64,000 bases of DNA from an uncultured Spirochaetota bacterium (GTDB lineage Bacteria > Spirochaetota > Brevinematia > Brevinematales > JAOACQ01): the NCBI GenBank assembly GCA_963768055.1, contig CAVYGN010000001.1:160001-224000 (forward strand). Direction: 5' to 3'. A model generated the notes under the pieces. It was given only the letters and a program-made list of their open reading frames with translations. It searched no databases and was not told the DNA's origin. A program made the translations under genes and the position numbers. The number at the start of each line of letters is the position of its first letter. Within the stretch, counting starts at the first letter, position 1. Below are positions 1 to 64,000 of the stretch, piece by piece.

Positions 1-19
1 TTTCCATACAATTCTCTCC

Positions 20-583
20 TTAAAACGGTTTGCAAAGCAAAAAAAAGAGGAATAAGGATAGCGGTATGGCTTCCCTCAGGGCGTCAATCGCCCGTTTGTA
101 GCTCATTCTGCATGCGGCCTCAGTCTTTCCTGTAAGCTTAGCGATCGTAGAGTAGGGGACTTCGTCCCATACGCGGAAAATTATTATTTCCCGTTCCTGA
201 GGATTCAGATTGTTAAAGCATGGTTTTATTTTTTCCCATAGGGCGCGGTTTTCAGGGTCTACTGTAATGTCAAAACCGTCAGACAAATCCCAGATATTTT
301 CCAGCGGGACGGTTTGTTTCATTTTCCTGAAATGATCCATAAGAGCGTTCCGGGCTATCCCATAAAGCCATGCGGGAAATTCCCCGGCCTCCGGCCGGAA
401 GGCGGGAAGGTTTTCAACAGCTTTTAAAAAAACTGTGCTTGTAATATCCTCGGCGCTTTCACGGGACAGACAGCGGTAATAAGTATAAGAATAAATCTTC
501 CTGAAATATATCCTGTACAATTTCTCGAACGCGCTTTTACTGCCTCCGGCGGCAGCAAGGGCAAGCCTGTCGGCAATTTCCAT
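20..583 (-). CDS. ECF (sigma-70 group 4) RNA polymerase sigma factor
   Basis: Region 2 (AEDITSTVFLKA..F.AWLYGIARNALMDHFRK) and region 4 HTH (YSTIAKLTGKTEAACRMSYKRA) motifs. Confidence 0.9.
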   Translation of the reverse strand: MEIADRLALAAAGGSKSAFEKLYRIYFRKIYSYTYYRCLSRESAEDITSTVFLKAVENLPAFRPEAGEFPAWLYGIARNALMDHFRKMKQTVPLENIWDLSDGFDITVDPENRALWEKIKPCFNNLNPQEREIIIFRVWDEVPYSTIAKLTGKTEAACRMSYKRAIDALREAIPLSLFLFFLLCKPF

Positions 584-670
584 ACCTTTCTCCTCTTACT
601 TTTTTTTGTTTGCAATATGTTTTACGCAACTGAAAGGGAAATGTAACGTAATTTTGAAAATATATTCCCG

Positions 671-1315
671 TTAAAACTGCAGGAGTTCATAAGGGTCCTT
701 GAAAAGCGCCAGGGCTCCGTTCTTTTCAAGCTCTTCACGGCTTCTGAACCCCCACAGGGCCCCTGCCGGGTACATACCCGCCGCTTTGGCGGTCAGGATA
801 TCGACGGATGAATCGCCCAAATAAAGGATTCCCGAAGGATCGATTTTAAGCCCTGCGGAAATGGCGCAGGCGCCCGACGGATCGGGTTTCAGGGGGACCC
901 CGCTTTTTTCTCCCATTACGATTTCGAAATATTTTCCAGGTAAAAGTTTATTAACCATCTTACGGGTTAAAGGGTCCGGTTTGTTCGACAGGACGGCAAG
1001 CTTTACGCCCCGGGAGACAAGAGTTTTTAAGACTTCAGGAATACCCTTATACGGCACAGTTTTCATAAAGCAGCGTCGGCGATATTCCCTCTGCATCATC
1101 TTCAGGGCTCTTCCGATGAGGGCTTCGTCAGACGGCTGCGGCAGGGACCGTATTACCAGGTTTCGAATGCCGTTCCCGACGAAATTCTTATAGAGGGATA
1201 TTGAATGTCCGGGATGGCCGAGCTTTTCAAGGACAAGGTTCATTGAATCGCTCAAATCCTCTATCGTGTCCAGGAGGGTGCCGTCCAGGTCGAATATTAC
1301 CACTTGGAATTTCAT
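671..1315 (-). CDS. HAD-family hydrolase (phosphoglycolate phosphatase-like)
   Basis: DLDGTL motif I, LSNK motif II, KPDP and GDS..D motifs. Confidence 0.88.
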   Translation of the reverse strand: MKFQVVIFDLDGTLLDTIEDLSDSMNLVLEKLGHPGHSISLYKNFVGNGIRNLVIRSLPQPSDEALIGRALKMMQREYRRRCFMKTVPYKGIPEVLKTLVSRGVKLAVLSNKPDPLTRKMVNKLLPGKYFEIVMGEKSGVPLKPDPSGACAISAGLKIDPSGILYLGDSSVDILTAKAAGMYPAGALWGFRSREELEKNGALALFKDPYELLQF

Positions 1316-1549
1316 TGGTTATACTCCAAAAATAATTACAGGGAGGCAGAAACTAAAGAGATTTATGCTTCTTCATAAGTAATATACTTAAACATTCTAT
1401 AAGATAAATTTTTTTATTACAAAAAATGTCAGAAATTCCAGAAACAGCTTTATAAAATAAACAGAAATCCATTTGTTACCATCTGTTTAAATCTGCAGTT
1501 CCTACCCATTAAGTTTTCAAAATAAACGATTATTTTTATTATCGCAAAA

Positions 1550-1567
1550 AATGATTTATAATTCATG
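1550..1567 (+). promoter_or_regulatory. Putative ARG box overlapping the -10 element upstream of argD
   Basis: AATGATTTATAATTCATG resembles WNTGAATWWWWATTCANW and contains TATAAT; lies ~26 nt upstream of argD. Confidence 0.4.
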
Positions 1568-1593
1568 ATACTTTTATTTCAGGCTGGTTTTAT

Positions 1594-2799
1594 ATGAAGG
1601 ACTGGATCGATTATTCGGCGGAATATTTAATACCCTTTTACAATCGCACCCCCATTGCAATAGTCAGGGGTCATGATCACTGGGTCTTTGACTCAAGCGG
1701 CTCAAAATATCTTGATTTTACTTCGGGGATCGGCGTCGTCGGTTTCGGGCATTCAAACCGGAAAATAAACTCGGCTTTAAAAAAACAGCTCGACAGGATT
1801 TCGCATATCTCGAATTTGTTCGTGATTCCCGGACAGGCCGAACTGGCTGAAAAAATCAGCGAAGCGGCTTTTCCCGGCAAGGTATTTTTCTGCAACAGCG
1901 GCGCCGAGGCAAACGAGGCGGCATTGAAAATAGCCCGAATTTGGGGAAACAGGAAAAATACCGTCAAGAACAGGGTGCTGTCTCTTTCAGGCTCCTTTCA
2001 TGGGAGGACGGTTGCGGCTATAACCCTGACCGGGCAGGAAAAGTACAGGCATGGTTTCGAACCCCTCCTGTCAGGCATAGAGTGCGTAGGATTTAACGAT
2101 ACTGCCGAACTCGAAAAGAAAATGGGAGGCGATGTCTGCGCCGTATTTCTCGAAGCTGTGCAGGGTGAAGGAGGGATTAACGCCCTTTCAGGCGAATTCG
2201 TAAAGAAGATAAAGGAGCTGTCAAGGAAATTCGAATCGCTGATAATTTTTGACGAGGTCCAGGCCGGGATTGGAAGGACGGGCAAAAAATTCGGCTACCA
2301 GAACTTTGACATTGAACCCGATCTGATCACAATGGCAAAGGCTTTAGGGAACGGTTTCCCTATTGGCGCCGTACTGGCGACAAAAGAAGTATCCGATGGT
2401 ATGGAAACCGGTATGCACGCCTCGACATTCGGAGGGAATTATCTTGCCTGCGCCGCCGGAATAGCGGTAATGAATGAACTCAATAACGGCCTGCTTGATA
2501 AAATAAACGCGCTTTCCGAATATTTTTTACTGAATCTCGAGAGTTTAAAGAATAAATATCCGGGTTTGATAAGAGAGAACCGCCTGTTCGGCCTTATGAT
2601 CGGAATCGAGCTTGATCCCGGGTATCCTGTAAGGGACGCTGTTAAGGGACTCTTAGACGAGGGCATCCTTGCACTGAGAGCGGGTGAAAATGTCCTCAGG
2701 CTTCTTCCGCCTTTTACTATCGATAAAAAAGAGATCGATCTATTCTGCAAAAAATTGAGCGGATTGCTGGAAACATATAAAATGACCTCAATATATTGA
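1594..2799 (+). CDS. argD: Acetylornithine aminotransferase
   Basis: Class III PLP aminotransferase motifs FCNSGAEANE, SFHGRT, DEVQ.G.GRTG, AKALG.G.PIGA, H.STFGGN. Confidence 0.92.
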   Translation: MKDWIDYSAEYLIPFYNRTPIAIVRGHDHWVFDSSGSKYLDFTSGIGVVGFGHSNRKINSALKKQLDRISHISNLFVIPGQAELAEKISEAAFPGKVFFCNSGAEANEAALKIARIWGNRKNTVKNRVLSLSGSFHGRTVAAITLTGQEKYRHGFEPLLSGIECVGFNDTAELEKKMGGDVCAVFLEAVQGEGGINALSGEFVKKIKELSRKFESLIIFDEVQAGIGRTGKKFGYQNFDIEPDLITMAKALGNGFPIGAVLATKEVSDGMETGMHASTFGGNYLACAAGIAVMNELNNGLLDKINALSEYFLLNLESLKNKYPGLIRENRLFGLMIGIELDPGYPVRDAVKGLLDEGILALRAGENVLRLLPPFTIDKKEIDLFCKKLSGLLETYKMTSIY

Positions 2800-2817
2800 T
2801 CTTGTGGAGGTTTTAAG

Positions 2818-3624
2818 ATGAAAGTAGGTATCGTCGGATGCGGCAATATGGGGAGCGCTCTCATAGCCGGGTTATCCAGAGATAACGCATTTGAAATACA
2901 CATTTTTGATGTCGATGTACTTAAAGAAAAAGAAGCGGTCAACAGGTGGTCCGTCAAGAAGTCGAAAAGCCCTTCGGATTTAGCGGCCGGATGCCCGGTC
3001 CTTATATTGGCGGTAAAACCTCATGATATCGAAAGCGTGCTGAAAGAAATAAAGATAAAATTCGATTCCGGTAAAAAAATCCTGATCTCCATAGCCGCGG
3101 GTATAAGAGTTTCCGCCATGAGGAAATATCTTAAAAAAACCCTCATTGCGAGGGTCATGCCCAATACCCCGGTCCTTGTCGGGGAGGGTGTAGCCGGGAT
3201 TTATTTTGACGGGCCTTTCAATGAAAATGATATTAAAACGGTTATTGATATATTTCATACGATCGGCATTGCTGAAACCGTTAAAAAGGAGGAACTCCTC
3301 GATGCGATCACGGGGCTTTCAGGTTCCGGGCCCGCATATGTCTTTGCTTTTATCAATGCGCTGGCCGACGCGGGCGTTCTCGAAGGACTTCCCAGAGATG
3401 TTTCAAGAAGGCTTGCGGTGTATACCGTCAGCGGGTCGGCCGCAATGGCAGCGGAATCTATAGAAGCCGGCATTCATCTCGAAGAACTAAAGGACAGGGT
3501 TACATCTCCGGCGGGGACCACTGCCGCCGGACTGCTGGCCCTGGAAAAAGGCGCATTCAATGCGACTATCATCAACGCGGTCAGGGCGGCCGTTGCGCGG
3601 TCTAAAGAAATGGGGGAAAATTAG
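2818..3624 (+). CDS. proC: Pyrroline-5-carboxylate reductase
   Basis: GCGNMG, LAVKP, RVMPNTP, GLSGSGPAY, VTSPAGTT motifs. Confidence 0.95.
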   Translation: MKVGIVGCGNMGSALIAGLSRDNAFEIHIFDVDVLKEKEAVNRWSVKKSKSPSDLAAGCPVLILAVKPHDIESVLKEIKIKFDSGKKILISIAAGIRVSAMRKYLKKTLIARVMPNTPVLVGEGVAGIYFDGPFNENDIKTVIDIFHTIGIAETVKKEELLDAITGLSGSGPAYVFAFINALADAGVLEGLPRDVSRRLAVYTVSGSAAMAAESIEAGIHLEELKDRVTSPAGTTAAGLLALEKGAFNATIINAVRAAVARSKEMGEN

Positions 3625-3897
3625 ATGCTTTTTAACATATTGAGGTTCTTATATATATTGTCCCAGATATACTGGTATGTTTTCATGTTTTATATTCTTC
3701 TGAGTTATTTTAACTTGAGCGAGGACAATCCTCTTGTAAAAATCACGGAAAGTATCTGCGCCCCTGTTCAAAGGTTTTTCCTCCGTATACTGCCCCCGAT
3801 CCGGATCGGGATGTTCGATCTATCGCCCATGTATGTTCTCTTGTTTCTCTGGCTTGTCCAGATTTTTCTCCAGCACTTTATGAACCTTTACAGATAA
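3625..3897 (+). CDS. yggT: YggT-family membrane protein
   Basis: Hydrophobic 90 aa with DLSP motif, directly after proC. Confidence 0.8.
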   Translation: MLFNILRFLYILSQIYWYVFMFYILLSYFNLSEDNPLVKITESICAPVQRFFLRILPPIRIGMFDLSPMYVLLFLWLVQIFLQHFMNLYR

Positions 3898-3899
3898 TC

Positions 3900-4193
3900 A
3901 TGATCAGCCAGAAATCAGGCCACATTGTTTTCGATGTTAAGGTCTTTCCCCGGAGCAGCAAAAATAAAGTTATTGTTTCGGGAGAAGATATCTCGGTGAA
4001 AATAAAATCTCCGCCAGCCGAAGGCCTTGCCAACAGGGAACTGATCCGTTTTTTTTCAGATCTTTTATCTATATCTCGGAAAAGCATATCCATTCTAAGA
4101 GGACTAAGCTCAAGAAATAAAGTTATTAAAGCCGAGGGCATTGACAGGGAAGATTTCCTTAATTTGCTGATTAAAAATATGGAAAAGCAATAA
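3900..4193 (+). CDS. DUF167/YggU-family protein
   Basis: VKV.PRSS, PP.EG.AN.ELI.F, I.RG..SR.K motifs; proC-yggT-yggU order. Confidence 0.85.
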   Translation: MISQKSGHIVFDVKVFPRSSKNKVIVSGEDISVKIKSPPAEGLANRELIRFFSDLLSISRKSISILRGLSSRNKVIKAEGIDREDFLNLLIKNMEKQ

Positions 4194-4397
4194 ACTTTTA
4201 TTTTGTGTTAAAATTGTTTTATGAACACCAATAATAACCTCAGGATAGGAAGCATCCATATTGTTATCATATAGAATTGAATAATAAATTGTTAACGTAA
4301 AGTTTGATATTTTTGAATTAGTACCCTTATAATTGTTAATAACTATATTATTTTTTATTTCTTCCGAAAATTAAATCAATATTAAAGAGGTTTTCTG

Positions 4398-5174
4398 ATG
4401 AAGAAAGATCCGATAAAAAAAAGGAAGGCTCTTAACGACTTCGAGGTCATAGCTTTAAAAATTTTATCCCACCTTGCGCTGCAGGATAATATTGATGAAG
4501 ATGTAATCGATCTCCTGAGGGAAATCCAGATGGAGCATTATACCCTGTTGAAGAAATACGAGATCCTGGAAGAAAGAATCAATATCGATAATAAAACATC
4601 CCTCCTCAAATATAATGAAAATTTACTGGTAAATATTGTAAAGGCAATTTCACGTTACTGGCAATCCAGCAGGAAGTCAACCCTTCTTCCTATTTCATAT
4701 CTGAGGATGGACCTCGACGACTTCAGCAAGGTCAATAATATTTACGGGCATGCGGCAGGGGACCTGGTATTGGTGGCGGTCGCCAAGGTGATGAAAAAGG
4801 TTTCACGTCCCACTGACTACCTTTTCAGGTTCGGAGGAGAGGAATTCGATATCGTGCTCCCGGTTACCGACCTAGAAGGCGCATCAAAATATGCACACAA
4901 ACTGCTCGCTAATATACGCAAGATCCGCGTTCCCGCAAGGCTGGGAGAAACTATTAAAATTACCGCCAGCGTAGGCGGATCGACTTTTAACATCAATTAC
5001 ACCGCCGGCGGCCAGATATTTTCAAAGGATATCCTGAAAATGTACCATACGGTCCAAAAACAAGCCGACTGCGCCTGTTATCATGCAAAATCGATGGGAA
5101 AAGACCAGTTTTGCGGTTATAAAAAGGGCATCAATTACGAAAAGATCATGGCGGAATACGGAGCGGATCACTAG
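4398..5174 (+). CDS. Diguanylate cyclase (GGEEF)
   Basis: DLDDFSKVNNIYGHAAGD; RxxD I-site (RPTD) before GGEEF. Confidence 0.9.
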   Translation: MKKDPIKKRKALNDFEVIALKILSHLALQDNIDEDVIDLLREIQMEHYTLLKKYEILEERINIDNKTSLLKYNENLLVNIVKAISRYWQSSRKSTLLPISYLRMDLDDFSKVNNIYGHAAGDLVLVAVAKVMKKVSRPTDYLFRFGGEEFDIVLPVTDLEGASKYAHKLLANIRKIRVPARLGETIKITASVGGSTFNINYTAGGQIFSKDILKMYHTVQKQADCACYHAKSMGKDQFCGYKKGINYEKIMAEYGADH

Positions 5175-5333
5175 GAGACTCAATCACAATACTTATCTTA
5201 ACGAAGTGAATTTTTATCTCACTGGAATCGAAAGGGCTTGTGCTGAAAGCATGAGCTGTAACGGCTCATAAAGGCAAGCACAACTCCCCGCTCCTTGAAA
5301 GTTTAATTACAAAGTAGCTCCTTCTGTCATATT

Positions 5334-7646
5334 CTATTTATTCTTTAAATACAAGGAGCGGGATCGAACAAGTGCTTGCCCTTTCGCCTTCTTTTCATTA
5401 TAAAGATTGGAATCGGCCTCTTCAAAAAGTTCTTCAATTGAATAGTTCTTTCCGGGTACATAGGGCGCTGAACCGATGGAGAAGTCAAGCCTGTACGGTT
5501 TTCCGGATATTTTATTATACCTGCTGATTAAATCCAGCATTCTATTTTTAATTTTATCGAATTCCTGAATGGTTGAATCAATGGCAAGAACCGCGAATTC
5601 GTCCCCGCCCCACCGGCCTATTATATCTGTCTGGCGGAAAGTTTTAAAGAAAATCTTTGACGTTTCAACGATGACGGAATCCCCTTCTTTATGGCCGAAT
5701 GTGTCATTAATAAATTTTAAACCGTCAATATCGATGAAAAACAGCAGGAATTCGCGGGGCCTCCGTTTGGAAAGATCAAGATGCTGACGGGCCAGTGTCA
5801 TAAATCCTCTCCGGTTGTAAAGTCCGGTCAATTCGTCCAGAACTGAAAGCTGTTCGAGTTTTTTATAGGAGTTTTCAAGGGCCCGGAGCGTTTTTTTAAG
5901 CTCCTCTGAAATTTCATTTTCATGTTCCATGAGAAATGCGCCTTTTACAGCTCCGGAGATCTGGCTTCGTAATTCTTCATAGATAATATCGTTGTTCTTA
6001 ATCATGCTGAGCACAATATAACCGAAATGCTCATTTCTCAGGAAAATCGGCATAACAGCCATGCTCATTTGAGTATCCGTATTAAAAAATCCATCCGGTA
6101 TTATTTTATTTGTCTGAATGATCGGTTTTGCATGATTTACACAAGCTCCGTCGCGATAGTCAAGCAGTATAGTAGAGTCAGACGGGATTTCCCATTTTAA
6201 TTTACCGTCCCATCTGATATTTCCTTCATACAGGCATAATAAAAATCTATCTATCCCCAGTAAATTGAACTGGTCAGTCAGTACTTTGACCAATTCTTGA
6301 ATGTTAAGAGTAGAGATAATGGATTGACTGATTAAATGAATCAGGAGTTCCCGATTTTCTATCTTTTTTATTGCATTATACTTAACACGGTTCAGAATTG
6401 TACTATAGAGAACGTGCGCTTTATGTAAAATATCCTCTGTTTTGTTTAATTGCTCAATATCCTTAAGATGCGGGACAATAAGCTTGCGGATTATGATTAA
6501 TGCCTTTTGCCAGAAAGAGATGTCAACCTCTTCTTTTACAAGCTGTTTAAGATTCTTCTCCATGCCATCGAGAAAAAGGCTGCTTTCTGAAGAACCGGCA
6601 ATATCCTGCTTTAATTTTTTTAAAATCCGGCCTATCAATACGGTATGGTCCTGAACTTCTTCGAATGTCTCACTGAAAATTGCCGGATCTAAGTCATCCG
6701 GAATTTCATACTGTATTTCTTCCGGTGATCGGTTCAGATCCGTTTTGAGGGAGACGCTGTTTAAAAGTACATCAAAACAGCCGCATGACTGCCGTATAAC
6801 CAGTTTGGTTGGAAGGGAAACGATTTCCGGAACATCCCTGCCTTCAATGAGCTTGAGCAACAGATCCACAGCGATTTCCGTATGTTTTTTAAACGGCTGA
6901 CGGACTGTAGTGGCCGGAGGATTTGTAAGTTTAACTTCCTCAATATCGTCAAATCCGGTTACTTTAATATCCCGCGGAATATGAAGTTTCATTTTATCAA
7001 GCGCCGCCATAATTCCCAGCAGCATTTCATCATTGGCCGCCATAATCGCGTCCGGTTTCACTTTACGTTTTATGAGCAGTTCTTCAGCACCGCGGAAGCC
7101 TGAATCGAATAAGAAATTTCCTGAAGCAACAAGGGAAGGATTAAATTCAATATTATTTTCTTTCAAAGCCTCTTTATAGGCGGAAAATCTTTTATCGGCT
7201 TCCTGGAATTTTTCCGGACCTTTGATAAAAGCTATTTTTTTTGCGCCGTGACACTTGATAAGATGATTAACGACTTCTTTGATGCCGATCGATTCATCAA
7301 TGATAACGCTGGGTATTCCAGGAACCTCGGATGCGATATTGACTAATGGGATTTTACTAAAACGACTGAGAAATGAGGAATATTCCTCTAAATCAACAAA
7401 AACGGATATAACAGCGTTGGAAATAATTCCATCTATAGAATTTTTATTTACCAGGGAATAAATAATATTGGACTGGGTTTCAAAATCATATGGATAACAT
7501 AGAGGCTTGCCGGGGAAAAACAGAACATTAATATCTCTTTTCCTGCAAACGTCAAAAACGAGAGGCCATATAACGCTTTGGTAAGACCCATTGAACTTGT
7601 TGATGAAAAAAGCGATTGTTTTACGACTGTTTTTTTCCCACCCCAT
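5334..7646 (-). CDS. LacI-type sugar-binding domain fused to a GGDEF diguanylate cyclase
   Basis: N-terminal periplasmic-binding-like fold (ANDEM..G, TGFDD, TTVRQP) without HTH; C-terminal DELTGLYNRR...GGDEF. Confidence 0.88.
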   Translation of the reverse strand: MGWEKNSRKTIAFFINKFNGSYQSVIWPLVFDVCRKRDINVLFFPGKPLCYPYDFETQSNIIYSLVNKNSIDGIISNAVISVFVDLEEYSSFLSRFSKIPLVNIASEVPGIPSVIIDESIGIKEVVNHLIKCHGAKKIAFIKGPEKFQEADKRFSAYKEALKENNIEFNPSLVASGNFLFDSGFRGAEELLIKRKVKPDAIMAANDEMLLGIMAALDKMKLHIPRDIKVTGFDDIEEVKLTNPPATTVRQPFKKHTEIAVDLLLKLIEGRDVPEIVSLPTKLVIRQSCGCFDVLLNSVSLKTDLNRSPEEIQYEIPDDLDPAIFSETFEEVQDHTVLIGRILKKLKQDIAGSSESSLFLDGMEKNLKQLVKEEVDISFWQKALIIIRKLIVPHLKDIEQLNKTEDILHKAHVLYSTILNRVKYNAIKKIENRELLIHLISQSIISTLNIQELVKVLTDQFNLLGIDRFLLCLYEGNIRWDGKLKWEIPSDSTILLDYRDGACVNHAKPIIQTNKIIPDGFFNTDTQMSMAVMPIFLRNEHFGYIVLSMIKNNDIIYEELRSQISGAVKGAFLMEHENEISEELKKTLRALENSYKKLEQLSVLDELTGLYNRRGFMTLARQHLDLSKRRPREFLLFFIDIDGLKFINDTFGHKEGDSVIVETSKIFFKTFRQTDIIGRWGGDEFAVLAIDSTIQEFDKIKNRMLDLISRYNKISGKPYRLDFSIGSAPYVPGKNYSIEELFEEADSNLYNEKKAKGQALVRSRSLYLKNK

Positions 7647-7829
7647 GGCGGATCAAACTCCCCAATAATTGTATTATAAGCCTATCCGGTCAGCGCAGCT
7701 TGGATGGAAAGGCATAAATTATATTAAATCGAGATTTCCCAAATAGCTCATCATTTTACCATGCCTTAACAATTATATCTGGATCAAAACATCTTGTCAA
7801 AAATATAAGTTAATCCGTACTAAATGGTA

Positions 7830-7858
7830 TTGACAAAACGCAAGTGACATGATATAAT
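7830..7858 (+). promoter_or_regulatory. Consensus sigma70 promoter with extended -10
   Basis: TTGACA (7830-7835), 17-nt spacer, TGa-TATAAT (7853-7858). Confidence 0.75.
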
Positions 7859-7871
7859 ATAACATTATATA

Positions 7872-7895
7872 ATGTGACATAATATTATATCACAT
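7872..7895. promoter_or_regulatory. Palindromic operator candidate
   Basis: ATGTGACATAATATTATATCACAT, a near-perfect 24-bp palindrome just downstream of the promoter. Confidence 0.55.
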
Positions 7896-7920
7896 AAAAT
7901 AATTAAGAAAGAAGGAAGAC

Positions 7921-8094
7921 ATGGCAGTCGGGAATTCCGGAAGGATATTGGCGGATATTGATCCGGATCTGAAGAGCGTTTTTTACAAAATGCTCAAAGC
8001 TAGCGGACTTGATTTCAAGACCTGGCTGCTTGACCGGATTAATAAGTTTTTAAATGAAAATGAGAACAAACGGAACAGGCATTTCAAAAAATAA
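7921..8094 (+). CDS. Small (57 aa) putative ribbon-helix-helix DNA-binding protein, not in the ORF track
   Basis: MAVGNSGRILADIDPDLKSVFYKMLKASGLDFKTWLLDRINKFL...; AGGA RBS; follows a consensus promoter. Confidence 0.65.
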   Translation: MAVGNSGRILADIDPDLKSVFYKMLKASGLDFKTWLLDRINKFLNENENKRNRHFKK

Positions 8095-8111
8095 AATCCG
8101 GGAGGGGAGAT

Positions 8112-8351
8112 ATGGATTTTGTTGCGATCGACGGCATTGTGCTGGATGATAATGAGCGGAAAAAATTGCTTAGAGAATTTTATAAAAAAATTCCCAGGGA
8201 TTTGATTTTTCTGGCCCAGGATCTGCTGGCAAAGGGATTTCCCTATCAGCAATGTTCTGCGATTATGGGCGTGAAAGAATCGGATTGCAGGAAAGTGATC
8301 CGGGACTGGCAGGAGTTTTTGGCGGAGCAGATGTCGGCTGTGGCTAATTAG
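8112..8351 (+). CDS. Small hypothetical protein with a possible HTH
   Basis: GGAGGGG RBS; G.PYQQCSAIMGVKESDCRKVIR resembles an HTH. Confidence 0.55.
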   Translation: MDFVAIDGIVLDDNERKKLLREFYKKIPRDLIFLAQDLLAKGFPYQQCSAIMGVKESDCRKVIRDWQEFLAEQMSAVAN

Positions 8352-8422
8352 AATCCTGTTTCACTGTGATCTTTCCCGATAATTCGGATAATATGGAAGG
8401 CATAAAATCCTCCCCCGTTAGT

Positions 8423-9637
8423 TTACTCGAGATTTATTCTGGACGAATGTATCATAATAAGGGCCGGAAGAGCGGCCAGGACCGATACGGCTGCGCCGGC
8501 TCCTGCGGCAGTCCAGACGGATATCGTTCCCGTGTTTATTACTATTTCGAATCCCTGGATTTTTAAAGAAGAAGCATAAACCGGCAGAATGTTCTGCATG
8601 AGGAAAAAACCGCAAAACGCACCTGCGAAACCGATGAGCGAATATTTAAACAAAAGGGACAGCGATATGAAAATACGCGACGCTCCCAGGACCCGGATAA
8701 GGCGGTAATAATCCATCCTGTGAAAAGCGGCGATCATCGTTGAAAATACTACGGCGAAAAGGGCAAGGAGGAGTACGACGTTCATCATCAGGAACAATAT
8801 CGATTCGAATTTTTTTTTAAGCGACAGCATTTCTCCTGATAATGTTTTATCGGTTTCCACCTTAAGCCCGGTTTTTTCAATACGGCCTGCGACTGATAAT
8901 AGGGTGTCGTGGCCGGTTACCGTGACATAAGAACACATATAAGAATCGCCTGAAGCCGGGCCGTTGAATTTAATATTATAATATTTTACCGCCCGGATTG
9001 GGATCACAAGGCATAAGCTTTTTATTTTATCGGTAAAACCTGTCACTCTCGATGTTTCAGTTCCATAGCCTTCAATCTCCTTTACGGATGATTTTCCGAA
9101 TATTATCCGGAGCTCTCTTCCGACAGCCATGCCCGGGGTAATCCTGGGGAGGCCGTTAGGCTCCGCCATACTGTTATTATAAGCTTCGAGCAGTATTTCA
9201 GGTATTAGTACCGGCAGTTCCATCCCGGGTTTCCATTCTTTCCATGCCTTTTTATCATCGGGATCCTTTATGTCTTCCCCGATGAATTCCCCGGGAGCGC
9301 CGATACAGACCAGGTCGGTCTTGTAGTTAAGGCCGAAAAAAGATATTACCGCCTGCATGGGTATTTGGGATGCGATTAACGGGTAAACGGATTTAACCCC
9401 CTTAAGGCTTGATATATAAACGAGAGATTTCCCGTCCTGGCCGGGACCGCTGACTTTGATCATGCCGGGGGGTACGGCTGATTCGAACTTTTTTATTATC
9501 GAATTCTCGACGCTTTTGACAATGCTGGCAAATGAACAGATGGAAAAAGCCGCCGCTGCAGTAACGATGAAAACAACTATCGAGATCAATCCTCCGGACA
9601 GGGTCTCTTTGACGATTAAATAAAGCTTATGGATCAT
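8423..9637 (-). CDS. ABC transporter permease (FtsX/MacB-like)
   Basis: N-terminal TM, large soluble domain, C-terminal TMs with R.LGASR; coupled to an ATPase gene. Confidence 0.75.
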   Translation of the reverse strand: MIHKLYLIVKETLSGGLISIVVFIVTAAAAFSICSFASIVKSVENSIIKKFESAVPPGMIKVSGPGQDGKSLVYISSLKGVKSVYPLIASQIPMQAVISFFGLNYKTDLVCIGAPGEFIGEDIKDPDDKKAWKEWKPGMELPVLIPEILLEAYNNSMAEPNGLPRITPGMAVGRELRIIFGKSSVKEIEGYGTETSRVTGFTDKIKSLCLVIPIRAVKYYNIKFNGPASGDSYMCSYVTVTGHDTLLSVAGRIEKTGLKVETDKTLSGEMLSLKKKFESILFLMMNVVLLLALFAVVFSTMIAAFHRMDYYRLIRVLGASRIFISLSLLFKYSLIGFAGAFCGFFLMQNILPVYASSLKIQGFEIVINTGTISVWTAAGAGAAVSVLAALPALIMIHSSRINLE

Positions 9638-10326
9638 TTACTAAGAGCCTGTTCCTCTAATTTTCCATTATTAATAACATATGACCTGTTGGAACGGGAA
9701 AACATATATTCGTTATGCGTAACTACAAGAACCGATTTACCGGATCCTGCAATATCAAGCAGGAAGCTGTTTATTTCTTCCGCGGTTTCGTTATCCAGGT
9801 TTGCGGTGGGCTCGTCTGCGAGGATCAAATCGGGATTATTGATCATTGCCCTCGCAAGTGCAACTCTCTGCTTCTGCCCTCCGGAAAGAAGGGCTGTCCT
9901 TGTGTATTTATATTCGATTAAACCCAGTTTTTTTAAAAGATCGTCGGAATGATCGAGAGTTTTTCGATTTATACGGCCCAGTATCCGGGCCGGGAGCAAA
10001 ACATTAGACCGGGTTGTTTCATTCGGTAAAAGCCTGAAGGTCTGGAATACAAAACCTATCTTCGCGCTGCGCATCCGCGACGGCATAATATCGAGAAAAT
10101 AAGTGATTCTCCTGCCGTCCAGATATACGGCGCCGAAAGAGGGCTTGGCCAGCCCGGATATTATATTTAACAGGGTAGTTTTACCCGAACCTGATTTTCC
10201 CGTCAGGGATATCAATTCACCCGGTTTTACATCAAGAGTTATCCCGTCGAGGATTTTCTTTTTTATTCCTGCAATCCTGTAGACCTTTTTGATATTCGAC
10301 AACTTGAGCATATAATTTTCCTGCAT
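9634..10326 (-). CDS. ABC transporter ATP-binding protein (LolD/MacB-like)
   Basis: GKSGSGKTT, LSGGQKQR, ILADEPTANLD. Confidence 0.92.
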   Translation of the reverse strand: MQENYMLKLSNIKKVYRIAGIKKKILDGITLDVKPGELISLTGKSGSGKTTLLNIISGLAKPSFGAVYLDGRRITYFLDIMPSRMRSAKIGFVFQTFRLLPNETTRSNVLLPARILGRINRKTLDHSDDLLKKLGLIEYKYTRTALLSGGQKQRVALARAMINNPDLILADEPTANLDNETAEEINSFLLDIAGSGKSVLVVTHNEYMFSRSNRSYVINNGKLEEQALSK

Positions 10327-10334
10327 AATTCCGC

Positions 10335-11042
10335 TTATAAGGCTTCTTTTATTATATTTGAAACGCGCTCAGGGAGGCCGCGCTTTTCATCTTCGGTCAA
10401 TCCTTCCGTTTTAATAGCGGGATGGATGGTAATAGTTACATGGGCAGGCCGGATCAAACCTTTTTCTTCGTAAATCTTATATGAGTCTTTGATTGAAACC
10501 GGGATGATCCGGGTATTCGAGAGTGTGGCAAGCCTGAAGCTTCCGCTTTTAAAAGTTCCCGGAACCGGGCCTTTGCTTCTATGGCCTTCAGGGAATATTA
10601 AAATCGAATACCCCTGACGAAGATTTTTAATTCCTTTTTCGATAGTATTGTAGGAATCGCGCAGGTTTTTCCTGTTTATAAATATTCCGTGGAGAAGTTT
10701 TATCCATATGTTCAAGACAGGTATGCGGCTGAGCTCGATCTTTGCAATGAAACCCAACATTTTTTTTATGAAAGAAAGAATGATAAAAATATCGAAAAAG
10801 CTCTGGTGGTTGGAGATGAAAACCGCGCTTTCCACAGGCACATTCCCGGCCCCTATTACTTCGAAGCTTGATCCGGTGCCGAGAAGCCCTATCCGGGCCC
10901 AAAGGGATACGTCCGCCTGGATGAATTTTTCCCAGGCTTTGTCACCTGTGAAATATCTTAGGATAAAGAATGGAATCAGGCTTATCCAGGAGAAAAAGAA
11001 AACTAAAAATATATGTAACGTGTAATATATAGTCCTGAACAT
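10335..11042 (-). CDS. plsC: 1-acyl-sn-glycerol-3-phosphate acyltransferase (start revised to ATG at 11042)
   Basis: NHQS..D and FPEG.RS motifs; GGAGG RBS precedes MFRTIYY. Confidence 0.85.
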   Translation of the reverse strand: MFRTIYYTLHIFLVFFFSWISLIPFFILRYFTGDKAWEKFIQADVSLWARIGLLGTGSSFEVIGAGNVPVESAVFISNHQSFFDIFIILSFIKKMLGFIAKIELSRIPVLNIWIKLLHGIFINRKNLRDSYNTIEKGIKNLRQGYSILIFPEGHRSKGPVPGTFKSGSFRLATLSNTRIIPVSIKDSYKIYEEKGLIRPAHVTITIHPAIKTEGLTEDEKRGLPERVSNIIKEAL

Positions 11043-11102
11043 CAGAACCTCCTGAATTAACGGTAGTATCCTACGTCCCTGATTAAAATATTGCAAATTT
11101 TT

Positions 11103-11160
11103 TAGGGCGTTTTTAAAATACCCTACGGGCACAAGCCCTTCGGATAGGAAGCCTCCCCTA
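11103..11160. repeat. Dispersed intergenic hairpin repeat, copy 1
   Basis: TAGGGCG..CCCTACGGGC..CCCTTCGGATAGGAA shared with 27036-27093 and 35443-35480. Confidence 0.65.
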
Positions 11161-11264
11161 TGCACAAGGGTGATATTCTTGGTTATTAAAACTGCCCTTA
11201 TGTTATTAGACAAATCGGGCCTTTTATTTTACAATAGTCTGTTTACAGTCTGTATTGGAGGAGC

Positions 11265-12134
11265 TTGGCAATGAATATTAAAGAGACGGTTTTTGAAGGC
11301 TTTAACGATTGTTTCGAACTTTCGGTAGGCAGCGAAAAAATGATTGTGACTGCAGGTTTCGGTCCGAGGATCCTTTATTACGGTTCCGGAGTGAGCGGAA
11401 ATATTTTATACGTAGATAAAAATCCTATGAAAAAGGAAAAAGGCTTCCGGAATTACGGCGGGCACAGGTTCTGGCTTGCGCCTGAAACGATTGTCACTGC
11501 GAGGGCCGATAACAATCCCTGTGAAGTGACCCGGAAAGACGGCTATTTAAAGGTTACCGCCTTAGACAGGGATTATCACCTGGAAAAAAGTCTTATAATC
11601 AGCGAGAAGAACGGCCGTTTCCAGGTAAAGCATATGGTGCTGAACACAGGGAAAATGGTCTATATGGCTTCTCTGTGGGGGCTGACCTGCGTAAGGGCGG
11701 ATTCCGGGACAATTTTTTTCCCATGGGCAAGCGTAGGGAACTGGAAGCTATGCAAAATAATATACTGGCAGAAATGGGCTAAACAAAAAACAAGCATAAA
11801 CAGCAGGCAGTACAAGCAGACGCCGGACCTTTTTCTTGTAAAACCGATAGGCAGGGTAGGCAAAATCGGGAGCACGGGGTATGAAGGGTTCATCGGCATA
11901 TCACAGAAAAATTATACGTTCATTAAAAAGTACGATTACATTTATTCCGCTAATTATCCTGACGACAATTGCTCAGTCGAAGTTTACACCTGCAAAAATT
12001 TTTCCGAACTTGAGACATTGAGCCCGATTTACATGCTTAACCCGGGTAAACCCATGACTCATACTGAGGAATGGGTCCTTGCCGGAAGGGCCGTCGATCC
12101 GGAAAACGGGGATGAAATAAGAAGCCTGCTGTAA
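11265..12134 (+). CDS. Conserved hypothetical protein (DUF4380/galactose-mutarotase-like)
   Basis: GPRIL, YGGHR.W.APE, YPD...VEVY...ELE.LSP motifs; GGAGG RBS. Confidence 0.6.
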   Translation: MAMNIKETVFEGFNDCFELSVGSEKMIVTAGFGPRILYYGSGVSGNILYVDKNPMKKEKGFRNYGGHRFWLAPETIVTARADNNPCEVTRKDGYLKVTALDRDYHLEKSLIISEKNGRFQVKHMVLNTGKMVYMASLWGLTCVRADSGTIFFPWASVGNWKLCKIIYWQKWAKQKTSINSRQYKQTPDLFLVKPIGRVGKIGSTGYEGFIGISQKNYTFIKKYDYIYSANYPDDNCSVEVYTCKNFSELETLSPIYMLNPGKPMTHTEEWVLAGRAVDPENGDEIRSLL

Positions 12135-12227
12135 GAGCTTTGGCAACGGATTGAAACAACAAATTTCACAGATATCGGTGAATCCTGACAGGAATTAATC
12201 GGTTGTAAATTTAAAAGGGGAAATGCC

Positions 12228-14366
12228 ATGGATTTTAACGAGGAATTTATCGGCGGGCTTTGTGTAAGTATTCCTGAGATAATTGATATCTTATCCGAGG
12301 AGTTCGGAATTGAAATATGGAAAGCCCGGTCGGTTGTTTCTCTGCTTAAAGAGGGGAATACCATCCCGTTTATTTCACGATACAGGAAAGAAGCCACCGG
12401 CTCGCTGGATGAAGTGCAGGTAAGAAATATTTCACACAGGCTTTCTTATCTTGAAAACCTCCAGGAGAGGCGGATAGAAGTGATCAGGGGGATATATTCT
12501 CAGGGAAGGTTAACGGAAGAGATTTATTCGAATATACAAAAATGCTGCATATTAAGCGAACTTGAAGAATTATATGCCCCGTATAAAAAGAAGAAAAAGA
12601 CCCGCGCAATGGCGGCTGTTGAAAAAGGGCTCCGGGGACTGGCCGATCTGATGGCGGCGGTCGCGGAAATTGAAAAAGAAGCACTGAAATATATCGACAT
12701 CGAAAAAGGGGTCAACAGCGCGGATGAAGCACTCAGGGGAGCGATGGATATACTGGCGGAAAGCTTTGCCCAGGATATCAATAACCGAAAGGTCTTGATG
12801 GAATTTATCAAGGCGGAGGGAGAGCTGGCTGTAAAGGGTAAAAAAGATAAAGACACGAGCGTTTTCAAAATGTATTATGACTACCGCGAACCCCTGTCGG
12901 AAATAAAGCCCCACAGGGTTCTCGCGATAAACAGGGGACTCCGGGAAGAGGAACTTGAAGTAAATATAGAATTTAATGAAGAAAAAGCGCTGAATATCAT
13001 GATTTCAAGATGTAAAATAGCCAATTCTTATCACAGCGCTGCAATTGAGGACTCTTTGAAAAGGCTCCTGATACCCTCGGTAACGAGGGAGGTAAGGGGC
13101 TTGCAAAGCGAAACCGCAGACAGCCATGGCATATCGATTTTTGCTGAAAATCTGAAAGGGCTGTTGATGCAGCCTCCCATAAAAAGAACCAGGGTTCTCG
13201 GGGTCGACCCCGGGATAAGGACGGGTACAAAAGCCGCTGCGCTTGATGAAAACGGCAAATACCTCGGTTATTTTTTATTTTTTCAGAATAAACAGGAAGA
13301 TTCTATAAAAGCCATTAAAGACGCTGTTGAGAAATACCGGGTGCAGCTCATAGCGATAGGCAACGGGACAGGTTCTCAGGAGGTCAGGGAAGTAACGGCG
13401 AGGGCCATTTCAGAATGCAACCTGCCTGTAGAATATACGGTTGTTTCCGAGGATGGGGCCTCGGTTTATTCGGCCTCGGATATCGCCATAGAAGAATTTT
13501 CAGATCTGGATCTGACGATACGGGGGGCTATTTCGATAGGGAGGAGGATCCAGGACCCTCTCGCGGAATTTGTCAAGATCGATCCAAGATCGATCGGTGT
13601 AGGGCTTTACCAGCATGATGTGAATCAGAAATCACTGGGCGAAAGCCTCAATGAAGTAGTTGAATCGGTTGTTAATAATGTGGGCGTTAACCTTAACACG
13701 GCCTCAAGCGCCCTTCTCAGGCACGTTTCGGGTATTTCCTCGACCCTTTCCAGGAACATAGTGGAATATCGGGATAATAAAGGGCTTATCCGTTCAAGGG
13801 AAGATCTGATGAATATCGCGGGTTTCGGGGAAAAAACTTTTCGGCAGGCTGCGGGTTTTCTCAAGGTTCCCGAGAGCCGGGAAAAACTGGATAATACCTG
13901 GGTGCATCCCGAGAATTACGGCGCCGCGAGGGAGATACTGGGGGAGATCAGGACCTTCGGGGAAATTTCAAGGGAAAAAAGTATAAAAATTAAGGAAAAA
14001 TTCGGGATCGGGGATGTGACAATAAAAGACATCATCGACGAATTGAATAAACCTAACCGGGACCCGCGCGAGGGATATCCTGCTCCGGTGCTTCAAAAAG
14101 AAGCGGTAAAATTCGAAGACCTTAAAAAAGGCATGCCGATCAGGGGAAAAGTTAAAAATGTAGTGGATTTCGGCGCATTTGTCGACATAGGAATTAAAGA
14201 AACCGCGCTCATACACATATCCCAATTCAGCGATAATTATGTCAAAAATCCTATGGATGTTTTAAAACTGGGCGACATAAAAGAATTCAAGATCATAGAT
14301 ATAGACCCGCTGAGGAAAAGGATCTCCCTTTCACTTAAGGGCAGTACTACTAAAAAGAAGGCCTGA
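12228..14366 (+). CDS. tex: Tex-family RNA-binding transcription accessory protein
   Basis: TIPFISRYRKEATG, DPG.RTG.K, IG.G.YQHD, HhH motif and C-terminal S1 domain. Confidence 0.93.
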   Translation: MDFNEEFIGGLCVSIPEIIDILSEEFGIEIWKARSVVSLLKEGNTIPFISRYRKEATGSLDEVQVRNISHRLSYLENLQERRIEVIRGIYSQGRLTEEIYSNIQKCCILSELEELYAPYKKKKKTRAMAAVEKGLRGLADLMAAVAEIEKEALKYIDIEKGVNSADEALRGAMDILAESFAQDINNRKVLMEFIKAEGELAVKGKKDKDTSVFKMYYDYREPLSEIKPHRVLAINRGLREEELEVNIEFNEEKALNIMISRCKIANSYHSAAIEDSLKRLLIPSVTREVRGLQSETADSHGISIFAENLKGLLMQPPIKRTRVLGVDPGIRTGTKAAALDENGKYLGYFLFFQNKQEDSIKAIKDAVEKYRVQLIAIGNGTGSQEVREVTARAISECNLPVEYTVVSEDGASVYSASDIAIEEFSDLDLTIRGAISIGRRIQDPLAEFVKIDPRSIGVGLYQHDVNQKSLGESLNEVVESVVNNVGVNLNTASSALLRHVSGISSTLSRNIVEYRDNKGLIRSREDLMNIAGFGEKTFRQAAGFLKVPESREKLDNTWVHPENYGAAREILGEIRTFGEISREKSIKIKEKFGIGDVTIKDIIDELNKPNRDPREGYPAPVLQKEAVKFEDLKKGMPIRGKVKNVVDFGAFVDIGIKETALIHISQFSDNYVKNPMDVLKLGDIKEFKIIDIDPLRKRISLSLKGSTTKKKA

Positions 14367-14371
14367 ACGAA

Positions 14372-15253
14372 TCATCTCCAGTTCCGCCCTGTTATTTTTA
14401 CCAGATACTCTCCGTATTGATTTTTCATAAAAGGTTTGGCTAGTTTCAATAATTCGTCTTTAGTAATATAGCCCAAAGAATAGGCTATTTCCTCTATGCA
14501 TGCAATCTTCAGGCCCTGCCTGTGTTCTATGGTTTCTACAAAGTTACCTGCCTCGAGAAGGCTTTCATGGGTGCCTGTATCGAGCCATGCCATGCCCCTC
14601 CCGAGTATTTCAACCTTTAATTCTCCCTGTTCCAGGTATACCCTGTTAAGATCGGTGATCTCAAGTTCGCCCCGTTTTGAGGGCTTCAGGTTTTTAGCTA
14701 TATCGGCTACCTTACCGTCATAAAAATACAAACCGGTTACCGCGTAATTAGACCTGGGCTTAACCGGCTTTTCTTCAATGCTGACTGCCCTGCATTCGGA
14801 ATCGAATTCGATTATACCGTATCTCCGGGGGTCATTTACATAGTATCCAAAAACGACAGCCCCCGACTTTATCATAGCGGCTTTCTTGAGGATTTCAGGT
14901 AAACTGTCACCATACAGAATGTTATCGCCAAGTATCAGACAGCAGGGTTTGCCGTCGATGAATTTTTCCCCGATTATAAACGCTTCGGCGATGCCGTTGG
15001 GTTCGTCCTGAGGAGCATAAGAAATATGAAGGCCCAGCTCTTCACCGTTATGCAGAAGTTCTTCGAATAATGGCTGGTCCTTTTTTCTCGATATTATCAG
15101 GATGTCCCGTATGCCTGAGAGCATCAGGATCGAAAGCGGATAATAAATAAGGGGTTTGTCGAAGACGGGCATAAGCTGTTTGGATACTGATTGTGTAAGA
15201 GGGAAAAGCCTTGTGCCATGCCCTCCGGCCAGAATAATTCCCTTCATTATCAA
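14372..15253 (-). CDS. rfbA: Glucose-1-phosphate thymidylyltransferase
   Basis: GIILAGG.GTRL.P.T..VSKQL.P, LGDN, WLDTGT. Confidence 0.95.
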
Positions 15254-15783
15254 AAATCCTCCCTCTTTATTTGTCTTTTATATATTTCGCGGATATTGTA
15301 AAGTATATCTTTATACAAAGGCGTACGGTAATCGGGATAGGTCCAATCCCAATGACGCCATTCCCTGTCTTTAAAATAGAGGGTGATCTCTTCGTATATA
15401 CCGCCGCCCATATACAATCTGTGCTGCTGGTCCTTAGTAGTAGCCAGGACGAATTTACCCAGCTCAAGATAACCGGGATCCAGGTTGACAGGCCTGCTAT
15501 TTTTCTCGGACAGCTCCAATTCAATTTTATTCGAGGCTTTTTTTATTTGAATAAGTTCGGGAATTTCAATGAGGCGTTTAAAGGAAAAGAAAATCCTTCT
15601 TATCGAAGGCCCCATTTCTGCGGAATAATAATCCGTATAAGTGAACGGGAAGGATTCGCTTTTGAAATCCGTCTCCCCGAACAGGCCGGCGAGCCTTTCC
15701 CCGGCTTCCGACAGCTTGACTTCGTCTGAGAACAGAGCCGGAATGACCAGTTTCACTTTATTGTGAGGCAATTCAGCGCCCAT
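15250..15783 (-). CDS. DUF4416-family protein
   Basis: [26 protein letters not shown] motifs. Confidence 0.8.
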
Positions 15784-15867
15784 TTTATTATCCTTGTGTG
15801 AAATCAGTATGTTTTATTTTAATGTTAAATAAGGGATTTCTCAATTAATCGGAACGTGGACGGCCCG

Positions 15868-15960
15868 GTCGGAAGTCCACAGTCTGCAGTCTACAGTTTT
15901 GCTGTCTTTGTTGTTGATTATATTATCGACTTTCGACTGCCGACTATTGACTGCCGACTC
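15868..15960. repeat. Heptamer-period inverted tandem repeat, copy A
   Basis: GTCGGAA GTCCACA GTCTGCA GTCTACA ... GACTTTC GACTGCC GACTATT GACTGCC GACT. Confidence 0.65.
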
Positions 15961-16048
15961 ACTAGTCCTATTCGTTGATTTTTTTACTTTTTTACCTTAC
16001 AATATTATATTTGAATATAGCTAAGGAAAGAGGGGTCGTTAAGTTTAA

Positions 16049-18079
16049 ATGAATTCAGATATTTTCTCGATTATTATAGATTATTCCATATTGCTTTTCC
16101 ATAAGTTCAACTTGTTCATCGTTAAAAAGAATTTTAAAGCCGATGCGAAGACCGCCGCGCAGTTAAAAAGCCAGGCATTTATAGTCCGCGAGCACTCAAT
16201 AAAGGAGATCAGGGGGACTATAGCCCGGTTTAATCCGTCGGCTGAGAAATTGACCTTCGAAGAAAAAAAAATAATACTTCTCCTGCTGGGGGCCAGCCTT
16301 TACGGCCAGAACGGCATAAATATATGGCAGGCTATGTGCTTTTTCCACAGGATACCGTTCCGGGCGATGAAGGCGGTCGGTCAAATCCTCGATCCTCATA
16401 GCGGCGTTTTGAAAAGCGGTATAATGATGTTTCAGGAAACGGATTTTCTCGGCGCTTCCCTGTCCATTGAGGAGATAGCGGAATTCTATAATAACAGGAA
16501 GGTTTTTCTTTCTCCCGTCGCGCTGAATTCACTCTTCAGCGACTTTACCGGGAAAAACCTTTACGGGGTAACCAACTATACTCTTTCAGAAAAATATAAG
16601 AATATCGATATTCTTCTTAACGACATATCGAGCATAATGAAATATCTGTTCTTTCTATCTAATTTTTACAAGGTAAATTCCGCCTATTCTTCCTCCCGGG
16701 ATGATATCTATGAGAACGGCGAATTTGCGGAGACTTTGAGAAAATTCAGGAAAAATATAATAAGTTCCGGATTGAAGATCAATTTGAAAAATTTTCTCAA
16801 AAAAAACAACTTTACCAATATTGAATTTATCGTACTTCTATATTTCATTTATAAAGTAGTCATCATGAAGGAATTCATGATAAACAGCGTGGAGGAGGTC
16901 CTTACCAGCCTCGCGTTCATCCCCTCGCAGATAAAGATGATACTCGGCTGTTTCAGCAGGGACAACGTGTTTTTAAGGGAAAAATTTATAGATGTCGCGG
17001 ATTTTTATCCGGGCATCCCCTTCGGCGACGGGCCCGATGAAGAAATTGAAAATGAAAAGCAGGATGAAGACGAATACCAGATTATCGGTTTTACCCAGGA
17101 ATACAATGCGATTTCCATATCGAAGGATAAGATATATTATCTACTCTTTTCCGAACAGGACGCTAAAAAGAAGAGGACCGGGGCGGATGATAAAAACAGG
17201 ATCAGGGACAAAAAGGAAAACGGGCCCGAATTCCAAAAAAACAGGGGCTTATTCGAACTCGTGGAGCCGGTTGTCAGGATAAGCGACGTAATTCTTGACG
17301 AAGATGTTAAGAAAGAACTTTTAGGCGCGGTTGACCTTGCAAAGGCTTCTGAAATGATGAAGAAGTGGGGGATCAAGCCGAACCTGGCTTCAAAGTCCTT
17401 CGGTTCCGTCAAGATACTGCTCTACGGGCCGTCCGGAACCGGGAAAACTATTACAGCGCAGGCCCTGGCGGGGGAGGTCGGCGCCGATCTTTTCAAAGTT
17501 GACGCAAGCAATCTTGTAAGCTCATGGGTTGGCGAAAGCACGAAAAACGTTAAAAAGGTTTTCAGGGAATTCTATAAATACGCTAAAATATCAAAGAGAA
17601 AAACATTTCTGTTCATGAATGAGGCTGACCAGCTTTTAAGCGCTCGCGGTACGATTACGCAAGCCGCCGATAAAGAGTATAACCAGATGCAGAACATACT
17701 CCTTGAGGAATTGGAAAATTTCGACGGGGTATTTCTTGCGACTACAAACCTGGCCGATCTCTTCGATACGGCATGGAACAGGAGATTTAATATTAAGATC
17801 AGGTTTGACGTGCCGAAATTTGAAACGCGATTAAAATTATGGAAAGTTCATATATCGGAAAAGATGCCGCTCGGCGATGATGTGAATTTCGAAAAACTTG
17901 CCGACTTTGAGCTTGCCGGTGGCTCTATCGCAAATGTGATCTACAATGCCGCAAGAAAAGCCGCCTTGAGGGACAACCTCGACAGAATAGTCAGGCAGAA
18001 AGATTTTATCGACGCGATACAAAACGAGCTTAAATCCCATCTCGGCATCAAAAACTCAAAGGTGGGTTTCTCTCAGTGA
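16049..18079 (+). CDS. AAA+ ATPase with a long N-terminal domain
   Basis: GPSGTGKT Walker A, FMNEAD Walker B variant, ATTN..D.A..RRF. Confidence 0.85.
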   Translation: MNSDIFSIIIDYSILLFHKFNLFIVKKNFKADAKTAAQLKSQAFIVREHSIKEIRGTIARFNPSAEKLTFEEKKIILLLLGASLYGQNGINIWQAMCFFHRIPFRAMKAVGQILDPHSGVLKSGIMMFQETDFLGASLSIEEIAEFYNNRKVFLSPVALNSLFSDFTGKNLYGVTNYTLSEKYKNIDILLNDISSIMKYLFFLSNFYKVNSAYSSSRDDIYENGEFAETLRKFRKNIISSGLKINLKNFLKKNNFTNIEFIVLLYFIYKVVIMKEFMINSVEEVLTSLAFIPSQIKMILGCFSRDNVFLREKFIDVADFYPGIPFGDGPDEEIENEKQDEDEYQIIGFTQEYNAISISKDKIYYLLFSEQDAKKKRTGADDKNRIRDKKENGPEFQKNRGLFELVEPVVRISDVILDEDVKKELLGAVDLAKASEMMKKWGIKPNLASKSFGSVKILLYGPSGTGKTITAQALAGEVGADLFKVDASNLVSSWVGESTKNVKKVFREFYKYAKISKRKTFLFMNEADQLLSARGTITQAADKEYNQMQNILLEELENFDGVFLATTNLADLFDTAWNRRFNIKIRFDVPKFETRLKLWKVHISEKMPLGDDVNFEKLADFELAGGSIANVIYNAARKAALRDNLDRIVRQKDFIDAIQNELKSHLGIKNSKVGFSQ

Positions 18080-18200
18080 AAATCCCGCAGACACGCCCTG
18101 GGTTTTTTGCGTTTTTTCCTCACCTTGAGCACAATATTTCCAAACGGAAATTATAAAAGTTTCTATCAGTTAACCAAAATCATTTTTAAGGAGCCGGGAA

Positions 18201-19949
18201 ATGTCTGAAAGAGAAAACTTTGTAGCAAAAAAGATCGAAAGCATGAGCTTGGCCGAAAAAGTGGGACAGCTCTTAACATTTACTTGGCGCGGCGCAATAC
18301 TAACACCGAGTTGTATCGAACAAATCACGAAATTAAATGCAGGCGGACTTTGTCTGGAACCGTACACACAGGAAACCTTCAAAAACCTTTACTGGGGGAA
18401 TTCCCAATACGATAAGACCTTTAAAAAACCTGCCGATTATTTCACGATCGCTCTTACTTATTTTGATCCTCACAATAACGGGATCAGTGTAACACCGGAA
18501 GAACTGACCGAGGCTCTGAATAAAGTACAGAAAATCGCTATGAACAGGCCTTCCGGGATTCCGCTGCACGTTACTATAGATTTTGAAGGTGATTTTAAAA
18601 ACGATTACACCTCGGGCGGGATAAGACAGTTTATCTCAAACATGGGACTCACAGCAATCGGTGATCCGGAGCTTACTTACAAGGTCGGCCTGACCATTGC
18701 TAGGCAATTGAGCGCTATCGGAGTGACGCAGATGTATTCCCCGGTATGCGATGTAAATATCAATCCTAAAAATCCCGAAATCGGCATCAGATCCTTCGGC
18801 GACGACCCGAAGAAGTGCGCGGAGCATGTAACCGCGATAGTAAAGGGTTACCAGGACGGCGGCATAGCAGCGACAGCGAAGCATTATCCCGGCAGAGGGG
18901 ATTCCGCGACAGACGCGCACGACGTGCTCGATCGCTGCAAGGGCGATAAAAAGAGAATGAATGAGGTCGAATTAGTTCCCTTTAAAGCCGCCATAGCGGC
19001 AGGAACGAAGGCAGTTATGACCGCGCATACCGTATATCCGGCTTATGATGAAGAATACCCTGCCACCTTATCAAGGAAAATTCTCACCGACCTCTTGAAG
19101 GGTGAATTGGGATTTAATGGTGTAATAGTTTCGGACGCGATCGGCATGGCCGCCATTCTCAAGAAATGGCCGCTTCCCAGGGCCTGCGTAATGGCTATAA
19201 AAGCGGGCGTGGATACGATTCTTTTAAAGGCGGACGATGAATCTCGCGTGCAATGTTTTTTCGGAATCAAGATGGCGGTAGAGTCCGGCGAGATACCGAT
19301 GGAAAGGCTAAATGATGCGGTAAGACGTCTCCTTATCATGAAATACGACCAGGGCTTATTTGAAAAAGCAGGCAAAGGGGATCCGAAAAAAACCAGTTCC
19401 ATAGCGAGAAGCAAGGAAGTCATCGATTTTTCGTGGGAAGTAGCGGGAAAGGCCCTTCTGGTCATTCGCGATGATAAAAAGATATTGCCGCTTAAGAAAG
19501 AAAAGAAAATACTTGTTATCGAGCAGTGTATCCCCTACGAATTCCTCGGCAAGGATATGTACAGCCATCCCCACATGTTTTGCGAGGCCATGACCGCTCA
19601 ATACTCAAACCTGATTCTGGATGATACGCAATTCCATGCCACAGATGAAGATGTTGCCGAAGCCCTGGAACTCGCAAAGCAGGCGGACCTGGTAGTCATG
19701 ACCAATTATTTCGCACGCATCGAGAAAAGGGGAAACAACCAGCATCTGGTTAAAAAATTAAAAGAAGCAGGACATACGGTAGTTGTCGTGACCAACTATC
19801 CGTATATTGAAGGAACCACTAAAGAGGCAGATGCGGTAGTCTGCAATTTCAGCGCTTCACCCGATTCGATAAGGATCTCTGCGGATCTCCTTTTCGGAAC
19901 GGTCAAAACTTCACCTTCAACCAAAATGCCCATAAGGATAGGTGTTTAA
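18201..19949 (+). CDS. Glycoside hydrolase family 3 (beta-N-acetylhexosaminidase-like)
   Basis: D.EG, IGIRSFG, KHYPGRG....DAH, MTAH, VSDAIGM. Confidence 0.88.
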   Translation: MSERENFVAKKIESMSLAEKVGQLLTFTWRGAILTPSCIEQITKLNAGGLCLEPYTQETFKNLYWGNSQYDKTFKKPADYFTIALTYFDPHNNGISVTPEELTEALNKVQKIAMNRPSGIPLHVTIDFEGDFKNDYTSGGIRQFISNMGLTAIGDPELTYKVGLTIARQLSAIGVTQMYSPVCDVNINPKNPEIGIRSFGDDPKKCAEHVTAIVKGYQDGGIAATAKHYPGRGDSATDAHDVLDRCKGDKKRMNEVELVPFKAAIAAGTKAVMTAHTVYPAYDEEYPATLSRKILTDLLKGELGFNGVIVSDAIGMAAILKKWPLPRACVMAIKAGVDTILLKADDESRVQCFFGIKMAVESGEIPMERLNDAVRRLLIMKYDQGLFEKAGKGDPKKTSSIARSKEVIDFSWEVAGKALLVIRDDKKILPLKKEKKILVIEQCIPYEFLGKDMYSHPHMFCEAMTAQYSNLILDDTQFHATDEDVAEALELAKQADLVVMTNYFARIEKRGNNQHLVKKLKEAGHTVVVVTNYPYIEGTTKEADAVVCNFSASPDSIRISADLLFGTVKTSPSTKMPIRIGV

Positions 19950-20838
19950 TGTGGTTTACGACATCACGTTCATAGGGCACATGTGCTATGATGAGATAAT
20001 TCCCTTCGGTGGAAAACCCCTCGTTGCCCCCGGCAGCGCGGTATTATGCGGCGCCATGGTCGGTGCGAGGATCGGAAAACGGATAGCGGCGGTAGTAAAG
20101 ATGTCGCCTGAAGACGAGAACATTCTGGAGCCGCTAAAAAAAGCAGGAGTCGATATATACCTCATTCCGTCGGGCGTGACTACGTATTCAAGGGTCCTGC
20201 ATGAATCGGAAAACGTCGATCTGCGCAAACTCACGATCGTCAGAACCGCGGGCATCATATCGATTAACGATGTTCCGCGGCTTGAATCAAAATGCATTCA
20301 TCTGGCGGGTATTTCCGATTCCGAATTCGATATGCACCTCATGGAAGGCCTCGCAGCAAGGGGATATAGCCTGTCCGCGGATATGCAGAGTTTTGTCCGG
20401 CAGATAACGCCCGGTACTAACGAGATTATATTCGGTGATGTAAAGAATAAAAAAGAAATCTTCGGACTCTCGGATAAAGTTAAGCTGGATATAGTGGAGG
20501 CGAAGATACTGACCGGAACGGACAACCTCGAGCAGGCAGCGGTCATCATGGAAGAATGGAGCGGCCGCCCTGAAATAATAATTACTCATTCCCAAGGCGT
20601 TCTGGCAAGAGTGAAAGGAAAAACGTATTATGAGAAGTTTTCGAACAGAAGCGTCGTGGGCAGGACAGGTAGAGGAGATACGACCTTTGCGGCTTATCTT
20701 TCCTGGAGACTGGAGCATGACGTGGCAGAATCCCTGAAGTTTTCGGCGGCTCTCGTATCGATTAAAATGGAAAGCACCGGACCTTTTAAGGGAACGCTCG
20801 CAGATGTTATGCATAGAATAAAGGAAAGTCATTCGTGA
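19942..20838 (+). CDS. PfkB/ribokinase-family sugar kinase
   Basis: C-terminal GRTGRGDT anion-hole variant; overlaps the GH3 stop codon. Confidence 0.75.
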   Translation: MFNVVYDITFIGHMCYDEIIPFGGKPLVAPGSAVLCGAMVGARIGKRIAAVVKMSPEDENILEPLKKAGVDIYLIPSGVTTYSRVLHESENVDLRKLTIVRTAGIISINDVPRLESKCIHLAGISDSEFDMHLMEGLAARGYSLSADMQSFVRQITPGTNEIIFGDVKNKKEIFGLSDKVKLDIVEAKILTGTDNLEQAAVIMEEWSGRPEIIITHSQGVLARVKGKTYYEKFSNRSVVGRTGRGDTTFAAYLSWRLEHDVAESLKFSAALVSIKMESTGPFKGTLADVMHRIKESHS

Positions 20839-20898
20839 TGTAACGGGTATATAATAAATATGATAACAGGTCTCGCGATAGATAAAAGTCAATCTAAG

Positions 20899-21513
20899 TT
20901 AAATAACTTCAGTTCTGACAATTTTGCCAATTTCTGGTATATCTTCTAGAGGTTGTATTATTCTAAGACCAATATTTGTAAAAGGGCTATAATTAATTTT
21001 TTTAAAAATATCCGGATCAATTATTATTTGGTTACTTTCAGCAATCGAGCAGTATTTTGCTGCAATATTAACCCTGTCACCCACATAATCCTCTGATAAT
21101 GCAGGTAAATTAAATCTATGCCCTCTTCCATAACTTATTCCCATTCCAACAGTAATATCACTTGATCCTCTAATAGTTGTTTCTTTCATTTCATGATTAA
21201 ATCTATTAATATAATCAACACACTTTTTTATTGTGTTCTTTAATTCTAGAATTAAATTACCTGGTTTATCTAATTCATATTCATCAACTGAAAAAAAACC
21301 ATCACCCAAAAATTTTACAATTCCGGTAGGGCAAACATATTGACGATCTCCTACATTCAGAACATAATTACCAAAAACATCGATTGCTACAGAATATAGT
21401 ATATTCAACATATCGGCAATATCCATTTGATTGTCTTTTGACCAAGGCGTAAATTCCCTAACATCACAAAAAGTAAAAATAGCTGAAATATTAGTAAAGT
21501 TTTCTAGTTTCAA
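20899..21513 (-). CDS. Stand-alone class III adenylate/guanylate cyclase-like protein
   Basis: FCDVREFT, VKFLGDG, GMGISYG, DYVGDRVNIAA; TTG start after AAGGAG; AT-rich. Confidence 0.75.
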   Translation of the reverse strand: MKLENFTNISAIFTFCDVREFTPWSKDNQMDIADMLNILYSVAIDVFGNYVLNVGDRQYVCPTGIVKFLGDGFFSVDEYELDKPGNLILELKNTIKKCVDYINRFNHEMKETTIRGSSDITVGMGISYGRGHRFNLPALSEDYVGDRVNIAAKYCSIAESNQIIIDPDIFKKINYSPFTNIGLRIIQPLEDIPEIGKIVRTEVI

Positions 21514-21666
21514 ACATTATCTCCTTTTATATATTTCCTCTTAACATATTGAAATGAAAATAATATTTTGTCAAAATTCGTCCATATAGGATACGAAATA
21601 AAGTGCAGAATTTCCATCTTTATTCGTTTTTAGGGATGTTATACTCCTATTCTTTTAATGTGCCAT

Positions 21667-21695
21667 TTGACAACAAATAATTAATGACATATAAT
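21667..21695 (+). promoter_or_regulatory. Consensus sigma70 promoter
   Basis: TTGACA, 17 nt, TATAAT upstream of the 21728 ORF. Confidence 0.7.
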
Positions 21696-21727
21696 GTAGC
21701 ATAAATAAATTGTTATGAGGTGTATTT

Positions 21728-22240
21728 TTGGAAAATCCAATTTTAGTTTTTAAGAGAGGGTGGCATTTTCGTCTCGGTAATATTTATATTTTTATTGCAG
21801 AACAACCTGACATTCATGAAGATGAAATGAAAAAAACTTATGAATGCCATGTGATTTATGGAAATAACAAAGCTGAAATAAAAGGCTTTGTAATGCAATT
21901 TTCCTGCTCTAAAAATGACTTTGTGATATTTCAAAAAGAATACCCTGATTTTTTGTTAAATCAAGCAATCCGATGGGCAGAAGAAAAGATACAATCAATC
22001 CTTATCGATTTTATTAAGGCTGGAAAACTTGATGAAAGCCAAACAAGAGAAATAAATTATCAAATAACGGATAAAAGAGAGCTTTTGGAAATGTATTTGA
22101 ATCCAGATTTTAAAAAAGAATACAGAAGAATACTTGGGTCTATCGCACAAAATACAAAGAATCGTGAGTTTAAAGAGGAAATAAATAAATGGCTAACAAG
22201 TCATTTAGAACTTAATAATGATGATGCAATTGAATATTGA
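21728..22240 (+). CDS. Hypothetical protein (AT-rich island)
   Basis: 170-aa ORF with GAGGTG RBS and a consensus promoter; no recognised motif. Confidence 0.6.
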   Translation: MENPILVFKRGWHFRLGNIYIFIAEQPDIHEDEMKKTYECHVIYGNNKAEIKGFVMQFSCSKNDFVIFQKEYPDFLLNQAIRWAEEKIQSILIDFIKAGKLDESQTREINYQITDKRELLEMYLNPDFKKEYRRILGSIAQNTKNREFKEEINKWLTSHLELNNDDAIEY

Positions 22241-22822
22241 TGTATGTTAAAATTGCTCTGAGGATTGGTTTCTTAGTAGCAGCAATTATAGCTTTAATAT
22301 TTATCAACGTGAAAAAACTTGGCAGAATATAGGTTTTATTACATGTTCGGCTGTAGCTATTGGATTTTTATTGTAATTTTGAATAGATAATAATGTCGAT
22401 TTTCCTTTCTCTGACATACAAGAATCCGGGCGATAAAGAAGCCGCTAAGATAGAGAAGGATTACAAGGCCTCGATGAAAGACTTCCTTTTATACAGTATC
22501 TATCGGGAAGCTAAAATCCCTTTTCATCGAGATTACTATAGAAGTAATGAATGATGTTAGGTCAAAAAAATCACAGGGAGTTTTTATGATTTTAAAATTT
22601 TTTTTGAAATGGTTTGGAATTAAAGATATAATCTGGTTAATTGTATTAATATTATCAGTTGTTGCGGTTATTTTCTATTTAAAGCCTACCGTTGATTTTA
22701 AATCGCTAGCAGAGATTTTATTTTATATTTCTGGTTGTATTTTAGCTATTGTTGGTATAATAGGCTTATCTCAAACCCCGTGTGTTAGGATAGTTGTCGC
22801 CTAAAATATTAGGAGACAAAAA

Positions 22823-23305
22823 ATGAATAGTCAAATTCGTTCAGAGGAATTCAGGAAATCTATCGTTCAAAAGATGTGTATGCCAGGAGGAAAAACAGTA
22901 TCTGAACTGAGCCAGGAAATAGGAGTATGTGAACAAACCCTTTACAACTGGAGGAAAATGATCCAGAATAATGTATCCAGAGGATTCCAGGATAGAAGCC
23001 CGAGAGGCTGGAAATTATCTGATAAATATCAGGCGGTAGTAGACGCAGCAAGCCAATCGGGAGAAGAGTTAGGACAGTGGTTGAGAAAAAATGGTCTCCA
23101 GTCGACTCATATCGAACTCTGGAAACAGGAGTGTTTATCAGTGATATCTAATAACTCATACAGAGAAGAAAACAAGGGTTTGAAAGCAAAAATCATAGAG
23201 TTAGAAAAAGAAATTAACCGTAAGGATAAAACTATAGCCGAGGTTACTTCTCTGCTGGTGCTTAAAAAAAAACTGAACAAGCTGTTCGGGATCGAGGAAG
23301 ATTAA
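22823..23305 (+). CDS. IS3-family transposase OrfA (HTH)
   Basis: VSELSQEIGVCEQTLYNW HTH, coiled coil, LLVLKKK; A9 run at 23264-23272. Confidence 0.88.
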   Translation: MNSQIRSEEFRKSIVQKMCMPGGKTVSELSQEIGVCEQTLYNWRKMIQNNVSRGFQDRSPRGWKLSDKYQAVVDAASQSGEELGQWLRKNGLQSTHIELWKQECLSVISNNSYREENKGLKAKIIELEKEINRKDKTIAEVTSLLVLKKKLNKLFGIEED

Positions 23306-23310
23306 CTCCA

Positions 23311-24339
23311 TTGGATATACGCATAGATATCTGTGCCTTGATTAATGAGGCTGTTACGACAGGGGCCAGCAGGGATAAGGCTTGTGAAGAATCTGGCTAT
23401 GATATAAGGACCATACAGCGCTGGAATAAAAATCTTGAGGGAGACAGAAGAAAATTGAGAAATGTAATGCCTTCAAATGCCCTGTCGGCCGAAGAAAGGG
23501 AGGAGATCATCTCCTGCTGTTGCAGCGAGAGATTTAGAGATATGACGCCGAATGAAATAGTGCCCATGCTGGCAGAGGAAGGTCGGTATATAGCATCAGA
23601 ATCATCTTTTTACCGCGTTTTAAAGGACAATGATTTGCTGCACCATAGATACGAAACGAAGCCGAAAACGGCAAGGAAAACGCCAAGAGAACTGGAAGCG
23701 ACGGGTCCTAATCAGGTATGGAGTTGGGATATTACATATATATCCAGTCATATAAAAGGTAAGTATTTCTACCTCTATATGATCGAAGATGTCTGGAGCC
23801 GTAAGATAGTCGGCTGGAAAATGCACGAGGAGGAAAGCTCTGATCATGCCGCAAGAATGGTGGCAGAGATCGGAGAAACCATTGATTTGAAAGGCTTGTA
23901 TTTACATTCTGATAATGGTTCTCCTATGAAAGGGGCTACGATGTTAGCGACCTTGCAGAGGTTACAGGTTATGCCGTCGTTTTCAAGGCCGAGTGTAAGT
24001 AACGATAACCCTTACTCAGAATCATTGTTTAAAACATTGAAATATAATGTGAAATACCCAGGCAATTTCGAGACAATGGAATCGGTAGAAATATGGATGC
24101 AAAATTTTGTAGACTGGTATAATAATAAACATCTTCATTCAGGGATCGGATATGTCACACCAGCACAGAGACATGAAGGTAAAGATAAGGCGATACTCCT
24201 GAAGAGAGCGGAAACTTATGCGGCTGCAAAAAGCAGACATCCTGAAAGATGGTCAGGAGAATCTAAAAAATGGGAACGGATAGAATCGGTATTTTTAAAC
24301 CCGAGTAAGACTAACAAGGAATCGTTGGTTGCGGCGTAA
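23311..24339 (+). CDS. IS3-family transposase OrfB (DDE), probably fused to OrfA by a -1 frameshift
   Basis: WSWDITY, LHSDNGS, NPYSESLFKTLK, YN..H.HS.I.Y.TP; -1 frame is open from the A9 run. Confidence 0.92.
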   Translation: MDIRIDICALINEAVTTGASRDKACEESGYDIRTIQRWNKNLEGDRRKLRNVMPSNALSAEEREEIISCCCSERFRDMTPNEIVPMLAEEGRYIASESSFYRVLKDNDLLHHRYETKPKTARKTPRELEATGPNQVWSWDITYISSHIKGKYFYLYMIEDVWSRKIVGWKMHEEESSDHAARMVAEIGETIDLKGLYLHSDNGSPMKGATMLATLQRLQVMPSFSRPSVSNDNPYSESLFKTLKYNVKYPGNFETMESVEIWMQNFVDWYNNKHLHSGIGYVTPAQRHEGKDKAILLKRAETYAAAKSRHPERWSGESKKWERIESVFLNPSKTNKESLVAA

Positions 24340-25020
24340 AATAAAAGCGACAACTCCCTTGACAAAAACCGCAAATAGTAATAGCGAAGGATGATATAAA
24401 AATAAGATCTCAGAGAGAAGCTGCTCAAATTGCAGCTACTCAGTGTGATTTCTTTACAAATACAATTTGTAAACAGTCTAATGGAATACTGATTGATTTA
24501 TTAAATGCAAAAGTCACAGAAATAGATGGATTGAGGCAAGTTTATGATATTAATTTTAAAGATCAAATATTTATTAATAAAATAATAAACTGGCTAATTA
24601 ATAATAAAACTACACTTGGATCTCAGCCAAATTTTTTAAAAAGAATTATTGAAATTATTGATTCATTAGAATCTTTTTCATTATACTTTACAATGGATAT
24701 TGCGGAAGAAAAAATGGCATTTCCTTGTATAGGTTACTCATTTTGTAAAATTGTTGAATGTTATTTGCCTTTTGTATATATTGCACTCCAGGATTATAAA
24801 TATGATTACCATAATTTAAGATTATTATTTGATAGTTGGAGTAAAAAATTAGAAAAAGCTAAAATTGCAAATTTGGTATTGGAAAAAGAACAGGAAAAAG
24901 CTAATATTTTATCTGAAAAAGAAAAAGAAATAGATCAATTGAAAGATTTAAGAGATAAGTTCAAAGAAGAAGTAAAAAAAACTATAGGTACAAATTATTA
25001 ATATTGTTTAGGTATAAAAA

Positions 25021-25303
25021 TTATTCATCCTCGAACTTTGCTTTAATTTCATCATCCGTCTTTATCTTCTGTGAAAAGGCCCACTTCTCGAGGTCGTCCC
25101 AGGTGAAATAAATCATCTTACCTCACGGCGATTTGAAATGTGGAATTTTCCTGGTGGAAGTAAGCTTGAAAAGAGTAGATTTTGAAAACAAAATGATACT
25201 GGGCCGCCTGAATGAGAGTAAGAGGCCTATGCCGTACCGCTTTTCTCTCAATAAGTAGTTTTTCGATCCGGTCGAGCCTGGCTATTATTTCATTTTATTT
25301 CAT
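25021..25303 (-). pseudogene. Excisionase-like HTH (HTH_17) pseudogene
   Basis: MK*NEIIARLDRIEKLL..RPLTLIQAAQY / frameshift / SKSTLFKLTSTRKIPHFKSP*GKMIYFTWDDLEKW; AAGGGAG RBS. Confidence 0.7.
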
Positions 25304-25505
25304 ATATTTTTCTCCCTTATATTATAGAGCGTTATGGGTTAGAAATTATCGGGAAAGTGAAAAATATTTTCTGTTTTCTCAGATTTGCTTTATAATATCG
25401 TACTAATAGCACAGCAATGGGTTACTAAAACGTTACTTTTCTGGTTTAGGAAATATTATAAATGTTTATAATAAAAAGAATTAATAACTTAACAGGTTTC
25501 TCGCA

Positions 25506-26300
25506 GTGAAAATCGCTATAGCCGGCGGACTGGGCTTTGAGATGGAACTCCTGGAAATGCTTCAGGGTCACAAAATACTGCTTGTAGGCAGCGGCTACGA
25601 TTTAAAAAAAGAAAAGTTTCCGGTTTACAATAATGTCGAATTCATCGGGGAGTTCCTGACAAGGGGTTACGAGGCGTATTTTGCTGATTACGATATTTTC
25701 ATCGATGTCTCGGAAAGCCAGAAATCAAAATTCATATTGAATGACCTGGCATTGAAATTTCATAAAAAATATATCGCACTATTTTACGATCGGACCTGGA
25801 AGGTCGCATTATTATTACCCGATACTTGCCTTGAATGTCTTTTGCCTTACAGAAGCATGGGGCCGTATTTTCTTATTCCCGCCGTTCCTTTACCGTCTGT
25901 GTTATCGAAAATCAAAAAAGCCGTCGATACAGAGGAAGGAGGCAGTTATTATTCAGATCTCCCGGACGGGGCAAATATTAAAATACCTTTATCGGACTCC
26001 TGTATCGCTTCCGGCGGTAATCTCAGATTCCTCGGCGGGGAAATGGACGATGTTGTAGCCGTATCCTGTTCGGATCAATCGGTAGCTGTGACTCCTATGG
26101 AGGAAATAATACTTGATCTTGATTTTTACAGGCAGATATTGGCTAAGGAGACGAAGATCATAGGGCAGAATACTTTTTATCTTGAGTTTAGGATATACCA
26201 CTTTAACGCCCTGCTTTTCAGGCATGGAAGACTGATCGTAAAAGGAACGAAGGAAAAGAACACAGCCTTAGCCGTTTATAGAAGGTATATCGGAAACTGA
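25506..26300 (+). CDS. Divergent ThiF/MoeB-like protein
   Basis: N-terminal IAGGLG, CLECL, C-terminal F..GRLIVKGT....A...Y.RYIG typical of MoeB tails. Confidence 0.5.
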   Translation: MKIAIAGGLGFEMELLEMLQGHKILLVGSGYDLKKEKFPVYNNVEFIGEFLTRGYEAYFADYDIFIDVSESQKSKFILNDLALKFHKKYIALFYDRTWKVALLLPDTCLECLLPYRSMGPYFLIPAVPLPSVLSKIKKAVDTEEGGSYYSDLPDGANIKIPLSDSCIASGGNLRFLGGEMDDVVAVSCSDQSVAVTPMEEIILDLDFYRQILAKETKIIGQNTFYLEFRIYHFNALLFRHGRLIVKGTKEKNTALAVYRRYIGN

Positions 26301-26310
26301 AAACCATTAA

Positions 26311-26781
26311 TTACATGGTTTGATCATAGGCTTTTTTATACTTCGGGTTTTTAACCATAAAGTCATAAATATCTTGCGAATGGATTTTATTATACTGAAT
26401 AAGGTCTTTTTCCGTCAAGCCGTAACTTTTGTAAAATTCCTTTCTTTTTTCTTCAAGGAACTTGGCGGATTTTTCGTCAAGTTCGCCGTTAGTGTTCTTA
26501 GTGCCGATACTTTCAGCGAGTTCTTTGAGCCAATTTTTTTGCTCGATATTAAATAGTATCCATATTTGAATAACCTTATCGGGACTGTCCAGGACGACTT
26601 TAGTACCTTTCTTGACGGTAATAATGTCAGAGAAATCATTTGTGTTTATTGCGGAGCTGCTGACAACAGATGAATTCGTACCGCCCTGCGACGTTGAAGA
26701 ATTATTGCCGCATTTAAATAGAAATAGAGATACAAAAAGAAAAGTAAAAAACAGGGATATAACTGTCAATAACTTATTCAC
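26311..26781 (-). CDS. Hypothetical exported protein or lipoprotein
   Basis: Hydrophobic N-terminus ending FKC followed by a Ser/Asn-rich linker. Confidence 0.65.
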   Translation of the reverse strand: MNKLLTVISLFFTFLFVSLFLFKCGNNSSTSQGGTNSSVVSSSAINTNDFSDIITVKKGTKVVLDSPDKVIQIWILFNIEQKNWLKELAESIGTKNTNGELDEKSAKFLEEKRKEFYKSYGLTEKDLIQYNKIHSQDIYDFMVKNPKYKKAYDQTM

Positions 26782-27035
26782 CTTTTTTCCACCCTCATAA
26801 AAACAATATAAAAAAATATATTGTAAAAAGGGAAAAAAATCAAGGATTTAACGTGCGATTTTTCGGGCACTTTTAATAACCGCCTTTTCAAGGCGGGTAG
26901 GTAGTGCCCATTGGGCGGATTATAAATAATTAAAATGCTAATTGTTAATAACATTGGTAATTAATGGAACCGCCCTTTCCTCTTTTCGATTCTATGCTTG
27001 ATTATTTGAAAAAAAGGGATTTCTTAGCTATAATA

Positions 27036-27093
27036 TAGGGGCGCTTCCCTGCGGGCACCTTCGGCCATTCGGATAGGAACGCAAGCGCCCTTA
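27036..27093. repeat. Dispersed intergenic hairpin repeat, copy 2
   Basis: TAGGGGCGCTT...CCATTCGGATAGGAA...AAGCGCCCTTA closes a stem. Confidence 0.65.
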
Positions 27094-27121
27094 CGGGGCA
27101 AGGATAAAAAGGAGAAAGTAG

Positions 27122-28195
27122 ATGGTTAAAAATGAAAAACAGACGCTGGGCGAGTATCTTAAGGACGCCAGGAAAGAAAAAGGAATATCGATAGATGAGA
27201 TAGTAAGGGATACGAATATACCAAAAAAATATCTGGAAGCGATTGAATCGGATAATTTTGAATTATTTCCAGGTGAAACATACGCTATGGGATTTATCTC
27301 GAATTATGCCGAAGCCCTTGAAGTAGATCATGAACTGGCGATTGCGCTTTATAAGAGGCAGATGAAAATAGAACAGGAAGCCCCTATTGAGGAACTTGTC
27401 GGCAGAAAAAAAAACCCATGGATGGAAAACAGCAATATTATAATAAGCGTAGGCGCTGCGGCATTGCTGCTGATAATATTCGTGGTTTTTTTAATCAGCC
27501 GGCGGTCAGGCGATGAACCCGGATCGTCAAAATCTTTTTATTTCGCAATTGACGACCTTGGCAAGGTAAGCGCTCAGAAACTCAAGGCAGGAGATAGCCT
27601 CTTTATTACCAACTCGACCAGATCCATTGAAATGGACATCCTCAGGATCGATCCTTCGAGGTCTTTGATGTTCAGGGTTAGCAATAAAAACTACACTATT
27701 AAAATAAGTGAACTTCTCAGCATAGATTCCGCTAATGACGGCACCAACGATCTGGGAATAGAACTGATCAGTGCGAAACCCAGGGAAGCGAAAATGGCGT
27801 TGACCCTTCTTAAAGAAAATCCGGACCTGGGTGAACTCTCAAATAAAAGTGAACTGGTTTCCAGGTATAATGAATATATTGTATCTGAAAGCGAATTTAT
27901 GGTTTCCCAGGCAAAAAGCCCTGTTAATCTGAAGCTGATTTCCCAGGGATCCGGTTTTTTAAGCTATATACCGGATGGAAAGGATGAAAAGCAGATGAAT
28001 ATAAACAACAGCACGACTCTTACAATTTCGTTCACCAACAATCTTATTCTTTACCTTGGAAACAGCGGAGCAATAAGGATTTTGCTCGGCACCAAAGAGG
28101 AGGTCGGGGGAGGTTGGGGTGAAGTCGGTAAATCCCTTTTTTACTGGAAACCCAAAAACGGCCAGTTTACACTTGTAAGGGCTATTTTGAAATAA
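27122..28195 (+). CDS. rodZ: RodZ-like HTH membrane protein
   Basis: LGEYLKDAR..KGISI...T.I...YLEAIE..F..FPG..YA.GF...YA HTH; one TM; upstream of rimO. Confidence 0.8.
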   Translation: MVKNEKQTLGEYLKDARKEKGISIDEIVRDTNIPKKYLEAIESDNFELFPGETYAMGFISNYAEALEVDHELAIALYKRQMKIEQEAPIEELVGRKKNPWMENSNIIISVGAAALLLIIFVVFLISRRSGDEPGSSKSFYFAIDDLGKVSAQKLKAGDSLFITNSTRSIEMDILRIDPSRSLMFRVSNKNYTIKISELLSIDSANDGTNDLGIELISAKPREAKMALTLLKENPDLGELSNKSELVSRYNEYIVSESEFMVSQAKSPVNLKLISQGSGFLSYIPDGKDEKQMNINNSTTLTISFTNNLILYLGNSGAIRILLGTKEEVGGGWGEVGKSLFYWKPKNGQFTLVRAILK

Positions 28196-28207
28196 GGCCG
28201 AATATTA

Positions 28208-29542
28208 ATGAAAATATTTTTCGATGCTCTGGGATGTCCCAAAGCATTGGTTGACGCCGAAAAGATGTGTTACCTCCTCGAGGAAAACTCTAACACTGTG
28301 GTCTCAAATCCGGAAGAAGCAGAAGCGATCGTGATAAATACATGCGGTTTTATCAAAAAGGCAAAAGAAGAGAATTTAGAGGCTATACTGTCATACACTG
28401 AGATGAAAAAAAATAACCCCCGGCTTAAAATCATAGTTTCCGGATGCCTGTCGGAAAGGTATAAGCAGGACCTGCTGGATGCTATCCCGGAAATCGACGG
28501 GGCTATCGGTGTGAGAGACCCTTCAAAATTAATCGATGCATTGAACTATTCCGGTATAAAAGGCCGGCTTTTTGACGAAGGCCCCTATAATCAGGAGGCA
28601 ATCGGCGGACGAAAACTTTACTTTTCAGGTTTGCTGTATTCTTACATAAAAATTTCCGAAGGCTGCAACAGGTCCTGTTCATTCTGCGCCATACCGGGCA
28701 TACGAGGCCGTCAGAATAGCCGCAGTATTGAAGCGATAGTTAAAGAAGCCGCCGTACTGTCGGAAAATGGGATCAGGGAATTGATTATTATTTCAGAAGA
28801 CACCCTTTCTTACGGGATCGATCTTCATAATAAACCTTCTCTGATAGACCTGTTGAGGGAACTATTAAAACTTGATTTCCATTGGATAAGACTTATGTAT
28901 CTTTTCCCGGACAAAGAATTGGAAGAACTGGTGCAATTTATTTCTTCTGAAGAAAGGATCTGCAACTATATCGACATGCCTCTTCAGCATGTATCGGGAT
29001 CCATCCTAGCAAGAATGAAGAGGGCCGGCGGATATAATGAATATATGGGACTAACGAAAAGGATCCGTAAAGTGAACCGGGAAATAAGGATAAGGAGCTC
29101 TTTTATAACGGGATATCCGGGGGAGACGGACAAAGACCATGCCGAACTGAAAAAATTTCTTTACGAGGCATCTCTTGACAGGGTCGGCTTTTTCGAGTAT
29201 TCCGATGAGGAGAATACGGCATCTTATCTTGAAAAGCCCAAAATAAAATCCAAGGAGAAAAGGAAAAGGTTCGTCGAAGTTGCCGCCGTTCAGGAAGCCG
29301 TTTCTCTTCAAAGGCTGAAGTCGCTTACCGGCAGGGAAATCAATTGTATAAATGATGGAAACATTATTGAGAAGGAAGGAAAAAGCTATCTTTTGCTCCG
29401 GAGCGAGTATGACGCGCCCGATATTGACGGACACATAAGGGTTGAAATAGATAGCCCCGGTATGATTGAAAGAGATTTTATCCGTGTTCGCATAATGGAG
29501 CCTTTTTCATCACATGACCTTACCGCCGAAGCTCTCTCTTGA
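28208..29542 (+). CDS. rimO: Ribosomal protein S12 methylthiotransferase
   Basis: LGCPKA.VD.E, NTCGFI, SEGCNRSCSFCAIP..RG, APDIDG TRAM tail. Confidence 0.93.
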   Translation: MKIFFDALGCPKALVDAEKMCYLLEENSNTVVSNPEEAEAIVINTCGFIKKAKEENLEAILSYTEMKKNNPRLKIIVSGCLSERYKQDLLDAIPEIDGAIGVRDPSKLIDALNYSGIKGRLFDEGPYNQEAIGGRKLYFSGLLYSYIKISEGCNRSCSFCAIPGIRGRQNSRSIEAIVKEAAVLSENGIRELIIISEDTLSYGIDLHNKPSLIDLLRELLKLDFHWIRLMYLFPDKELEELVQFISSEERICNYIDMPLQHVSGSILARMKRAGGYNEYMGLTKRIRKVNREIRIRSSFITGYPGETDKDHAELKKFLYEASLDRVGFFEYSDEENTASYLEKPKIKSKEKRKRFVEVAAVQEAVSLQRLKSLTGREINCINDGNIIEKEGKSYLLLRSEYDAPDIDGHIRVEIDSPGMIERDFIRVRIMEPFSSHDLTAEALS

Positions 29543-29594
29543 AATATTTTACAAAAAAGCATAAATTTATTATTATTAGAAATAAAGCCCGAAC

Positions 29595-30239
29595 ATGGGG
29601 ATATTGATGAAATTCACCCTTACGCTTCCAAATTTATTGACGATATTCAGGCTGATGCTTGTTCCGCTTATATTGTATTTTATTATTTTCGATTCTGTCT
29701 TGAACATATGTCTCGCTCTGATTATTTACTCCTTATCGGCGCTGACCGATTATTTTGACGGAAAACTTGCCAGAAGGCTTAATCAAAAGTCCGAATTCGG
29801 GGAGTATTTCGATCCGCTTGCGGATAAAATCCTGGTCTGGAGCGTTTTTACAGTCCTGAGTTTTAAGACGGGCCTGTTCATCCCTCTCTGGCTCATCGTC
29901 TTTTTATATGCAAGGGACTTTTACGTTACCTGGCTCAGGTCGTACTCCAGAAAAAAAAATATTTCATTCAAAACATCAATGGTAGCAAAGGCGAAAACGA
30001 TGGTGCAGATGGTCGTTGCAGCCGCAATAATCGGCTATCTTTTTCTAACCCTTGTATTAAAAGACTATCTGAAATTAAGCATCAGCGATTATACAGGGAT
30101 ATGGAAGGCCGCTCTTCCCGGATTTTACAGTTACATTGTCTATATTCCTCTTATTTTGACTTTTTTAACTGTGATTTTTACCATTTACACCGCATTCGAT
30201 TATTACAGAAGTTTTAAAAGGTCTTTAAAAAATGGATAA
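29595..30239 (+). CDS. pgsA: CDP-diacylglycerol--glycerol-3-phosphate 3-phosphatidyltransferase
   Basis: PN.LT..R, TD..DG.LAR......FG...DP.ADK. Confidence 0.9.
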   Translation: MGILMKFTLTLPNLLTIFRLMLVPLILYFIIFDSVLNICLALIIYSLSALTDYFDGKLARRLNQKSEFGEYFDPLADKILVWSVFTVLSFKTGLFIPLWLIVFLYARDFYVTWLRSYSRKKNISFKTSMVAKAKTMVQMVVAAAIIGYLFLTLVLKDYLKLSISDYTGIWKAALPGFYSYIVYIPLILTFLTVIFTIYTAFDYYRSFKRSLKNG

Positions 30240-30720
30240 ATCTTTAGGCAAAAAACTGAAGGAAATGATCGCTACAAGTTTTTTTGTGGGCTATTCTCCA
30301 TTTATGCCCGGAACTATGGGAACCCTTGTCGGAGCCGCGCTTTATGTTTTTTTAAGCTCTTTTACCATATATTATTACGTATCGATAGCGGTGCTTCTTG
30401 TTGTGGCTGTATGGGTCAGCGATTATGCGGAAAAACATATATTCAAAATGAAGGATGCGCCTCATATAGTTATCGATGAAACTGTAGGTTTTTTAATAGC
30501 AATGACATCATTTCCCTTTGACAGGTCCCTTAACAGTATAAAATATCTTGTTGTAGGATTTATTCTTTTCCGGGTCTTCGATATTTTAAAACCTTATCCT
30601 ATCAAGGACTCTCAAAAGATAGAGGGGGGATTCGGAGTCGTCATCGACGATGTTCTTGCCGCGGTTTATACAAATCTGTTTTTGCAATTCCTGAGGATCT
30701 TACACTTTTTTACCCTGTGA
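30232..30720 (+). CDS. pgpA: Phosphatidylglycerophosphatase A
   Basis: PGT.GT, D...IVIDE..G, FR.FDI.KP.PI, G.GV..DD.LA. Confidence 0.92.
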   Translation: MDKSLGKKLKEMIATSFFVGYSPFMPGTMGTLVGAALYVFLSSFTIYYYVSIAVLLVVAVWVSDYAEKHIFKMKDAPHIVIDETVGFLIAMTSFPFDRSLNSIKYLVVGFILFRVFDILKPYPIKDSQKIEGGFGVVIDDVLAAVYTNLFLQFLRILHFFTL

Positions 30721-30745
30721 CTTTTGTTAAGTTGAGGGAATAGTT

Positions 30746-31462
30746 ATGCATTTACGTTCTATCACATTTAATCATGAGAAATATCCTGCAGAGGATGTCT
30801 ACCCATTTTCACTTGAAATAATTAAAAAAACTTCCGAAATAACATTTCACAGTCCTGTGGTTTTTTTTATTGGGGAGAACGGATGCGGCAAATCAACAGT
30901 ACTGAAAGCAATTGCCCGAAAATGCTCGATTCATCTCTGGAAGGACGAAGGGCGGCGAACCGTTAATCATAATAAATACGCCGAACTGCTTTACCGATAT
31001 ATGGAGGCTGAATGGGTTCTCGATAAAGTGCCGGGTTCTTTTTTCTCATCTGAATATTTCCGTTATTTTGCGGAGTATCTGGATGATTGGGCTGCCGCAG
31101 ACTCCGGGATGCTGAAATATTTCGGCGGTTCGTCCCTGCTTGAAAAATCGCATGGACAGGGTAATATGGCGTATTTTAAAAGCCGTTATGCATTAAAAGG
31201 GTTGTATCTACTTGATGAACCGGAAAATGCGTTATCGCCGGTCAAACAGATCGAATTATTACGCATTATTAATGCAGCTGTTCTTACCGGGAAAGCACAA
31301 TTTATAATTGCCTCTCATTCGCCAATTCTGCTTGCCCTTCCCGGCGCTGAAATATTCAGTTTTGACCATATACCGGTAAGGACTGTCGGGTACAAGGAGA
31401 CTGAACATTACAGGGTATATCACAGTTTTATTAATAACCCCGAAGGATGCCTCAATACCTGA
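30746..31462 (+). CDS. Predicted ABC/AAA-type ATPase
   Basis: GENGCGKST, SHGQ, LYLLDEPE.ALSP, IASHSPIL. Confidence 0.85.
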   Translation: MHLRSITFNHEKYPAEDVYPFSLEIIKKTSEITFHSPVVFFIGENGCGKSTVLKAIARKCSIHLWKDEGRRTVNHNKYAELLYRYMEAEWVLDKVPGSFFSSEYFRYFAEYLDDWAAADSGMLKYFGGSSLLEKSHGQGNMAYFKSRYALKGLYLLDEPENALSPVKQIELLRIINAAVLTGKAQFIIASHSPILLALPGAEIFSFDHIPVRTVGYKETEHYRVYHSFINNPEGCLNT

Positions 31463-31533
31463 AGAATCTTATTTGCCATTTTCCCCTGTTTTATTTAAAA
31501 TATCCAGTCTGGAATTTTTTGCAAGGAGTCTAT

Positions 31534-32505
31534 ATGTACAGGCCTGAAATCAAAGTTTTAGACTGCTCGATCAGAGACGGCGGGTTAATAAATAAATGGC
31601 AGTTCAGCGACGAATTTGTCAGGGACACAGTAAAAAACGTTTCGGAATCCGGTGTGGATTACATGGAAATAGGTTATAAGGCCTCCAAGGATAAATTCGA
31701 TCCAAAGGAGTTTGGAAAATGGCGTTTCTGCGACGATGAAGACGTAAAAAGGCTGATCGACGGATTGGAATTAAACACGAAACTGGCATGCATGGTGGAC
31801 ATTGGAAGGGTTGAAGAAAAGGATATTCTTCCGAAAAGCGAGTCTCCATTTGACATGATAAGGGTGGCATGCTACGCAAAGGATACAGACAAGGCGATAG
31901 ATCTTTGCAATCTCATCATGAGCAAGGGTTATCAAACAACCGTCAATATTATGGCCATATCTACAAACCTTGAAAGAGAAATTGACGAAGCGCTTAACGA
32001 CCTTTCCAAAACCGATATACCAATTGTTTATGTGGTTGACTCATATGGGGCAATGTACTCGGAGGATGTTACATTTCTTGTAAAGAAATATTTGAATGCC
32101 ATGCCGGGGAAAACAGTGGGCATACATACCCATAATAACAGACAGCTGGCTTTCGGCAATACGATCCAGGCTATCGTTGACGGGGCGAACATGCTTGACG
32201 GTTCGGTTTACGGGATCGGCCGGGGGCCGGGTAACTGCTGTCTGGAGCTGCTTTTAAGTTTTCTCCAGAATCCGAAATATAACTTGAGGCCGCTGCTTAA
32301 ACTAATTCAGGAACATTACCTCCCTCTGAGGGAAAAGATCGAGTGGGGCTATATAATTCCTTATATGATCACAGGCATGCTGAACGAACATCCCAGGGTT
32401 GCAATAGCTTACAGAGATTCACAGGAAAAAGATAATTTTCTGAAATTTTTCGATATGCTGACTACGCCTGAACCTGATGATTTGATCAAAAAACCTAAAT
32501 TATGA
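31534..32505 (+). CDS. HMGL-like/DRE-TIM aldolase-domain protein (start revised to ATG at 31534)
   Basis: LDCSIRDGG, VDSYG, GIHTHNN, G.GRGPGN; AAGGAG RBS. Confidence 0.82.
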   Translation: MYRPEIKVLDCSIRDGGLINKWQFSDEFVRDTVKNVSESGVDYMEIGYKASKDKFDPKEFGKWRFCDDEDVKRLIDGLELNTKLACMVDIGRVEEKDILPKSESPFDMIRVACYAKDTDKAIDLCNLIMSKGYQTTVNIMAISTNLEREIDEALNDLSKTDIPIVYVVDSYGAMYSEDVTFLVKKYLNAMPGKTVGIHTHNNRQLAFGNTIQAIVDGANMLDGSVYGIGRGPGNCCLELLLSFLQNPKYNLRPLLKLIQEHYLPLREKIEWGYIIPYMITGMLNEHPRVAIAYRDSQEKDNFLKFFDMLTTPEPDDLIKKPKL

Positions 32506-32518
32506 GTGAAAACGCCCC

Positions 32519-33304
32519 TTAATTAATCGGAATACCGGAAGCCACCAGAAGGTTCTTGACCCTGTTTACATTTTCCTGGGCTGTCGTGTACGAGGGATAG
32601 TATTTAACAGCAATCTGGTAGTATTTATATGCCGTCTGCAGGTCATGAATGGATTCTACGGCCATAGCAAGATTATTATAAAAAACACATTTATCAGCCG
32701 GGGGATTATTATTTGCAAAAAAAATCGCGGCTTTAAAAGCGGATTCGGCTTGATTGAAATTAGACATTTTAAGCAGGGTAAGCCCGATGCTGTTGTAAAT
32801 ACCCGGATCAGAGGGCAATAGCATAAGAGCGAACTGATAGGATATAAGCGCATTCTGAAAGTCTCCCAGATATTTGTTCTCATCACCTACAATTACGCAC
32901 CATCCCGCTGTACGGCCCAGGTTCTGAATGGCCTTGAGAGCTATTTTCAGCCTTTCATTATGTTTACCGGCATTATAATAATATGTGATAAGCCGGTTAT
33001 ACAGGTCACCCCTTTTAGGATTGGCATCTATTGCAGCAAGGAGCCTGTTTTCATCGCTCTGTACCGGCTGGACATCCGGTTTTTTTACAGGCTGTTTGAC
33101 AGGTTCGGTTTTATTTGTCTGAACGTTCGGTTCGGGTTTAACTTCTACAAGAGCGGATGATGACTGCGCCGTTTCATCTTTCGTGTCTTCCTGAATTACC
33201 GAACCGGCGCTGCTTTGAGTTTCAGTTGAATTCGAATCCTGGGGATAAATTCTTATGCAGGGTAATAGCGCCAGAAGTGCGAGAGTAAGAATTGTTTTCT
33301 TCAT
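32519..33304 (-). CDS. Exported TPR-repeat protein
   Basis: Signal peptide, low-complexity linker, TPR-like helices (YNSIG, YNNLA). Confidence 0.75.
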   Translation of the reverse strand: MKKTILTLALLALLPCIRIYPQDSNSTETQSSAGSVIQEDTKDETAQSSSALVEVKPEPNVQTNKTEPVKQPVKKPDVQPVQSDENRLLAAIDANPKRGDLYNRLITYYYNAGKHNERLKIALKAIQNLGRTAGWCVIVGDENKYLGDFQNALISYQFALMLLPSDPGIYNSIGLTLLKMSNFNQAESAFKAAIFFANNNPPADKCVFYNNLAMAVESIHDLQTAYKYYQIAVKYYPSYTTAQENVNRVKNLLVASGIPIN

Positions 33305-33325
33305 AAGAGGCTCCTCTTACTATAC

Positions 33326-33409
33326 TGCCGAAGAGGGGACTTGAACCCCTATGAGATTGCTCCCACTGGATTTTGAGTCCAGCGCGTCTGCCAGTTCCGC
33401 CACTTCGGC
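33326..33409 (-). tRNA. tRNA-Leu(CAA)
   Basis: Anticodon arm CTGGA-CTCAAAA-TCCAG, long variable arm, GGTTCAAGTCC. Confidence 0.95.
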
Positions 33410-33420
33410 TGAATAAACAC

Positions 33421-34689
33421 TTATTTTATTTTTATTAACGGCAATTTCGCCTTCGGCTTAAATTCCGCTTTTTTCATAAGAAATTGAAGTGTTGCGTCCA
33501 TCTTAGCCGCTTCGAGTACGTTTTCCCATTCCTCGCGGCTTGATTTTTGTTTGAATTCATCAAGGCTCTGATCATGTTCTCTGGCGTGTGAACGGGCTAT
33601 CTTGTCTATCAAAGCCTGGTCGGGTTTGATGGAATACCTGGTCGAGATATCTTTTGCAGCGAAGTAAAAAACAATATTGTCATAAGTTTTAATTAAAAGA
33701 GAAGAAAATTCCGATTTTATTTTCGAGTCCGAAAGGAGGCCTTTCAGGGATAATTCCGTTACAAAAAAATTATTTTCAAGAAATTTTGAGGCTTCCTCTT
33801 TGGAACCTCTGAGGAATTCCGATTTCGGAAATTCCACTTTTGTTATTTTTGAAAAATATTCGGCAAGCGCGTTTCTCTTGCCGGAGTCGTTTAAACCCGA
33901 CAGTGTCTGCTCAAAACGCTTCCTGACGGCTTCCCTGTATTCGCCGACTGTTTTGTACGATGAAACTTCGGCGACAAGTTCGTCAGTAAGGTTCGGAGGG
34001 GAGGGTCTTTCAATTTTTACAATCTCCCCTTCCAGCTTTTCCCCTTCCAGATTTCCAATGATATCCGCGGTATATGTATCCAAATCGTCGAAATTCAAGG
34101 CTACGATATCACCCGTTTTACCTCCGATAAGTTTTTTCACGATCTTGCTGGAAAAAACAATTTCCTTTTCCCCTGTATAACCTTCGTTCCTTACGCTTAC
34201 TGTCACCATATCGTCTTCTTCGATTTTGCCCTTCACGGTTTCAAGGCTGCTGATCTCTCTTATAATTGTATAATCGATCATCTTATCATCATAATAATAT
34301 TCTTCGAACTCCAGGGCCAGGTTTTCTATATCTATATTTTCTATAACCTGCGGTACCGACTCAAAAACAAGAGAAAAAGAAAAAGGCTGATTTTTAGATA
34401 AATTCTTCAAGGGTTTAAACCGCGGTTCGGAGTAAAGGAGGACTCCGTCTTCATGAAGTTTGTCCGCCGTCTTTACAACCAAAGAACGTATGATCTCATT
34501 CATAACATCGTCAGGGAAATTTTTTTCAATCATATCCAGCGGAACTTTACCGGTTCTATATCCGGGCATCTGGGCTTTTTTTTGAATAGCGGTAAAAGCG
34601 CTTTCATAGGCCTTATCGACTTCTTCACCGTTGAAATGCACGAAAACCTGCCTTAGGCAGTCTTCATATTTCTTGATATAAATTTTCAT
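33421..34689 (-). CDS. tig: Trigger factor (start revised to ATG at 34689)
   Basis: PGYRTGKVP ribosome-binding signature; AGGAG RBS; the longer ORF-track start overlaps tRNA-Gly. Confidence 0.85.
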   Translation of the reverse strand: MKIYIKKYEDCLRQVFVHFNGEEVDKAYESAFTAIQKKAQMPGYRTGKVPLDMIEKNFPDDVMNEIIRSLVVKTADKLHEDGVLLYSEPRFKPLKNLSKNQPFSFSLVFESVPQVIENIDIENLALEFEEYYYDDKMIDYTIIREISSLETVKGKIEEDDMVTVSVRNEGYTGEKEIVFSSKIVKKLIGGKTGDIVALNFDDLDTYTADIIGNLEGEKLEGEIVKIERPSPPNLTDELVAEVSSYKTVGEYREAVRKRFEQTLSGLNDSGKRNALAEYFSKITKVEFPKSEFLRGSKEEASKFLENNFFVTELSLKGLLSDSKIKSEFSSLLIKTYDNIVFYFAAKDISTRYSIKPDQALIDKIARSHAREHDQSLDEFKQKSSREEWENVLEAAKMDATLQFLMKKAEFKPKAKLPLIKIK

Positions 34690-34734
34690 TATTCGAATGG
34701 CTCCTTTATAAAATGAAAAGTCACATAAAAAAAT

Positions 34735-34807
34735 AGCGGGAAACGGGATTCGAACCCGCGACATCTACCTTGGCAAGGTAGCGCTCTACCAACTGAGCTA
34801 TTCCCGC
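34735..34807 (-). tRNA. tRNA-Gly(GCC)
   Basis: CTACC-TTGCCAA-GGTAG anticodon arm; GGTTCGAATCC. Confidence 0.95.
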
Positions 34808-34829
34808 ATATTTTATGAAAACATGCTCT

Positions 34830-34911
34830 TGCGAGTAGAGGGACTTGAACCCACACGCGTTACCGCACCAGATCCTAAGTCTGGCGTGTCTGCCAATTCC
34901 ACCATACTCGC
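34830..34911 (-). tRNA. tRNA-Leu(TAG)
   Basis: CCAGA-CTTAGGA-TCTGG; long variable arm. Confidence 0.95.
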
Positions 34912-34933
34912 GCTTCCCGGAGTTAAATCACTC

Positions 34934-35006
<73 letters not shown>

Positions 35007-35027
35007 ATTATCTATAAACTCGACCTC

Positions 35028-35101
35028 TGCGCCCGGCAGGACTCGAACCTGCGGCCTTCGGATTCGAAGTCCACTGCTCTATCCACCTGAGCTACGAGCG
35101 C
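35028..35101 (-). tRNA. tRNA-Arg(TCG)
   Basis: TGGA-CTTCGAA-TCCG anticodon arm; GGTTCGAGTCC. Confidence 0.9.
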
Positions 35102-35139
35102 TTATAAGCTTTTTCGGCGCCTTTGAGGTGAGCCTTCTG

Positions 35140-35213
35140 GGTGGACAATGGGATTTGAACCCACAGCCCCCGGTGCCACAGACCGGTGCTCTAACCGTTG
35201 AGCTATGTCCACC
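35140..35213 (-). tRNA. tRNA-His(GTG)
   Basis: CCGGT-CTGTGGC-ACCGG; encoded G-1 and C discriminator. Confidence 0.95.
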
Positions 35214-35219
35214 AGGTAC

Positions 35220-35293
35220 TGCGCCTGACAGGAGTCGAACCTGTGGCCCACAGCTTAGAAGGCTGTTGCTCTATCCAGCTGAGCTACAGGCGC
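35220..35293 (-). tRNA. tRNA-Arg(TCT)
   Basis: ACAGC-CTTCTAA-GCTGT. Confidence 0.95.
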
Positions 35294-35297
35294 GAAT

Positions 35298-35372
35298 TCG
35301 GGGCGAGAAGATTCGAACTTCCGGCCCCCTGCTCCCAAGGCAGGTGCGCTAACCGAACTGCGCTACACCCCG
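35298..35372 (-). tRNA. tRNA-Pro(TGG)
   Basis: CCTGC-CTTGGGA-GCAGG; CGGGGTG 5' end. Confidence 0.95.
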
Positions 35373-35409
35373 AAAAACAACAAACCTCCAGTTCAATATT
35401 GGGAAAAAT

Positions 35410-35438
35410 ATTTTAATAGATTTTAAGGGGCATGTCAA
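35410..35438 (-). promoter_or_regulatory. sigma70 promoter of the tRNA-tig operon
   Basis: Minus-strand TTGACA, 17 nt, TAAAAT upstream of tRNA-Pro. Confidence 0.7.
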
Positions 35439-35442
35439 ATTT

Positions 35443-35480
35443 TAGGGCGCTTCTACCCTTCGGGCCCTTCGGATAGGAAG
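35443..35480. repeat. Dispersed intergenic hairpin repeat, copy 3
   Basis: TAGGGCGCTTCTACCCTTCGGGCCCTTCGGATAGGAAG downstream of clpB. Confidence 0.65.
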
Positions 35481-35502
35481 TAAAGATCAGGCGGGAATCC
35501 TT

Positions 35503-38094
35503 TTATTCGATTGACAACTGCCCGTTCTTTTCAGTTATGTTGATCGTACAGCCTTCTTTAAAGTTGCCGGACAAAATTTCCAGGGAGAGCCTGTCCAGTA
35601 TCAGTTTTTGTATGACCCTTTTCAGGGGCCTTGCTCCGAAATTCTGGTCATAACCGAGTTCCGCCAATAGTTTTTTAGCACTCATAGACACGTTCAGTTT
35701 CATCTTGCTATCCTCAATCCTCTTTCTTACATAAGAAAGCTGTATGTCTACGATTTGAAGTATGTCGCTTTCCGTAAGCCCGTTGAATGTGATGATTTCA
35801 TCGATCCTGTTCAGAAATTCCGGCCTGAACTGTGTTTTGAGCAGGCCCATTACTTCGTCCACAACTTTTTCAGCTTTGGGGGAATTTTGTGAAAATCCCT
35901 TTATCTGCAGGACGTTGGAACCGATATTAGAGGTCATTATTATAATAGTGTTGGTAAAATTGACAGTCCTTCCCTGCCCGTCGGTAAGGCGGCCGTCGTC
36001 CATTATCTGGAGCAGGATATTGAAAACGTCAGGGTGTGCTTTTTCAATCTCGTCAAAAAGGATAACGGTGTAGGGCCTTCTCCTGATTATCTCAGTCAGC
36101 TGTCCCCCCTCCTCGTAGCCTACATATCCGGGAGGCGCGCCTATAAGACGCTGAACCGAAAATTTTTCCATATATTCGCTCATATCCATGCGGACCAGCG
36201 CTTTTTCAGTATCAAATAGAAATTCGGCAAGAGCCTTTGAAAGTTCTGTCTTTCCAACCCCTGTAGGCCCAAGGAACATAAAACTACCTATAGGCCTGTT
36301 TTCCTCCTGGACACCCGCGCGCGATCGGCGGACCGCGTTGGCTACAGCCTGAATGGCGGTTTCCTGGCCGATGACTCTCTTCTTGAGCACCTCCTCAAGA
36401 TGGATCAGCTTTTGCTTTTCAGATTCGAGCATTCTCGCGACAGGAATGCCTGTCCAGTCCGATACTGTTCTGGCAATATCCTCCTCGGTGATCTCCTCCC
36501 TTAGCATGGGTGAATCGCCCTGCATCTCGCGGAGTTTGGACTGCAGTTCTTTTAACTCCTTTTCATTTTCGGGTATGAAACCGTATCTTATTTCAGCCAC
36601 CTTATTCAGATCGCCGGCCCTTTCCAGGCGTTCTTCCTCCTGGTGCTGGCGGTCCATTTCCTGAGTGATGTCCTTGATCCTTCTTATTATACCCTTCTCA
36701 TTATCCCACCTGGTTTTTAATGCTTTAGATTTTTCCTGGAGCTCGGATATCTCTTTTTCGAGTTCTCCCAGTCTTTCAGCGTTTTCAGGCTTATTTTCTT
36801 TGGATAGGGCCTGCTTTTCTATTGAAAAACTGAGTATCTTTCTGTCAAGGTCGTCAAGAAGCTGGGGCTGGCTTTCAATTTCAAGCCGTATCTTCGAAGC
36901 GGCTTCGTCGACAAGATCGATCGCTTTGTCAGGCAGCCGCCTCTCGGTAATATAACGGACGGAAAGGTTTGTCGCGGCGATCAGGGCCGAATCCGCGATC
37001 CGTATTCCATGATGCGCTTCATATTTTTCTTTGAGGCCCCGGAGGATTGAGATTGTGTCCTCAACGGAAGGTTCGTTGACATAGACCGGCTGGAAACGGC
37101 GTTCAAAGGCCTTGTCTTTTTCTATATATCGCCTGTATTCGTCCGTGGTGGTAGCGCCTATTACTTTGATTTCACCCCTCGCAAGGGCGGGTTTGAGCAT
37201 ATTGCCTGCGTCTACAGCGCCTTCAGCATTTCCGGCCCCGACTACGGTATGAAGTTCATCGATGAATAATATGGATTCGCCGTTAGAGTCGGCAGCTTCC
37301 TTTAGAAGCGCTTTAAGCCGTTCTTCGAAATCGCCCCTGAATTTTGTACCCGCGATCATCATTCCGAGATCCAGGGCGAGTATTCTTTTATTTTTAAGGC
37401 TTTCGGGGACGTCACCGGACGCGATACGCCTGGCAATGCCCTCTACAATAGCGGTTTTTCCGACCCCGGCTTCCCCGATCAGTACGGGGTTATTTTTTGT
37501 ACGGCGGGAAAGGACCTGCATTGAGCGGCGGATTTCCATATTCCTGCCTATTACCGGATCAAGTTTTCCCTGCCTGGCCATTTCTGTCAGGTCCCGGCTG
37601 TATTTTTCGAGGGCTTTGTATTTTGTTTCAGGGGTCTCGTCTGTAACTCTCTGATTACCCCTTAAATTTTTAATGGCGAGAAGAATGCTGTCGTAATTGA
37701 GGTTAGCCTGGCGGAACATTTCCTGGAGAGAGGCGTCTTTTGAGTCCAGAATACCCAGGAGTATGTGTTCCGTGCTGATATAATCGTCATGAAGCCTGGT
37801 GGCCTCTCCGACCGCATTTTCAAGGGCTTCGTTAAGTTCTTTTGTCAAATATGTCTGGCCGACTCCAAAAATTTTTGGTTTTCTTTGAAGTCTTTCTTCC
37901 AGAAGGGCTGTAAGTTTTGATAAATTGATTTCTATGCTCTGAAGGATGGGTTTTACCAATCCCTCTTCCTGGTTAAGAAGAGAAACAAAAAGATGCTCGA
38001 CATCTATACTCTGATGATTGTATGAATTCGCCAATTCACCGGATTTTTCAAGGGCTTCCCTGGCCCTGACAGTCATTTTGTTCAAATTCATCAA
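35503..38094 (-). CDS. clpB: ATP-dependent chaperone ClpB
   Basis: Two AAA+ domains ([16 protein letters not shown]), coiled-coil middle domain, [13 protein letters not shown]. Confidence 0.96.
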
Positions 38095-38238
38095 CAGCTC
38101 CCATAAAAATAAGATTTATTAAATCTAATTCTTTAAATATAATATGTCAAGGGGCCGGTCTAAAAAAGCTATGAATAGTATGAATAGTTATTGCTTGGTT
38201 GGCGCAGCCTATTTATAATAAAGGAAAAGGAGGCTGTC

Positions 38239-39051
38239 ATGAAACTTATCGATAAAGTGATTGTAATAACAGGTTCGACACGAGGTTCCGGAAGGGTCAT
38301 TGCCGAGGCTTGCGCCCATGAAGGGGCCAGGGTGGTGATAACCTCCCGAAATGAGCAGGCTGTTGCAGAAATTGCCGGAAGATTAAAAAATCAAGGCTTA
38401 AATGCAATAGGTATATCGGCAGATGTTTCAAATCCGGCAGACCTCAAAAAGTTATTTCAATATACGATCAAAGAATTTGGAAAGATAGATGTCTGGATAA
38501 ATAATGCAGGTTTATCAGGCGGCTACAGATACCTTCATGATTTAACCAGCGAGGAAATATCCGATATTATCAATACTAACCTGACCGGCCTGGTTGATGC
38601 CTGCAGGATGATTCTTGATTATTTCATTAATCAAAAAGGAGGCATACTTATCAATATGAGCGGCCGCGGCGGCCGCAGTGAATCCTCTCCTTATACGGCT
38701 GTATACGCATGTACAAAAGCCGCTATTTCAAACCTGACAAAAAGTCTTGCCGCCGAATACAGAAAATATCCTGTATCTATACACTATGTTTTACCCGGTA
38801 TGATGCAGACTGATTTTTATGTCGATATAAAAGTCAGCCGGGGCTTTGAGAATACTGAAAAAACAATCCGGCTGGTCATGAACGCATTCGGGACCCCGCT
38901 TGATACTGTCGCCAGGCTTTTCGTTAAAATATCCGGCCAGAAACCGGGAAGGTTTACCGGGAAGGCCTATTCGACAATGAACAGTGTAAGGATGTTAATT
39001 GGAATAGGAAAGATGATATGGTACAGGATAACCGGGAAAATAAAAAGCTAG
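38239..39051 (+). CDS. SDR-family oxidoreductase
   Basis: TGSTRG.G, NNAG, YACTK (YxxxK); GGAGG RBS before MKLIDK. Confidence 0.88.
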   Translation: MKLIDKVIVITGSTRGSGRVIAEACAHEGARVVITSRNEQAVAEIAGRLKNQGLNAIGISADVSNPADLKKLFQYTIKEFGKIDVWINNAGLSGGYRYLHDLTSEEISDIINTNLTGLVDACRMILDYFINQKGGILINMSGRGGRSESSPYTAVYACTKAAISNLTKSLAAEYRKYPVSIHYVLPGMMQTDFYVDIKVSRGFENTEKTIRLVMNAFGTPLDTVARLFVKISGQKPGRFTGKAYSTMNSVRMLIGIGKMIWYRITGKIKS

Positions 39052-39431
39052 GGTATGCCGGAGGGCTCCCCCAATATCCGTTCGATTATTTGAAGTAAAT
39101 CGTCTATATTAAACGGCTTGTACATGCAATCAAATGCTCCAAGTTTCATAGCTTCCGATTCGAATACAAAATTGGGGTCGGAACTGCTGCTGAAAATAAC
39201 GACAACAAGTTCCGGTTTAATTTCTTTTATTATTTTAAGAGCCTCCGGACCCCTCATGACAGGCATATGAACATCCAGAAAAACAATATCCAGGTTATTC
39301 TTTTTTACTATTTCGACAGCTTCTTCTCCATCATGGGCTGTAAAAACTTCAAAACCCCGGGGTTCAAGAATAAAGCGGAATAAATCGCGTATTCCCTCTT
39401 CATCGTCTGCAATTAATATTTTTTTATCCAT
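39048..39431 (-). CDS. Single-domain response regulator (CheY-like)
   Basis: ILIADD, FLDVHMP, KPF. Confidence 0.9.
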   Translation of the reverse strand: MDKKILIADDEEGIRDLFRFILEPRGFEVFTAHDGEEAVEIVKKNNLDIVFLDVHMPVMRGPEALKIIKEIKPELVVVIFSSSSDPNFVFESEAMKLGAFDCMYKPFNIDDLLQIIERILGEPSGIP

Positions 39432-41256
39432 TATATCCCTCTTTTAACGGCAGTTTAATTGTAAATATAGATCCTTTATTTAACACGCTTTCGACTTCGA
39501 TAGTTCCATTATGTTTTTTAATGATCTCATAGCACAAACTCAAACCCAATCCTGTTCCGCTGCCGATTTCTTTCGTGGTAAAAAAGGGTTCAAATATATG
39601 TTTCATTATTTCTTCACTCATTCCTATACCTGTGTCGCTTATTTTGAGTTCTATAAAATTTTTAATCCGCCTCGTTGTTAACTTCAAAATTCCGCCGTCA
39701 GGCATTGCATCCATAGCGTTGTTGCATAAATTTACAATTAACTGCTGTAACTGGTTTTTATTGGCTGTTATTAAAGGCAAATTATCTTGATATTCTTTAA
39801 TAATATCTACGCTTTTTATCTTTCCACGGGCTCCAATAAAAGATAATGTTCCGTCAATTGACTGGTTTATATCGATTTCTTCGGACTTCGTCTTCTCCAC
39901 CCTTGAAAATGTCAATAGATCAAAAATTATTTTCCTGCACCGTACCGCTTCCCGCTCTATCGATTTTAACGGCATATAGAGAGGATCGGTATTTTTTATT
40001 ATTTTTAATATGCTCTGGACAAACCCGAGAATAACCCCCATCGGATTATTGATCTCATGAGCTACGCCGCCAGCAAGCTGCCCGACTGCGGCCATTTTCT
40101 CAGACTGGATCAACTGGAGTTGAGTCGTCCTTAACCTGTCATATGCATCCTGCAATTCCAGGGCTTTTAACTGAAACGCTTCGGTTCTGGCTTTTTCCAC
40201 CGCAAGCTCCCGTTCCCTTTCCTGTAATTGCAATAACTCTCTCATATCTCTGGCAACGCCGACTATGCCTATATAATTTTCTTCCTTATCCATCAGCGCC
40301 GAGCCTGAAAAGCTGACCGGAATGTATTCGCCATTTTTGGTTCTAAAAGAAATTTGCTCATTTCTGAAAGACTCTTCTTTAAATAACATATCCCATTTAA
40401 CGGTGGCCTTTAGTCCGGAGAAAAGCTTTTCAGCCCGGCTTCCGATAATTTCATCCCGCACATAACCGAGAAGGTTCAATACGGCGTTGTTAGTTTCAAT
40501 GATCTTTTCTTCCCTGTCGATAAGGATCAGGGAATCACTCATTGTTGAAAGAATATCAGAAGCCGCATAGGCCGGTGTGAGGGTCATAAATTTTTGAATG
40601 GTTATTGAGTATACTATCCAGGCCGATAGCAAAACTGTTATAATCGGAAGGAAAAGCGGTATGATATTATGAGGCAGTAATATTTCGGCAATTGTCCCAA
40701 TAATGAGAACGACCAATGCTGAAATAATAATCGATTTCACCCGTTTTTTTTCATTAGATTTTCTTTTTTTTGCAAAAATAAGACCCAGTGTCAGAGCAAG
40801 GATCGTAAATAAAACATAATATGCGAAGAAAAGGGGGGGCCAGATCGATGAAGACCAAACGGGAGTCCATCCGTATGTCTGTTTAATTAAGTTATTTGCC
40901 AGATGACCGGTCCACTGCATATATGAGAAAAAAACAGGGAATAAGAATATTAGCGGATAAACGTACCATTTCATGAATTTTTTTTCATTCAATCTTGTTG
41001 AAAAATAAGATAGCAATATGGCGAAAACTGCAAAACTGCACCAGCCGAAAGAAGAAATATTCAGCCATAATATCGCTTTTTTAATATCCGTCGAGTTTTG
41101 TAAAAACAAAGACGTCAAATTCCAGATTGCAAAACAGAAAATAAGTGATGCGCAAGCTCTATTTGCCGCCGCTCTCGGATTTTTTGATAAAATAAAAAAG
41201 ATCAGCCATACGCAGATTAGAAAAGAAAAATAATATGTTAAATAAAAAAGATTCAT
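39424..41256 (-). CDS. 7TM-PAS sensor histidine kinase
   Basis: N-terminal TMs, PAS, AHEINNP H-box, FEPFFTTK, GTGLGL. Confidence 0.92.
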   Translation of the reverse strand: MNLFYLTYYFSFLICVWLIFFILSKNPRAAANRACASLIFCFAIWNLTSLFLQNSTDIKKAILWLNISSFGWCSFAVFAILLSYFSTRLNEKKFMKWYVYPLIFLFPVFFSYMQWTGHLANNLIKQTYGWTPVWSSSIWPPLFFAYYVLFTILALTLGLIFAKKRKSNEKKRVKSIIISALVVLIIGTIAEILLPHNIIPLFLPIITVLLSAWIVYSITIQKFMTLTPAYAASDILSTMSDSLILIDREEKIIETNNAVLNLLGYVRDEIIGSRAEKLFSGLKATVKWDMLFKEESFRNEQISFRTKNGEYIPVSFSGSALMDKEENYIGIVGVARDMRELLQLQERERELAVEKARTEAFQLKALELQDAYDRLRTTQLQLIQSEKMAAVGQLAGGVAHEINNPMGVILGFVQSILKIIKNTDPLYMPLKSIEREAVRCRKIIFDLLTFSRVEKTKSEEIDINQSIDGTLSFIGARGKIKSVDIIKEYQDNLPLITANKNQLQQLIVNLCNNAMDAMPDGGILKLTTRRIKNFIELKISDTGIGMSEEIMKHIFEPFFTTKEIGSGTGLGLSLCYEIIKKHNGTIEVESVLNKGSIFTIKLPLKEGYNG

Positions 41257-41258
41257 CC

Positions 41259-42491
41259 TTAAACCAATTTACCCGAATCGAAAATTTTCACGAATGCATT
41301 TACAGCCGCGGGATCAAACTGCTTGTTGCTGTAAAATATCAGTTTTTCTTTTGCTTCTTCCTTTGTCAAAGCCTTTCGGAAAGGACATTCTGAAATCATT
41401 GCCTCATAAGCGCATGCCACGGCAATTATCCTGGCTTCCAGACTGATTTCATTGATTATTTTACCGTTTATGAATGTTTTTCCCTGATCATGCATTTGAG
41501 AAGACGACCGGATTTTATTTATTTCCCGAACTGAGAGTCCCATTTCTTCGGCTATTGCCACTGCAATTTTTGCAGCATGTTCAGTTGTATAATCGTCTTT
41601 ATCAAATGCCGCACCCGTCAAGGATCCTACGGTCGTTATATATAAAGTATTTAATTCATTAAACAATTTGGCATTTTTAACAGCCAGCGCTATTTGTGAA
41701 GCGAATATGCCGGCCTTTCTCAGGTCGTTTTCTGTAAAATTCTCTACATCTTTAATCCGGTTGATATTGAGAATACCCATCACTTCGGATTTATCGATCA
41801 ACGGTATGACCATTGATGAATTAAAACGCGGATCCTTAACCAGATCCCCATTTAAAAGCAAAGGCTGCTTTTCCTTTACTGCCCAGCCCGCTATACTCTC
41901 CCTGGCTTCCAACCCGGCCTTATTATTGGAGTCTTCGGCAATATCGAAAGAGGCTGCGGCAATATAGAGTTTCTTCTCATCATCAAGCAGCATAAGGGAA
42001 GCGGTATCCGATTTAAGAACCTTCATCGTTAAATTTATCGATATTTTGAAAAGACTTTCGAATTCCAGGGTCGAAAGAATAGCCTTGCTTATCTCATAAA
42101 GAGCTATAGTTTCTTTCAATCTCCTTTTCTCAATGGCATTTTCCACAACAATTGTTATCTCGTCGACGCTATTTGGTTTTGTAATGAAATCGCACGCGCC
42201 TTTCCTCAAAGTTTCAATAGCCAATTCAATGGTGCCGTATCCTGTGCTTATTATTACCTCGATATCCGAGTCAATCTTTTTGATTTGTTCCAGCACAGCG
42301 ACTCCATTCATTTCAGGCATCATTATATCGACAATTGCGATGTCAAATCTCTCTTTTTTTATTCTTTCAATGCCCTCTTTTCCGCTTTGTGCTGAAGAAA
42401 CAAGATAACCCTGCCGTCCCAATTCAAAAGACAGCCAGTCCCGTATTCCTTCTTCGTCATCGATGACCAAAATTTTTTTTTCAAGATTCAT
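41259..42491 (-). CDS. Response regulator with GAF and degenerate HD-GYP domains
   Basis: REC (IDD, DIMMP), GAF, HDQGK joined almost directly to ARIIAVACAYEAM. Confidence 0.8.
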   Translation of the reverse strand: MNLEKKILVIDDEEGIRDWLSFELGRQGYLVSSAQSGKEGIERIKKERFDIAIVDIMMPEMNGVAVLEQIKKIDSDIEVIISTGYGTIELAIETLRKGACDFITKPNSVDEITIVVENAIEKRRLKETIALYEISKAILSTLEFESLFKISINLTMKVLKSDTASLMLLDDEKKLYIAAASFDIAEDSNNKAGLEARESIAGWAVKEKQPLLLNGDLVKDPRFNSSMVIPLIDKSEVMGILNINRIKDVENFTENDLRKAGIFASQIALAVKNAKLFNELNTLYITTVGSLTGAAFDKDDYTTEHAAKIAVAIAEEMGLSVREINKIRSSSQMHDQGKTFINGKIINEISLEARIIAVACAYEAMISECPFRKALTKEEAKEKLIFYSNKQFDPAAVNAFVKIFDSGKLV

Positions 42492-42512
42492 ATGTTCCCA
42501 TCCTTCCTTTAT

Positions 42513-44354
42513 TCATATTAAGCCTGATTTCGGCAATTTGATAACAAACACTGCCCCTTTATCAGGTTCGCTTGAAGCCTCTATCGTTCCGTTATGATTT
42601 TGGATGATCTCAAAACAAAAACTCAATCCCAGCCCGGTTCCCTTACCCGCTTCCTTAGTTGTAAAAAAGGGTTCAAACAGGTGTTTCTTTACCTCTTCGG
42701 TCATACCCTTTCCAGTGTCCGAAACCTCTATCAAAATCCGATCTCCTGTGTCTTTTGTGCTAAGCTTTATATTTCCACCCTCGGGCATAGCATCGATAGC
42801 ATTATTGCAAAGATTTACTATGACCTGCTGTATCTGGTTCTTGTTGGCAATTATACGGGGTATTCCAGTCCCGTATTCTTTAATTATACTGATGCTTTTT
42901 ACTTTTGCAAGTCCCTCTACAAAAGATAATGTATCTTCTATGGTATGGTTTATATCAATTTCTTCGGCTTTTGTTTTATCCACCCTGGAAAATGTCAATA
43001 AGTCCCCTACCAGTTTCCGGCACCTCAAAGCCTCGCGTTCGATTGATTTCAACGGCATATAGAGCAGATCACCCGCTTTTATTCCCTTCACTATGCTTTG
43101 CGCAAACCCGAGTATAACTCCCATCGGATTATTGATCTCATGAGCTACTCCTCCCGCCAGCTGACCTACAGCAGCCATTTTCTCCGACTGGATCAACTGA
43201 GTTTGAGTTGTACTTAATTTATCATAAGCTTCCTGCAATTCCAGGGCTCTTTCCTGAAACACCTCTGTCCGGGCTTTTTCTGCGGCAAGCTCCTTTTCTT
43301 TTTTCTGCAGCAATAAAATCTCTCGCATATCCCTGGCTACTCCTACTACGCCTATTAAATCGCCCTCTTTATCTTTCATGGTCGATACTGAAAGGCTGAC
43401 TGGAATATCCTCACCTTTTTTTGTCCTAAAAAAAATCTGATGCCTGTCGAAAGATTTTTCTTTAAGCATTGCCGATTCTTTGCCCTCTAAAAATTGCCAT
43501 GCGCCTTCCGGGAACAGGATTGAAGCCGGACTCCCTGTTAATTCCTCACTTGTATATCCCAGCAGGGTCAAGGCGGCATTATTAACTTCGATGATTTTCC
43601 CCTCCGGACTTATGAGGACAAGAGAATCGCTCATAGTGGCGAGAATATCGGAAGCCGCGTAAGCTGGTGTAATGGTCATGAATCTATATTTAGTTATTCC
43701 ATAAATAATTGCGCTGACCAGGATAAGCGCCAAAATGGAACCTGACGGGGGGATGCTATAAATATTAAGCCTGGGAAGAACAATATCCATAAGCGACGCT
43801 GATAAAAAAAAGATCATACCGGAAGAAATAGTTAATATTATCCTTCTTTTTTCAAATGAATACCTTCTTTTTTTTAAAGTCGTATAACCGATATATAATA
43901 CGGTAATTGGAATCGAACAATAATAAGCATAAAAAAACCATGGCCAAACGGATTTTGACCACATAATCGACCACCCGTAGGATTGCCTTAATAGATCGGA
44001 AACCAGGTATCCCGTCCATTGTTTATATATAAAAAAAACAGGAATTAAAAAGATCAAATAGAAATACCATTTCCATAATATTTTATCATTATTCGATAAG
44101 ACAAGAGATAACCAGAGGGCGAAGACTGCGATACTGCACCAGCCGAATGAGGAAATATTCAGCCAAATGATGGCAATATCATGTGAAACCGATCCCTGGA
44201 TAAATGTAAAAGCAAGATTCCAGATAGCAATACTGGATATAAGTAAAATGCAGACTAATTTGGATAGGACTTTAAAATTCTTTGACACTACAAAAAAAAT
44301 CATCCATAAGTTGACAAGGAAAGCAGTGAAAAGGGACAGAGATAATAGACTCAT
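42513..44354 (-). CDS. 7TM-PAS sensor histidine kinase (paralog of 39424-41256)
   Basis: Same architecture; shared TPAYAASDIL and QLIQSEKMAAVGQLAGGVAHEINNPMGVILGF. Confidence 0.92.
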   Translation of the reverse strand: MSLLSLSLFTAFLVNLWMIFFVVSKNFKVLSKLVCILLISSIAIWNLAFTFIQGSVSHDIAIIWLNISSFGWCSIAVFALWLSLVLSNNDKILWKWYFYLIFLIPVFFIYKQWTGYLVSDLLRQSYGWSIMWSKSVWPWFFYAYYCSIPITVLYIGYTTLKKRRYSFEKRRIILTISSGMIFFLSASLMDIVLPRLNIYSIPPSGSILALILVSAIIYGITKYRFMTITPAYAASDILATMSDSLVLISPEGKIIEVNNAALTLLGYTSEELTGSPASILFPEGAWQFLEGKESAMLKEKSFDRHQIFFRTKKGEDIPVSLSVSTMKDKEGDLIGVVGVARDMREILLLQKKEKELAAEKARTEVFQERALELQEAYDKLSTTQTQLIQSEKMAAVGQLAGGVAHEINNPMGVILGFAQSIVKGIKAGDLLYMPLKSIEREALRCRKLVGDLLTFSRVDKTKAEEIDINHTIEDTLSFVEGLAKVKSISIIKEYGTGIPRIIANKNQIQQVIVNLCNNAIDAMPEGGNIKLSTKDTGDRILIEVSDTGKGMTEEVKKHLFEPFFTTKEAGKGTGLGLSFCFEIIQNHNGTIEASSEPDKGAVFVIKLPKSGLI

Positions 44355-44454
44355 CTAATCACACCCCCGTCTATGGTGGACAAGATGTTAAACAGTTATT
44401 TTAATGCAAATAAATATTCTGTCAAGAATTATTATCGTTAATCCCCAGGTTATA

Positions 44455-45784
44455 TCACTGTTCAGATTGGTTTAACTGGCTGTCTTGGGATGTTCCCGGG
44501 TTATACGGATTGCCGTTCCCGTCGAACATATCAAAAGACTGGTCATTAAGTTTCAAGATTATCTCAAGCGGCCTTCCATTGTTCGGATTTGAAAACATCA
44601 CATCCTGAACCCCTGAAGCCAGGTAAACCGGGTTAAAAGCCGGCGGATTCGACGTATCATACAGGAAAGCATCCTGTGTATCCGCAACAACTTTTACAAT
44701 GCGTGTATTGTCAGGGCTTGTGAAATTACGAATATTGCCGTTATCAGGCACCACCACTGCGACATTGTCCTCTGCCGAGTTGCAGGGTATATAGCTTGAG
44801 TTGTTATAACAATAAAGGTCACCCATATGATAGGGATCCTGCCACCACCAGAAACCGTTATTCCAGAAACACCAGCGATCATAATCAGCATCATACCACC
44901 ACCAGCGATTATTGAAATTGCGCGTCCAGAAGAATTTATTTCCCAGATACCAGCCATACCAGTGATAACCGGAATTATCGATGTAGTGGCAATAGTTAAA
45001 ATTTTTGTCCTTATGCCAATAGTAGTTGTTGACACGGTTTTCAGTCTGGTTGAAATTGTTTATTCTGTCCTGCCACTCGATACTTCCGACCAATGTCATT
45101 TGCGACCGGACCATATTGTCATTGAAATTCCGGGGAGAAAAGGCCGTAGCGTTCAGGGGATGATTATCAAAACCGTCTTTTGGATAGGCAATAAAAGAAT
45201 GTTCCCTGTCTGTATGGATAACTTCTTCTCTGTTTACAATATAACCCGGTTCCGATGCAACGCCGAGTTTCTGCAGTTTTTTTCGTATATAATTTGGTTC
45301 ATACGGGTGATGGTGGACTACATTAGCGGTATTGACACCCGGACGGTTGTCTGATTGAATGGACCTGGGAACAGGCTTGGGCTGGTTATTATTCCGGAAT
45401 TGGCCCTGCGGTAATGGCTTGGGCTGGTTATTATTCCGGAATTGGCCCTGCGGTAATGGCTTGGGCTGGTTATTATTCCGGATTTGGTCCTGAGGTACCG
45501 GCTTGTTATTAGGCTGAAACTGAAGTTTGCCGTAAACCGGGGGCTGTTTTATCCCCTGCCCGGCAGGATTCTGTTTCTGTTGTGATGGAAAATTCTGATT
45601 ATGGCCGCCGCTCGATGGATGGTTCATATTAATTAATACTTGTTGATTTTTTGTGCCCGTCTGTTTGTTCTGGTTATTGTTCTTCGTAACAGCCGTTTTC
45701 TGGGGTTTCGCGCTGGTTAGCCGCAATAATATATGAGGCAAAAACTAAAATTGACGTCAGGATAATCGCTGCCAAGCGTTTCAT
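44455..45784 (-). CDS. Secreted Q/N/P-rich protein with a Trp/Tyr-rich domain; 5' end frameshifted
   Basis: GAGGTG RBS and signal peptide MKRLAAIILTSILVFASYIIAA start at 45784 in a different frame from the long ORF 45741-44455. Confidence 0.65.
45374..45499 (-). repeat. 42-bp coding tandem repeat, three copies
   Basis: Units start at 45374, 45416 and 45458; encode RNNNQPKPLPQGQF. Confidence 0.9.
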
Positions 45785-45866
45785 ATTTCACCTCGTTCTT
45801 ATATTCGGTATTCGGAATAAATACCCGGTAAAAAATTATAATCAACGGCTTATGAAAATGCAAGCA

Positions 45867-45918
45867 TCGGCAGTCGACAGTCAGTTTCGACTGATTGTTG
45901 ACTTTCGACTTCAGACTT
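45867..45918. repeat. Heptamer-period repeat, copy B
   Basis: GGCAGTCGACAGTC...GACTTTCGACTTCAGACT. Confidence 0.55.
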
Positions 45919-45922
45919 TGTT

Positions 45923-46542
45923 ACGTATTGCCTCATTAAGAAATCTTCTTGAAATGTGTTTCGGTTGCCTCATCAAAAATCTACGTGAAATTATTCTTCT
46001 TTTTTTGAATTTCCTCCATCATGCCCCACCAGATCAACCTCAATAAACCCGGGAATAGTGTCGTCCCAATCAGCGAATGTCTTTATGGGTATCATGTGTT
46101 TTAGAAGCGTCCCGGGCTTTGTGTGCGATATGCCTTTCAGCGCAAGTTTTTTTCTTTCCGTTTTCAACTTCCGGTCGATTGTGGCAGGACTGATAGATGA
46201 AAGTTTTTGTTTAACTTCAGCATCAAAATATTTAATTTTAAATCTTTCCAGATTATTGATAGCTTCGTTTAATACAGGCTTCAGCCTTTTCCCACAGATA
46301 AAATCCATTAATTTCCAAATATATTTCAGGGCTTTTACAACTGCATCGTCATAAACAGGTTTTCTCTTATGAGGAGATTTAAATCTTGAATCGGCTTTAA
46401 AAAAGATTTCTTTCATCGTTAGCCTCTCCATTGTCTTCCTTCTGTATTGACACATGCGGAAGATTTTCTTAGACTATTTCGAGTAGATTTTTAATTGAGG
46501 CAACGATTCGTTTTTAAGAAGATTTTTGATGAGGTAATTCGT
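45923..46542 (-). mobile_element. Internally deleted IS with ~55-60 bp terminal inverted repeats
   Basis: Left ATTGCCTCATTAAGAAATCTTCTT..TTGCCTCATCAAAAATCTAC matches the reverse complement of right GTAGATTTTTAATTGAGGCAAC..AAGAAGATTTTTGATGAGGTAAT. Confidence 0.75.
45991..46455 (-). pseudogene. Truncated integrase-core (rve-type) transposase
   Basis: CGKRL.P, ISPATIDR.L, TKPG.LLK..IPI, PGF.EVDLV.H.G; stops right after the first catalytic Asp. Confidence 0.8.
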
Positions 46543-46546
46543 GTTA

Positions 46547-46575
46547 TTGACAAATAGGATGTCTGATTATATGAT
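46547..46575 (+). promoter_or_regulatory. sigma70 promoter upstream of the LuxR pair
   Basis: TTGACA, 17 nt, TATGAT. Confidence 0.6.
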
Positions 46576-46601
46576 TATTCCTTCCGGAGGTTATAAAACG
46601 G

Positions 46602-47489
46602 ATGCTGTATGCCCTGGTGATCGGTTATTTTTTAATCGGAGCCGCCGGTATAGCCCTTATCATTATGCTGCTAGTGTATTCAATCTTGCGGAAAAACCGG
46701 CTGATTTTTTATCTTTTTATATTAGTATTATCCCTCGAATTGATTTTAGAAGCCAATAGCATTAATTTTTTTCTTAAATTATTGTATTTGTATTTCCCTG
46801 ACTGGATAGGCGCTCCCGTCATCGGCTGTGCCGGATATATTATATTTCTCGCCGCCGTTCCCCTTCTTTATTTTGAAATACTGAAAATTAATCCTGTGAA
46901 GGCTCTTAAGATGCTCTTTTATATTCCGAGCCTTTTTTTTATGATGCTTTCAGCCGCTGTTTTCATTATTCCAGATTATCAAAATACCCGGATGATATCG
47001 CTGGAATATACCATCCTGCAATCCGCTTCATGGATCTTTTCCTCAGTTATTTCAATTTTAATGCTTACCCGCAAGAAATCTTCAATAGACGCCTGGTTTC
47101 CGCAGATTGCAGCTTTTCTTGTCCTGTCCCCGATTCTTATTTTTATAAGCCGTTATACACTTTTACCTGTTATTGCAGGTAACGGTACCGTTGCGTATCT
47201 GCTTTTCCTGCTTCAGGTAGCCGCTTTATTATCGTGGATGGCCGTTTTGATAGCGGGAATCAGGGCGAACAGGAAAATTTCGGGTATTTCCGTAAAGATT
47301 CCCGAACATTTCGGCTTGACTGCAAGGGAGTCTGAAGTCGCCGTTCTGGTTATTCATGGATTATCCAATCTTGAGATCGCCGGAAAATTATCGATTTCGC
47401 CGGAGACTGTCAAGAAACACGTTCAGAATATATTTCAAAAAACGAACAGTGAAAGCAAGATCGACCTGGCTAATAAATCTGTCCAATGA
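46602..47489 (+). CDS. Membrane-anchored LuxR-family regulator
   Basis: Multiple TMs plus LTARESEV..L...G.SN.EIA..L.IS..TVK.H..NIF.K. Confidence 0.88.
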   Translation: MLYALVIGYFLIGAAGIALIIMLLVYSILRKNRLIFYLFILVLSLELILEANSINFFLKLLYLYFPDWIGAPVIGCAGYIIFLAAVPLLYFEILKINPVKALKMLFYIPSLFFMMLSAAVFIIPDYQNTRMISLEYTILQSASWIFSSVISILMLTRKKSSIDAWFPQIAAFLVLSPILIFISRYTLLPVIAGNGTVAYLLFLLQVAALLSWMAVLIAGIRANRKISGISVKIPEHFGLTARESEVAVLVIHGLSNLEIAGKLSISPETVKKHVQNIFQKTNSESKIDLANKSVQ

Positions 47490-48403
47490 TGCCCTTTTAC
47501 CAGAACCCGGTTCTTTTTTATTTTTTCTTCTTTTTGATCTCGCTGGGCTTTTTTATTATCTGTCTTTCATTTTATTATTCGGGTATACTTAAATCCAGGC
47601 TTTTACTTTTTTACAGCGTTTTTTTGGTCTGCTGGACATTGGATGTATTTATCGAGTTTATAATATTATACTGGTTTATCAATATTTTCAGCCCCTATTA
47701 TTTTCTGACTATTTATATTATCCTGATGTTCTTAAACAGCATGCTATATTATTTAATACCGGGATTCTTTTTTGAACTCGTCGGCAGGAAACTTTTTACT
47801 CCTGTCAGGTATTTTTTTATTCTTACCGGGATAATCACCTTTTTATTCCCGATATTTATCTATTTTCAAGAACGGTCGTTTTGGGCAAAAACATACCAGA
47901 TAGTCTTGGGGATGAGAATTTCGCTTATAACTGTTTCTATATCCTATGCGCTTTTAATGCTTGTTTCAATTCCCATGGTCATCAGAAACAGGCCCCGCTC
48001 CTTCCGGTCTTTTTTTGTTATTCTTTCCTCAATATACATTATTTTTGTACCCTTTTTCATTATGGATATCATGGACCTGAAGGGAAACTTTCTTGCAAGG
48101 GTTATTCACGGTATGGACAACGTAAATTCAATAATGCTTTTTTTCTTATTTTTGACCATCCTGAATCTTTCTTACGGGATTCTTTTCTTTTTAAAAATAC
48201 CGAATCCCGGTTCATCAACATTCTATCTTTCTAAACGGGAAAAGGAGATAGCCTCTCTTTTGATATCCGGAATTTCATATAAAGAAATTTCAGCCAGATT
48301 TTTCATATCTGAAAAAACAGTCAAATCCCATGCCTATAATATCTACCGGAAAACAGGATCTCACAACCGCGTTGAACTCAGGCGAAAGCTTTTAACCGGA
48401 TGA
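47486..48403 (+). CDS. Membrane-anchored LuxR-family regulator
   Basis: Multiple TMs plus LSKREKEI..L...G.SYKEI....FISEKTVKSH..NIY.K. Confidence 0.88.
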   Translation: MMPFYQNPVLFYFFFFLISLGFFIICLSFYYSGILKSRLLLFYSVFLVCWTLDVFIEFIILYWFINIFSPYYFLTIYIILMFLNSMLYYLIPGFFFELVGRKLFTPVRYFFILTGIITFLFPIFIYFQERSFWAKTYQIVLGMRISLITVSISYALLMLVSIPMVIRNRPRSFRSFFVILSSIYIIFVPFFIMDIMDLKGNFLARVIHGMDNVNSIMLFFLFLTILNLSYGILFFLKIPNPGSSTFYLSKREKEIASLLISGISYKEISARFFISEKTVKSHAYNIYRKTGSHNRVELRRKLLTG

Positions 48404-48525
48404 ACCGATATTTTCAATCTACCCCTAAATCCTTATTTTTATCCTTTCCTACTTTCGGGTAATAGCCTTCGGGCCTGCGGATATGATAATATTTAAATAT
48501 TACTATTTCCGGGGCAGGAGCTGTT

Positions 48526-49446
48526 ATGATTACAAAAGCATCTTTAAAAAATAAGGAGATTATAAGCGGCTTCCTGTTTATGAGCCCTTTTTTTATACTT
48601 ATGGCGGTATTTGTAGTAACAGTATTTATCGACGGATTTATTATCAGCCTGAGCGACGCCAGGGGGATGAGCTTCGGGCATTACATCGGTTTCGATAATT
48701 TTACCAGGGTGCCTCCCGACTTGGGTTTCCTATTATCGATATTCAATACCGTAAAGATCTCCTTTACCTGCCTCCTGACGCAGGTGCCTATGGCCTTCCT
48801 CCTTGCATGCTGGATCAATTCCATACCATTCAAGAAGATCCAGGCACTCATCCAGGCGGCGTTTTTTGTACCTTGCCTTATGACTACAATGATAGTGGGT
48901 ATTCTCTTTCAGATGCTTTTCACAAGGGACCCTTTTACAGGGGGGCCTGATTTTATGAACTGGTTCTTCGGGCTGCTTCACCTTCCCCATAATTTCCAGT
49001 GGATGCTCGACAGGGACAACGAGTTTTTCATGGTAGTCTTCGCTTCCTTCTGGCAGAACATAGGATTCGAAGCCGTTTTATTCCTCGCCTATTTACAGGC
49101 GATCAATCATGACCTTTACGAAGCTGCCAGGATCGACGGGGCCAATTCGATACAGATATTCTTCAATATAAAAATACCCCTGATGCGGCCCGCCCTTACT
49201 TATGTTATTGTCACATCATTAGTTGCCAGCTTTCTGATGAACGAACTGACTTTAAGGCTTTTCCCCGGCGGCCCGTATAAGAGCGGCATAACGATCATAA
49301 ATTATATCTTATACCAGTTGATGTTGAACCAGAAAATGGATCTCGCCCTCGGTGCGGCCGAAGGGATTATCGCCTTCTTTATAATAATGGGGGTGAGCCT
49401 TCTGCAAATTCCTATTTTCGGGTTGGGAAGGGCGCATGAAGAATAA
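48526..49446 (+). CDS. Carbohydrate ABC transporter permease (MalF/UgpA-like)
   Basis: LYEAARIDGA EAA loop, I..PL.RP. Confidence 0.88.
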   Translation: MITKASLKNKEIISGFLFMSPFFILMAVFVVTVFIDGFIISLSDARGMSFGHYIGFDNFTRVPPDLGFLLSIFNTVKISFTCLLTQVPMAFLLACWINSIPFKKIQALIQAAFFVPCLMTTMIVGILFQMLFTRDPFTGGPDFMNWFFGLLHLPHNFQWMLDRDNEFFMVVFASFWQNIGFEAVLFLAYLQAINHDLYEAARIDGANSIQIFFNIKIPLMRPALTYVIVTSLVASFLMNELTLRLFPGGPYKSGITIINYILYQLMLNQKMDLALGAAEGIIAFFIIMGVSLLQIPIFGLGRAHEE

Positions 49447-51493
49447 TAAAGGGCTGTCAGGGGCCGACGGAGTAAGGGCGATAGCATGCCTGATGGTCAT
49501 TTTTCATCATGTCGCCCAGAGGCTGGCTTTATACGACCAGGCGGGATGGGCACAGGAAATCCTTAAATTTTTTTTACTGGGGAACAGCGGGGTAAGCTTC
49601 TTCTTCGTCCTAAGCGGCTACCTGCTGGCTTTCCCGTTCTGGAACTCTTACCTGGAAGGGGGTGAATTTCCGGGATTAAAACAGTATGCCGTGAGGCGTG
49701 CCGCCAGGATCATGCCGGGGTATTACACCGCTTTGATCATATCAACTATCCTGGGTATTATATACCTTCCGGATTCTCGGCTTATATTTTTAAGGTTTTT
49801 TACGGGAATGACCTTTACTTCCGGATTTCATTATTTTACCCTGTTTCCTTCACTGATTGACGGCCCCTTATGGTCTATAAGTTTCGAGGTTTTCTGCTAT
49901 GTCCTGCTTCCCGTCTTCATGGCTGTTCTCTTCTTTTTCACCGGGAAAAAGCGGTCTTTTTCCAAGGCCGTTATATTCTGGATCGGGGCGGAAATATTCA
50001 TCCTTGCCGCCAACGGCCTCGTGCATGTCTTCTTCACCCCCGACAGTTTATACAGGGGCTGGGAATACGGCGTCACCGGAGGGTCGAAATGGTGGATGCC
50101 CAACTACAACCCTGTCGGGTTTTTCGCGCATTTCATGATGGGGGTCCTGGCATCCGGGGTGACGGTCAGGCTGGGAAAGCCTTCGGCATTGAAGGAAAGG
50201 TTATATAAAAAGGGTTTATTCGACATAGCCGCCATGCTTTTCCTGGTGTCGATAGTTTTATTATTATGGACGGTCAGGAACGAGGAAGAGTTTTCCATAG
50301 GCCTCCAGGGCCAGCCTTATTATTTCCCTTACATGACGATCCTTATTGGGGGGCTCCTGGTAACACTGGCGCATTCGAAATTTATTGGGGGCTGGCTTGA
50401 CAATCCCTTCTTCCGCTTCACGGCTAAGATTTCGTTCGGCCTTTACATATGGCATTATATTGTTATCAATTTTGTAAATTTTTACTTTGAGCGTTCATAT
50501 TATGAAAGCGGCATGAGGAACTGGGCGCCGTGGCTTATCACTTCGCTTGTTATGATCGCAGTTTCTTACATTATTGCAACTCTTTCCTATTATTTCCTTG
50601 AAAAGCCCTATATGGACAGGGCCCATCAAAGGCTGACGCGGCCTAAACCGGAATTCCGGATAAGGACAAAAATAAGACCCGGTTCTGTATTGAGCACGGT
50701 TCTTCTTTGCCTTCTTTCCCTTGTATTTATGTACCCTCTGGTCTGGCTCATCGACGCATCGCTTCGCCCTCAGCTCGAGATATGGCGAAACCCTCCGGTT
50801 TTGTTCCAAAAACCGATCTGGGAGTCGGTTTCGAGCTATACAAACCTTTCATACCGGATCAGTTTTTGGGGCTGGGGGAATGCCGGACTCCACCTTTTTA
50901 ATTCCGCTGTTATTACCTCGTCAGTTATTGTTTTAACCTTGATCATAAGTTCGATGTGCGCTTATGCGCTGGTTTTTATCAGGTTCCCGGGAAGAAAAAT
51001 TTTACTAGCCCTTGCGATAAGTTCGATTATGATACCGATGAATACGCTTCTTGTTTCTATCTTCAAGGTTTATATCGACCTTCATCTTTTAAACAGCTGG
51101 ATAGGCCTGATACTTCAATCGTCACTGTCGGGATTGGGCGTTTTCCTTTTACGGCAGTATTTCATCAAAATTCCCGTATCTTTCATTGAAACCGCAAGGA
51201 TGGACGGTGCCGGCCACCTGCAGATATGGTGGCATATCATCCTGCCGATGGCAAGGCCTGCTCTGGCTGCGCTTGCTATAATTCAATTCAGGCTGGCATG
51301 GAACGATTTTTTATTGCCGGCGGTTGTTTTGAGGGACATGAATCGTACAACCCTGCCCATATTGTTATATTTTATGGGCGGTTCAGGTCCGGGGCTCGCT
51401 ACCGGATTTATCGCCATAATGATACCCCTAAGCCTGTTTATAAAGTTCCATCGCCAGTTTATCGAGGGTTTCACAGGCGGTCTGAAAAGCTGA
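49436..51493 (+). CDS. Fusion of an acyltransferase-3 (OafA-like) domain and a carbohydrate ABC permease (MalG-like)
   Basis: DGVRAIA..MV..HH, GV.FFFVLSGYL, WSI.FE..CY, ISFG.Y.WH, LEKP, then ETARMDGA EAA loop and WNDFL in one ORF. Confidence 0.85.
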   Translation: MKNNKGLSGADGVRAIACLMVIFHHVAQRLALYDQAGWAQEILKFFLLGNSGVSFFFVLSGYLLAFPFWNSYLEGGEFPGLKQYAVRRAARIMPGYYTALIISTILGIIYLPDSRLIFLRFFTGMTFTSGFHYFTLFPSLIDGPLWSISFEVFCYVLLPVFMAVLFFFTGKKRSFSKAVIFWIGAEIFILAANGLVHVFFTPDSLYRGWEYGVTGGSKWWMPNYNPVGFFAHFMMGVLASGVTVRLGKPSALKERLYKKGLFDIAAMLFLVSIVLLLWTVRNEEEFSIGLQGQPYYFPYMTILIGGLLVTLAHSKFIGGWLDNPFFRFTAKISFGLYIWHYIVINFVNFYFERSYYESGMRNWAPWLITSLVMIAVSYIIATLSYYFLEKPYMDRAHQRLTRPKPEFRIRTKIRPGSVLSTVLLCLLSLVFMYPLVWLIDASLRPQLEIWRNPPVLFQKPIWESVSSYTNLSYRISFWGWGNAGLHLFNSAVITSSVIVLTLIISSMCAYALVFIRFPGRKILLALAISSIMIPMNTLLVSIFKVYIDLHLLNSWIGLILQSSLSGLGVFLLRQYFIKIPVSFIETARMDGAGHLQIWWHIILPMARPALAALAIIQFRLAWNDFLLPAVVLRDMNRTTLPILLYFMGGSGPGLATGFIAIMIPLSLFIKFHRQFIEGFTGGLKS

Positions 51494-51512
51494 TTTAAAA
51501 AGGGAGTCGCCT

Positions 51513-53003
51513 ATGGAGAAGGTCACGATCATTATTTTAGCTCTTCTTTGTTCGGGTTATATAATAATTTCAGCGGTTACTTACAATATCCCAAAACCGG
51601 CATCAACTGAACTGGATGTTTATACCGATCCGGGATACTGGAAAAATCAGGCCCTTAAGGATATAATACCTTTCTGGGAGAAGACCATCGATAGGAAGAA
51701 CGGGGGGTTTTATTGCGATGTTATGAGGGATGGGAACGTCGATCCGACTAACGGGAAATATCCCATGATGATCTCTGAGATCGTTTACGGATTTTCCGCC
51801 GCCTACATGCTCAGCGGGGACGGTAAATACCTCGAATATGCAGGTCATGCCCTTGACTACCTGACAAATTACGGGTGGGATAAGGTAAATGGAGGGTGGA
51901 ACTCTTACCTTGACACAAGCAATCTTCCGGCTACGAATGATTTTATGCCCAATCTTTACATCAAATATATGTATGTACAGGATTACTGCAGCCTCGGCCC
52001 CGTTTTTTATTATATGGCAACCGGCGATAAAAACTCGCTTGAATATGTAAAAAAAACGCATGACCTTATCCGGGAGCATGCATGGGACTCTCAAAACGGG
52101 GGATACTTTTCGGAGGTCAGCACCAACTGGCTCATGTCTACAACTATGAAATCGATCAGCGCACAGATCGACACATGCTCCTATCTTATCTATTATTACC
52201 TTGCCTTGAGGGATAAGAGCCTTTTAACCGACCTTATAAGACTAGCCGGCTTAGTAAGGACCCATATGATAGACCCGGAAACCGGATTCGCCGGCGAAAA
52301 CTTCGACATATACTGGAGATCTCAGGAACAGACTCTTTCCACTATGAATAACCTTGAAACAGGGTGGGTAATGATGCGGTCTTATAACCTGACAAAGATC
52401 CAAAAATTTGAGGATACGGCTGAAAAAATATTGCAGGTCCAGATCTCGAATAATTGGGATACGAGGTATTCAGGGTGGTATTCAAGGTTCAACTTTACCA
52501 ATGCCCTTACAAATGATGAATCAAAAGACCTGTATTCGCTGGAAGAGGGGGACAAATTACTACTCACCCTTTACCGGCAAAGCAATAAAAAAGAATATCT
52601 GGACAGGTTCAGGGAAAGTGCCTGGTTCTGGGACAAATACATAGTAGACCATAAATACGGCGAATGCCATCCGGAGGTGGCCAGGGACGGAAGGACCTGG
52701 TATTCTGAAATAAAAGGAGGTATTTATAAATCGGCGTCCAATACGATGGAACATGCCCTTTTCAATTATCTTTACCTGAGCCTTTACGTGGAAAAAAAAG
52801 AGCCGTCGCTTTATTTCAGGATCGGCTCGGCTAAGGCCGGGGAGAGGCATTATGTAATGCTGACTGAAGACAACGATGTTGTAATAAAAAGAGTGACGAT
52901 CGACGGCAAAGACTGGCCGCTTTTCAATTCTAAAGAGGGTTATGTGACACTCCCTGAGGGCCGTAATCTAAAGATAATGGTCACATATGCGCAGTTAAAA
53001 TAA
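51513..53003 (+). CDS. AGE (N-acylglucosamine/cellobiose 2-epimerase) family protein with an N-terminal signal or anchor
   Basis: PFW....D...GGFY, Y.FS.AY..G...YL..A.HA..YL....WD..NGGW alpha/alpha-barrel repeats. Confidence 0.75.
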   Translation: MEKVTIIILALLCSGYIIISAVTYNIPKPASTELDVYTDPGYWKNQALKDIIPFWEKTIDRKNGGFYCDVMRDGNVDPTNGKYPMMISEIVYGFSAAYMLSGDGKYLEYAGHALDYLTNYGWDKVNGGWNSYLDTSNLPATNDFMPNLYIKYMYVQDYCSLGPVFYYMATGDKNSLEYVKKTHDLIREHAWDSQNGGYFSEVSTNWLMSTTMKSISAQIDTCSYLIYYYLALRDKSLLTDLIRLAGLVRTHMIDPETGFAGENFDIYWRSQEQTLSTMNNLETGWVMMRSYNLTKIQKFEDTAEKILQVQISNNWDTRYSGWYSRFNFTNALTNDESKDLYSLEEGDKLLLTLYRQSNKKEYLDRFRESAWFWDKYIVDHKYGECHPEVARDGRTWYSEIKGGIYKSASNTMEHALFNYLYLSLYVEKKEPSLYFRIGSAKAGERHYVMLTEDNDVVIKRVTIDGKDWPLFNSKEGYVTLPEGRNLKIMVTYAQLK

Positions 53004-53043
53004 ATGGACTTGCCGGTTTGCCGGCAACAAGAGGAGCTGTAGA

Positions 53044-53421
53044 ATGAAAATTAGTTTTTGCGGCCTGGTTACGGTGAATTGGTCGCCACAGAATCCATGG
53101 ATTAACAATGAATCGGATATAATCAATAATCCGGGACATCCATCGAAAACCAGGAATAAAGACGATAATATGAAGAATGTGGATCTGAACAGGCTTGTCG
53201 ACCCGGCCGATCCCGTTAATAAAATCTGGAGGAAAAAACCGGACAGGATTGCGGATGCGCTCGGGGAATTGAAAGACGCCGGAGTAGTCGTGCTCTGGAG
53301 GCCCATGCAGGAGATGAACGGGATATGGTTCTGGTGGGGTATAGCTTCGCATCCGCACAATCCGGAACCTTATATCAAGGTTTACAGGGACATGTTCGAG
53401 TATATTCGAAAGAGCTTATGA
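53044..53421 (+). pseudogene. GH26 (beta-mannanase) fragment
   Basis: VVLWRPMQEMNGIWFWWG acid/base motif; only 125 aa, lacking the rest of the barrel. Confidence 0.7.
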
Positions 53422-53640
53422 ATATCCCCGGAATTCTCAACAGGGGGCAGTTAACATGGTCGAATTATTCCGCAAATAAGGTTTTCGATACAAATTGATA
53501 AAATATCAAAATTTCAACGAATATAAATCCCTTTAAGTAACCCGTTGGGTCAAATTTAATTCTACTCGAAATCATATTCGAATAATTGACCCGGCGGATA
53601 AATTTTATTACTATTGACCAGTCAAATAACGGAGGATATT

Positions 53641-54375
53641 ATGATAAAATGGCTTTTAATCTTATTACTGGCGCCTGCCTTTTCATTCTCTATAACCGCT
53701 GAAGAGATAGTACGAGCTGTTGATAAGAATATGGTTTTCGATAATGAGAAGGGTACGGCGGTAATGATCATAAACAGGGAAGGGAAAAAAATATCAAAAA
53801 CCTTTAACCTGTATGCCAGGAAAAAAGGCGACGGTAACGAGTCTTTTTCCGAATTTACAAATCCCGAAGACAAGGGTACTAAATACCTCAAGATAGATAA
53901 TGAGCTCTGGATATACCTCCCTGACGCCGATGATGTTTTGAAGATTTCAGGGCATATGCTCAGGCAGGGAATGATGGGAAGCGATATTTCATACGAGGAT
54001 ATGATGAGAAACGAGGATTTATTCAGCAGGTATTCGGCCGTAATGACGGGGGAAACGAACATAGAAGGGGTGAAATGCTACGATGTTACAATTACCGCAA
54101 AGGTTGAAGATGTTTCTTATTACAGGGAAAGGCTCGTGGTCGACGAGGAAAGGATGGTTGAGCTTGAAAGGGATCTCTATGCAAAGAGCGGCAGGCTTTT
54201 GAAGATATTTTCACAGAAAGGGATAAAATCGTTTAACGGAAGGTTTTACCCGACAATTATTACGGTTAAAGATATGAAAAGGGAAGATTCCCTGACAACG
54301 ATAGAACTGCAGAACCTTGACTTTGAAACTTCTCTTCCCCAGGGAATATTTTCGAGGCAGAACCTTAAAAAATAA
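53641..54375 (+). CDS. LolA-like outer-membrane lipoprotein-sorting protein
   Basis: Signal peptide; P...GTKYL.....LWIY.P, MGSD.SYED, F....L tail. Confidence 0.82.
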   Translation: MIKWLLILLLAPAFSFSITAEEIVRAVDKNMVFDNEKGTAVMIINREGKKISKTFNLYARKKGDGNESFSEFTNPEDKGTKYLKIDNELWIYLPDADDVLKISGHMLRQGMMGSDISYEDMMRNEDLFSRYSAVMTGETNIEGVKCYDVTITAKVEDVSYYRERLVVDEERMVELERDLYAKSGRLLKIFSQKGIKSFNGRFYPTIITVKDMKREDSLTTIELQNLDFETSLPQGIFSRQNLKK

Positions 54376-54438
54376 TCTTCCGGACGAACAGTTCCCGGCC
54401 GAATGGGATAGCAAAAAGATATTAAAAGGAGGCTTTCT

Positions 54439-55128
54439 ATGCTTCTCGAGGTTAAAAATTTAAATAAAACCTATCAATCGGGCAACATTGGTTTTCAGGC
54501 CCTGCATGATATCAATTTATCGATAGACAGGGGGGAATTTACCGCTATCTGCGGCCCGTCGGGCTCGGGTAAAACAACCCTTCTCAATATAATCGGCTGC
54601 ATCGACAGCTCCGATTCGGGCCAGGTTCTCCTTGACGGAGTGGATCTTTCGGGCAAAAAATCCCTCGATCTTGCCCTCCTGAGGCGCGAATATTTCGGAT
54701 TCATATTTCAGACTTACAACCTGATACCTGTACTTACATCATATGAAAACATCGAATTGCCGATGAAACTTCTGAAAAAATACCGTGATCCGGAAATAAA
54801 AAAGAGGGTGCTGGAAGTCATGGAGAAGGTAGGGTTGTCGGGCCTTGAGCACAGGAAACCCCTGGAGCTTTCAGGCGGACAGCAGCAGAGGGTTTCGATA
54901 GCCAGGGCGCTTGTAAAAAAACCGAAGATGATCCTTGCCGACGAACCTACGGCAAATCTCGATTCGGCTAACGGCGAATCGATCGTCCGCCTTATGCATG
55001 AAATGAACGATAAAGAAGGCGTGACCTTCGTGTTTTCGACTCATGACCAGCTTATTATGAAACATGCCAGAAGGCTTATAAATATCCGCGACGGACGGGT
55101 TGAAAGCGATATTCCCGTGAAAGCATGA
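54439..55128 (+). CDS. ABC transporter ATP-binding protein (LolD-like)
   Basis: GPSGSGKTT, LSGGQQQR, LADEPTANLD. Confidence 0.92.
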   Translation: MLLEVKNLNKTYQSGNIGFQALHDINLSIDRGEFTAICGPSGSGKTTLLNIIGCIDSSDSGQVLLDGVDLSGKKSLDLALLRREYFGFIFQTYNLIPVLTSYENIELPMKLLKKYRDPEIKKRVLEVMEKVGLSGLEHRKPLELSGGQQQRVSIARALVKKPKMILADEPTANLDSANGESIVRLMHEMNDKEGVTFVFSTHDQLIMKHARRLINIRDGRVESDIPVKA

Positions 55129-55162
55129 GTCCTGTAGGGAAGTCTGAAATTGGAGGTCTTCT

Positions 55163-56383
55163 ATGAAGTATCTTTTTTCGATAGCGTTTAAAAATGTCAT
55201 AAGATATCGAAGGAGAACGACCCTGACATCGCTTGTTCTGGCATTCGGAATAATGATCTTTATATTTATGTCCGGGCTATTAAAGGGTTTCGATGATAAG
55301 TCGTTCGAGAACCAGATCCAGTTCGAGACCGGCGACTTCAAGATCAGGAGCGCCTCTTTCGACGAGGAATCTCCGCTGGATATCAGTAATTTTATAACGA
55401 ACTACAGGAATGCTGAAAGCATCCTCGATACAAAGCCGTATGTGATCAGTTATACCGAGAGGCTCTCCTTTTCAGCCGATCTCGATAATGGCAAGGAATC
55501 CACTCCCATAGTTGTGATAGCAATCGATCCCCGGCGCGAGGATACGGTTTTTACCACATCGAACTTTATAATAAAGGGCGGTCTTGAGAATGAGGGAGCC
55601 GTGCTCGGTGAAAGCCTTGCCAGGGCACTGAAGGTTTCAATAGGAGACCAGGTATTCGTGACTTTCAGGAACGCCCAGGGAACATACGACTCGGTAGAGC
55701 TTAATGTTTCAGGAATTATTAATGCGCCGGATCCCCAGGTCAATAATTCCACAATATATATGAGCATCTTCGATGCGTGGAAGTATCTGAACACTGACAG
55801 GGTAACGGAGCTCGTTCTGAAAACAAAAGATTACAAGGGTTACAAAAAATATGAACCCGATCTTATGAGCAGCATGAGCGGTATGAAGGTATACGATTGG
55901 GAGGAGCTCGGTAAGGATTTCATAGCTATCGGCCAGGCAAAATCGAAGTCGATAGGCATACTGTTGTTTTTTATAGCCATAATAGCTGTTATAGGGATAA
56001 TAAACACGATGCTTATGTCGGTATTCGAGAAAAAAAGGGAGATAGGAACTATGAAGGCACTGGGAATGACAGACGGCGAAATTAAATATATTTTTGTTTA
56101 TGAAGGGCTTTTAATAGGGGTCATAGGGACGATTATCGGGCTTGCTGCGGGCATCCTGATCAATCTTTATTTTGCGATCAACGGTATGGACGTATCGGCA
56201 ATGATGGGTTCCAATATCGATATCGGCTGGAAGGTTATGGGTGTCGTCAAATCGGGCTGGGATGCGGCTTCAATCATAAGGGCCGTTATAGTCAGCCTCG
56301 TTGTGAGCGTTGCCGCAAGTTATTACCCGGCAGGCAAGACTGCAAAACTTCAGCCCGCGGAATGCCTCAGGTCTATCCAGTAA
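55163..56383 (+). CDS. ABC transporter permease (LolC/FtsX-like)
   Basis: A.KN..R..RRT.LT, MSV.E..REIGTMKALG. Confidence 0.88.
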   Translation: MKYLFSIAFKNVIRYRRRTTLTSLVLAFGIMIFIFMSGLLKGFDDKSFENQIQFETGDFKIRSASFDEESPLDISNFITNYRNAESILDTKPYVISYTERLSFSADLDNGKESTPIVVIAIDPRREDTVFTTSNFIIKGGLENEGAVLGESLARALKVSIGDQVFVTFRNAQGTYDSVELNVSGIINAPDPQVNNSTIYMSIFDAWKYLNTDRVTELVLKTKDYKGYKKYEPDLMSSMSGMKVYDWEELGKDFIAIGQAKSKSIGILLFFIAIIAVIGIINTMLMSVFEKKREIGTMKALGMTDGEIKYIFVYEGLLIGVIGTIIGLAAGILINLYFAINGMDVSAMMGSNIDIGWKVMGVVKSGWDAASIIRAVIVSLVVSVAASYYPAGKTAKLQPAECLRSIQ

Positions 56384-56402
56384 GGGCCGGAAGGAGGTTC
56401 AT

Positions 56403-57629
56403 ATGGGTTCCAATTTCAAATTTGCCTTAAGAAACGTTTTCAGGAACAGCCGCAGGTCTTTATTGACTGCGACCTCGATTTTCACTGCGGCGGTTATCGT
56501 CGCGCTTCTGATCGGCGTTTTAAACGGATTCCTGGATAATATCGACAATAACTATATCGATTACCAGACGGGTAATCTCAAAATAACCTCGCAGGATTAT
56601 ATCAATGATGAAAAGTTCCTGCCTGTCGATGACACCATGGCCGGCACGGAAGGGCTTATATCGAATATAAAAACTGTTCCCGGAGTCGACGCAGTCGAGC
56701 AGAGGATAAGGTTCGGCATTCTTCTGGGCAATGACCAGGACACCGTCCAGGCTTTCGGGATCGGAGCCGACCTTGACAGCCCCCGGCTCGACCTCTCGGA
56801 CAAGCTGGTAACCCCCTTGCAGGGTAAACCCGGCAGGATCGAGAAAGAGGGACTGTACCTTGGATATGAACTGGCAGCCAGGCTTCATCTGAAGCCCGGA
56901 GACGAGATACTTATCGCCACGAAGACTACGACGGGAGGCCTTAACGGCATCAAGGCCCGTGTAAAAGGACTTTTAAGCTTCGGCGTAGGGGTTTTTGACC
57001 GCAAGTTTTTCTACCTTGACCTGCCGAACGCGAGAAAATTATTGAAAATGCAGGGTCTCGATACGGAGATTCTGATCTTTACAAAGAGAGGATATTCAAT
57101 ATCAGCGGTAGAGGGAAAAATAACCCCCTTTATACCGAAAGACGATTCGATCAGGAACATCGGGGACCAGATTGGCGGCCTTTATTATCTTCTTGAAAGC
57201 GCGAGATATATCTATTACTTCTTCGACCTTCTTGTCATACTTCTAGCCTCCTTTGTCATAATAACCACAATGATGCAGGCCGTTTTTGAAAGGATGCGTG
57301 AAATAGGCACGTTGAAGGCAATGGGTATGACCGACAGGCAGATATTTGCAAGTTTTACGCTGGAGGGAGCGATTATAGGAATTATCGGTGCGCTTCCGGG
57401 AGGAATACTGGGGTATATTTTAGTACTGTGGCTCTCTGTAACCGGATTAGATTTCAAATCGACGTCCAATATGGACCTGCCGTTTAGCTTTATAATCCGC
57501 CCTTACATAGGGATAGAAGTTCTTATACTCTCGGTAATCATGGCCGTTGTCATGTCAAGCATTGCCGCTATGATACCCGCCAGGAGCGCCGGGCGCCTTA
57601 TGCCTGCCGAGGCCCTGAGAAAGCTTTGA
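56403..57629 (+). CDS. ABC transporter permease (LolE/FtsX-like), start revised to ATG at 56403
   Basis: AAGGAGG RBS; ALRN..RN.RRS.LT, ERMREIGTLKAMG. Confidence 0.88.
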   Translation: MGSNFKFALRNVFRNSRRSLLTATSIFTAAVIVALLIGVLNGFLDNIDNNYIDYQTGNLKITSQDYINDEKFLPVDDTMAGTEGLISNIKTVPGVDAVEQRIRFGILLGNDQDTVQAFGIGADLDSPRLDLSDKLVTPLQGKPGRIEKEGLYLGYELAARLHLKPGDEILIATKTTTGGLNGIKARVKGLLSFGVGVFDRKFFYLDLPNARKLLKMQGLDTEILIFTKRGYSISAVEGKITPFIPKDDSIRNIGDQIGGLYYLLESARYIYYFFDLLVILLASFVIITTMMQAVFERMREIGTLKAMGMTDRQIFASFTLEGAIIGIIGALPGGILGYILVLWLSVTGLDFKSTSNMDLPFSFIIRPYIGIEVLILSVIMAVVMSSIAAMIPARSAGRLMPAEALRKL

Positions 57630-59972
57630 CAGGTCATTCACCAGTGAATCCGGTATTTTTTGACGAATATTAAAAATGCCTTCCCAGGGGTCTTTTTTGA
57701 TTTTTTTCAAACGACCGTCGATATTCTGCACAGTAAATTGGTCAAATCTTAAATCTCCGGTCAATTCTTTCCAGTGAAGGGGCATTGAAACAGGTGCGTT
57801 TTTTCTCGCCCTGGCGGCATACGGAGCCGCCCATGTCGCTCCCGGAGTATTCCGGAAAAAATCGATAAATATTTTCCCGTTCCTGACAGATTTCGACATC
57901 GTGGCCGTTAGAAAATCCGGCCATTTTTCCACGAATTTATCGGCGATATAATGAGAAATATCCTTGATATCATTCCATCCAAGCGTTCGTTCTATCGGAA
58001 CGACAAGATGAAGGCCTTTTCCGCCGGTGGTTTTCACAAAGCTTTCAAGCCCGTACTGCCGCAGAAGTTCCCTGAAATTCAGGGCGGCGGCCGTGACAAA
58101 TTCGGGCTTGATATCGGGAGCCGGGTCAAGGTCGAAAACCATCCTGTCCGGTTTATCCCGATGTCCGGCCGTAATATCCATAATATGAAATTCGACGACC
58201 CCGAGCTGAACCAGGGACAGCAGCGAATTAACATCGTTAATAGTGATATAAAATTTAAAAGTATCTTTTTTCTGGAGCTGAAAAGTTTTAACGGTGTCCG
58301 GGAGCCCTTCCATCGGGTGCTTTTGAAAAAAGCATTGGTCTATGTTTTCCGTACAGCGGACAAGCACAAGCGGGCGGTCCGCGATATGGGGAAGCATCAG
58401 TTCCGCGATTTTTTCATAATAAAGAATAAGCTCGAGTTTGGTAATGTCCGGATCTTTAAAAATTATCTTATCGGGGTGTGAAATTGAAACCCCGGAAATA
58501 ACAGGAGATTTAATCTTACTTTCAGGTTTTTCAAGCACAACATCCGAAGGCCTTTTATCCTCCCTTAAACCCAGGAAAGAGGCATGCCGGAGCAGTAAAT
58601 CCGATGTCATATTCATGAAAGCCACCTCGGCTATCAGTTCGGGTCTGACCCAGACGGCTTCATCCATGCTTTTCATATTATAAAAAGGGGAACCCGGGAT
58701 CTTTAACGGATTTAATTTTTTAAAAATGGAATCCAATGCCCTGCTGTTAAAACCGGTCCCCACTTTGCCGCAATAAATAAGGTTTCCCTGACGATAAAAC
58801 CCGAGGAGCAGGGCGCTGAATTCGGACCGGCTTCCCCGGGGCTTTGTAAATCCCCCTATTACAAATTCCTGGCGTTTCAGGCATTTGATTTTGATCCAGC
58901 TGTTAGCCCGCTTTTCTTCATAAACACTTGTTATGTCTTTAGCCATGATGCCTTCCAGGGAAAGGCGGCAGGCGTTTTGTAAAATTTCCCCGACAGGGCC
59001 CTGACCGGCAAGGTGGCCGCTTAAAATCAAAGGCCCATTGTTATTATTTGCCAGGATCCGTTCAAGCAATCTTTTTCTTTCAGCCAGGGGGGCTTTTTTT
59101 ATATCATAACCGTTATAGTAGATAATATCGAAAATTATATATTGAAGCCTGTCATCCCTCCCGTCGCTTAGATCGCTTTGAAGCAGTTCGAAACTGCTGA
59201 CCCCCTTTTCATCAGGGGCTATTATTTCACCGTCGAGAATGCCGCTTTCGATCGGAAGATCCAGGCAGGACTGTGCGACGTTTTTAAATTTATCCGTCCA
59301 GTCGTACCCGTTTCTTGTGACAAGCTTTACTTTTCCATGATCTATATAACTCATAATGCGGTAGCCGTCATACTTGATCTCATAAATCCAGGAATCCCCC
59401 GCGGGTGGCTTTTCATTCGCGGCTGCCAGTTGAGGTTTGACTAAAGCGGGCATTGGCGATTTTAAGGCTTTTCCGGTTTTCAATATGTCAATATCGGATT
59501 CGGGATCATCGCTGTCTTTGATCAGGAGCCAATCTTTTTCATTATTTTTCATCCTGACAAGGGTCCATTTACCATTGAGTTTTTTTCCCTGCAGAATGAA
59601 TTTAATAGTACCGTCCTTATATGCGTTCAACGGATCTTTTTCCAGGGGCTTCCATTTTCCTTTGTCCCATATGGTAACTTTACCGGCCCCGTATTCTCCC
59701 TTGGGGATATCGCCCTCGAAGCCGGCGTACTCAAGCGGATGGTCTTCCACATTTACGGCAAGCCTTTTCTCGGATGGAACAAGGCTTGGGCCTTTGGGGA
59801 CGGCCCAGCTTTTAAGGACTCCGCCCATTTCCAGACGCAGGTCGTAATGAAGCCTCCGGGCCGAATGCTTATGAACTACAAAACGGTTTTTTTCATCCGG
59901 CCTTATATTATTTCCACGGGGCTCCGACGTCCTTGAAAACGCCCTTTTTTTTCTATAATCTGATAGAGCCAT
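57555..59972 (-). CDS. ligD: NHEJ DNA ligase D (phosphoesterase, ligase and polymerase domains)
   Basis: H.ARRLHYDLRLE...LKSWAVPKGPS, EIKYDGYR, FDLDP, KTTGGKGLH. Confidence 0.95.
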   Translation of the reverse strand: MALSDYRKKRAFSRTSEPRGNNIRPDEKNRFVVHKHSARRLHYDLRLEMGGVLKSWAVPKGPSLVPSEKRLAVNVEDHPLEYAGFEGDIPKGEYGAGKVTIWDKGKWKPLEKDPLNAYKDGTIKFILQGKKLNGKWTLVRMKNNEKDWLLIKDSDDPESDIDILKTGKALKSPMPALVKPQLAAANEKPPAGDSWIYEIKYDGYRIMSYIDHGKVKLVTRNGYDWTDKFKNVAQSCLDLPIESGILDGEIIAPDEKGVSSFELLQSDLSDGRDDRLQYIIFDIIYYNGYDIKKAPLAERKRLLERILANNNNGPLILSGHLAGQGPVGEILQNACRLSLEGIMAKDITSVYEEKRANSWIKIKCLKRQEFVIGGFTKPRGSRSEFSALLLGFYRQGNLIYCGKVGTGFNSRALDSIFKKLNPLKIPGSPFYNMKSMDEAVWVRPELIAEVAFMNMTSDLLLRHASFLGLREDKRPSDVVLEKPESKIKSPVISGVSISHPDKIIFKDPDITKLELILYYEKIAELMLPHIADRPLVLVRCTENIDQCFFQKHPMEGLPDTVKTFQLQKKDTFKFYITINDVNSLLSLVQLGVVEFHIMDITAGHRDKPDRMVFDLDPAPDIKPEFVTAAALNFRELLRQYGLESFVKTTGGKGLHLVVPIERTLGWNDIKDISHYIADKFVEKWPDFLTATMSKSVRNGKIFIDFFRNTPGATWAAPYAARARKNAPVSMPLHWKELTGDLRFDQFTVQNIDGRLKKIKKDPWEGIFNIRQKIPDSLVNDLSKLSQGLGRHKAPGAPGGYHSGNA

Positions 59973-60010
59973 GTTATAACCTTTGGTTTATTTAAGGGCT
60001 GTTCTAAAAT

Positions 60011-60041
60011 CAGTCGACAGTCGACAGCCGACCTTAGACTG
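60011..60041. repeat. Heptamer-period repeat, copy C
   Basis: CAGTCGA CAGTCGA CAGCCGA CCTTAGA CTG between ku and ligD. Confidence 0.5.
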
Positions 60042-60058
60042 GATTATTAGAAGTGCCC

Positions 60059-60889
60059 TTAAGCTATTTTCTTGTGGTTTTTAACGTTTTTTCCGCTCAT
60101 TTCCCGCTGTTTGACGCTTTTCTGCAGAATCTCCATGAAATCACTGTACCTTGCAAAAGCCACAGCTTTTGGAGCCTTTATTACTGCGTCCGGCTGCTTT
60201 ATTTTTTTGTCGATCAATTCAAAGAGTTTCTCGGAATATTCATCATTGTATTTTTCGGGCTGCCAGGCGCCGCTCATCATTTCAATAAGTTTGCCGGCTA
60301 TATTCATTTCACTTTCAGTTATTTTATATTTTGAAGGGGGTTCCCCCGGGAATTCAAATTCGCTCAGTTCTTTGATCTCATTTTTGAACAATAATAAATC
60401 CAGGGCCAGCGCGTTTCCCACCGGCATGATAACGCTTAAATATTGCCTTTTACTTATGACAACTTTGGCAATTCCGGCTTTATGGGTTTTTTTCAAAATT
60501 TCCCTTAGAAGTACGTATCCCTTTTCATCCTTTTTTTCGCTCACCAGATAGTACGGTTTATGGTAGAAGAGCGTATTAATATCGCCGAGTTCCACGAACT
60601 CTTCAATGTTAATAATCTGATTGGCTTCAACGGCGGCCTTTTCAAAATCCTCATCGCTCATGATAACATATTTATCTTTTTCATATTCATAGCCCTTAAC
60701 GATGTCAGCCCAGGGAACCTCTTCGCCTGTTTCTTCATTGACCCTCAGGTTTTTAACCCGCTTATTATTTTTCCTGTCAATGAAATGAAAACTTGGACCG
60801 GCATTCGATTCGTTTATCGCAGTAAAAAGAGTGACGGGTATACTGACAAGCCCGAAAGTGATATAGCCTTTCCAGATTGGATGTGTCAT
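60059..60889 (-). CDS. ku: NHEJ Ku protein (start revised to ATG at 60889)
   Basis: IWKG.I.FGLV.IPV.L, IVKGYE, KPYYL; AGGAGG RBS; upstream of ligD. Confidence 0.95.
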   Translation of the reverse strand: MTHPIWKGYITFGLVSIPVTLFTAINESNAGPSFHFIDRKNNKRVKNLRVNEETGEEVPWADIVKGYEYEKDKYVIMSDEDFEKAAVEANQIINIEEFVELGDINTLFYHKPYYLVSEKKDEKGYVLLREILKKTHKAGIAKVVISKRQYLSVIMPVGNALALDLLLFKNEIKELSEFEFPGEPPSKYKITESEMNIAGKLIEMMSGAWQPEKYNDEYSEKLFELIDKKIKQPDAVIKAPKAVAFARYSDFMEILQKSVKQREMSGKNVKNHKKIA

Positions 60890-61020
60890 GACGAGCCTCC
60901 TTTTAAAGCTAATTAAATAAGCTGTATTAGTCAATTCGAAGGGGGCTTATTGAATTCGGCAGGGCTGTTCTGCAATAATGCAAGCATAATAATTAAAATA
61001 CAAAAAAGCGCTTCATGGTA

Positions 61021-61049
61021 TTGACAATCAAAAATCTTTGTGATAAAAT
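61021..61049 (+). promoter_or_regulatory. sigma70 promoter of the putative RiPP operon
   Basis: TTGACA, 17 nt, TGa-TAAAAT. Confidence 0.7.
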
Positions 61050-61151
61050 AACTTTACCTTAATAAATCAATCTTTAATGGCTTGTTATTTAATACTCTGA
61101 AAAAGTTAACCTGTTAAAATAAGATGATTTCAAAAGAGAAAAGGACTGCAT

Positions 61152-61418
61152 GTGAGTTATCAAATTGCGAAGAATATCTCGTATAGGGCTCTTGACGATA
61201 GTGTCGTCGTTTTAAACCTTAAAAGCGGTTATTATTATATCCTCAATACAACCTCAAGCTGTATATGGGACTCTCTTTTCGCAAAAAAGATGGATATTGC
61301 AGGTACGCTTGATAACCTTGCCGGTTTATATTCTGATATTAAACGGGAAACCCTGGAAAAGGATGTGAGTGAGGAAATTAATTACTGGATTAAAGAAAAA
61401 CTGATTTTAGCCTCATAA
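61152..61418 (+). CDS. Stand-alone PqqD-family RiPP recognition element (RRE)
   Basis: 88 aa; VVLNL..G.YY.LN.T...IW..L....L...Y......L.KDV...I..W....LI pattern. Confidence 0.85.
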   Translation: MSYQIAKNISYRALDDSVVVLNLKSGYYYILNTTSSCIWDSLFAKKMDIAGTLDNLAGLYSDIKRETLEKDVSEEINYWIKEKLILAS

Positions 61419-61445
61419 AACAAATTCTGTTAAAGGGGGATACAT

Positions 61446-61595
61446 ATGCAGAAAACCGAAGAAAAAGCCCTGAAAACTTTGTCTTATGTTAAGCCGAAGA
61501 CAAAGAAGCACAAACCCGTCGACATAGTTAAGGGATCGGGTTCGTTATATTATTACAGTCTTTATTACACTTACTACTACTACTATTATTATTGA
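61446..61595 (+). CDS. Putative RiPP precursor with a poly-tyrosine core (49 aa, not in the ORF track)
   Basis: AAGGGGGA RBS; MQKTEEKALKTLSYVKPKTKKHKPVDIVKGSGSLYYYSLYYTYYYYYYY*; lies between the RRE and radical SAM genes. Confidence 0.85.
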   Translation: MQKTEEKALKTLSYVKPKTKKHKPVDIVKGSGSLYYYSLYYTYYYYYYY

Positions 61596-61625
61596 TCTTT
61601 TTCTTTCCGCCTAGTAACTGAGCAT

Positions 61626-63035
61626 ATGAACTTGCATATGATCGATACCATCCTTAAAAATGAGAGAGGAGGGTCTTCGTTCTTCAATGTGGCTCTGATA
61701 GAGCTCCTTGGCGGAATTTCAGGCGATCCGTATAATAGTAAGGGTTGGGATTGTTTTTTAACGAATTTGCTTAGGGGAAAAATTCGCCCCGATTCAAGAG
61801 AAGTGAGGCGGTTTTTCCCCTTTTTATCAGTTAACGTAACCCCCATTCATGGAGATGTTTCGGACAGTCATGAGATAGATAGTTATGCTTACCTTTATGA
61901 GCGTGAAAGCCTGTTCTTAAAGAAGCTTGAAGGATTTCTTATCGGTAACAAATCCGAAATAAAAGAATACTCCAAATCTCTCGGTTCGATTTTTATTCTC
62001 AGGGATGAAATTCGCGGAATATTGAGCCGGATAATTGATAATGACAAACTTTCTGTCTTTTTTAGGGATAAGGGGGCTATAAAGGGCAAAAAACAGATAA
62101 CCTTTGTGCCTACGTTCAGATGTCCGATGAAGTGTTCATATTGTGTGAATAAGGATATTACCTTTAAGGATATGAGTTACAGACATTTTACCTCAGCACT
62201 GAGGTGGCTTGACAATAATGGATGCGATATCGTGAGTTTCAGCGGGGGTGAACCGACCTCGCATGAACGTTTCAGCGAAATGATATTATCGTTATCCGAA
62301 AAGTACGAGATACATTTTGCGACAAACCTCATGTTTGGGCCCGGCGTAAGGAATGTGTTGTATAATGAAAGCGTTACCTCGCTTACCGTTCATATGCCGG
62401 GTCCGGGGGAACAATCGAGGGAACAGAGGGAGCTTTTCATCGATAATCTCAGGGCTTTTAAATTACAGAAAAAGAAAATGAGGTTCAGGTATAATATATC
62501 GAGGTTCGAGGATGAAAAAACCTGGGAACCTCTTTTAACATTTGTTAAAAGCATGGGGCATAATATAATCAATTTCGCCCTTACGGTGCCAGGGCGCAGC
62601 CGGACAAATGAATTTGTAAACACGGGGGAGCTGAATAAAATGGGAGGAGTCGCGAAAAATTTCATAGAATACTCCGGAATAAGAAATGTGAAGGTAAATA
62701 TTTCAAAGCCTATACCTCCATGCTGCATTTCAGACGAGAAAGACCCCATAGATATTTATCCGACGATTTGCAATATATATAAGGAGGATTACACTATAAA
62801 TACCACCATCCTTCCGGATTTAAGCGTATCGCCATGCTTTGCTGTAATGAAAAAGTTCAAAATGCTGACTGATTATAAAGACTGGGACGGTATCAGGAAA
62901 GATGTAAAACCTTATGTCACAAGTCTTATTCAAAAGCCGCTGCTTGACAAATGCGGGAAGTGTTACCTGTTTATGAGGGGAATTTGCATGGGCGGATGCC
63001 TCGGCTATAAAACAGACGGCGGGTATGATGCTTGA
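61626..63035 (+). CDS. Radical SAM/SPASM-domain protein with an N-terminal extension
   Basis: CPMKCSYC, SGGEP, C-terminal PPCC..C..PC..CGKC...ICMGGC. Confidence 0.88.
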   Translation: MNLHMIDTILKNERGGSSFFNVALIELLGGISGDPYNSKGWDCFLTNLLRGKIRPDSREVRRFFPFLSVNVTPIHGDVSDSHEIDSYAYLYERESLFLKKLEGFLIGNKSEIKEYSKSLGSIFILRDEIRGILSRIIDNDKLSVFFRDKGAIKGKKQITFVPTFRCPMKCSYCVNKDITFKDMSYRHFTSALRWLDNNGCDIVSFSGGEPTSHERFSEMILSLSEKYEIHFATNLMFGPGVRNVLYNESVTSLTVHMPGPGEQSREQRELFIDNLRAFKLQKKKMRFRYNISRFEDEKTWEPLLTFVKSMGHNIINFALTVPGRSRTNEFVNTGELNKMGGVAKNFIEYSGIRNVKVNISKPIPPCCISDEKDPIDIYPTICNIYKEDYTINTTILPDLSVSPCFAVMKKFKMLTDYKDWDGIRKDVKPYVTSLIQKPLLDKCGKCYLFMRGICMGGCLGYKTDGGYDA

Positions 63036-64000
63036 CATTGGCGACATATTCAGGACATTTGCCGGGCGTGTTCAGAAACTCAAAAATTTATTATTTTTTG
63101 CACCAAGCTCGATCATCATAGAGCCGACCAATGCATGCAATCTGTCATGCAGGATTTGCGCCGCCTCTGAAATGCTCGTAAGGAATGACTCCGGCAGGGG
63201 ATTTATGGATTATAAACTCTTTGAGGAAATATTAAAAAAAATAAAAAGGCCCGATCAAAAAATACATCTGTATTTCAGGGGGGAACCGCTTCTTCATCCG
63301 GAAATAATCTCTTTTATCGCTGAAAGCTCCCGGCATGGTTTTTTTACCACCATTTCGACAAATTCGCTTTTGATGAATGAAGAAATGTGTGAAAGGCTTA
63401 TATCCTCGGGCCTGGACAGGCTTCAGATAAATTATGACAATATCCTGGAAGAGGATTACCCGATGATCCGGGGCATCGATGAAGCGGACACTGTCCTGAG
63501 GAACATAATGATGATCCAGGAGATGAAAACTAAACTGCATAGCGAGAAGCCTGAACTCATTATTAAGGCTGTAAACCCGGGGCATAAACCGGGCATGATA
63601 AGAAAGTACATGGAATTTCTTAAACTTAAAGGGATAAAAGGCAAAGCATGCATTACCGGCTATTTTGTCTGGCCCGGAACTTTGCCCCTCGATGAATTTG
63701 AAATAAACTGGCTGCCCGCGCCGAGGGTCTGCCCCATTTTTAACCAGGGAGCGGCGGTCACTTTCGATGGCAGGGTCCTGGCCTGCAGCTATGATTACAT
63801 GGAGGCCAGCTTTATCGGGAATATCCTGGATTTTAAATCTTTAAACAGCGTTTACAGTGATCCGGGCTATAAAAATTTCAGGAAAAAGATATTATTAAAG
63901 AAATACAATGAGCTTGCCCCATGTAAAAGCTGTTTAATGCCTATGACCCCTATAGCATATAAGGAATTCGAACTGGGAGGCTTAGATAAACCGGATGCCT
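63025..64000 (+). CDS. Second radical SAM protein (SPASM/twitch tail); runs off the window edge, not in the ORF track
   Basis: MMLDIG...EPTNACNLSCRIC, FRGEP, CPIF...DG.VLACSYD...GN...CKSC; start overlaps the upstream stop; no stop seen before 64000. Confidence 0.85.
   Translation, partial: MMLDIGDIFRTFAGRVQKLKNLLFFAPSSIIIEPTNACNLSCRICAASEMLVRNDSGRGFMDYKLFEEILKKIKRPDQKIHLYFRGEPLLHPEIISFIAESSRHGFFTTISTNSLLMNEEMCERLISSGLDRLQINYDNILEEDYPMIRGIDEADTVLRNIMMIQEMKTKLHSEKPELIIKAVNPGHKPGMIRKYMEFLKLKGIKGKACITGYFVWPGTLPLDEFEINWLPAPRVCPIFNQGAAVTFDGRVLACSYDYMEASFIGNILDFKSLNSVYSDPGYKNFRKKILLKKYNELAPCKSCLMPMTPIAYKEFELGGLDKPDA

Follow-up and report, generated by a model that had tools for sequence, protein, structure and literature searches.

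A thirteen-gene spirochaete operon that most likely makes a radical SAM-modified RiPP from a tyrosine-repeat precursor

Background

Near the end of a 64,000-nucleotide stretch of DNA from an uncultured Spirochaetota bacterium (hereafter the window), a PqqD-like gene, a 49-aa open reading frame (ORF) extremely rich in tyrosine and genes of radical SAM (rSAM) enzymes follow one another. Is the short ORF a genuine precursor peptide and, if so, what is made of it? The initial annotation, derived from the letters of the window, suggested a RiPP system with a recognition element (RRE), a precursor with a core that is almost all Tyr and fits no class, and two rSAM enzymes. Here, we analyze the operon to which these genes belong, its relatives in other genomes and its likeness to known peptide-modifying systems.

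Results and discussion

Organization of the operon

The flagged genes form the start of an operon with 13 genes over ~12.4 kb, which extends from window position 61021 to ~13.4 kb into locus L002 (our label for the locus in this genome), i.e. ~9.4 kb beyond the window, to L002 13415 (Table 1). All 13 genes lie on the same strand, and neighbouring genes overlap or abut. The protease, exporter and tailoring genes, which the initial annotation had supposed to be out of view because the window edge cuts the cluster, are all present downstream. The promoter-like site, the PqqD-like gene at 61152-61418 and the 49-aa ORF at 61446-61595 with a strong ribosome-binding site (RBS) are found as it described them. 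Instead of the two rSAM enzymes that it proposed, there are five catalytically plausible ones, accompanied by two Fe-S proteins without the SAM-cluster motif. The gene at 61626-63035, described as radical SAM/SPASM, does encode an rSAM enzyme, but the Pfam SPASM domain is found in rSAM-2 and not in rSAM-1; likewise, the start of the second rSAM gene at 63025 and its overlap with the first are correct, but it does not continue beyond 64000 other than to complete its stop codon.

Table 1. Features of the operon; coordinates refer to the window unless preceded by L002
Feature	Coordinates	Strand	Remarks
Sigma-70-type promoter-like site	61021..61049	+	TTGACA, 17 nt, TAAAAT; TG before the -10 hexamer
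PqqD-like RiPP recognition element	61152..61418	+	88 aa, lasso-B1-like; Pfam PF05402
Shine-Dalgarno-like purine run AAAGGGGGA	61432..61440	+	6 nt upstream of precursor ATG; read from sequence
Precursor, putative leader MQKTEEKALKTLSYVKPKTKKHKPVDIVKGS	61446..61538	+	residues 1-31; from conservation, boundary with core inferred
Precursor, putative core GSLYYYSLYYTYYYYYYY	61539..61595	+	residues 32-49 and stop codon
rSAM-1	61626..63035	+	469 aa; helical N-terminal domain of ~145 aa, rSAM core CPMKCSYC, Cys-rich SPASM-like C-terminus
rSAM-2	63025..64000	+	325 aa; stop codon 64000-64002; rSAM and SPASM domains; 11-nt overlap with rSAM-1
rSAM-3	63995..64000 (first two codons); L002 3995-4948	+	317 aa; rSAM/SPASM
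SPASM-only protein	L002 4923-5705		260 aa; Fe-S protein without SAM-cluster motif
rSAM-4	L002 5725-6684		rSAM/SPASM
ABC exporter	L002 6665-8419		MsbA-like
B2-like protease	L002 8409-8903		lasso-B2-like
B12-rSAM	L002 8900-10345
rSAM-like protein without CxxxCxxC	L002 10338-11246		302 aa; Fe-S protein
NTP_transf_5 protein	L002 11212-12384		97.1 bits, above cut-off
HprK-like kinase	L002 12381-13415

The promoter-like site is a consensus match only, with 11 of 12 matching positions. In a scan of 13.6 kb (L002 800-14400) it shares the top score among 44 sites and is the best one on the plus strand; sites of this type are hardly enriched over shuffled sequences (44 vs 32.4 +/- 5.9). A comparable TTGACA/TATACT site lies upstream of the PqqD gene in the Elusimicrobiota locus. 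The PqqD-like protein is recognized by Pfam PF05402 above its cut-off (E 1.5e-9, 38.5 bits vs 23.4) and shows 43% identity to the Nitrospiraceae copy and 54% to the Elusimicrobiota copy.

The precursor and its family

The protein collection includes the ORF among its called proteins (P0152). A search with its single sequence revealed two relatives. Of 2517 candidates in a profile search, 72 proteins had E <= 1; the leader and the LYY-type core were seen by inspection in all 72, so that the family has at least 72 members, a lower bound. The family leader is Lys-rich, with the consensus YxKPxTKKH.....[IV]V[KQ]GS that includes the lasso-type YxxP (carried by 69 of 72 members), and in an alignment of 67 sequences Y14, P17, H22, V28, G30 and S31 are either invariant or shared by at least 90%. 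Since conservation stops there, we placed the putative leader/core boundary at residue 31/32. The cores are composed of (T/S)(S/T)LYY repeats, from 1 to 7 in number, mostly with YYYY or YYYH at the end; Tyr accounts for 42% of their residues, Leu for 16%, Ser for 13% and Thr for 11.5%. Of 71 cores split by a script (one protein, P0184, wrongly), 19 contain Cys, mostly, among those seen, in a linker just ahead of the repeats. The core in the window, in which SLYY is present twice and seven Tyr are consecutive, indeed contains no Cys, no Asp/Glu and no YG, as initially stated. It marks the extreme of a family with the consensus repeat (T/S)(S/T)LYY, so that "almost all Tyr" describes this member and not the family.

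Caution is due with such peptides, because DNA repeats easily give Tyr-rich in-frame repeats: artefacts made up 117 of 126 ORF rows in a scan with the core pattern. One could thus suppose that the 49-aa ORF arose by chance or is a low-complexity artefact and that the rSAM enzymes act on another substrate. However, its leader is non-repetitive and conserved in 72 proteins, it is preceded by an RBS, and its Tyr codons are mixed (7 TAT and 6 TAC), which indicates that it is not a simple DNA repeat; moreover, its position beside PqqD is kept in nine of nine loci and the predicted contact with the RRE coincides with conserved leader residues. The comparative data refute the chance reading, to which we assign practically no probability, and identify the ORF, far beyond chance, as a real gene with 71 relatives that share a conserved leader.

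The contact just mentioned comes from a model of the complex of PqqD with the leader, which scored 0.70 as compared to 0.02 for the best of three controls. Of 157 solved complexes, 116 attain this mark, as against 2 of 215 mismatched pairs. At least 93% of the contacts agree among three runs, the pLDDT of the partner is at least 60, and the residues predicted to contact PqqD are 11-24 of the leader. The score expresses likeness to true complexes, short of binding, and may reflect memory of solved RRE-leader complexes of lasso peptides and linear polyphosphorylated peptides (LPPs).

Related loci and distribution

Genomic context was available for nine loci: one each from this genome, Nitrospiraceae (L015) and Elusimicrobiota (L017), and six from Bacteroidales metagenome-assembled genomes (MAGs). 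Common to all nine are the precursor, PqqD, three rSAM/SPASM enzymes (rSAM-2, -3 and -4), the HprK-like kinase and the NTP_transf_5 protein, and this set is complete in six of the six Bacteroidales loci. A small B2-like Cys/His protein is likewise encoded beside the precursors. In L015 and L017, both from MAGs, ten enzymes have collinear orthologues with 28-60% identity, in addition to PqqD and the precursor. Orthologues of rSAM-1 are present in five of nine loci (four of the six from Bacteroidales) and missing from four, the ABC gene is missing from two, and the B12-rSAM and both SPASM-only proteins are confined to three. Seven of the nine loci were found via the peptide, therefore its co-occurrence with the enzymes is partly by construction; L017, however, was reached via rSAM-3, and the Tyr-rich ORF was spotted there afterwards, so that homologous rSAM/RRE loci carry it in nine of nine cases. 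The system is rare and sporadic (3/401 and 1/401 genomes sampled).

Radical SAM enzymes

In rSAM-1 (Pfam Radical_SAM, 36.4 bits), C164, C168 and C171 together with five C-terminal Cys residues are invariant in an alignment of 32 sequences, the C-terminal pattern being SPASM-like by alignment and fold only. rSAM-2 is assigned by Pfam to both Radical_SAM (69.2 bits) and SPASM (30.3 bits), and exhibits CxxxCxxC at residue 38 and four more invariant Cys. In rSAM-3 and rSAM-4, CxxxCxxC and eight further invariant Cys are kept in 18 sequences, and the motifs of the B12-rSAM are also conserved. The models of rSAM-1 (pLDDT 90.3) and rSAM-3 (85.7) resemble best the peptide-modifying enzymes SuiB, CteB, SkfB and anSME, with SuiB at the top (TMq 0.51 and 0.67, respectively) and EpeE further down (TM 0.31-0.34). 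None of the rSAM enzymes reaches the cut-off of any NCBIfam model of cofactor enzymes or known RiPP maturases (105.5 bits vs 380 for rSAM-2 at best, 37-48 bits for the others), hence they do not group with cofactor enzymes by this measure, and homology cannot name the reaction. The best sub-threshold matches of the B12-rSAM are the KedN5 family (95 bits) and a RiPP C-methyltransferase (72.7 bits). The 260-aa SPASM-only protein matches nothing in NCBIfam at E <= 1e-3, but its language-model features are close to those of the SPASM-only protein from GeoRSP (0.95).

Comparison with known systems

Beyond generic domains, no Pfam or NCBIfam family model fits the cluster, and no description of this Tyr-repeat peptide family was found in the databases and papers searched. 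The overall design is that of a generic rSAM RiPP with a discrete RRE: the precursor adjoins the PqqD-type RRE and an rSAM gene with CxxxCxxC and auxiliary-cluster Cys, and these motifs are invariant across orthologues, while Pfam PqqD, Radical_SAM and SPASM all exceed their cut-offs.

With paeninodin-type lasso peptides and LPPs (Popov et al. 2026, PMC13381572), the cluster shares a discrete PqqD-type RRE, here predicted to read the YxxP of the leader, an HprK-like Ser kinase, NTP_transf_5 and an MsbA-like ABC exporter, and with lasso clusters a B2-type Cys protease. The same source lists B1-like PqqD, B2-like protease, HprK-like kinase, NTP_transf_5 and MsbA-like exporter as the paeninodin-type accessory set. 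According to this source and PMC9266682, Ser residues of paeninodin-type and LPP precursors are the targets of HprK-like kinases, and PsmN-type nucleotidyltransferase homologues put hexose on the phospho-Ser. The kinase encoded here is below the threshold of the HprK_rel_B model (38.6 bits vs 200). Unlike in LPP systems, no cluster gene contains an S26/SpI domain (LppS, archaeal-type signal peptidase I), the SpI-type peptidase being the hallmark of LPPs (PMC13381572), and of the LPP leader motif only the YxxP part is common to the leader considered here. Its conserved centre of three to five rSAM enzymes and its core of Tyr/Leu/Ser/Thr repeats set the cluster apart from both groups.

The full accessory set and the YxxP in the leader could also suggest a degenerate or atypical paeninodin-type lasso cluster with the cyclase encoded elsewhere. 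However, no Asn-synthetase-like macrolactam cyclase was found among the 13 genes or at the other eight loci, rSAM genes are the conserved centre at every locus, and the lasso models stay under their cut-offs: lasso_PqqD_Bac gives 31.1 bits vs 80 and lasso_biosyn_B2 (NF033537) 22.5 vs 33, though the catalytic Cys/His are kept. Indeed, Cys and Gly-His-x-Trp are invariant in eight B2-like sequences, whereas Pfam Transglut_core3 barely attains its cut-off in two loci; five Bacteroidales copies are assigned no Pfam family, and the sixth (L079) is at the cut-off. Lasso B2 enzymes require Thr at leader position -2 (PMC10368454), while T19, the sole conserved leader Thr, is 12 residues away from the leader end; the core in the window offers no Asp/Glu at positions 7-9 for ring closure. 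A lasso product is thus only very remotely probable, and our best reading is a new rSAM RiPP family that uses lasso-type leader handling minus the lasso cyclase.

SynChlorMet (ScmC/D/E/F) likewise brings together PqqD-like and HprK-like proteins and a pair of rSAM/SPASM enzymes, and GeoRSP a PqqD protein, one rSAM/SPASM enzyme and one SPASM-only protein, both cassettes being defined solely as NCBIfam/TIGRFAM models (TIGR04248-04251, TIGR04302-04304), whose scores here (ScmF 27-34 bits vs 400, ScmD 27 vs 100, GeoRSP_rSAM 23.9 vs 400) argue against membership. A PqqD-type chaperone, an rSAM/SPASM enzyme and Tyr in a small peptide are shared with PQQ (PqqA/D/E) and mycofactocin (MftA/B/C). One may therefore imagine a cofactor-type pathway, in which the repeats are cross-linked and excised to give several copies of a small redox-active molecule per peptide, and with which the GeoRSP-like 260-aa protein and the weak PqqE and MftC matches would agree. 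However, these matches fall far short of the cut-offs (25-38.5 bits vs 381 and 25-31 vs 265, respectively), repeat number varies, and the sporadic distribution is unlike that of a cofactor tied to dependent enzymes. The exporter, kinase, nucleotidyltransferase-like protein and lasso-type protease, which this cluster has in addition, point to a secreted tailored peptide, and the B2-like protein apart, the cluster encodes no excising peptidase; we regard a cofactor-type product as highly improbable.

Triceptide and darobactin enzymes act on aromatic residues. The aromatic cross-linking maturases (SuiB/StrB of streptide, triceptide 3-CyFEs, DarE/DynA, WgkB, RrrB) resemble the cluster enzymes in being SPASM-type and in acting, as the cluster enzymes would, on leader-bound peptides with aromatic residues, but share just 14-18% sequence identity with them; the substrate here is a Tyr-rich pentapeptide repeat, and several paralogous enzymes always occur together. 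The NCBIfam models of KxxxW/StrB, WgkB, DynA and GggB reach 20-40 bits where 450-650 would be required, the likeness to SuiB being at the fold level only. A sactipeptide or ranthipeptide is rejected, as the window core lacks Cys and the PapB, StsB and SkfB models give 19-39 bits vs 300-625. The splicease family is defined by the YG splice motif; a PlpX-type splicease finds no YG in this core, and no splicease model is among the NCBIfam matches listed.

The proposed pathway

Gene content, the conserved precursor, synteny, catalytic motifs, folds, the RRE-leader model and the published roles of kinases and nucleotidyltransferases lead us to consider it very probable that the operon makes a RiPP from the Tyr-repeat precursor, of a family without a curated model, which is heavily modified and exported. 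The parts and their co-occurrence are observed; from them we infer the biochemical steps, and the chemistry entirely so. PqqD would bind leader residues 11-24 and present the core to the rSAM/SPASM enzymes, which may work repeatedly, one round per repeat unit. Their most likely reaction would be H-atom abstraction followed by formation of C-C or C-O cross-links of Tyr side chains to neighbouring residues, with epimerisation as the main alternative. The B12-dependent rSAM in the subfamily that has it probably methylates, and the two SPASM-only Fe-S proteins probably help. If the paeninodin, pseudomycoidin and LPP pathways are taken as a guide, the target of the kinase would be a Ser, candidates being the near-invariant Ser that closes the leader or the Ser/Thr of each repeat, and the nucleotidyltransferase-like protein would then decorate the phosphate. 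Finally, the B2-like protease may remove the leader and the MsbA-like transporter export the product.

If epimerisation prevailed, the rSAM/SPASM enzymes would act like YydG, EpeE and PoyD and, together with methylation by the B12-rSAM, yield a linear Tyr-rich peptide with alternating D and L residues that carries methyl groups and phosphate. Epimerisation by rSAM enzymes is established for RiPPs (PMC9266682), EpeE is among the structural matches and C-methyltransferases are the best relatives of the B12-rSAM; on the other hand, EpeE ranks below the cross-linking and oxidising SPASM enzymes SuiB, CteB, SkfB and anSME, rSAM-3 and rSAM-4 exhibit the full eight-Cys SPASM pattern, and three to four rSAM/SPASM enzymes per unit of four residue types seem too many for epimerisation alone. 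A linear product therefore appears improbable to us. Returning to cross-linking, its boldest version would be a new RiPP class, in which three or four rSAM/SPASM enzymes act on every (T/S)(S/T)LYY unit and join the Tyr rings by an unbroken ladder of cross-links, a chemistry without a described precedent, to give a peptide that is phosphorylated, decorated and exported as a rigid poly-aryl rod; we put this forward tentatively, as a possibility that is on the whole unlikely in all its details. In anoxic sediments or guts such a rod could have antibiotic activity, or else take part in redox reactions or shuttle electrons.

Conclusions

The rare peptide family described here spans several phyla. 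If our interpretation is true, it represents a RiPP family not characterised so far, whose substrate, with 42% Tyr cores in pentapeptide repeats, differs from all those described, and in which at least three rSAM/SPASM enzymes are always present and match no curated family. A module for lasso-type leader handling and phospho-decoration (B1, B2, HprK-like kinase, NTP_transf_5 and ABC exporter) would have been recruited to radical chemistry instead of a cyclase, which would add to the modular view of RiPP evolution that was put forward for LPPs in 2026. The loci, from the minimal Bacteroidales version to the 13-gene version in this spirochaete, would provide testable precursor-enzyme pairs in the search for new radical reactions on tyrosine.

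Gene organization of the cluster

The four genes described in the initial annotation, encoding a PqqD-like protein, a 49-aa Tyr-rich peptide (the precursor) and two overlapping radical SAM enzymes (rSAM-1 and rSAM-2), were all recovered where it had placed them, with AAAGGGGGA standing six bases 5' of the precursor ATG. The rSAM-2 gene, which had been thought to run on beyond position 64000, stops at 64002 and is thus essentially complete within the window. The promoter postulated before the cluster corresponds to a site whose score is the joint highest of 44 found over a scanned stretch of 13.6 kb and the best on the plus strand; as a class, such sites are barely enriched over shuffled sequences (44 vs 32.4 +/- 5.9). 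As had been suspected, the cluster is cut by the window edge: a 20-kb cut-out reaching past it (L002) contains nine more tightly packed genes on the same strand, including those for an ABC exporter, a protein resembling the lasso-type Cys protease (B2-like) and several candidate tailoring enzymes. Since these genes continue the series, and since the whole is flanked by a convergent HD-domain gene and the divergent Ku and LigD genes, we regard it as an operon of 13 genes and about 12.4 kb. The HD-domain gene overlaps the last cluster gene by 4 nt in their stop regions; on the upstream side, Ku and LigD make up a bacterial NHEJ pair immediately next to the cluster. Among the sequencing runs listed as containing this DNA, none is of RNA, and no DNA run shares more than 0.41 of the words sampled.

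Features of the cluster, its flanks and related loci (coordinates refer to the window unless a locus is named)
Feature	Position	Strand	Size	Match or remark
LigD	57555-59972	-		three domains: phosphoesterase, ligase, primase-polymerase
Ku	60059-60934	-
Promoter-like site	61021-61049	+		11/12 matches, extended -10 TG
PqqD-like	61152-61418	+		Pfam PqqD, 38.5 bits
Precursor	61446-61595	+	49 aa	read from sequence: MQKTEEKALKTLSYVKPKTKKHKPVDIVKGSGSLYYYSLYYTYYYYYYY
rSAM-1	61626-63035	+	469 aa	Pfam Radical_SAM
rSAM-2	63025-64002	+		Pfam Radical_SAM and SPASM; starts inside 3' end of rSAM-1
rSAM-3	past window edge	+	317 aa
260-aa protein	past window edge	+	260 aa	no family match
rSAM-4	past window edge	+	319 aa
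MsbA-like ABC exporter	past window edge	+	584 aa
B2-like protein	past window edge	+	164 aa	weak lasso-B2 match, 22.5 bits (cut-off 33)
B12-binding rSAM	past window edge	+	481 aa
302-aa protein	past window edge	+	302 aa	partial Radical_SAM match
NTP_transf_5 protein	past window edge	+	390 aa
HprK-related P-loop kinase	past window edge	+	344 aa	HprK_rel_B, 38.6 bits (cut-off 200)
HD_5/HD-domain protein	L002 13412-14152	-	246 aa	HD-GYP-like
Precursor homologue, Nitrospiraceae MAG	L013 9932-10354	+	140 aa	C-terminal extension
DUF2079 protein and family-2 glycosyltransferase, Nitrospiraceae MAG	L015 16000-18780
PqqD-precursor unit, Elusimicrobiota MAG	L017 19600-20400	-
Bacteroidales cluster versions and neighbours	L079 15452-16096; L069 1591-3036

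A family of tyrosine-repeat precursors

Compared singly with 5.8 billion protein clusters, the precursor returned two relatives on tiny contigs, both with Tyr-rich cores and a common leader ...Y[VI]KPxT[KQ]KHKPVDIVKGSG, while the ESM Atlas gave no usable match for a precursor. A profile built from five precursors yielded 2517 candidates, of which 72 had E <= 1, and inspection of all 72 revealed the leader consensus YxKPxTKKH.....[IV]V[KQ]GS, followed by LYY repeats spaced by two residues, most often TS. By script count, YxxP is present in 69 of the 72 leaders, and the cores consist of 42.4% Y, 16.3% L, 12.9% S and 11.5% T; 87 copies of TSLYY were counted, and the number of [ST]L[YH] units per core ranges from 1 to 7. 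Leader and core were separated by a regular expression, which left P0157 unsplit and split P0184 wrongly; among the 71 split sequences the C-terminus is YYYY in 23 and YYYH in 20. The precursor in the window, which combines two SLYY units with seven consecutive Tyr residues, represents the Tyr-richest edge of the family, which is much larger than its poly-Tyr subgroup.

At the DNA level, a leader pattern matched one locus in 185,579 species genomes, in a Nitrospiraceae MAG, and a relaxed pattern matched 26 loci, 24 of which are chance matches in genes for FtsX-type permeases, Ffh and other proteins. Apparently by coincidence, many FtsX/MacB-type permeases carry the leader segment K-x-K-P-[VI]-D-I-V-K-G in a conserved loop (KFKPIDIVKGSF; loci L030-L054), and Ffh/SRP54 contains it as KQKPVDIVKGA. 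The precursor homologue at the Nitrospiraceae locus L013 is an ORF of 140 aa with the usual leader and five LYY units, directly followed by an additional C-terminal part of about 80 aa that starts with CWVAREVYG and matches CFI-box-CTERM at E 0.037 (13.8 bits, far under the cut-off of 40); this may reflect a fusion, a frameshift in the MAG or another product form.

The complex of PqqD and the leader was modelled with a score of 0.70, against 0.02 for the best of three controls (solved complexes attain this mark in 116 of 157 cases, mismatched pairs in 2 of 215), but as RRE-leader complexes (RRE, RiPP recognition element) of lasso and linear polyphosphorylated peptide (LPP) systems have already been solved, according to the portions consulted of PMC13381572, the score may reflect likeness to these rather than binding. 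Three runs share at least 93% of the contacts, with a partner pLDDT of at least 60, and the predicted contacts involve leader residues 11-24 (KTLSYVKPKTKKHK) and PqqD residues 25-35 and 58-82.

Conservation of the gene neighbourhood

The expectation that homologous loci would carry a Tyr-rich ORF was borne out. Nitrospiraceae and Elusimicrobiota MAGs contain collinear orthologues, 28-60% identical in tblastn comparisons, of rSAM-2, rSAM-3, the 260-aa protein, rSAM-4, the ABC exporter, the B2-like protein, the B12-binding rSAM, the 302-aa protein, NTP_transf_5 and the HprK-like kinase, and in both of them a PqqD gene (43% identity in Nitrospiraceae, 54% in Elusimicrobiota) adjoins a Tyr-rich ORF with the same leader; an rSAM-1 orthologue is absent from both. 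The Elusimicrobiota locus L017 was found by an alignment search with rSAM-3 orthologues, which gave 14 loci, two of them orthologous. Because seven of the nine loci available with genomic context were found via the peptide, L017 provides the only independent test of the linkage between peptide and enzymes. Several of the about 60 other precursors, outside the loci retrieved, are encoded on contigs of 70 to 284 kb. PqqD and the precursor head the enzyme operon in the genome studied here, whereas in L017 they form a separate convergent transcription unit that has a TTGACA, 17 nt, TATACT site of its own; a strong hairpin follows the precursor stop codon. At the Nitrospiraceae locus L015, and only there, a DUF2079 membrane protein and a family-2 glycosyltransferase are encoded between the HprK-like gene and PqqD; they could provide extra tailoring or export functions.

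A scan with a core DNA pattern yielded at least 120 loci, and 117 of the 126 ORF rows among the matches listed are low-complexity artefacts. At least nine loci are real, and all of those listed belong to Bacteroidales MAGs (Tannerella, Prevotella, Prevotellaceae, Muribaculaceae, Ca. Limisoma and one unclassified), six of them with usable flanks. Over the nine loci with genomic context, this genome included, PqqD, rSAM-2-like, rSAM-3-like, rSAM-4-like, HprK-like and NTP_transf_5 genes are present in 9/9 and the ABC exporter in 7/9; an rSAM-1-like protein (about 455 aa, 24-27% identical) occurs in 5/9, and the 260-aa protein, the B12-binding rSAM and the 302-aa protein are found in the 3/9 that constitute the KPVDIVKG-leader subgroup. 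A small B2-like protein of 90-218 aa is encoded at the cluster edge in 9/9 loci, and an alignment of eight copies, with that of L017 left out, shows an invariant Cys and an invariant Gly-His-x-Trp. Its database support is thin: Pfam Transglut_core3 is matched at cut-off in two loci, this genome gives a sub-threshold NCBIfam match, tblastn alone supports the copy in another locus, and Pfam searches of the other five copies matched no family. The L079 type is a minimal version of the cluster, with fewer enzymes and a precursor of 39 aa. Bacteroidales versions of the cluster (L079, L069) adjoin a polysaccharide-type gene (polyprenyl glycosylphosphotransferase) or a gene for a CHU_C/T9SS-signal protein, neighbours that recall the polysaccharide loci which surround LPP clusters in the available text of PMC13381572.

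Of 401 genomes sampled from the phylum of this bacterium, three were matched by the precursor profile: its own genome, a clear member (G334) in which ABC and HprK-like genes flank the precursor, and a borderline case (G225, E 5e-4). None of the 4 genomes from the same genus and none of the 11 from the same family was matched, and in the order of L079 the only match among 401 genomes was the genome of L079 itself. The family is rare and patchy, across at least four phyla, and this patchy spread suggests transfer. The reading of the cluster as a horizontally acquired island finds no support in its composition, with a GC content of 42.5% in the cluster, 42.3% in the window and 41.9 +/- 1.6% on average in 12.4-kb windows.

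The radical SAM enzymes

The CxxxCxxC motif is kept in rSAM-1 to rSAM-4 and in the B12-binding rSAM. The paralogous rSAM-3 and rSAM-4 possess eight further invariant Cys residues, i.e. the full SPASM pattern; these eight recur in the 260-aa protein, which lacks the SAM-cluster motif, and the 302-aa protein, also devoid of that motif, keeps six C-terminal Cys residues. The sole outcome of an ESM Atlas search with the 260-aa protein was a lead to SPASM-only proteins. None of the radical SAM proteins of the cluster makes the cut-off of any NCBIfam model it touches.

No orthologue of rSAM-1 was found in 60 relatives, the same genus included, where the best non-self match (E 4e-7) is 21-40% identical over part of the protein only, and a pattern for rSAM-1 matched 55 stretches in genome contigs, none of them a relative. 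Its only close homologue, P0002 (51% identity), shares one 16,687-bp contig, the site of a second rSAM-1-type cluster, with the precursor family member P0156; two metagenome scans for this contig gave no match. The Bacteroidales rSAM-1-like proteins are 47-74% identical to representatives from an exhaustive rSAM-1 search, which implies that part of its 260 matches (E <= 1e-10) belongs to the Tyr-repeat system.

No close relative of solved structure emerged from sequence searches of the PDB: rSAM-1 matched nothing, and the best match for rSAM-2 and rSAM-3 was GDGT-MAS (E about 3e-7). The model of rSAM-1 (pLDDT 90.3, from 32 aligned sequences) begins with an all-helical domain of about 145 residues, distinct from a winged-helix RRE; the radical SAM barrel and a Cys-rich C-terminal domain come next. 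Its best PDB folds are SuiB, anSME, CteB, SkfB and ChlB. For the rSAM-3 model (pLDDT 85.7), SuiB (TMq 0.67) is followed by SkfB, CteB, anSME and TigE. All these are peptide- or protein-modifying SPASM/twitch enzymes, but with an identity of only 14-19% the reaction of rSAM-1 and rSAM-3 is not readable from the fold matches.

Relation to known systems and a proposed maturation pathway

The system joins two known modules, namely the leader-handling and phospho-decoration set of lasso and LPP clusters, and SPASM-type radical maturases. The view that it fits no known class also stands, as the cluster lacks a defining feature or misses a model cut-off of each family considered: lasso peptides and LPP, SynChlorMet and GeoRSP, sacti- and ranthipeptides, streptide, WgkB and DynA, as well as PQQ and mycofactocin, i.e. 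the cofactor-type reading; splicease and simple-repeat artefact readings were likewise turned down. The openly accessible literature searched offered no description of a Tyr-rich or SLYY radical SAM RiPP and nothing relevant on SPASM RiPPs with a repeating Tyr/Leu core peptide. Among the matches listed, poly-tyrosine did not occur in those for radical SAM and precursor peptide, HprK was absent from those for radical SAM with PqqD, and lasso peptide, radical SAM, HPr kinase and nucleotidyltransferase were not mentioned jointly. To our knowledge, no family of Tyr-repeat radical SAM RiPPs has been described. The portions consulted of a Bacteroidales RiPP-mining paper (PMC10352776) mention neither such peptides nor PqqD-HprK sets nor tyrosine.

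With the parts of the cluster, their conservation and their co-occurrence established, a maturation pathway can be proposed. PqqD would dock the YxKP leader and thereby offer the repeat core to rSAM-2, rSAM-3 and rSAM-4, and to rSAM-1 where present, which may act once per repeat. The constant pairing of two paralogous full-SPASM enzymes, alongside a pentapeptide unit made up of two Tyr, one Leu and two hydroxyl residues, points to at least two different radical modifications of each unit. These are most likely Tyr-centred C-C or C-O cross-links, with epimerisation as the main alternative. In the subgroup of the window, the B12-binding rSAM would act as a methylase, assisted enzymes apart, and the 260-aa and 302-aa proteins, in which the SAM cluster is missing, would be Fe-S partners. 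In analogy to published systems, the kinase may phosphorylate Ser and the NTP_transf_5 protein may decorate the phosphate, candidate sites being the near-invariant S31 that ends the leader and the Ser/Thr positions of the repeats. In the available text of PMC9266682, PadeK and PsmK phosphorylate Ser and PsmN adds a hexose onto phospho-Ser; in that of PMC13381572, LppK polyphosphorylates Ser3 of the LPP core, and LppN is inactive in a heterologous host. Finally, the leader would be cleaved off by the B2-like protease, and the mature peptide would leave the cell through the ABC transporter.

The original observation is thus real, and its reading as a RiPP system is supported and extended: the cluster belongs to a new, rare, multi-phylum predicted family of RRE-containing radical SAM RiPPs with an unprecedented Tyr-repeat substrate.
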